Positions 1-39,751 of a stretch of DNA of 39,751 nt are shown here, one piece after another. The notes under the pieces are model-generated. The model saw only the letters and a list, made by a program, of their open reading frames with translations, made no database searches and was not told where the DNA came from. Source of the DNA: Pseudovirgaria hyperparasitica (taxonomy: Eukaryota); NCBI GenBank assembly GCA_010093815.1, contig ML996605.1; one strand, given 5' to 3'. Each line of letters begins with the position of its first letter. Within the stretch, counting starts at the first letter, position 1. The translations under genes were made by a program, and so were the position numbers.

Positions 1-3000
1 ATAATAGGTACCCTATTAACTAAGAAGTACCCGGTAAGAGATAGATTAATATAAAAATAGTCCTTAATCGAAGAACTAAACCCTTTCTTCTATATACTTA
101 ATAATAGATCTAAGGTCTAAGGAGGTATAGGGCTAAGGCCTAAGAAGGTATAGGGCTAAATTAAAGTAGATACACGGATAGTAAGTCTAGTAGAATTTCG
201 CTAGACTTACTATACGAATATATATATTAAGTCTAAGTAGCCTAGCTTATAGAGAGTACTATATACGGCGGCGATAGAGGCTACTACCGTCCTATAATAA
301 TAATTATTACTACTAGAGTAATAATAGATACTACTATATTAGGAAGCTATTCTTAGATAGATAGCTATCTACCTAGTACTAGGGGGATATAGATATAAAA
401 GGAGCTACTAACGTAGGAATTAAACTATCTTCTATAAATAACCTATAATAGATTTAATAGATAGATCCTTTTAATAGAAGGTATACGCGCTATAATCTAA
501 TAGTAGATATTAAGTCTAGTCGCTAAGGCCTATATTAAAGGGCGTTATATACGATAATAAGTATTACTATAAGCTAATAGTAATTACTACTATAATAACT
601 AGGCATAGAAGAGTAGCTTTATTAAGGGTTTTCTAGAAAGCTAGTAGGAATAAGCCGGATAATACTTACTTATAAGTGGTCCACGGCTAGGGCGGGCTTT
701 AGTAATAAATAAGCGGAGGGAGAGAGTAATATTAAGGGTAGACCCTAGGTATACTTAATGCTAGCGTACTACGCCTAACGCTACTACTCTCTCCTTACTT
801 AATAAAGCTAAATAAGCCTCTTTTTAATAGTATACTCTATCCCTTATCTTAAGGAAGCCGAGTAGACTCCGGCTTCCTCCCTTATTAAACTTACTATATT
901 CTATAAATACTCTTACGTCTATGTATACGTCGTATTCCTATAATACTACCCTAGTAAGATATAGACGGACTCTAATTATAAATATATAGAGACTATAATA
1001 GATATATCTATATCTAATAAATAATAGAGAAGATAACTATAGAAAGATACTAACTAGGAGAAGTATAGGGAGGACCTAGAATTAGTAATTCTAGATCTCT
1101 CTATAGTTAATATATCTAATAGTCTAGCTATAGATAGAGCTATATAAGTCCTTCTTTAAGCCTTCTAAAACTTAAGAGATAAATACGTACTATACTAAAT
1201 ATATAAGCCTCTAGATATAAGAGATATACCTTAAATATATAAAAGTAGAAGGAAAGCCTAGAGACTATATACACGTGTATACTATATCTAGATAACTAAG
1301 GTATAGAAGAAATAGAAAGAGATAATCCGATCTCGTAATAGAACCCTCTATAATAAATAATATAAATAATAGTATATAATTACTAATAAATATATATAAT
1401 AGGCTATAGGGCTATAGTATATAGTAAAGTAGGCTAAGAGCGTGGATATACCGACGCTACTACTACTAATACCTTCTCTAATATACTAGAGGAGAATATA
1501 TACTATAAGCCCTAAAAAAATAGAAATTCTCTAAGAAGTTATATTTCTCCCTCTAGAGCTAGTAGACCTATTAGATATTAATAATAATATATATCTAGAC
1601 GCGGTTAATATCTCTATAGAGATTATAGAAGAGAATATACTTAATACTATTAAAGTACTCCTAAATAATAAAGTATCTAGACTAGATAGAATACTAAATA
1701 GATACCTTAAATATACTATATAGATAACCTTACTACTTATTAGTCTTATCTTCTAGATATATACTAAGAACGGGTACTACCCCTAAAGCTTCTAGACTAT
1801 CTATACTATTATACTTCTAAAGCTAGGGAAGAACTCTAACTCCCTAAAAGGATAGAGACTAATTACTCTTCTCTTCTATCTTAGTAAGATACTTAAGACT
1901 ATAATTATAAAGAAGATAAATACTATAATATAAGAATATAATCTCCTTCTAGCGAACTAGAAGGCGAAGATTAGAAGCTCCCTAATTACTACTATCTAAT
2001 ATATTCTTAAAGTTATCTAGACTATATAGAAGTAGGGACGCGTAGTAATATTACTCTCTCTTAATATAGCTAGTATATTTAATAAGATAAACTATATAAG
2101 ACTTATCTATAACCTACGGAAGAGATATATATCTAAATAGATTATAAAGTTTATATAGTCCTTTCTCGCTAAAAGAATTACCTAGATATATATCTCTAGA
2201 TATTAAAGTAAGTATAGAAAGATAATATATAGTATTCTATAAGGAAGTACTATCTCTCTAATTCTCTTTCTCTTCTTTACTATAGACCTTCTATAGAGGA
2301 TATAATATATAGAGATAGTAGAATACGCTAATAATATATACCTTCTAGCTATTAATAATAATACTAGTTTAATATATAAATATATTAAATAAGACTATAA
2401 GAGATATATCTAGTAGATAAAGTACTATAGAGTAAAGTTTACTCTAGAGAAATACTAACTTATATACTTTATTAACTACTATAGAAGATAGACTACTAAA
2501 GAGGGAGAGTAATATTCTAGAATAGATACTTTTACTAAACTACTAATATAGAGTATATATATACTTAGTATTATAATTAATAATAAACTTAAATAGGGTC
2601 TATAGATTATATATATAGTATCTAGGGCCCTTAAGATAGAAGCTACTATATACTAGATTACGGCCTCTATATAGAGAACTATCTAGAATAAGGCGCGCTA
2701 GCTATACGTCTCTATAATACGACCCGCCTTTATATATAGATATAAGTACTAGTATATAGCCCTTATATAGACTAGATAAATAAAGCTTAAGTCTATATAG
2801 AACTATATACTCTATCTTATATCTAGTATATATAAAGCTACTAATATAGTACTACTGTAATATAAGATAAATATAATAAGTATATAGAACTTCTACTAGA
2901 TATAGAGGGTAATATACTTTACTAAATAATAAGTATAGAAATATATAGGACACGCTGAATATACCTTTACTATACTATATATATAAGTTAGTACCTACTA

Positions 3001-3898
3001 TTAAGTACTACTATATATAGACTAGACTTAACTATAGTATAAGAGTCTAATAGAGATAGACTTAAACTAAATTATATAAGAGATTAGAGATAACCTAGAT
3101 ATCTTTCTAGACTATTAGAACCCTTAGAAGCTTATATAGACTATATAGTTATAGACCTAGAATAAATAGAAAGAAGTTCTCTAGATCTATTAGATATCTA
3201 GAATAGATTTAGAGACTATAGAAGAAACTAAGTAGATAGATATATAAAGGGCTTATAAAAGCCTAAGTATCTATCCTCCTCTAAGCCTAAATAGAAGCTA
3301 TAGAACTTCTATACTATCTATATTAGAGGGGCGTTCTAGATATATCTCTATAGTATAAAGTATATAGCTAAAGAGATATAATATAGTATTATCTTATAAT
3401 ATATCCGGACCTCTATATATAGAGATAATTACTTATCTATATAATAAGGACCTCTAATATTATATAGTAGCTTAATAAGTACTCTAAGAATATTACCCGG
3501 TAGATACTTATATATCTCTCTCTTCCTTAATACTAATAGACCTAGATATATATACTAGAAGTAACTAGATATATACTAGATAGACCCTAGTATATACCGG
3601 AAGAACCCCGGGAGAACCCTAATTATTAGTTAAAGATAACCCTTAACTAATAACCCCTATACTCTATACATGCTACCTAAGGATAAAATAATAGTACTAT
3701 AGATTATAGGCCTATAGATATTTCTAATAGCTATATACTTAAGATAATATAAAGGTTTAATAAGATATAGTTATAGAGAGAAGGGAGTTTTTCCTTTTAT
3801 AAAGGTTTCTTCTTATATAATAGCTTAGACTAGAGAAGGTATATATCTATAGAGTAAACTACTCTACCTAGTTATATAATAATATTATTATTATTATA
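1..3898 (+). mobile_element. RIP-degraded non-LTR retrotransposon (LINE, Tad1-like); 5' end probably outside the window
   Basis: Very AT/TpA-rich with no long ORFs. Reversing CA>TA and TG>TA recovers RT motifs on +: ~1670 KAPGPDGIPN, ~2045-2125 LLSLDIAGAFDKVNH..L.HNLRKR, ~2230-2290 GIPQGS.ISPILFLFF..DL, ~2323 YADD (tacgctaataat). Ends in an (ATT)n tail at ~3880-3898. Confidence 0.85.
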
Positions 3899-5668
3899 TG
3901 TTATAATTACTTTATAAACTTATAGAGTATAATAGCGTAATAAACTCTATATACTTCTAAGCCCTAAACTATAATTTAGTCTATTATAGGGTTTCATTGT
4001 ATATAGAAGTTTAATATATATTTTTTCTATAGACTATTAGCTAAGAACTTTCTAAGAATTTCTAAAGATGTTTCTCTTATCTCTTAAAAGAGTTAATAAA
4101 GATAAGATAAAGATATGGTAGAATTAAGATATATCTATATATCGATAACACTTACTTTTTATAGTTCTATATCTCTATTTATAAGCGAATAAGTAAGGAG
4201 AGCTCTAGTTAGGAAAATGAAGTATGAACACGCGTGCACGAGTGCTAAGAGAGTTAAGCTCCAGATACGATGGACAATTATCGCTCTAATCTTGATAGTT
4301 ACAACTACTACGTGAAGTAGCTTTTATGGACGGAATTGTACCCAGGTAGGAGGAGAGCCAAATACGTGAATGTGCAACATTCTTGGTGGCAATATTCATG
4401 GCCTGGCTTCTGCAATTAAAGATTATAAATATTTTTCTTTGGTTGTTAGTGAACGTGGAATCGGCTTCAGCCAAGTATTTGCCAACATGACCACGTCGAT
4501 GTGATTGCGTTCTATACAGCACATTTTGGCTACGTCAATATCTTAACACCGTCGTTGTGGGGCTTATCAGCAGTGGCTGGAATAGCAATCTGCAGAACAG
4601 TCGTGTTCGAGAGTAAGGTCGAGGATGTTAATCTTCTTGTTCGTCGCTGCTTTGTCTACAGTCTGTGGTGTTATCCCTTAGACTTCCAAGATTAGGAACG
4701 GTGCATTGTTATGATTATAGTAGACTAAACCAATGGGATAGAGCAATATGTCTGCGATAGTATATTGATTCTTGCCATGGCCATGCCATATATACAGCGA
4801 AAGGACGCACCATCTTGACGAACGTAAGTAAAGTGATACTCACTTATGCCCTGGTCTGGTTCGGCAAATCTTGTGTGCGGATAAATGCTCGATTTACATA
4901 GCCGAACGAGGCTGGGGACACAGGATATCAAAGGTGATCTGTGTTATAGTCTTCATGCTAGCCTATCCAAAGAAAGATCTCGAGCTGTAATGCATCTTGT
5001 ATTGACCGATTGATTGCCATGATGCTTGTATTAAACGATGCGGTGAAATTAGTGCAACCTCAAGAGTAACCAGGATTTGAAAAAGCCGATCATCGACCCG
5101 TCCGCAGGCAGTACTTCATAAATATTAGCAAAAGACGAGCAGAATGATACATATGATGGAATAGATAAGAGCTGATCCAGAGAACAGAAAATAGTATCGA
5201 AGAATAATGATAGGCCTTTTCTTTCTCCGCGACCATTTTCGTAAGTTCAAAATTTCCAGGTAAAGTACGAAGCAGTCGGAGAATGTCATAATATCCCCGT
5301 CAATTATGATGAAAGGCTACTGTTGCTTTGATATTATTTCAATGAGATCCATGATCTATGTTAGGCACTCGCCATTGGGTAGAGACGTGCGTGGGGGCAT
5401 TCGATGGCCAAACTCCTCTAGTTTCGGAGACAATGTTGCCACTTAGCAAAGGTTGATGACAATCGTTGCTATGATTCAATCGGATCATATTCACTTCTCG
5501 AGTGCTCGAAGCGTTCTTCGAACATTAGGCATCAAGCATCCCCTACCTGGGTTATTTGGTCTCTCTAAGCTTCACCTGCGTCTTCAACTGTCGTGTATCC
5601 GTTATTACCCTTAACATATGGTGGTCTATGTACCATCAGCCTCGTCCTCTAGGCATTGTAATCAGAAC

Positions 5669-6388
5669 CTACAACAACCAATTCTTCACTCCAACTATCG
5701 CCGCTGTCCCGGCGGCAAATCCACCTAGCGTCCTCCCCCAACCTGGATCGACTACACTTTGCCCAACACTTAGCGCAATCAGGTCGTACACCAAACATCC
5801 CCCAAAGATCCAATCGCTGCAAACCGCAGCCCCCGCAAAGCCCAGTCCGGTAAGAACTTTGATCGCTGTACTCGCAGGCTGATTGACGAAATATGCGGCG
5901 GAAGTGTTGTGTAAAAGGTCAAGTACGCCGATGCCAGCAAAGGTTTTGCTCACAATATGCGTCAACATAGAATTGTAACTGGACGTACGCATGGGTTTGA
6001 GCCTAGTGGCCATATAGCCGACCTGCGCGAGCGTATTGATGATAACAAACACGTTCGCTGTGCCTAGCATTTCTTTATTCCAGAACAACATCCAAGTACC
6101 AATACACACATTCCCTAGCGCATAGACGGCCGCAAAATCACTCATTTCGGCTAGTTCTTCTTTTGTGCCCTTGGCAAAGTACAGGCGGTACAGCCATACG
6201 AGCTGGAATAATTGCTGGGGAAAGAAGAAGCCTGCAATGAAGAAGGGCTGTGGGGAGAAGAAGGAGATGTTGCGGTCGTGTATAGTTTTCATATTAGGTG
6301 TGGAGAGCATGCCGTATTGCTGAAGGGCGAAGTCGTACAAGAATGAAAGAGGGGCGAGAACACGGGCAGTTGAGTGTGGAACGCCCAT
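5669..6388 (-). CDS. Conserved fungal multi-pass membrane protein (uncharacterised)
   Basis: ORF 5669..6595, with the likely start MGVPHSTARV at 6388. It has several hydrophobic helices and SPQPFFIAGFFFPQQ / YALGNVCIGTW segments. Single exon. Confidence 0.75.
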   Translation of the reverse strand: MGVPHSTARVLAPLSFLYDFALQQYGMLSTPNMKTIHDRNISFFSPQPFFIAGFFFPQQLFQLVWLYRLYFAKGTKEELAEMSDFAAVYALGNVCIGTWMLFWNKEMLGTANVFVIINTLAQVGYMATRLKPMRTSSYNSMLTHIVSKTFAGIGVLDLLHNTSAAYFVNQPASTAIKVLTGLGFAGAAVCSDWIFGGCLVYDLIALSVGQSVVDPGWGRTLGGFAAGTAAIVGVKNWLL

Positions 6389-7032
6389 CTTGGTGGTTTG
6401 GCCGTGATAAAGTGTGAGTGTATCTAATTTGCTGTGAACGTAGTGATGGCTATCGAGCTGAAGTCGAGTCGAGTGCAGATGGAGCAGGTGGGTCTTCAAT
6501 ATCGCTGGTAAGTTGTATAACTCTAAGGGATGGTTTATAATTATGTAAAAGGTCGAAGGGCCTCTAGATTTTTCATCATACTTACTGTGGTTCATATACG
6601 TGCGAAATTACCCATGGGCGCGAGTCGATGCATGTTTTATGTGCGAAACACGACGTCATGACAATTTGCGGACGTAGGACTTAGAGAGAGTCGTGTGCGT
6701 CATAGGACCCTGAAGGTAACTGAAGTTCCATGCCAGCACTCAGCCTGCGGCGAGTGTTTTAGAATAGGATCTAAAAAGGAAATAAATTATTTGTGAATAG
6801 AGGGAATTCCAAAAGCTAACCAAACAAGTCTATCATTTTTCCATGGCGCCATCGCGGTTCGCTCTTCCAACCCAGGTGATAGCTAAAGCTACGACCACTC
6901 GTAATACATGTGTACAATAGCCTGAGGCATGAACTGAGACAACGAGTATATCCGTGAAGAAATATACAAGCGTTGGAGTTCGTCAGCTGAAATCGCGTCT
7001 ATATCTGTACATGCGATGCCAACATGTGAATT

Positions 7033-8971
7033 TTACTCCCGCGATACATCGCGGCCGAAGATCTTGCTCTTGGTCCAGTCAAGGAGAACCAGGATACGAT
7101 TGCGGGTGCTGAAGCACATTGAAAGGTAAGCAGAGCGCCCTACGATATCGTCAGCAACCTAGTGAAGTCATTGTGGGAGGGGTTACACGTACAGAAGAAG
7201 TAGGTCAAGGTTCCACCAGACGCGATGTTGCCCGCCAGCCAGCTTATATCAGCAACGGCCTTCTCGCTACCAATATAGGCCAAGCTTCCTTGGTGAGAGT
7301 ACTCAAAAGGGCCCATCTGTTTGACGCGCCGTAGCCGCTTCTGGAGCTCCTTCATGTCTGCGAAGATAGCATTGCGCTGCTCGCCGTTGGGAACCTTATC
7401 TTGTTTATCAGATAACGTCTTCAGTTCAGTCTCAATCTCCTCGGTCTTAGCCATTTGATTGAAAAGACGAGCCAGGAAAGCACCTTCCTGAGCAGCTACC
7501 TGAGCGGTTGGAGCATAGTTTGCGATAGCGCAGTCACCCACAGCCCAAATGTTTTCCGTACCCTTGACGACAAGATATTCATTGACAGCAAGACCTCTGC
7601 GGGAGTCTTTCTGAGCGGGGATCTGTTGCATGAGATCCTTGACAACTGGGCGGAGAGCGTTACCGGTAGCCCAAACGAGTAAGCCGTAAGGAATCTTTTC
7701 GAGCTTCTTTTTGCCGTCGGGGCCAGTTGATTCAGCCTCAATATACTTATCAGTTACGTTTTTGACCATAGTCTTAGTCCGGATCGTGATGGTTTCCTCC
7801 TTGAAAGTCTTTTCAGTGTAGTCGATCAGCTGCTTGGAAAACATGGGGAGCACCTATGATCATGTTAACACTAACTCTGAAGAAAATTTACAATATACGC
7901 ACGTTGGGCAGAGCTTCAACTAGTGTGACATGGAAGTTCTCTGTGATATCTGGAATCCACTTCTTGAGGTCTGATTCGAAAAAGTCCTGAAGTTCTCCAG
8001 CGAATTCTACACCGGTGGGACCACCGCCGACCACGACCATATGGAGTAATCGCTGTACTTCTTCGGCCGATTGATCCTTGAAGGTCGCTGTCTCGCAACA
8101 ATCCATGATGCGCTTTCGGATCTTCTGAGCATCACCTACCTCCTTCAAAAATAGGCCATTCTCCCGGACACCAGGAATACCTGGTCATCAAGTTAGTATG
8201 CGAACTCTACCGTAGATTAGAGTAAAACGACGTACCAAATGTAGCATTCTCTGCACCAACGCCGACGACGAGCATGTCGAATGGAATCTCCGTGCTTGAT
8301 ACATCTCCCTTTATCTCGGAATCGTCATTGACATAGATCACTTTCTTCTGATAGTCAATTTTTGTCGCCTCAGCTTCATAGTATTTGACAGCGGATTTCT
8401 TGTGGCGCAGAAAGTTACGGATGGGTTCCATGATAGAGCGATGCTCGATAGTTCCAGTAGTGCATGACGGGAGCAGGGGCGTGAAGAGAAAGTAGTTTCG
8501 GGGTGAAACGACGATGACATTGTAATTTTCGGTATCCAGCTTCTTGAGCAGGGAAACAGAGCCCCATCCGGTGCCTATCATTTGTCAATCGTGGCATTGC
8601 GTAAAGTAGTCACATATGCGTCTCAACTTACCTAGTATAACAAGAGTCTTCTTACTCGGATCCGGTTCTGGCTGGTCAGGAGGAGAGCGCATCTCATAGA
8701 TGCCATACCCAACGTATGCAAGACCTCCTAGGGCAGAGAGGTAGGTAATTCGCCATGTCCAGCGGAGGAATCTGAAGCCTTTTCCCTTTGGCTTGGGAGC
8801 AGCGTCCGCATAACTGCGGCGGAACTGTTGGCGGAGGAGAACATTGTTGAACTGTGGCCTCGGAGCACCTCGAGCTCTTGTGATATTCGACTTGGTCGTG
8901 ATCGAGGTGAAGTTGCGACGGCCTGCAGCGTGAAGTTGGCGCGTGACACCTGAAGATAACAAGTTCTTCAT
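7033..8971 (-). CDS. NDE1: Mitochondrial external alternative (type II) NADH:ubiquinone oxidoreductase; 5 exons (8971-8632, 8574-8236, 8180-7903, 7853-7193, 7139-7033)
   Basis: Arg-rich presequence, LVILGTGWG FAD motif, SPRNYFLFTPLLPS, VVVGGGPTGVEFAGE NADH motif, AVGDC, and C-terminal WRSAYLSMCFSTRNR...GRDVSRE. Four GT-AG introns join the ORF fragments in frame. Confidence 0.95.
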
Positions 8972-9756
8972 AGCTGTAGCTGATATCGGATGACCGAATG
9001 ATCGAATATGAAAGATGTGTGACGAATAGGTGAACAAGGCAGAAGGAAAAGCGCAATGCAACCTCGAATGAGATTGCGTGAAGGAATGGAGAGTCAATCA
9101 ATAGTCAGGGAGTGAAACAGCACTGTCAAGCGTATAACATGATGCTGCTGATGATGATGCTGATGGAAAAAAGCTTGCGCTCGAAAAAAAAGTGAACGGT
9201 CGTCGGGATTATCAGGCAAGGATTAAATTAGCTGTATCGGGCAAAATTAGCAAGCCGCCGCCCCCTGCGCCTGCAATGTAATGGATAGCTAGGTAGAGGG
9301 TACCTTAGGCGGCCGCGTACCTCACTACCTCCCGAGCAAGCCACCCCTCCAAAGCACTTTGCTACTCTTTTGATACTGGCATTTCCCATCCTAACAGATA
9401 AGCTGACGAATCATTGCGTCATCCCTCATATATTTCATGCCTTGAAGTAAGGTTGTTTGGCACGTTTACTTAGTCCGTTGACCTAGGCAGGGGCTTAGAG
9501 AATGACAGCTAACTGCTTTTGCTCTGAATTTTAGCTTGTGAGTCTGAAATGATCACGAAGAATGGCATTATCGCTGCACTTGATAAGTCAGATCAGATCC
9601 TCCACACGTAGACATCATGCAATTGCCCGTGGGTACTCAAGAACCTTTGGAACCCTGGAGCATTCGTGTAGCAACTAGTCCTATTGACAGCTTGTAATGG
9701 TATCTTAGAATATTTCCCCAGAGGGCGCCGTACGTCTTTTCCCCCACACAGAGGCA

Positions 9757-11229
9757 TTAGTCAATGAGCATTGTGTCGTCGCCTCCATTGCCCATTTGTG
9801 GCTCAGCAATAACACCTCTACCCCTCCCAGCAAGCAATTCTCGTCTGATTTCAGGACCAATAGCGGAATGCCCTTTAGCCAGAAGCAGGTCCAACAGCGC
9901 CTCCCTCTGATCTTCCGTTATATCATTCTTGAATCGCTCGGAGAACGCAAGTAAACACTGATGCCATATTACGGGGAGTTTTCCTTGAGGCATGACTTTC
10001 CGACCGTTAGGTCCTCTCACCCCAGTCATTTCTTCCACTCCGTCGCCAGTGGTTGGGTCTGCAGCCTTGAAGCGAAGGAAGTGGAATACCAGTGCGTCAA
10101 CAACAGCCCATGGAAGAGCATATTTCTTCTCGAGTAGCGCTTTAATACAGATGTTTGTAGGCCCGGCGGAGTCGAGGTCGACGGCCATCTGGTCGGCGGC
10201 GATGTCGCATAATCGATTCAAAGCAGCCGCCGAGTGAAGGACCGGAATCTTCACTCTCGACATAATCGAAGCCATTGTTCGTGCTTCTTTCTGAGTAGGA
10301 GCGCTCGTTAGCATTGGGAAGAGTATCCCCTTGAAAAATGCAGAAGGTTTGTACATCGATCTCTTCACAGCATCGTAGAGGTGTACGTTTGCCTTGGCGT
10401 TTTCATAGATGTCCTGACGCACGCGGGGAAGGAGAATCCAGTTGAGAAATTCTTGAACAACTTCTGGCTTCTGGCTCACGAACAGCTTAGTGGCGGCGAG
10501 CATGGCATTAGGTGTCCATTCATCAGGCCTCGTTATCGAGACATAGGTCTGCCAGTCTGCAAGCGTAGGCAAGACTTTGAATATCTTCGGGAGCTTGCCG
10601 GACTTGTATCGTGATAGAAGCATGCCTACTTTAGTGAATGCTTCTACAGCTTTCGCGGGAATCTCAACAGCGTCCGGAGGTATGATTTCTCTTTTCTGGG
10701 CAGGACTGTCGTTCCCAGCCTCAAAAGCTGCAATCTTCTCTAATATGAGTGCTGTCAGATCTGTGCCTTGCTCATCTTGCCCCTCACTTCGTCCGCCTCC
10801 TAGCAATGGATCGTCGTTCTGTGGGTTGAACCGATTGAACACGTCCAGGTCGGTGGGATCTATTTCGTCTTGTATTACAACTTCTTCCTCTTCATCTGCC
10901 CATACCTCATCATCATCATCGTCGAACTGCAAAGGGTTTGTTTCTCCCTCTGCGCCCGGATCTCGTGAGTTGAGATTGAAGGCGGGGTTAGGGCCTTCAA
11001 TTGTATGTGTTTGTCTCTCCGCCGATTCTTCGTCCACGAGCTCTTGTCCGATCTGTAGAATCTTCCGGGAAGACCTGGAATCTACAAAGCTCTCATCATC
11101 CACATCACTCCGTTGCTTTCTTTTCTTCTCTTTCTTTTGCTTCAGTGGGCTAGAAGGAGAGTAGTCTTCACCCAGAGGATTGTGCCGGAGCGCTTGGCGC
11201 TGATCGAGGGATATTGAAGCTTTGGGCAT
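9757..11229 (-). CDS. ENP1: Bystin / Enp1, 40S ribosome biogenesis factor
   Basis: 490-aa single-exon ORF with bystin motifs SRKIL, LSRYKSGKLPKIFK, YKPSAFFKG, IPVLHSAAAL, KKYALP, LPVIWHQCLLAF and IGPEIRREL. Confidence 0.95.
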   Translation of the reverse strand: MPKASISLDQRQALRHNPLGEDYSPSSPLKQKKEKKRKQRSDVDDESFVDSRSSRKILQIGQELVDEESAERQTHTIEGPNPAFNLNSRDPGAEGETNPLQFDDDDDEVWADEEEEVVIQDEIDPTDLDVFNRFNPQNDDPLLGGGRSEGQDEQGTDLTALILEKIAAFEAGNDSPAQKREIIPPDAVEIPAKAVEAFTKVGMLLSRYKSGKLPKIFKVLPTLADWQTYVSITRPDEWTPNAMLAATKLFVSQKPEVVQEFLNWILLPRVRQDIYENAKANVHLYDAVKRSMYKPSAFFKGILFPMLTSAPTQKEARTMASIMSRVKIPVLHSAAALNRLCDIAADQMAVDLDSAGPTNICIKALLEKKYALPWAVVDALVFHFLRFKAADPTTGDGVEEMTGVRGPNGRKVMPQGKLPVIWHQCLLAFSERFKNDITEDQREALLDLLLAKGHSAIGPEIRRELLAGRGRGVIAEPQMGNGGDDTMLID

Positions 11230-11440
11230 AATTATTGGTGTTGTGCAAGTATTAAGTCAGTGTTGCGCCTGCTAGATTAAATTCTGATCTTCTAGTGAGA
11301 ATGAATGCTTGAATGCGGGCAAAAATAAAAATTTGTGGGGCAGAGTGCAAGCCTTAAGTTGGGACCTCAATTGTGCGGAGCTTACCTCACCTCCGTTTCT
11401 TATGTCCAAATCACAATTAGTATCCAGCAGCGTTGCAACC
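11230..11440. promoter_or_regulatory. Compact bidirectional promoter between ENP1 and BRE2
   Basis: Head-to-head start codons only 211 bp apart. Contains AAAATAAAAATTT at ~11321-11334 (RRPE-like; inference). Confidence 0.55.
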
Positions 11441-13193
11441 ATGACAGACAGTTCTCCGCGTTCTCGAGGTAGCACTCCGGTAGCTCCAGCTATACGAAAA
11501 GGTTTCGAAGAAGTACACGCGCCCACCGTCTCCTCTCCACTCAACCCAGATGCATCCAAGTCTCGACCGAAGCCTACACCACGAGAGCAGCGGGAGAAGA
11601 GGGATACCCTGAAGAAACGCGAAGCTACAGGTGGAGCTCGTGGAGCGACTCCAGATACCAAGGTGAAAGAGAAGCATATACCAAAGGCTGATTCACCCAT
11701 GCGCTACAACATCCCGGAGCCGAAACTAAGTGACTACGAACCTCATAGAGACCTTCCATTTGTGTCGAGAGAGCCTGTACCTCTGATGCTCTCTGATGGG
11801 CAGACTGAGCTTAGAAGAGTGGCTGACTTGTACGTGACCGTCGGTATTAACTGCGAGATTTACTGATAGACACAGGGCGTGGAATAAAAAAGGATATCGC
11901 TACACACCTTGCATAGCAGACCCACACTTTCGACATAAGCAGTTTTACAGACAGACTGAAAACAAACCTTACGGACCGCGAATGGGATTCGAGGACACAG
12001 ACAGGACCTTCTTGTTCGACGACACAGCAACAATCATGACCAACGAGAAAGGCTGGCGCCTGGGCCGGGGCAACATCGTTGCAAGAGAAGGTCGAATGTA
12101 TTACGAAGTCAGGATTTCCCGGGGCGTGCCCGCTGAAGGACCTCCAGTACCAGCAGGCCAAGAAAATGTTCCACAACCACACATCCGCATGGGATGGGCA
12201 CGCCGCGAAGCACCCCTCGATGCGCCGGTAGGCTATGACGGCTACAGCTACGGTATAACCGACATTCGATTCGAATCTGTACACCGCTCGCGCCCGACCA
12301 AGATTTACAACCACATCCCGAAAGGCAAGAAAGGTGTCAAGAATCGCAGTATGATTGGTAATCAATCCGTCGAATACGTCCCGGACGACCACGTGCGCGA
12401 AGGCGATGTCATTGGCCTTGAAATCTCCCTGCCCTCGATCTCTCTACACCAGAAAGTTGTGTCTGGTATCTACAACCCCGCCGTTGACAGCGACGATCCC
12501 TCGCAGTTTGAAACCGGGGCATTCGATATTATTCGTGACCGTATCCCTGTGCCGTACAAACACAGCATTATTTTTGAGCAACTTGAGTACCAATCTACGA
12601 AGTCAATAGAATCATACAGCGACCGCGGTCCTGTGCCCAAAATATTCCCGAACCCAAACCACGAGGATCCCGCGCTACGAAGCTTGCCCAACTCATCAAT
12701 CAAAGTGTATAAGAATGGCAAACTGGTTGGCATAGCATTCGAGAACCTTCTAGCATTTCTCCCGCCTGCATCAACACCACTTGTAGCCGCAGGTGCGCGC
12801 CCAGGGTTTGACGACGGCATGTTGGGCTATTTCCCCTGTATCGCAGCTTTCTGTGGTGGTATTGCGCAAGTAAATTTCGGGCCAAATTTCTGGTACCCCC
12901 CCCCTGAGTTGGCGTCGAGAGACGCAGACATGGGTGGCCTGGAGCCCTCCTCGGAAGCCTTCCCTTCACCCCAGTTGACTACACTACGACCACTGGGTGA
13001 TAGGTATAAGGAACAGATCGCCGAGGACATAGTGTGGGATATCATCGACGAAGTTGATTTCTTTGTGCAGGATGGCGGCTTTTCGTATGTTCCAACGAAC
13101 GCGGCACTGGATAATGCCACTAAGACAGCAGCGCCGAAAGCCAGGGGCATTGTGGACGGCGACGATGATAATTCGTTTGTAGGGAAGTTTTAG
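11441..13193 (+). CDS. BRE2: COMPASS/Set1C subunit Bre2/Ash2 (SPRY domain); intron 11830-11875
   Basis: NKKGYRY follows the intron; KGWRLGRGN..REGRMYYEV, HIRMGWARREAPLDAPVGYDGYSYG, VNFGPNF and the Sdc1-binding RYKEQIAEDIVWDIIDEVD. The GTACGT...CTGAT...CAG intron keeps the frame. Confidence 0.93.
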
Positions 13194-14418
13194 TGGCAAA
13201 ATGTATGATACCCGTAGCTTGTGTATATATATGAGATTGTCAAGGCGAGACATCCTGGCAAGAGAAAGTTTCATGAAATTCAAGTGACGAAAGACAGGCT
13301 CTTGTGATTAGAGCCACTTGAAGATTTAAGTACTAAGACATTGGTATGGCGACACATTGGCACCGTGGAGAGGGCAGCCTTGGGCCTAAATACGATACTT
13401 GTCACTGCTTAAGGTATCACCAGACTAATGTCGTATGATTGTATGCTGGCTCCAGAGCTTCCAAGAGCGCTGCGCTCATCAATTAGAAGAATCCTCTTCA
13501 TCAGTAGAATTACTGAGTGCTGAGTTGTGGGAAAGCATAGAACCTGTCGTTGACTCTATTGTTACCCTGTGACTTGACGAGGTCAGAATGCTTGGGCTGC
13601 TGGTTGTGCGGACACGCGTTCGGCCTCTTGTGAAGTAGACAGTCTCTACTGAGTTCCACATGGCTGGGTCTGCATGTTGTGCTCCCTTCAGTGTATCCCG
13701 AGCTTTGATGCATCATATCTTGTCAGCTCTTTATGCTCCGTATCGTTTAGGGCAACCATGCACTTGCTCGTCCGGTATCTCATGTTGGTCTCCACTGGCA
13801 CACACTTGTGGAGTACATGATCCTTGACACATCCTTAAGAAAAGGACAGTTTCTTTAGCAGATGCTCACCTGGATGTCCAAAGAAAAAAGCATAATTAAA
13901 CAGCACGACTAGGCTAATGCCGTCTTGTCATTTCAGAACCCCAGCCAGACATTGTTGTTTGCTGCGACGTCTGGTCAGTACAAGTCAGGGGACAGCGTTG
14001 AGCTCAAAGTACCTTTTGAGTGTGAGCACAAAGCATGTCACTGCTGTTGGACGACTATGAACGTGTTACTCAGATTATCAAAAGGAGACTTAAGCATTCG
14101 TGTTGAGCTTGTTTAATTGGTTCGAATTCCGGTTTGTCTTTGCTTGCATGAATAACTGTCCGAGGTCGCGGAGCAGAAGTCGAGACTTTCTCTGATTTCT
14201 AAAGTAATCATTTAGTGATATCATACTTTTTTGCCCCGACCCATGCGTAGAGATAAAGTTGAGGGGAGAAACAGGGAAAAGGAATATCGGAGGAGATGAG
14301 AACCACGTATCTTAGGCAATGTGTTGATAAGGGAAAAGCAATTAACTAGTGTGGGAAGAGATCTACCCTTGTGCACTTATGCAAACGCTTCATACAACGC
14401 AAATTTCCTCATCTCAGC

Positions 14419-16092
14419 TTAATTTGCCCCTCGCAATATTTTCTCTGATTCATCAACAATAACCTCAAACGCCCCTTTCACGAACTCCTCACTTGCAGTA
14501 GAATTCGTACTCACAAGCCGGATCGCATACGTCCCACCAACTACTCCGCTCGTCAGATAAATTGGTCCTCGCGCATTGATTCGTGTATACACCTCCTTCG
14601 TGACCGCATTCGCGTCCAACAACATCTGCTGTGCTGCATCTGGCGTGAAATCGTTCGAGTAAGCATTTTGCGTACCGTACGATTCTATTTCTGCAGTCGT
14701 ACTAGGCCGCATTCCTCCATTCACTCCACTATGTGGCCCGTTTGTTTGTGATGTTCTCACCTCAAACTCCCTTTTCCCCACCACTGTGAATACCACCAAT
14801 CCAAAGCTCGGGCCCTCGACAATCCTGAATAAATCCTTCCTGGTTTCTACAAGGCTTGCGAATAGCTTCCCTAGCTCAACGCCCTTGCGTATATGCGCTT
14901 GCATACCCAAGACACCATACGTGCGCATGACAAACCAGATTTTGAGTGCGCGGAAGCGCCGGCCAAGTGGAATCTGCCAATCGCGGTAGTCGGTGACGAG
15001 GCCGCGATCGGAGAAGTCATTAGAGAGGTAAGAGCGGGTGATGGAGAGAGCGGAGGTCAGGTCGCGGCGGCGGCGGATGAACATGCAACTGAAGAGGTTA
15101 TTATAACCTTGGAAAGACGCGAGTAAAGGGAGAATGACTTACTTCGCGTCAAAGTTTACTAGGAGCCATTTGTGCATATTCATGGCGAAGCTGTCGAATC
15201 TGTCGAAACTTTTGGCATGATGTTGGTATTCTGGACATATCAATGCAGCACCGGCGTATGCCGCGTCGACGTGTACCCATATCTGGGGATAGTCCTTCAA
15301 CACTTCAACGATTTCTGCGAAGTTGTCCACCGCACACGTTGCTGTTGTGCCCAAGGTAACGGTTAGATAATATGGTATGCGGCCTCGTGCAGTGATATCA
15401 TCTAATGATCTCCTTAAGTCTCGACCAGTCATGGCAAAATGATTGACCGCAGACGTCTTGATCGAAACATGTTTCGTGCCTGCAATCTGCGCCCCTTTCT
15501 GCGTCGAACTATGTGCCTGTTCGCTCCCTAGTGCAACCAGTTTTCCCCTCAGCGCATCCATCTGATCTTCTTTCACCTCCCCCTCATACCCTTCCGTTAA
15601 ATTACTCAACGCCCGCTCCCTAGCCGCGACCATGGCCACAACAACTGCCTCGCTCGCACTTCCCTGAATTACACCACCGCCCTCACCTTTGCTCTCGAAG
15701 CACTCTGGCAAGCCCATCATTCTCGCTAACCAGTCCAGCACAATCGTCTCTAGCTCCGTGAATGCAGGACTACATAGCCAATTAAACGCTGGTGCAGTAA
15801 AGGCCGCGCTGTACATTTCACCAAGCATTGATGGATAAGTCGCACATGCTGGAAAGAAAGCCATGAAGTTGGGCGACTGCCAGTGGGTTAGGCCTGGAAG
15901 AATATATTTCTCTATGTCAGGCTGAATGACTTTCCATGATTCGGGCTCTTGTGGAGCAGAGGTTGGAAGGAGCGGTGCGAGGTAGCCGGGAGACACGGTG
16001 GCCAGCACGCGCTTTTCGGGCAGGGAGTCGTAGTATGCGATGATTTCCTCGATAGCGGAATGCGCAGCAGTGCGAAATTCGGCTGCGTCCAT
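14419..16092 (-). CDS. PLP-dependent aromatic L-amino acid (DOPA/tryptophan) decarboxylase; intron 15089-15142
   Basis: ILPGLTHWQSPNFMAFFP, FNWLCSPAFTELE, GGGVIQGSASE, HSSTQK, WVHVDAAYAG, PLP lysine in NMHKW, and DYRDWQIPLGRRFRALKIWFV. The likely start is MDAAEF at 16092. Confidence 0.95.
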
Positions 16093-16853
16093 GGGATCTG
16101 GATGTAGTTGTGAAATTTCGATTGAGAGCGTGAATTGGCCGAGATGCGTTGGGGGGATTGAAGTGAGTTCGCCGTTTGAGAAGACCAGCAAGTTTTTTTC
16201 CTGTACAGTATATGCGTACGAAGTGAATACATTTTGCGCCCTTGGAAGGTGCAGTGGAGTAGGCCTGTAAGCCCAGCCCGTCATCGGCAATCAGGTCTGG
16301 CGGAACGGTCCCGCTCACACTAGCTCAGCCGCTGACCTGCCCTGACGCTCAGACATGAAGCTACTCTACCTCCAACATCAACCCTGGGAGCTATCCGCTC
16401 TCTATTAAAGGTCGCGCGCAGAGATTTAGATGTGTATGATGCATCCGTCACAAGTGCTCGTCACGAGTACCTCTGTCGTCTCCAGAGGGCGTATTCAGTA
16501 CGATTACACTGTATGCGCGTTGGCTCTGCACGTTGGACTTCGTCTGGACGGAAGGCGGAGCCACTGAATTGCTCCCTTCTGCCATCTATTCTCTCATCGT
16601 GCGTATCAGAGTGATCAGAATCTTGGTATATCGCCGCGCAAATAGCCCGCATTACTCGATTGGGTTCGGCTCTCGACAGCCAAGTACAAACATTAAAATG
16701 CGACTCGATGGAAAGTAGCAGAGATCTGCGACTGTCATTGGAATATATCCATGCGCCTCATATGGAAAGGAGACCATACTACATAGGTACACCGGCACAA
16801 GTTGCATCATACGAGTGTGACTAGGTAGTCAACGAGAACGGTGGAAGGATATG

Positions 16854-18353
16854 TCACAGTTGGTTTTGAATTTGCTGCGCAATAGCGTCGCCGAATTCCT
16901 GCTCTGCAAGTGCAATACCTGGTTCCTCTTCGGGGACTTGAATTACTCTGAAATTCGGAGGTAGGTCAACGACCCCAGGCCAAAGATCTCTTGGTATAAA
17001 CTCGCCATGCTGTTCCCTAAAGACCATACGAGCTTTCATATCCGCTTCGTAAAGTTTCGCAAATTGCGTGTCGGCCTGGGTTGCGATTCTGTCCATCTCG
17101 TCTTCCGCTTGTTTGCGTCGCGCAAGCTCGGACAGCACTCCATCGTACGCGTCAACGAAACCATCGAAGAATTGTTTCAGACCCTCCATATTCTCAACTC
17201 CCTGTACAATGTTCTCCCGCTCTTCGTCCCACACTACTCGGAAAGACCGTGCAGATGCGATGTATGGCTTGGACTCTTTCCCCATGGATGTAAGGGATTG
17301 TACGGTAGTTAACAGAACCCCATACGACTCGCGCAAGATCTTGAGATGAGAGAGCACCGTTTCTAACTGCTCTTCCATCTCCGATGCATGGTCGCGCATT
17401 TCGGTGACAACGTCTTCCACTTCGACGGCATCTTTGGCGACCACTTCAAGCATATCCCTTCTCTCAGAGGACGTCATAGGTAGAGGAGGTGCATCTTGAT
17501 GTAAAGACTCAACTAATATACCCGGAGCCTTAGGTACGTCCCCTGTCGCTTTCGACGCAGCAGGTAAGCCCCCATCTGTGTGTTTCAAAGCAGTTACACA
17601 AAGATCATAGTGGTGCACTAGTGACTGAACATTCTGGGCCATCTCTTGGGCCCGAAATTCCAGTTCTCGGAATATTGAAGGAAGAAGTGAGGATCCGTCG
17701 TGTAGAGCAGTAAGGTTTGTGGTTGCTGATATGTATCCTCGAAGTGACCGCGTGGCAGCCTCAAACTCTCCTGTAACATGATCCAGCTCATTTCGAGCTT
17801 CATTGAAACGATCAATACACGACCGAAGGCCTTCAGAAAGATCTCTGTAGCTTTTATTATCGATGTAGTCATATAGAGATTTTTTGTCCGAAGTTCGAAG
17901 AGAGGGGCTAACAGGAGTCTTTTGAAGTTTCGTGATAGTTGTCTGTAGATCCCGATCTGCGCTATCGAGGGTGCGTAGGAGTTCCTGTGAATTGGAGGAC
18001 ATTGTCAGTAACTATTTGGGTAATTAGACTGATAGTGTAAGGTTATACTACAGGCGCACCTTGAGCTCTGTCCAAGCCTCTTCGCTTACTGCTGAGACAC
18101 CATGCGTGATGGCTTCAAGCGTGCCTATTTGGACTTCAAGCGTACTCTTGATGAAGGCGATTTTGGCTGCGAGGATTGCGTTCTCCTCTAGAAGGTCTCG
18201 TGCCGTGTTGACGATCTCGTTGGCACGTAGTAGGTACGACGTGGACAGAATGGAGCGTTTGGCAGCGACAAAGTAGCCAACAAGTCGTGGGAGGTCAGGC
18301 TCCTCCTCTAGATGGCTACGACTGCCAACAGATGAGGCTGGGGACGACGGCAT
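16854..18353 (-). CDS. ATG17: Autophagy protein Atg17; intron 17985-18059 (alternative in-frame acceptor at 18012)
   Basis: YFVAAKRS, RANEIV..AR..LEE, K.LYDYID, SLVHHYDLCVTALKHTDGG, AYDGVL.E..RR and GEFIPRDLWPG are typical of fungal Atg17. Coiled-coil character. Confidence 0.9.
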
Positions 18354-19289
18354 AGTGCGGCGTCACGAAGCTTCCAATTCTTGGAATCGTTCTGTACGGA
18401 AAAGCAATTATAATTTCTCAAGCCATGTTGCTACAGCAAAGCTGTGAAGCGCCATACAAACGTCAAGGACTTAATGGTGACGAAGGAATGTTAGCGGCAA
18501 GAAGAGCTTACCAGTGTAGTAAACTGTAGCTCCATACAATACGATAATCTCACGTGTCAACGCAGAGGTCAGCACGCGAACATGCGCATTAAGGTAGCCA
18601 CGAGGCAGTAGTATTCCTACCTAGTTCTGAAGTAACTGTGAAAGCCTTAGAGGTAAGGCGACACAGCTAAGAATGACGAAGATCATATGTCTGATAGCGC
18701 GACCTCAGGCTTACCTGGGCTCTCTCGCCTTGCTTACTAATTTGTCAAGACCCAACCAACATTTTCGGGTCCAGCAGGGTATCGCAACGACGCAGCATGG
18801 CGCTCTGTGCTCACACGACATTAATGCCTTGTAACATGTATCATCATTGACAATGTAGATAGGATTATGGTATCTTTCATGGTACTTTTACTTTGGGGTG
18901 TTCGATGAATTATAAGCACGCGCTGCTCCCAACCTATCTCGTAGTCTGTATCGCAGACTCCCGATGCCGTGCAGTATCCATCAACTATCCATAGTCCTCT
19001 GAGTGCTCGACGTCTCTTCTACACATTGTTTCCTACGTCCTGTGTTCTTCCTGGCCATATTCAAGGGCCTGGACCACCACCTGCCCAAAGCTCAGTGTTT
19101 TTGCCCGCCCACTACACCGAGGTGGACCCTTGTGGTTTGCACGCAATTGCTCGCACGCCATCGCTTCTCTGGATCTCGACACAACAGTAACCGCTGTTCG
19201 CCTCGTCAGACCATGCTGTCGCAACCGTTTCGACCCTCTACCTCAGCATTACTCGGGGACTGAACCGAAGGGTATTTGCGACTAGCATC

Positions 19290-21569
19290 ATGGCGGCCAA
19301 CTCTCCACAGAGTCTGGCCCCTCGCCCAATTGCTCATACTTCATCGGAATCGCAACTGTCAGATCACCTCGCGTTTCACGCTCGAACGTCATCGCGCCAG
19401 CAGCATAGTCATGTTATTACCTCCGATGCCTTGAAGGCAAGCCCCATGCTAGGACACGATCATCAACATCTTGCTGTTACGAATAAACGAAGGGAATCGA
19501 AGGGCAAGAGCCAGGAACTGGATCGGACTGGTATCTTTCTGTCTTCGTCTTCGAAAGAAGCACATAAGATGATATCTCCGTTTCTCACGCAACATATTCC
19601 TCAACAGTACAACCCTCGCGCTGCTGACGGTCCCGACCCACGCGAGAAGGCACCATCAAAGTTCTGCTACAGGCATCGGCCGGATGTGAAATGTCGCAGA
19701 ACCGCAAACGAGCCAACTATGGAGGAACTGCAAAACGTAAGTCTCTTGTTGATCTGCATATGTTCTTCTCAAATTAACCTGCAATAGGATCTAGGGAAAC
19801 TATCGCAGTCCGACCAGCAGGGTATCTCCCATGTTTGGTCTCTCTTTTCTGCTGCCCCGTCGAAACATCGCAATCTCATGTTGCAAGGCATTCTAGCACA
19901 GTGCTGTTACCCTCAATTGTCCTACATATCAAACACTATCCGAGACCTCATCAAGATCGACTTCCTTGACGCCCTCCCGCCAGAGCTTAGCTTCAAGATC
20001 CTTCTATGCTTGGATACCACCTCATTATGTAAAGCCTCGCAAGTAAGTCGGAAATGGCGAAAGCTTGCAGATGATGATGTCGTCTGGCACAAGATGTGTG
20101 AACAACACATCGATCGAAAGTGCACTAAATGTGGCTGGGGTTTGCCACTCTTGGAACAAAAGCGACTGCGTACGGAAAAGAGACAAATGCAGCTTCGAGC
20201 CAGCAATATCGGGATCAATGAATGGTCACCGAACATCAGTCCGCCATCTTCTATCGAAATAACCCACACTGATATGAACTCAGAGAATCAGCACTCCTTG
20301 GACTCGCAAAACGCGGTTACGTCTAGAATCCAGCCTGAGAAACGACCCTGTACCCCAGAGCATGACTCTCCCAATCATGTCTCGAAACGCGTTTGCACAC
20401 AATTGGATAAGGCGAGCGCAGAGCAAAATATCAGTTACCCCAAAGCCACTCCAAAAAAGCGTCCTTGGAAGGACGTCTACAAAGACAGGTTCAAGGTTGG
20501 GACAAATTGGAAGTATGGCCGATGTACTCTACGAGTTCTCAAAGGACATACTAAAGGGGTCATGTGTCTACAATTCGTGAACAATATACTGGCGACTGGA
20601 TCTTATGACAATACTGCTAAGATCTGGGATCTTGCGAATGGACAAGAGCTACGAACGCTTACTGGGCATACCTCTGGAATTAGATGTTTACAGTTTGATG
20701 AGTCTCGGCTCTTTACCGGAAGTACCGATACGACACTGAAGGTCTGGAATTGGCGCACTGGGGAATGTGTGAAGACCTTCCGTGGCCATACTCGCGGCGT
20801 AATCTCACTCCATTTTAGCGACAAAATTCTCGCATCAGGTTCCATGGATCATACCATCAAAATATGGCATATGGGGAAGCAGCACGCCTTCACGTTGCGT
20901 GGACACACCGATTGGGTAAACAGCGTTAGGATTGACTCTAGGTCTAGAACACTTTTCTCCGCATCAGACGACTGCACAGCCCGACTTTGGGACCTAGACA
21001 CTCGTGAATGTCTCCAGATCTTCAAAGGTCACGTTGGACAGGTCCAACAAGTGCTACCATTGCCTCAGGAATTCGAATTCGATGAAGACCCTGAGGATAT
21101 CATCCATGAGGGAAGTGACCAAGAACGGACTGATAGCGACACTTGTGACAAAGGCTCCAAGTCGCAACCATTTCCAGACCCGAACAGAGCGTGTCCGCCT
21201 AAATACATGCTCACTGGGTCTCTCGACAGTACAATCCGGCTCTGGCATGTCCCCACTGGGAAATGTATTCGGACCTTCTTCGGCCACCTCGAAGGCGTAT
21301 GGGCTTTGGCTGCAGACACCTTGCGCATGGTCTCAGGCGCCGAGGATCGAATGGTCAAGGTTTGGGACCCTCGATCTGGTCAGCATGAGCGCACATTCAC
21401 AGACCATACTGGTCCTGTAACATGTGTGGGATTGAGCGACAGCCGCTTGGTCTCTGCGAGTGAAGATGCATCCGTTCGAATATACAGTTTCGAGGCGGAC
21501 AATGACAACTTAGTCATCGAAGGCGAGGCTGCGGAGAGCAGAGTTGCGTGCAGAGGCACGCCTGGGTAG
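19290..21569 (+). CDS. sconB: F-box/WD40 sulfur metabolite repression regulator SconB/Scon-2/Met30; intron 19737-19787
   Basis: [14 protein letters not shown]-terminal signature, F-box [14 protein letters not shown]...[48 protein letters not shown], and multiple GH..WD repeats. Confidence 0.95.
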
Positions 21570-22720
21570 GTTTCGGCTTTACGTTCGTTACGGCACATGT
21601 GTTTCTGGTTTGATGCGTTCAAGCGTTGGCGTCCGGGATTTTCCATTGAAAACTTACACATGACGAATGAATCACAAGATAAATGATGTCCGGACTGGTT
21701 TCAGGTACTCGCTCAGTGCAACAACAATCAGCCATATGTAATAGCTAAGCGTAGTGGTGATGACTAAAACACCAAATTAGATCGGTCTTCGCGCGAGGTG
21801 CAAACCCGACCTTTGTCCACTTGGCAGCAACACCATTCCTTTCCGTTTGCTATAATAAGTCACGACTAGCGGGCAAACGCTTTGTCGAAAGATCTTAACT
21901 ATCCTTGTCTTGCAGGAAGAACCACCGAGATTTGTCCGTCTTGATCTGTTCCTGGATCCTTCCCTCGCCTTCTTGCTTATGCTTGCAACGACTATCCCAC
22001 TGGTCATTAAGGACAAGCACCCGAACGCATATTGAACACTTTTGCACACTTACTCTGAATCGTCTACTAAGAGTCCTAATGATCGAGCTTCCCTTTTTTT
22101 CTACTCTGCGATCTCAATCGAAACTTGGTCCCTACGACTCTTCTCTCGAACTGCCCTAAAGTAATCCTTCGGTCGTGTGCCATCGGCGTAGTCAGTTTGA
22201 TGTCTGCGAATATTCTGCGATTTGGAGCCCAAAGAGACAGCTGCACTTTGAAAATCGTACAAACAACATACTGAGACTCCAGGAAGGTAAGGGAATTTGC
22301 AATCAGTAGCCGATGTCGCGCTAAAATGTCTTCTTGCACGACAGATCATTTATCTCAATGCCCAGGGCAGGATTATCCTGATGCCAGCCAAATAGTAATT
22401 GCTACCAAGAGACATAGCTCTTTCACTCCTTACCAGACCTCGTTAAAAAACCGCTCTAACAACAGAAACTAGAATGTGGACTTGAACGTAGTCTACATCT
22501 AGGCATACGTTAATTGAAGCGAACGAATCGAACATTCAATAGAGACGTCATCATGTTAACAGAACACTTTGCGCTTTAGCTACAGGTAGATCCTCCGAGC
22601 TTTCTATTCATATTATGCTAAAACTTTGAGTACTCTATCTATTCTACCTTTCTATCTCACTGCCTTCGATCATATTCTCATACCTGCATCTATAAATCTT
22701 ACGACCCGCCCTTGGACAGA

Positions 22721-23341
22721 ATGTCGGACTTCGTCATCACTGTGGAGTCGCCTCGTCACAGCAACCCTTTCAAGAGCAAGAAAAAACACCAGTCGAAGCC
22801 ACTCATATCTGTACACGAAGAACGTACGACTGATCACTCCAGCCCTGGCCAGGATCCTTTCGCAACTCCAACACAGCCTGACTCGGATGAATACTTCAAT
22901 ACATCGTCCCCACCAGCTCCGATGGCATATCACAACCCTGAGGTTACATCAAGCCAAGTCCCAACTTCTACCAATGATCTATACTATGGTAAGCACCAGA
23001 TCATGAGCGCTGGCGATTACACACGGTATAGTTCGCCCATAGCATTCAATTCTTCGGGTGCTACTGTTTGCTCTCAATCTGGCAGACACTCCAGTCCAAT
23101 GAACGACCTCGACAAACGCGGTGGGCCGAATATAACTCGTGGCAACCGTACTCTCTATGCTACCTCGTTGCAATCGGACTTCACAACACCTTCCACGCGG
23201 CCTGACTTGGGCAGGACCAATTGTTCTTCTATCCGTGCAAAACTCAAAACGCTCATTCTAACCATTTCAAAGCTCAAAGACAGCCTCGAGAAGGACCGGA
23301 AAGCCAAAAGGTATTTGACCGAGGAAGAGTATCAGCATTAG
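22721..23341 (+). CDS. Hypothetical Ser/Pro/Thr-rich, probably disordered orphan protein
   Basis: 206-codon ORF from ATG 22721, with TATAAA 30 nt upstream (22691). No recognisable domain. The frame stays open for another 40 codons past the TAG. Confidence 0.5.
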   Translation: MSDFVITVESPRHSNPFKSKKKHQSKPLISVHEERTTDHSSPGQDPFATPTQPDSDEYFNTSSPPAPMAYHNPEVTSSQVPTSTNDLYYGKHQIMSAGDYTRYSSPIAFNSSGATVCSQSGRHSSPMNDLDKRGGPNITRGNRTLYATSLQSDFTTPSTRPDLGRTNCSSIRAKLKTLILTISKLKDSLEKDRKAKRYLTEEEYQH

Positions 23342-23649
23342 AAGAGACAGAAGGGTATGAGCACGAGTATGAATGAGTTGTCCAACAGCAAGGGTCAGTC
23401 AATGCATGGGGACAGGTCGAACAATAAAGGTACAACATCACACATAGACGAGCTAGCAGATTGAGAAAGTGTAAACGAGTTGGGTTATTCTGATACAGAA
23501 GGTCCCAGTCGTGGGAACGAATGTGGTATGCGTGAAGTCGTCCGTAGTCTGTGATTACCGGGACAGAGACTCTACTTGAATTTGGAAGGGAGGCCCATAT
23601 TCTTACAGCATGGTCATAGAGCTAATTAACTATCACTCCAACGTATCTA

Positions 23650-23925
23650 AAATATTTTCACTAAGAGAATGTAAAGTCGTAATAAATATACTAACATACT
23701 ATACTTCTACTAAGTAGATCTATAAAAACTTATTAATTAGAAACTTAAGATACTATTGAATAGATAAATATAGCTAAAGTATTTGAATATAATATTAATT
23801 CTATAGGAATATATATAGTTAAGAAGATATTCAGGATATATATTATTATATATTAGTTATACTATCTCTTAAATACTATATAAGCGTAGTATAGTAGTAG
23901 TATATAAGAATATTAATTATACTTG
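23650..23925. repeat. Small RIP-mutated AT-rich repeat relic
   Basis: Abrupt AT/TpA-rich patch, depleted in CpA/TpG, inside GC-balanced DNA. Confidence 0.6.
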
Positions 23926-24066
23926 ATCGTGTGTGTTGGTGACATGGGCGAACATCCATCGGACGCCAAGCTTTCCCATGTAATATCTGGGAGAGGAGCA
24001 AACTGTAATAATGAGGAATATTGCCATCTATCCTAGAGCTTTTTAACGACCACATTATCCTGCGAA

Positions 24067-24912
24067 TCACTCATGTCGACCTAGCGGCTTATAGAATTGC
24101 TCAACGGCGATCGATACAGCTTCGTTAACGTAATGAGCTCCTGTGAAGTAGCTCCCATGAACATCGTCCACAACTCCAATGGTGTTAGGTGCACAAAATA
24201 TGTCGCCTAGGTCGCAATACGAAAGGAGACGCGCGGCATAAAAGCCAAGGTTCGGCAACGACGATGCGCCACGCGCAAAGACCTAGGCAGAATGTCAGAT
24301 CGATCTACATGTCGAGCCCGTACTCTCGTGAAAGCGCAGAATGAAACAGTCTTACGCCTGATACGGCTTTGTTTGTGCCTCGGTTGTATGACTGAGCCAT
24401 CGCTCGGGACGGATCACCAAAGGTCAAAATAGACACGACTATATAGCATCAGAACTTCTTCCGGGGTTTAAAACACTATCTGACTTACTTTGCGTGCCAT
24501 AACTTAATCCTAATGGCGATGTACCATCGGTTTGGTTTCCACCAAGAGTGTTCAGGGTGACATGGGCTCCTTCGCTATACCCAACAATGATAATTTTACT
24601 GCTTGGGCATGCTTCCGCGTAGTCTTCGATGGCGCTCTTGAGAGTATTAACCCCTGCGTTCACAGTGTCATAGTACGTGTATAAGTCGTCGCAGGACCCA
24701 TCATAAGGAAGTACATATCGAAAGGAGTCCGGAATTGCTACTAGTAGAGGGTCTGTGTAGTTCTTTTCGTAGCCCTGTTCAGCTCCACGACCATTGCATC
24801 CATGGAGGCTGATGATGAATGCACCGGAGTAGCAATTTGTGCGCGAATCAATAGCCAAAGAGGACACCAGACGAGCACACAGGCCAATAAGGGCACAAAC
24901 GAAGGACACCAT
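24067..24912 (-). CDS. Secreted CE5 cutinase/acetylxylan-esterase-like alpha/beta hydrolase; introns 24439-24488 and 24283-24355
   Basis: Signal-peptide-like MVSFVCALIGLCARLVSS, ACPSSKIIIVGYSEGA (nucleophile elbow), spliced IVSILTFGDP, SYCDLGDIFC (catalytic Asp) and VHGSY (His). Both GT-AG introns restore the frame. Confidence 0.88.
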
Positions 24913-27544
24913 GACTGGTGGCGATGGATCTGACGTGTGTTGGAATAACCAATAGCTGTTGCAACAGAAATGGAAGGAAAAAGTTTTGTAAGAATAAGAG
25001 GCACGAATCCGGCTAGACATCATGTTCAACTCCATCTTATATACTTTGCAAAACGCGCACGATAGTATCGGTTCATAACAATCTGTGCAGACTGATCTTG
25101 TTAGCTGCCGAAACAAGGGTTTTCGTAACGGTAGTGCAGCCTGGAGAGGAAGGTATCTTCCTCTTTTGGTTATACCCATGTCTCGGTAGTCGTATTGGCA
25201 TAAGGCTATCCTCGTAGCCTCGCGACACGACCAATGAAAGATCGTGTCTTGGAACCCTGCCTAGCTCGTCCGTTAGGGCATGAGCTATCTTCTTCCCACC
25301 AGGTAAGCGACGCATATGCTCGGTTCTGGGGCTTTCAGTAGCGAAAGATAAAGGAGAACATTGATCAGAGTCTCACCCTGGCTCAACGATGTGGGAGCCA
25401 CTACACGGAACTGATGAGCCAGATGATCTTGATTGGTGTAGTGAGATTTGACTGGACCGATGGGTAGATTTGCAGATTTTCTAATTGATGATGCCGTCCT
25501 ACCCTATGATTTATCCTGGAAGGCATGAATCCCTCCACATGTGAAATGTAATTGATCTGTACTGCCGGTAGTGATCTCGCAGCACTTTTGGAATCCTACT
25601 CTCATTGCCCCGGGATCTTGATAGCTTGATGAGATTTCCTTCGATCAATGTACAGTCCCAGGGTCCTAGACCGACGCTCTTTTATTGACACGAACTGTTC
25701 CTTTGCTATAGAATATGAGTCACCCTCATTACGATGACTATTTCTTCCGTGTCTGTGCATCATCTCGAGATTTCAGGACATATGAAGATGCCAATCTTTG
25801 GGCGGGCAGGCTGCATTGGAAGACTAATCTCATTGTTTGTATACTCGCTTTAGGTGTCAGGTAGTGTATCGCGAGGTCGCTTCCAAGCTTCATCTTCAGC
25901 GCTGCACTCTTGTTGCCCTTCTGATACGCCAAGAAGCCGATCTTTTAGCCAGCCGGATACTATGCGTGATGATGCATGATCTGTTGGCTGGCCGAGACGG
26001 AATGTTTGGCATCGCCAACATTTGTTCTTTGAGTCTGAGAAGCCGTATGGCACGGATTGGGGTGCCGTTGAGCAGGCTTCTCTGCAGTCTATCAGGCTAT
26101 ATTCGTATGTTACAGGTTATATCATTGCGAAGATTAGTATTATCCCAACCCATCGCTCCTGGTCGATATATGGCAGCATGTGGTCGGTAGATATGCATAC
26201 GGGGCACTCGTCCCGGATTCTAACTATCGTTAATGCACTATTCTAAAACAGTTCGTGAGATGATACTGACATGACAAGCCCGCTCCTCTCAAAAATGCCA
26301 CAAATAATGGATCCGTGAGGCGTCGTGCGGTTAAATGACGCAGCAGGGGAGTACTACAGGCGGACATCATAATTGATCGCCGGGGAGTCGGCCTGCTAAA
26401 CACTATCGATCAAGAGATGAGGCCAAATTCATCCAAGTTATACTCCTACATCCCTTGTTTTTCTGCCTAAGACGTAATCGTCAGCCAGTTGGCTAGCAAT
26501 CTAGTTATAAATGGATGGATTATGAGCCTGATAGTATCCCACGACCTTCCGCATTGCTGAGTTAGGTAGAGTGATTCCCCCGCCGCCGTGGGCAAACACA
26601 TTCTCGCCGATTTCCGTCTGGCTTCCTAAATATCGATGACGGAAGGCATATATTATGGAGAGCCGTACCATGTTGTGCCAGACAATGACAGTACCATTTT
26701 GCGTCGTTGCGTATCCTGCATGCCTTTTCGACTAGAGTCAAAACTTTCACTTGTCCAGGGTCCAGTCACGGGTTTTGCCACTGTCATTGCCATTTTAGCG
26801 CCGCTGAAACTCCACAGGAACCTCGATATCTTCGGGCCGCAGTTTCGCACAGCCTCAATTGTCTCTTAAATTACGATAATTTTCGAAGTCATCATACATT
26901 TGAAGAATTGACTGTGAGAAAGTTCCGGCAGAATGAGTCATTAATGTGGCGCCATAAACCTCTTCTGCATTGGAAAATGCAGACCATGATAGCATACAGC
27001 GAAGAGTTCTGTCAAGGTGTACGAGCAATTCATTAGTTACTACACAAGAGCCGGTCTTCATAAGCATAGACAAGTCGTTCAGATAGCTTGAAGGGGAACA
27101 ATGGACTTAAAAGGCGGTGTTTCCTGGAAGGAGATGAAAAGTAAGAAGCAGCTGCAGAGCTTCTGTAGCGTGACTCTTGGCACGCGTTTTTCATGTAATT
27201 CATCGAGTGCATTCCCAATACGGAAATTTAACGAAATTGTGGACTCATGGATCAGCAGACCGCAGTCATCATGAACAATCATCACTGACTCATTCTTCAT
27301 CACTGCACTTCATATCATCATGAAATATTCGCTTCAAGTCTGTCGCTCGTTATGACGCACGTACCCGCGGTGCAGCTGAAAACTAGTGGGTTTCTTGGGG
27401 TAGCATCGAGTACGCCTCGAAACTCTCGCTATATAAACATACCGAGAGCATCTCTTCTCACCATTCTCACACTAGGTACCTTCAGCGTATCGCAATCATC
27501 ACGATATTGGATCTCAAGTTGATAGCAATCGATACATACGAGAC

Positions 27545-28715
27545 ATGCTAGGCACTACACCCGACGACCGAAGTGATAACAAGGAGCTCCACCGTGCGCC
27601 TACCTGGCCACGTGAGCAAGAAACCTCATTGATGGAAGACCTCTCCTTCGACACGTGCCATACTCTTTCCGCTTGGCAGTATGGGTATACCCATAAGGCA
27701 GCATCTGATTTCGATGGACTAACGTGTAAACAGAACATACATCGTCAGAAGACGATCAAGATCCCTACCTGCAATTGCCTTCAAATGGTTCAACAGTCGA
27801 AAGAATCGAGAAGCAGTTGGAAATAAAGCCCCTTTGGAAAGAAATGAACAGTACAGAAACCGCGATTATGCCATGATGATGGCCATTCTGCTTCAGGGAA
27901 ACACCCTTGATGCCTTACCTTATGTATGCTCGTTCTGCAATACGAGATTTGCGTTCGGCCGTGAAGATTTGAGCATGACCGTTGCACGTATGCGTTCTAT
28001 CCATGGACCTACCATACTGCACTTGGATCACAGCACTAGCTTGCGCAGCTTCATGGCACATTTACACATGGTAGTTCAGGACTCGTATGAGTGCCTTTTT
28101 CCGGGTATCACATTATCGTCACTCGGAACAATCCAGAATCATATGCTAGACCGAGATCACTGCGCTGCCCTCAGCCTAAAACGAAAGCAAGAATTTTGGC
28201 AGTTTTGCCACGACCTCTGCGATGAAACGGAGAAAGAAGACGCTAGCAACACTGATGCGTGGGAATTTAGGTCCCCAGATACTCTTGAAACACGTCTCCA
28301 CTATGGACAAGTTTTTCGCCTCTTTTACCCCACACAACAGTCGAGTCACGAATCTCATGACTCGACTAGTGACATTACAGAAGCAGCAGCATCTATTTCA
28401 TCCTCTTGGCCATCGGTCTCCGATCCCGATGCAATCCCAGAATCCCAGACTCCATTGGATCCTGTACGTGAGGTACTCACGCACCAGACACGTCATCAAT
28501 CCAGTCGTCGCGACGAGATGAGTCTCATTGGGCTCTCCTTCCAAGCCCGGCATGCATTGATACAAAGAGAAAAGTCCGCACAAAGAAGAGAGGCGCTTGC
28601 ACGACGAACAAAGGCGTGGGTATCTACTAGAGGAGCTAATATGCAGCCGTATGACCAATTACACAACAGTCGAGCAAAGTGGGGAAAGCAAAATCATAAG
28701 TTGCTCCCAAGGTAA
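27545..28715 (+). CDS. Divergent Rei1/ZNF622/TRI15-like C2H2 zinc-finger protein with degenerate fingers; intron 27679-27733
   Basis: Spliced product reads SAWQ|TYIVRRRSRSLPAI (cf. family WH.YNLKRR.A.LPP), CSFCN...RMRSIHG, YECLFP...IQNHMLDRDHC and a basic C-terminus. GTATGG..CTAAC..CAG intron is in frame; TATAAA at ~27432. Confidence 0.65.
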
Positions 28716-29620
28716 TCGTAATCGCCTGATAGGTAGAAAACCACTGGAGGAATACTACATCATAAAGTATCATCTTGGGGCGGTTTCAATGTATCGTACT
28801 ACACTTTAAGATGTCCGAGAGCTTGCCTTTACTGAAGCCAAGCTTACCGTCGAGTTTGGTCTTTGGCGGTGGATTACGATCGCAAACCGGAGTTTGGCAC
28901 CAGAGCGCTATAGTATACTGTATTGTACCTTACAGAAACATGAAAATGTGGAAAACCCCGCTTTGACGATTCATGAACCTCATACTTGAATAGCATAAGA
29001 CGAGCGATTGACTGTGTTATTAGAGCGGTTTGCAGCAAGGTCTTGTTTCATCCTTAAATCACCATGGCAGGTGCCAATGTACATGGATGCGATCTATTTA
29101 AAGATCCAGTACGTAACAAATAGATTACAAGCTTCAACATTATCGGCCCGAGAGGAGCACACACTCTGGGGTTAACAAGGAACAAATGTACCCCACAGCC
29201 AGGAACCCAGCTGCCACCCAGACTGTCTGGAGATAGCCCCATAAATATATAATGTTCCACTGGAGAAGGATTCCCCCGCAGATCATCGGGATACTGTCCA
29301 TGTGATAATATTCCCGCATCACGGTTGCCATTACAGTCAAAGCTCGAGCATGGTACTACTCGCATGAGGTTTGTATTGTCATCAAAGGAAATGACCTCAA
29401 TAGCAAGAGCCTCTGTGTCGTGCAAGATCGACTCTAGTGGTTCGTAGGGAGCGTAATCATGTCTTTATGTAAGGGAAACAAGGTACTGTGTCTCGAGTTA
29501 TAAAAGCACATCATAGCCCTACAGACTATGGAGCATATTATCAGCCACTTCATTATCGCACTGCAAATCTACTTAACGTACTTCTTCTATGTGCTTTGCT
29601 CGTTCAGGGACGATCTTACG

Positions 29621-30808
29621 ATGTCATTGGTTGTCTCGCTGGGACTGATCGCCAGTTCAATAGGAATACCTGCTGGTGGAATCGGTCTCGTGAGTGGTAT
29701 TCTCGGGATAGTGAATTTCGTACTCTCTCACGAGCCCACGAGACAAGCGTTAGGGCCGGCTATTCGCATCAAGGTTGGTAGTGAGCCACCAGATGGCGAA
29801 GCATTTGCAGGGTATGCGAATGAGAGTTCATTTACTGATTGACATTTACACTAAAATCTTTGAAGAGATATCGAGCACGTCTGGACGTATAATACTCGAA
29901 ACCAAGTGCTAGGCGGTGCTAAGGGAAGAGGTACGATTGGATCCGGGGACGTGTGGGATGTCACCGTCCCCTCACCTGGCGGTGGTGAGACTTGCAACTA
30001 CGTCAACATAGCTGCAAAGAACAATGCGATCTGCATAGCCTGGGTCGGAGTCAAGCAAAGTGACGGTTCTGACCTGGACGGTTCCTGGAACGGAGACATA
30101 GGGGCTGCGTGTGGTCAGAACTGGTATCATCAACAAGAGCCTGCCGGCCGCTGCCCGGATAATGTAACAAGTACCAACAGTTCATGCGTGGACGGTCTAT
30201 GGGTCCCCAGATGTACCTGGATAGACGGTGATGGTACTAATGGTATCATATCCAAGTCGCTTAAGTTTAACGTGTTTTCCTACTCCAACAAATCAGTCCC
30301 CTCAACACTCCAACAGGGTATGGCCTGCAGTTCCACAATCTTCTCCGGGGAATCGCAGATTTTTGGTAAGTATTGTAAGCGTTATCATTACGTTCATACT
30401 AATCGTTCGACCATAGACAGACCAGCTGGCCCAACTGTTAAGTATACCTATCTTAGCTCTAAAAGAGCCATCGAAGTATCTCAAACGCCGCGTGGGCTTC
30501 CAGTTCGTAAAAGATGGATGGAGGAACGACTTGTTGTATCCGATATGAAAGCCCATAATGCTACGAGCCTATGTAACTCTCCAACCTCTTGGGGACCAGA
30601 CTTCTGCGATTCCGAAACTTGCTGCGATATGGCCCACCACAAAGCTCATCCAAGATGCGACAAAAATCCAGTCTCGGGGTGTATGGTCGTCCACGATGAT
30701 GGAGAGTCTATAGCACTTAGAAAGCGGACTATGGTTGCCAAGCGAGATGTTCTCCTACCGTATAGAACGTATAAACATATTAAAAGATGGAGTTTAAGTA
30801 ATAGTTAG
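29621..30808 (+). CDS. Cys-rich, putatively secreted protein of an uncharacterised ascomycete family; introns 29812-29865 and 30366-30416
   Basis: Hydrophobic N-terminus; NAICIAWV, W.GDIG..CGQ.WY, P.CTWIDGD, LVVSD...H.A..LC.SPTSWGPDF and CDM motifs, recalled from conserved fungal hypothetical proteins. Canonical splice signals. Confidence 0.75.
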
Positions 30809-30952
30809 TCTCTTTAAATATAATACTTTATTCTACTTACATATTAGAAAGTACGTTTAAGATTATTAATTATTTTATTAGCTAAGTATAGATATCTTAT
30901 ATAGAAGCTAGACTTTAAGATTATATTCTAATAAACTATATAAGAATAAGAT

Positions 30953-31093
30953 TGTTAGGCACGTGGCCTACCAGTTAATTATACATGTGTATAGTAGTCA
31001 TATATAAGTAGTGTACTCTACCCTTGAAGTAGTAGCTTTAAGATTCGGTTCTTTTAGTATAGTTAGTTAGTACGTAGAGCCCGCCTTCTTATA
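30953..31093 (+). mobile_element. Solo LTR (141 bp) with 5-bp target-site duplication AAGAT
   Basis: Starts TGTTAGG at 30953 and ends CTTATA at 31093 (RIPped CTTACA). AAGAT lies at 30948-30952 and 31094-31098. Internal TATATAAG. Confidence 0.75.
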
Positions 31094-31098
31094 AAGAT

Positions 31099-31924
31099 AT
31101 ATATATTATTAAAATTATAGTTTAGCTAAATAATAAGATATACTAGAATTTAAGTATTAATTATAATATAAAATGTAGTTAGAGCTATCTATAGCTCTAC
31201 TATTATATAAATAGAGTAAATAGATAGTAGTATAGCTAGATAGAATAATATAATATATTTAGTTATAGAATAAATTACTACTAAACTCTATTAGTAGTAA
31301 TTAAAGAGTATATATATATATATAAAGAGATACTAATCTATCTAGTATATAATAGTTTACTATCTATTATATTATCTCTAACTAAGTTAGCTAAGATATA
31401 TATAGATCTAGTTTTATCTTTAGCTAAGTTCTAATACTTCTCTAGTATTTAAGTATAACCTAGAATTATACTAATTTTAGAATAGAATATAGAATCTAGA
31501 TAAATATAATAGTAATAAGATTAGTACTAAGAATACTTATAATAGTAATAGTAATAGTAATATTAATAATAATATTATAATTACTAGTAGTAAAAAAATA
31601 TATAAGTAGATAGACTTAATATCTAATACTATAGATAATTATAGTATAGATAAATTAAGAAGTTATAATATATTAAGAAAGTAAATAAATAAAGATAATA
31701 AAGATAAATAAAGATAATAAAGATAAATAAAGATAAGTAAGTATAGTATATACTTAGTAAGTCTTAGATATCTCTTAATCTAAACGCTCTATATAAAATT
31801 ATATAGAGTATCTAGATCTACTAATCTACTTAGTCTATATATTATATTCTATATATAGATATTATATTTTATATATATATTATATACTATATATACTTAT
31901 ATACTAGATACTTAAGAAACCCTC
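31099..31924. mobile_element. RIP-degraded repeat ending in a CTAGATACTTAAGAAACCCTC terminus
   Basis: Extremely AT/TpA-rich. 31904-31924 is the RIPped form of the inverted-repeat motif at 32274-32294. Confidence 0.5.
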
Positions 31925-31942
31925 TAAAAATCTCTATATAAT

Positions 31943-32294
31943 AAGGGTTTCTTAAGTATCTAGTATATTTTAGTATTCTAAACATTCTAAATAGAGACTT
32001 ACTAAGTAATTATATAGTTAATAGTTTAGATAAAGTAATATCTAGTACTCTTCTATCTATCTCTTCTCTCTCTTTAAAATAATACTAATTATATATATTT
32101 CTAATTGATTTTAACCTTATAGACTTTAAGATAATACTTATATACGTGTTTTTAACTATTTTTAACCTTATAGACTACGGATATATATGTACTTTAAGTT
32201 CATTCTATATTACTTAGTAAGACGGCTTAGATATATAGTATAATAGCCGACTCGTATAGTATATATAATACAGCTGGACGCTTGAGAAACCCTC
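31943..32294. mobile_element. MITE-like non-autonomous element with ~21-bp terminal inverted repeats
   Basis: Left end AAGGGTTTCTTAAGTATCTAG (RIPped) and right end CTGGACGCTTGAGAAACCCTC are reverse complements after de-RIP. The first ~230 bp match the sequence starting at 34791. Confidence 0.65.
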
Positions 32295-32940
32295 GATTTT
32301 CGTTGCATGAACCACTCGGTTGCATACTGCACCACCTTCTACCCGTTCACAGCTACGATACTCGTTGACGGCCACTAGGCGCCTTCGATCAATCTATGCA
32401 CCTCCGCGTTTCTCTCTGTGGTCGATTGTACTTCTGTTTTAAATAACCCAACTTAATCGCCCGGTATTTTCCTGCTTCCTTTCATTCATCCGAGTACCTT
32501 GCAGCGACTTTTGTGGGGTGTCGTGTCCGAGCACGCGCTGTGGCACAGCAAACTTAGGTCCCTTGTCTTGGGTTTTTGTAACTCCATTGGTTGTGCAAGC
32601 AATACAAGGCACGAGTTTGGAGTATTGCGGCCTCTTAAGAACAAGCATTTTGAATCGCGCGCTGTTGTGGCTATTCTCTAGTAAATTTGAGGCCAACGAA
32701 TCCTTGTTGGGCGAAGGAGCCATTCTGCTACGCAGCTAAATTTAGAAGAAAGATTAAAATAGAGAGACTTTGTGACGACGAGAGGGACGTATAAAGGTTA
32801 CAGGTATGTATGGATCAACTACATTCTCATCAGCACTCCTCTCGACTCATATCTACATCTATCCTAATCTGTCTTTCTAATTCAGTCCACGCCCAGTATT
32901 TTAGTTCGTCTTTTCGCGACCCAAGGTACATTTTACCAAC

Positions 32941-33477
32941 ATGTCTCGCACCGTTCACCTTATTGTATATAACTCTCCGCTTTTCCCCGCCCACTGGGGT
33001 CTATGGGTCCCGCAAAAGGACGGCGACCAAAACATTGGAAAGCTCATTCACGCCACGGGAGACGCAAGGAATGGTTTCGAGGTTGCCTTTAAACGGAACT
33101 ATGACCTTGGTGCTACCAGTCGTAGTTATCAGCTCCTACCCTTGGCCCAAGTTGCTGATCAGCATGTGGTTGATGTCAAGGGAGATGGAAGGACAGGCAC
33201 GGATACGACAGTCCATGACTATCTCGAGCAAGTTGCGCTTAGCATTCCCGCACCAGGTCGAAGCCTGCGATCGGCCACCAGTCAGGTTCGTTGCTCATCG
33301 TATTGTAAAATCCTGCTCATTGACATATACTGATTTCCATAACAACAGGGATCAAGACAGAGGGTCGATATTCAAAACTGTCAGACATGGCTCCGAGTTG
33401 TGGTGACTGCACTCGTACAGAATGGGGTCATGGCCGAAAGAGCTCTTCAGGTGGTCGACAATGCTCCCCGAAACTAA
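32941..33477 (+). CDS. DUF6540-like small fungal protein (His...Cys, possible permuted papain-like fold); intron 33286-33348
   Basis: PAHWGLWVP, IHATGD..NGF and spliced C-terminus VDIQNCQTWL. The phase-0 GT..CTGAT..CAG intron gives an ORF ending TAA at 33477. Family assignment is from motif recall. Confidence 0.75.
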
Positions 33478-33635
33478 GGGGGGCCTGAAACTAATTGGGG
33501 CTATATGTTGTGATAACTGAGAGATCTTGTACCAATTTGCGCTGTATATTTTGTATACAGTCTCATGACTTTAACTCTAAACATCCTTCGAAATCAATTT
33601 TGTCTTCTAGACTACCGGAAATCCTAGGAGACCTC

Positions 33636-34628
33636 TTAGACCCCACGAGCTAGAACGAAATAGTCCCAATAGTCATAGAATTCTCGACGGTCCAGTACTA
33701 GAGGCAAATATTTCGATTCCCATTCTTCTCCAATCCGCGAGGTCCAACGAGCTTTGCAATACTCCCAATAATCCGGATACCATCCAGATTGATGCCAATC
33801 GATGATTGCAATGATCCGAGGATTGGGACCAGAGGACAGAATGATGTTACTTCGGTGTAAATCAGCATGCGTGAAAACGATGGGAACATTGTCGGAGAGA
33901 AAGGAGCGATATGGATGTGGGGATGCATCTTGGACATCCTGGGTTGGACCATATGCGGTCGTGAACCAGTCGTGGAAGATAGAGACGCTCTCGAATGGGC
34001 CTGCAGTTGGAGAGTTGCTATTTGTAAAAATGATGTCTAACAGCGGTTGCTTGCCAACATGACCTGCTCGGAGAATTAGACAAACGCTGTACAAAATTCT
34101 GATGGTAGACTAGAGTGATCAAAGCTTTCAGATTACCCCGACGAAGTTGAACTTACCAATGAATGAAGAGTCCTGCTTAACACGGCGCAATGCATGGACC
34201 ATGTCATGCAATTGCTGACAAACGGACGTCTTTTCTCCTTCAATCATAGTGTCCCAGCTCTTTTCTAACGTCGTGCCGTCTACCAGCTCCATATAAATGA
34301 ACACTTGATCGTCGTCCTTGCACCACCCATACACTTCCGGAACAGGTACGACGTCGGAAAGAGTGTTACGGATGAATAGGAGGCATTGCCCCTCAGCAAG
34401 TGCTACCTCCGTCCCGTATTTCACTAATAGTCCTAGATTGGGAAACGTTACCGGCGGAGGCCGAGTCACGAGCTTAGCTCTAGGGTTTTCTGAGCGACTC
34501 GCCACTTCTTTCACTTCTGTCGGCGTTGGAAGAGACAGCGGTGCGTTTGGTTTCTTGAAGAATGATGACTCGCGAAATACAACGTTCTCGTCAAATGGGA
34601 AGGGTTTACTCTGTATCTCCTCTTCCAT
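33636..34628 (-). CDS. Aminoglycoside-phosphotransferase (APH)/choline-kinase-like protein; intron 34064-34156
   Basis: LLVKYG, E..CL.FI, VPVPEVYGW, IYMELVDG, Brenner motif FTHADLHRSNII, IIDWHQSGWYP.YWEY. Confidence 0.92.
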
Positions 34629-34916
34629 GGTGAAAGAAGATACCTCCTCTTTAACTCGGGGCTGAGATTGGTGAAACTCAAACCAAGCTTCACTTGCTTT
34701 GGCTATCTTATCTAACCTTGACCGTAGTCACATAAAGACCAGCGACTGAGAAGGAGAGTCAAGCGTAGGGGTCGTGAGCGGAGTTTTACGGAGGGTTCCT
34801 CAAGCGTCCAGTGTATTTTAGTATTCTAAACGTTCGAAACAAAGATTTACTAAGTAATTATATAGTCATGAGTTTAGCCGAAGTAATCTCCGGTACCCTT
34901 CTATCCGCCTCTTATT

Positions 34917-34999
<83 letters not shown>

Positions 35000-35320
35000 T
35001 TCTCTCTCTCTCTCNNNNNNNNNNNNNNNNNNNNNNNNNNNNNNNNNNNNNNNNNNNNNNNNNNNNNNNNNNNNNNNNNNNNNNNNNNNNNNNNNNNNNN
35101 NNNNNNNNNNNNNNNNNNNNNNNNNNNNNNNNNNNNNNNNNNNNNNNNNNNNNNNNNNNNNNNNNNNNNNNNNNNNNNNNNNNNNNNNNNNNNNNNNNNN
35201 NNNNNNNNNNNNNNNNNNNNNNNNNNNNNNNNNNNNNNNNNNNNNNNNNNNNNNNNNNNNNNNNNNNNNNNNNNNNNNNNNNNNNNNNNNNNNNNNNNNN
35301 NNNNNNNNNNNNNNNNNNNN

Positions 35321-35367
<47 letters not shown>

Positions 35368-35394
35368 TTCTCTCTTTCTCTCTCTCTCTCTCTT
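34917..35394. repeat. (CT)n microsatellite containing an assembly gap (N at 35015-35320)
   Basis: Directly visible. Confidence 0.98.
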
Positions 35395-35407
35395 TATTAT
35401 ATATAAT

Positions 35408-35550
35408 TCTAACTAATTTTAACCTTATAGACTTTAAAACAATACTTATACACGTGTTTTTTACTAATTACACGTGTTTTTAACTATTTTTAACCTTATA
35501 GACTTCTAAATAATACTAATTATACGTGTTTTTAACTAATTTAAACCTTA
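35408..35550. repeat. ~50-bp imperfect tandem repeat (AACTA.TTTTAACCTTATAGACT...ACACGTGTTTTT)
   Basis: About three copies here and two at ~32100-32176. Confidence 0.8.
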
Positions 35551-35682
35551 TATAATAAACCTTTCTTATAAGGGTTATTAGAAAAGATATAGCGCTTCTA
35601 AGTACTCTCTAAGTATTCTTTTATTCTATTATATTTATTAGATAGATCTACTTACTATCTATTCTAATAGAATAGCTTTATA

Positions 35683-35856
35683 TAATTTATACTAAGTATT
35701 CTACTTATACTAAATATTCTATTTTTACTAAATATTCTATTTATACTAAACGTTCTATTTATACTAAATATACTAGTTATACTAAATATCCCGTTTATAC
35801 TAAACGTACTAGTTATACTAAATATTCTATTTATACTAAATATACTATTTATACTT
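35683..35856. repeat. 18-bp minisatellite (CTATTTATACTAAATATT), ~9 copies
   Basis: Directly visible 18-nt periodicity with RIP-type variation. Confidence 0.9.
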
Positions 35857-36350
35857 ATAGAATAATTAGTACTAGTTATTTTCTTAATACTAATTAGCTT
35901 ACTAGTACTACTTATTTACTATATACTAATAACTCTTATAGAATAAATAGTATCTAGTATTTTAGCTTCTCTATCTACTCTATCTACTCTATCTATATTA
36001 ATAGAAGTCTCTTTTCTAAAGTAATATCTTTATCTAAAGTATCTCTATAACTATATATATCTTATTATTCTAAATTATATCTTTAGTATATTTAATTATA
36101 GTCTTTAAATTTAATACTAGAAAGTTAATATATAATAGAGAGTAGAGGTTTAAAATTAATTAGACTAGGAACTTAAATTAAATAGTACTATTCTAAGCTC
36201 TCTATAACTATATAGCTATAATAAAATATAGTAGACCTTTCTTTCTTCTACCTTTAGATAATATTCTTTATATATTAAAAGATCATTAGAAAAGATACGG
36301 TGCTTCTAGTACTTCTAGGTCTTCCGGTACTTCTAAAGTTATCCTAAATA

Positions 36351-36470
36351 GATCCCGGTACTTCTAGAGTTATCCCATTCCTCCCGGAGTCGTCCCGGTA
36401 CTTCTTAAGTTATTCTAGTCCTTCTAGAGTTATCCTAGTTCTTCTAGAGCTATCCCGGTTCTTCTAGAAT
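36351..36470. repeat. 20-bp minisatellite (TATCCCGGTWCTTCTAGAGT), 6 copies
   Basis: Directly visible 20-nt periodicity. Confidence 0.88.
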
Positions 36471-36498
36471 CGTTCTATTAAACGTTAAGAAAACGTTT

Positions 36499-36720
36499 AA
36501 TCCTATTATATACTAGCGTATATTAGAATATCCCGTTATATACTAGTATATATAGTAACGTCCTACTATATACCGGTATATAATAGTAATACTACTTTAT
36601 ATTATAACTATATTTTAAGTATCTAGAAATATCCTATAATATACTAGCGTATATTAGAATATTCTATTATATACTAGTATATATAGTAATATCCTACTAT
36701 ATACCGGCATAGAATAAATA
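36499..36720. repeat. 30-bp unit x3, duplicated again ~131 bp downstream
   Basis: ATCCTATTATATACTAGCGTATATTAGAAT-type units at ~36500-36590 and ~36631-36720. Confidence 0.8.
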
Positions 36721-36899
36721 TCTTATTTCTCTTTACGTATAGATATATATAGATATATAATTATAAGTAAATAGCGGTTTATATTTATACTACTATACTA
36801 TCTAGTCTCTTAGAAGCTACTTAACTAACTACCTTACTTACTTCTATATCTCTATAGGATTACTAAAGTATATACCGAATACTAGTATATCGGGTATAG

Positions 36900-38400
36900 T
36901 TGTTGCTACTATAGATATATCTCCTTTTTCTAGGTCTAAGGCTTATTTCCTTATACTTTTAATTACCTAGCCTAATATAGTAAGTCTACTCTTAACCCCT
37001 AAATAGTCTAAAACTAAAGTATATATATATATACTATAGGCTAATATTATCTATAGCGATAATATCTTATACTTATCTACGGCTACGTCTCCTTATATAG
37101 ATATTAGTCTACTAATATAATATAACTAGCGACTATTAGGTCTTATCCCTTATAGACTTACGAAGCTAAGGCTAGTAAAATATATAGAGAATCTAACTTA
37201 TTTAATCTAAAATCTTAGTATACCTTATTTATACTAGATATACTTAGACCGGCTAGTAAATATACTAATATTTTTAATTTTACGTATAAACGTAGTACCT
37301 ATATATATATTAGTAAATTATATTACTAGTAAGTACTAATATAAATACTTACTATATATAGAAATATTATAGTTACTAGTATAGTAGATATAATTATAAT
37401 TTTCTCTAGTTAGTTAGCAAACGTTCGACGCGCGCGTTTAGTATTTTTATTATAAACCTTTTTATTAATAAGCTTATAGAGCTAGTTTACCTTTAAAGTA
37501 ACTTCTTTTAAAGCTAGTAAGATTATATTCTTTTGTATACTATTATCTAGCTAGGGGAGTAATTCGTGTATAGAATTAACGATTACCCTATCTAGTATAC
37601 TATTATTATCTATTAACGGACGTATAAGCCTAATTTTAATATATTCCTTACTTATCCTTTTATTAGTAAGGTATATAAGTAGTATATATATAGTAGCTAG
37701 CCTAGCCTTATAGTAGTACGTGTTATACCTAAGCCTATTTAATTTACCCTAGGCGATAGCTTATTTAAGGAGCCTTCGGTCTTTATTCTTATATAACTAT
37801 ATAATCTACTTCTCTATATCTATAGCGGTAATATATATAATATCTACTACTAGGGTTACTATTATAGATAGATAGTTCTTTCTATTAAACTACTTACTTA
37901 GTTATCCCCTTTATAGAATAAATAGTAAATACTAATTAGCTACTATATATAGTATACGCTTACTATCCGTGGTTCCTAATACTATACTAACTATACTAGC
38001 TATTATCTCTACCGGCTTATTTTTTATTTAAGAGAGGAGTTTATTTAACTATATTATAACTATCTTTCTTATAGATTCCTTCTATATACTCTTAAATACT
38101 AATTTAGTAGTATTATTATTAACGTAGTTAGATAACTAATCTAGGATACCCGTTTTAATAGCCGATAGAATATCTAATAGACTATTTAAGAGGGGCGTTA
38201 TACTAATCTATATACTAAATATAAAGGGATTAAGTCGCGTATACCTATACTATTTTATTATAGGTTTTTTTAAGATATAGAACTCGTCTACTATAAATAT
38301 ACTAATAAATACTATATTATAGGTTTAAATAATATTAGCGCTAAATTTTTTCACCTTCTTCTCTTTTAGAACTACGCGTCTAGCGAAGTTTATAATATAC
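36900..38400 (-). pseudogene. RIP-inactivated SNF2-family (SF2) helicase/ATPase gene
   Basis: A single minus frame at ~38294-38163 reads IVDEF(Y<H)ILKKP..K(*<Q)Y...(*<W)IS(I<A)TPLLNSLLDILS, matching SNF2 motifs II and III. Boundaries are approximate. Confidence 0.65.
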
Positions 38401-38427
38401 TAGGTCTCTATACTTTAGACGGTAGTA

Positions 38428-39751
38428 TAATAATAATAATAATAATAATATTATATAACTAGGTAGAGTAGTACTCTATAGGCCTATGCCTCCTCTAGTC
38501 TAAGCCACTATGTAAGAAGAAACCCTATAGGGAAAAACTTCCTTATGTCTATAACTACATCTCGTTAAACCTCTATTTCGTCTTAAGTATATAGCTATAG
38601 AGTACGCCTATTAGCCTATAGCCTATATTACCGTTATTTTACCCTTAGGTAGCACGTGTAGATGCGGAGGTTATTAGTTAAGGGCTGCCCCCGACTAATA
38701 ATCGGGGTTCTCCCGAGATTCTTCCGGTATATATCGGGTTACTACTGGCGTATACCGGGTCTCTTCCGGCATATATTTCCGGGTCCACTAGTACTAGAGG
38801 AGTGGTAGATATGTAAGTATCCATTAGGAGACGTCCTTAGGGTACTTATTAAGCTATCGTGCGATATCTAATTAGACGGTAGTATAGACTATATTATTCT
38901 TTACGTATTATAACGGGAATTTAATAGTAGCGGTCTTATTAACGCGAATTAACTACTTCTTAGTAATATACTCCTCGCTAGTCTCGTATTTTATAGGATT
39001 ACTAATATTATTATAATATTCCTATTCGGGGTTAGAGTACCTCTTAGCTAGATAGTATACGTCTATAGATAAGAGTTATTAGATATTAGGGGCGTTAAGA
39101 AGGGTTTTTAAGTACGCTAACCGTACTACTATCTTTATTAGATTCTATTTATCGATTTTATCGACGAATATACTATCTATATTATAGTATATCTAGTTAA
39201 AGTGCTATAGCTAATACGATACTAGGAGGTTCCTTAGATAGTATAGTATAAATAGTCCTTAGAGGCGGGGCATCTCGCTAAATTTATTAGTCTAGCTATA
39301 CGGATATTTAATCGGATATAGAGATTATATTAGGCACTTTCTATCTATACCTAGGTCTTAAGTCGGTAGTAGATACTTTTCTAGGTATAGTTCTATATTA
39401 TTACGTAGAAAGTCCTAATAGAATATAAGATAGATAAACGTTATAAGTATAATAGTCTTTCCTAGCCCTAGGCTATCTACTAAGATCTAGTAGTTCTATA
39501 GACCCGCCCGCTACTTAAATATAGTAACTACCGCGAGTAATTAGCCGGCCTATAGTCTATATAACCCACTTATACTAAAGGCTAGATATAGAATAGATAT
39601 ATAGCCGAAGTTCTTTATTAGATTATCTAGTATAAGCCTAAATATACTCATAGTTGTAAACTTAACCTCTACTATATCTAATAAGTTTATATAAGGTATT
39701 TCCTTATTAGGAATAGCTTAATATTAGTAATCGATATTACTAATATTATCT
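38428..39751 (-). mobile_element. 3' part of a second RIP-degraded LINE, related to the left element
   Basis: Reverse complement of 38428-38856 aligns by eye with 3468-3898, including CTACTCTACCTAGTTATATAAT and the (ATT)n tail. Confidence 0.85.

What the first reader, a model, noticed from the sequence alone, without database searches (positions are those of the whole stretch)
31899..34815. Two intact genes bracketed by inverted repeats, next to an 'empty' copy of the same inverted-repeat pair
Seen: CTGGACGCTTGAGAAACCCTC (32274-32294) and GAGGGTTCCTCAAGCGTCCAG (34791-34811) are a 20/21 inverted repeat, and they mark the edges of a 2.5-kb un-RIPped island carrying convergent DUF6540-like and APH-like genes. 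About 350 bp to the left, the RIPped form of the same pair makes a perfect 25-bp inverted repeat (31899-31923 / 31944-31968) around only 20 nt. Both right-hand arms are followed by the same ~230-bp sequence. Inference offers two readings. (a) The motifs are termini (GAGGG...CCCTC) of three clustered elements, making a composite-transposon-like arrangement that could move the gene pair. (b) They are an empty versus a filled site, i.e. cassette capture between inverted arms (outer ends TACA[G]CTGG...CCAGTGTA). Reading (a) is more parsimonious, but either would be an unusual way to mobilise fungal genes.
Basis: partly seen in the sequence, partly recalled or inferred. Interest (0 to 1): 0.8.

Follow-up and report, generated by a model that had tools for sequence, protein, structure and literature searches.

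The report
Horizontally acquired kinase-peptidase gene pair
The repeats are just the ends of ordinary transposons, but the two genes between them came recently from a distantly related fungus and belong to an apparently undescribed kinase-plus-peptidase gene pair that recurs about a dozen times in this genome and may act like a toxin with its antidote.

Summary
The repeats are real, but they are outward-facing termini of a Mutator-like (MULE) family. The 21-mer occurs 40 times in the genome, and 11 of 15 short copies examined have exact 8-9 bp target duplications. The 'empty site' is two RIP-saturated ends 18 bp apart, probably left by a local inversion. No composite or Pack-MULE hallmark was found.

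The cargo is what matters. The single-copy island is 90-92% identical in protein to Pleosporales genes (a control gene gives 54-56%). It is 91-95% identical in DNA, non-coding parts included, to contigs of four other runs that show no such ends at the right edge. This points to a recent transfer between fungal orders.

The pair is a recurring module. 12 of 13 DUF6540 loci in this genome lie within 2 kb of an APH-like kinase, in three orientations, and the partners co-diverge. The pair is also adjacent in other fungi. DUF6540 folds as a permuted papain-like peptidase. A predicted complex of a cognate pair passes (0.71 against a best control of 0.01), with the kinase tail lying in the peptidase cleft. 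A toxin-antidote role is inferred and untested.

The parts
31204..31442 (.). RIPed ~240-bp repeat (solo-LTR-like) that cuts off element A
   Evidence: many copies in the genome; it bounds nested retroelements in C4
31442..31924 (+). A: terminal remnant of the long (about 3.7 kb) MULE, RIP-saturated, end facing right
   Evidence: 74-90% to the C24, C4 and C28 copies
31925..31942 (.). 18-nt spacer; its first 8 nt are the RIP form of the reverse complement of 32295-32302 (inverted target duplication)
   Evidence: 8/8; background 1e-4 to 3e-4 per comparison
31943..32294 (+). B: complete 352-bp MULE-type MITE, subfamily 1, no direct target duplication
32295..34790 (.). Single-copy un-RIPed island; 32340 to 34786-34793 is colinear with contigs of other runs at 91.5-95.3%
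32941..33477 (+). DUF6540 gene (157 aa, one intron); permuted papain-like fold, His18 and Cys126
33636..34628 (-). APH-like kinase gene (299 aa, one intron), catalytic motifs intact, conserved Arg-Gly-x tail
34791..35552 (+). C: left part of a MULE-type MITE, subfamily 2, with CT microsatellite and assembly gap; right end missing
35576..39751 (.). Other high-copy RIPed repeats that interrupt C, up to the contig end

Best explanation
Three layers. (1) Shown: the repeats are termini of a MULE family (330-734-bp MITEs plus a RIP-killed element of about 3.7 kb). A, B and C are separate insertions at the edge of a repeat block. (2) Inferred: B was turned round by one reversed-ends transposition that used A's end and B's right end and landed 10 nt from B's other end. 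That one event explains why B has no direct duplication, why A and B are 18 bp apart, and why A's flank is the inverse of B's right flank. (3) Well supported: the island is a recent horizontal acquisition, most likely from a Pleosporineae fungus; the route is unknown, and the MULE ends now mark its edges. The two genes travelled together because they are one functional module. In it an APH-like kinase binds a permuted papain-like peptidase, with the kinase C-terminal tail in the peptidase cleft and the peptidase over the kinase substrate side (predicted). Most likely one partner neutralises the other, as in a toxin-antidote pair (inferred, about 0.4). DUF6540 is the better guess for the partner that needs restraining, since it is rarely alone in this genome.
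For: MULE: 11 of 15 short copies have exact 8-9 bp duplications, against 0 of 210 mismatched pairings. Two long copies share 8-bp duplications. Long-element TIR about 200 bp. MULE/ZSWIM RNaseH-like hits at E 7.9e-4 and 7.7e-5. Inversion: 8/8 match, background 1.2e-4 and 3.2e-4 with target preference. Transfer: kinase 274/299 identical to Plenodomus lingam and DUF6540 142/157 to Ophiobolus disseminans. Bystin from the same window gives 59% at best, and 54-56% to O. disseminans, P. biglobosus and P. nodorum. Acrospermales versus Pleosporales. The kinase sits in a 100/99 clade with Pleosporineae proteins. DNA identity 91.5-95.3% across introns and promoters in 4 of 4 runs laid. Module: 12 of 13 DUF6540 loci lie 127-1870 bp from an APH-like hit (7 convergent, 4 divergent, 1 tandem), binomial p below 1e-16 even on generous assumptions. 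A 13th pair has DUF6914. Mantel r 0.57, p 1e-4 over 12 pairs. Consecutive accessions in Lojkania and Dothidotthia. One annotation carries both domains. Complex of the Lojkania pair: score 0.71, best of 3 controls 0.01, runs agree in at least 75% of contacts, partner pLDDT at least 82. This mark was reached by 51 of 78 solved and 2 of 108 mismatched pairs; on eukaryotes by 39 of 65 and 2 of 126.
Against: The transposase hits are below Pfam cut-offs, and the genome search for PF10551 found nothing. The inversion rests on one 8-mer in RIPed DNA, found after looking at several pairings. A second 7/8 match (B left flank to C flank; background 0.006-0.02) is left unexplained. Nesting within the three close Pleosporineae rows is borderline (AU p 0.0515) and the DUF6540 tree is unresolved, so the direction is favoured, not proven. 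The four laid runs are coded, so their DNA identity cannot be tied to a named order. 9 of 13 metagenome DUF6540 loci show no APH neighbour (several look like the same lineages and some contigs are short), and 13 of 26 APH-like loci in this genome have no partner found. The catalytic Cys is replaced in at least 3 own-genome copies. The complex was folded for a relative (72-74% identical), not for the window's own pair, and 7 of 44 blind neighbours also pass. Fold Z-scores are only 4.6-6.6. No toxicity, expression or binding has been measured.
Confidence: 0.68

Rival explanations
1. The MULE ends moved or captured the pair: a composite or reversed-ends capture placed the foreign DNA between two element ends.
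For: Homology to other runs stops within 0-4 bp of C's terminus. The sequence that follows in those runs was not found in this genome. The only end in the genome whose flank matches C's flank with at most 1 mismatch is B's left end. A second pair (C9) also has a MULE end about 700 bp away.
Against: B and C are different subfamilies with different RIP loads (left ends 18/20 versus 4/20 sites). No outer end for C. Island single-copy. The two inner flanks match only 6/8. Relatives are colinear, not circularly permuted. The 11.7-kb and 91-kb TSD-flanked copies are RIP-marked throughout and largely accounted for by nested repeats, with no un-RIPed gene island. No terminal repeat is shared by all pair loci.
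Confidence: 0.13
2. Empty versus filled site: a cassette is captured between inward-facing arms.
For: Only the local look of the sequence.
Against: The motifs face outward in all 17 paired elements examined, 13 of them with exact duplications. The 'empty' arms belong to two different elements.
Confidence: 0.02
3. The pair is a non-selfish enzyme unit, such as a small-molecule or lipid kinase with an amidase or acyltransferase, or a kinase with its regulator. It is kept together by co-regulation and is useful in mycoparasitism.
For: Nearest folds include lipid-acting enzymes (CLN5, PLAAT4). PF01636 is reported as two-fold expanded in this species and in Ampelomyces (PMC7082219, passages). Both genes occur alone. 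Predicted binding fits a regulator as well.
Against: Orientation varies freely while linkage persists. Paired kinases are spread over deep branches. The predicted contact covers both active-site regions, which suits inhibition more than a pathway.
Confidence: 0.4
4. The island is contamination or a mis-assembly joined at repeats.
For: It lies between repeats near a gap at a contig end.
Against: Both junctions are to termini of a family resident on many host contigs.
Confidence: 0.04

Closest known systems
Mutator-like elements (MULEs) and their MITEs
   Same: 8-9 bp target duplications, TIR of about 200 bp on the long element, DDE/MULE domain remnant (criteria from PMC5499845, passages).
   Different: All transposase copies seen are RIP-damaged; the MITE TIR is only about 25-43 bp; the genes lie outside the elements, so this is not a Pack-MULE.
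IR-flanked SIX3/SIX5 and SIX12 mini-clusters and promoter mimps of Fusarium oxysporum
   Same: Small gene clusters flanked by inverted repeats, with MITEs just upstream of genes (PMC3599309, passages).
   Different: Here the ends face the genes and belong to separate elements; the cargo is cytoplasmic-looking and horizontally acquired.
ToxhAT/ToxA and Starship-borne transfers among Dothideomycetes (recalled, no call)
   Same: Recent transfer between plant-associated ascomycetes at high DNA identity.
   Different: No enclosing element with inward cargo was found; the vehicle is unknown; a Starship captain was not searched for.
Circularly permuted NlpC/P60 peptidases (DeSI/PPPDE, LRAT/PLAAT, YiiX)
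   Same: The seven best structural matches are, as I recall their classification, all of this group; His and Cys are conserved; DUF6540 is listed as papain-like in PMC10318531 (passage).
   Different: No substrate known; a fixed kinase partner is not mentioned in the passages seen.
Type II toxin-antitoxin, effector-immunity and fungal poison-antidote pairs (recalled, no call)
   Same: Two small linked genes, many divergent copies per genome, co-divergence, horizontal transfer as a unit, predicted direct binding over the active sites.
   Different: Different protein families; no operon (mostly convergent or divergent); toxicity and drive untested; orphans of both genes exist.

Membership tests
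MULE superfamily | 8-10 bp target site duplication | tested here: met
   11 of 15 short copies exact, plus both long copies; control 0 of 210
MULE superfamily | TIR longer than 100 bp on the autonomous-type element | tested here: met
   about 200 bp at 72-91% identity
MULE superfamily | MULE DDE transposase | tested here: inconclusive
   PF10551 E 7.9e-4 and PF21056 E 7.7e-5, below cut-offs, in RIP-damaged frames; none in the genome search
Composite transposon | Outer ends of two flanking elements share one target duplication | tested here: not met
   C has no outer end in the assembly; no direct duplication among the four window ends; contig end and gaps limit the test
Composite transposon | Flanking copies near-identical and cargo found at more than one site | tested here: not met
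   different subfamilies, 6 transversions in 130 nt; single copy
Pack-MULE | Cargo lies inside one element, between its two TIRs | tested here: not met
   both termini face the genes; the island is outside B and C
Empty/filled cassette site | Arms point inward and flank either nothing or a cassette | tested here: not met
   outward-facing in all 17 paired elements examined
Starship cargo | Tyrosine-recombinase captain at one end of a large element | not tested
Permuted NlpC/P60 (papain-like) peptidases | Permuted fold with His early and Cys at the start of the core helix | tested here: met
   pLDDT 85.8 model; best seven matches Z 4.6-6.6, rmsd 3.1-5.8, 90-131 aligned; H18 and C126 at least 90% conserved; Foldseek gave no E at or below 0.001
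APH/choline-kinase-like kinases | HxDxxxxN loop and metal-binding Asp motif | tested here: met
   both present in the window protein; the loop motif in 11 of 12 paired segments; PF01636 E 4e-14 for the 92% relative
APH/choline-kinase-like kinases | Phosphorylates aminoglycosides | not testable with these tools
   best solved APH(3') match is weak, E 0.002
Toxin-antitoxin / poison-antidote pair | Two genes tightly and repeatedly linked | tested here: met
   12 of 13 DUF6540 loci; 4 of 13 metagenome loci
Toxin-antitoxin / poison-antidote pair | Products bind directly | tested here: inconclusive
   prediction passes (0.71 vs best control 0.01; mark reached by 51 of 78 solved and 2 of 108 mismatched pairs); supports but does not show binding
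Toxin-antitoxin / poison-antidote pair | One product is toxic and the other rescues | not testable with these tools
   needs expression tests

The most novel reading that the evidence does not exclude
DUF6540/DUF6914 peptidases and their adjacent APH-like kinases form a widespread, undescribed toxin-antidote (or effector-immunity) system of filamentous fungi. The kinase plugs the peptidase active site with its C-terminal tail. Cognate pairs multiply, diverge and jump between fungal orders as units, and this accounts for part of the kinase expansion reported in mycoparasites.
Probability: 0.35. Interest if true: 0.88.

Novelty: new variant of a known kind. Interest (0 to 1): 0.7.

Why it matters
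The repeat arrangement itself is ordinary. The cargo gives three things. First, a clean case of recent gene transfer between fungal orders, involving a mycoparasite. Second, a partner and a testable mechanism for a family of unknown function. Third, a new reading of the fungal APH-like expansion, which has been ascribed to antibiotic detoxification: half of the APH-like loci in this genome sit beside a papain-like partner. Small protein toxin-antidote pairs are common in bacteria but few are known in filamentous fungi (my knowledge), and a two-plasmid yeast test can decide the matter.

Tried and rejected
Tc1/mariner or CACTA termini read from the inner side of the motif: rejected, because the duplications lie on the GAGGG/CCCTC side.

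The 91-kb TSD-flanked element on C4 as a giant gene carrier: it is RIP-marked throughout and largely a nest of repeats inside the 3.7-kb element.

Circular permutation of the island, suggested by the spacer matching both island ends: relatives are colinear and continue differently.

Donor right-flank motif in the own genome: 1 hit at 3 mismatches, none with a RIP-aware pattern.

TIR 21-mer in metagenome loci: 0 of 13 at up to 5 mismatches. Viral contigs: no relative. TIR-like 18/21 match beside the C16 pair: no element body behind it.

Transfer extending to the left neighbour gene: best representative 58% (representatives only, so weak). DUF6540 tree: unresolved. Foldseek PDB search: no significant match. 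The AU test against all ten Pleosporales rows (p 4e-47) is confounded by paralogues and was not relied on.

Literature: searches for DUF6540, PF20174/DUF6914/DUF7770, six accessions and term sets on the pair, transfer and rearrangement found no description of the pair or the transfer. Only open PMC and bioRxiv texts are held, and no supplements were read. Those of PMC7082219 and PMC10318531 may bear on this.
Full report
OBSERVATION. All described features are present: the 20/21 inverted pair, the 25/25 RIPed pair and the shared tail. The tail is about 240 bp in two pieces, split by a microsatellite and an assembly gap. Both genes are intact, with one intron each. The window is most of a 44.8-kb contig and reaches its end. 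A protein identical to the DUF6540 product is listed under Pseudovirgaria hyperparasitica on a contig of that length, order Acrospermales. The genus is described as a mycoparasite of rust sori (PMC3317363, start of abstract in a search listing).

THE REPEATS ARE MULE TERMINI. The 21-mer has 40 matches in the genome and the control has none; 30 of the 40 came with flanking DNA. They pair outward around 330-734-bp elements. 11 of 15 such elements have exact 8-9 bp duplications, one more has 8 of 9, three have none, and 0 of 210 mismatched pairings do. Two long copies (11.7 kb on C24, 91 kb on C4) also carry 8-bp duplications. They reduce to a core of about 3.7 kb plus nested RIPed repeats, with TIRs of about 200 bp and weak MULE/ZSWIM hits in frames read with X at stops. 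The genome search for PF10551 was empty. These features match the MULE criteria in PMC5499845 (passages); MULEs are ubiquitous in fungi (PMC5751038, passages).

THE THREE ELEMENTS IN THE WINDOW. A is the cut-off end of the long element, B a whole MITE, and C a MITE whose right part is replaced by other repeats. B and C fall in different subfamilies and differ in RIP load, 18/20 against 4/20 sites in the left 130 bp. The 'empty site' is therefore two unrelated ends whose RIP-able sites are all mutated.

A LOCAL INVERSION (inferred). B lacks a direct duplication, but the 8 nt after A are exactly the RIP form of the inverse of the 8 nt after B. The background is 1.2e-4 in RIPed DNA and 3.2e-4 under the family's target preference, per comparison; I looked at 12 pairings. 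A reversed-ends transposition of A's end and B's right end into a site 10 nt from B would give this. The mechanism is recalled from maize Ac/Ds and Tn10; a literature search found nothing. I put it at about 0.55. A second, 7/8 match between B's left flank and C's flank is the only such match in the genome (background 0.006-0.02) and stays unexplained. The circular-permutation model that would join both matches failed against relatives.

THE ISLAND IS FOREIGN. It is single-copy. The kinase is 274/299 identical to Plenodomus lingam and 255/297 to Parastagonospora nodorum; DUF6540 is 142/157 identical to Ophiobolus disseminans. P. lingam and O. disseminans are Pleosporales. Bystin from the same window reaches 59% at best among the 120 hits listed (8000 candidates scored), and 54-56% to those genera. 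The kinase sits in a 100/99 clade with these proteins. Strict nesting is borderline (AU p 0.0515), so the direction is favoured only. Of 23 runs listed, 19 other than the window's organism share words with the island. I laid 4 of them. All are colinear at 91.5-95.3% (gaps not counted), three from about 32340 and one from 33296, through introns and upstream DNA. All leave the window's sequence at 34786-34793, where C starts, and continue in a sequence they share. So the donor-type locus has no MULE end on that side, and C marks or made the right edge. The runs are coded, so their taxa are unknown. The left neighbour gene shows no close representative (58%).

THE PAIR IS A MODULE. Searching the genome with the kinase gave 30 matches at 26 loci (a lower bound), and with PF20174 15 matches at 13 loci. 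12 of the 13 lie 127-1870 bp from a kinase: 7 convergent, 4 divergent, 1 tandem; binomial p below 1e-16 even assuming 100 kinase loci and leaving out the window. Scanning 136 frames around the other 14 kinase loci found one more partner, DUF6914, so 13 of 26 are paired. Similarities of the partners correlate (Mantel r 0.57, p 1e-4, on segments of uneven length), and paired kinases lie on deep, scattered branches. The pair has consecutive accessions in Lojkania and Dothidotthia, is annotated as one protein in Dactylonectria, and is convergent in 4 of 13 metagenome loci. The other 9 show no kinase; two that I checked sit among housekeeping genes. No terminal repeat is shared by all pair loci, so the module is not one mobile element.

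MECHANISM. The DUF6540 model (pLDDT 85.8) matches CLN5, DeSI-1, TseH, a picornavirus 2A, a Bacillus peptidase, PLAAT4 and YiiX best (Z 4.6-6.6; middling scores, and their common classification is recalled). This agrees with its listing as papain-like in PMC10318531 (passage). The cognate Lojkania pair (72-74% identical to the window's) was folded as a complex. It scored 0.71 against a best control of 0.01, the runs agree in at least 75% of contacts, and the partner pLDDT is at least 82. The mark was reached by 51 of 78 solved and 2 of 108 mismatched pairs (eukaryotes 39 of 65 and 2 of 126; blind neighbours 7 of 44). Kinase residues 312-317 pack on His18 and the Gly-Asp motif, and DUF6540 touches residues of the kinase catalytic loop. 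The last five tail residues are identical in the window's kinase, and 21 of 56 homologues end in Arg-Gly-x (counted by eye). Interface residues are no more conserved than the rest (27/38 and 23/37 against 74% and 72%). The simplest reading is mutual occlusion, with one partner restraining the other. Which one is harmful is not settled: DUF6540 is rarely alone here, yet some copies lack the Cys. PMC7082219 (passages) reports the PF01636 expansion in this species and suggests antibiotic detoxification; 'horizontal' does not occur in its main text.

NOVELTY AND VERDICT. The repeat arrangement is a new member of a known kind and does not show a new way to move genes. The transfer and the recurring pair were not found in the searches listed under Tried and rejected (open PMC and bioRxiv only; supplements unread). 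The pair works like a toxin-antidote or enzyme-inhibitor system by anatomy; membership is unproven because toxicity cannot be tested here. Odds: MULE termini 0.95, recent transfer 0.88, functional binding pair 0.7, toxin-antidote 0.4, MULE-driven movement 0.13.

Noticed in passing
G000:C4:380073-471262: A MULE of about 3.7 kb with an intact 8-bp duplication, swollen to 91 kb by nested RIPed repeats; a similar 11.7-kb case lies at C24:37923-49617.
   Followed up: yes
G000:C13:683039-683548 and C1:2228069 onward: A different ~510-bp MITE family sits just upstream of the kinase in two other pairs. With C in the window and a MULE end at C9:8425-8445, small DNA transposons lie upstream of the kinase in at least 4 of 13 pairs, recalling mimps at SIX promoters.
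   Followed up: partly
window 31935-31942 versus 34783-34790: 7/8 RIP-compatible inverted match between B's left flank and C's flank, the only such match among ends in the genome; unexplained.
   Followed up: partly
proteins P0030/P0095/P0096 versus P0042 cluster: The P. nodorum kinase closest to the window's is on 71 contigs summed over NCBI members, against 154 for its paralogue; it may be present in only some isolates.
   Followed up: no
G000:C6:844887-847305: A divergent pair in the same kinase clade as the window's, with stops inside the matches (intron or decay); possibly the older resident copy.
   Followed up: partly
window 29528-30808: Gene for a cysteine-rich protein with no Pfam match in the two pieces scanned; it ends at the RIP block, has 174 relatives among representatives, best 58%.
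   Followed up: partly
window 939-3897 and 38406-38871: Pieces of one RIPed repeat family, in opposite orientation, at both ends of the gene block; the family is also nested in the C4 element.
   Followed up: partly
L050:1390-5592: Several inverted repeats of 130-155 bp upstream of a metagenome copy of the pair.
   Followed up: no
taxonomy: Sphaerellopsis filum (Leptosphaeriaceae) and Ampelomyces quisqualis (Phaeosphaeriaceae) belong to the families of the closest hits; that Sphaerellopsis lives on rust pustules is recalled. A shared niche would be a plausible route of transfer.
   Followed up: no
window 23501-24000: Isolated AT-rich dip (GC 0.32) inside the gene block, with a mild RIP signal.
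   Followed up: no
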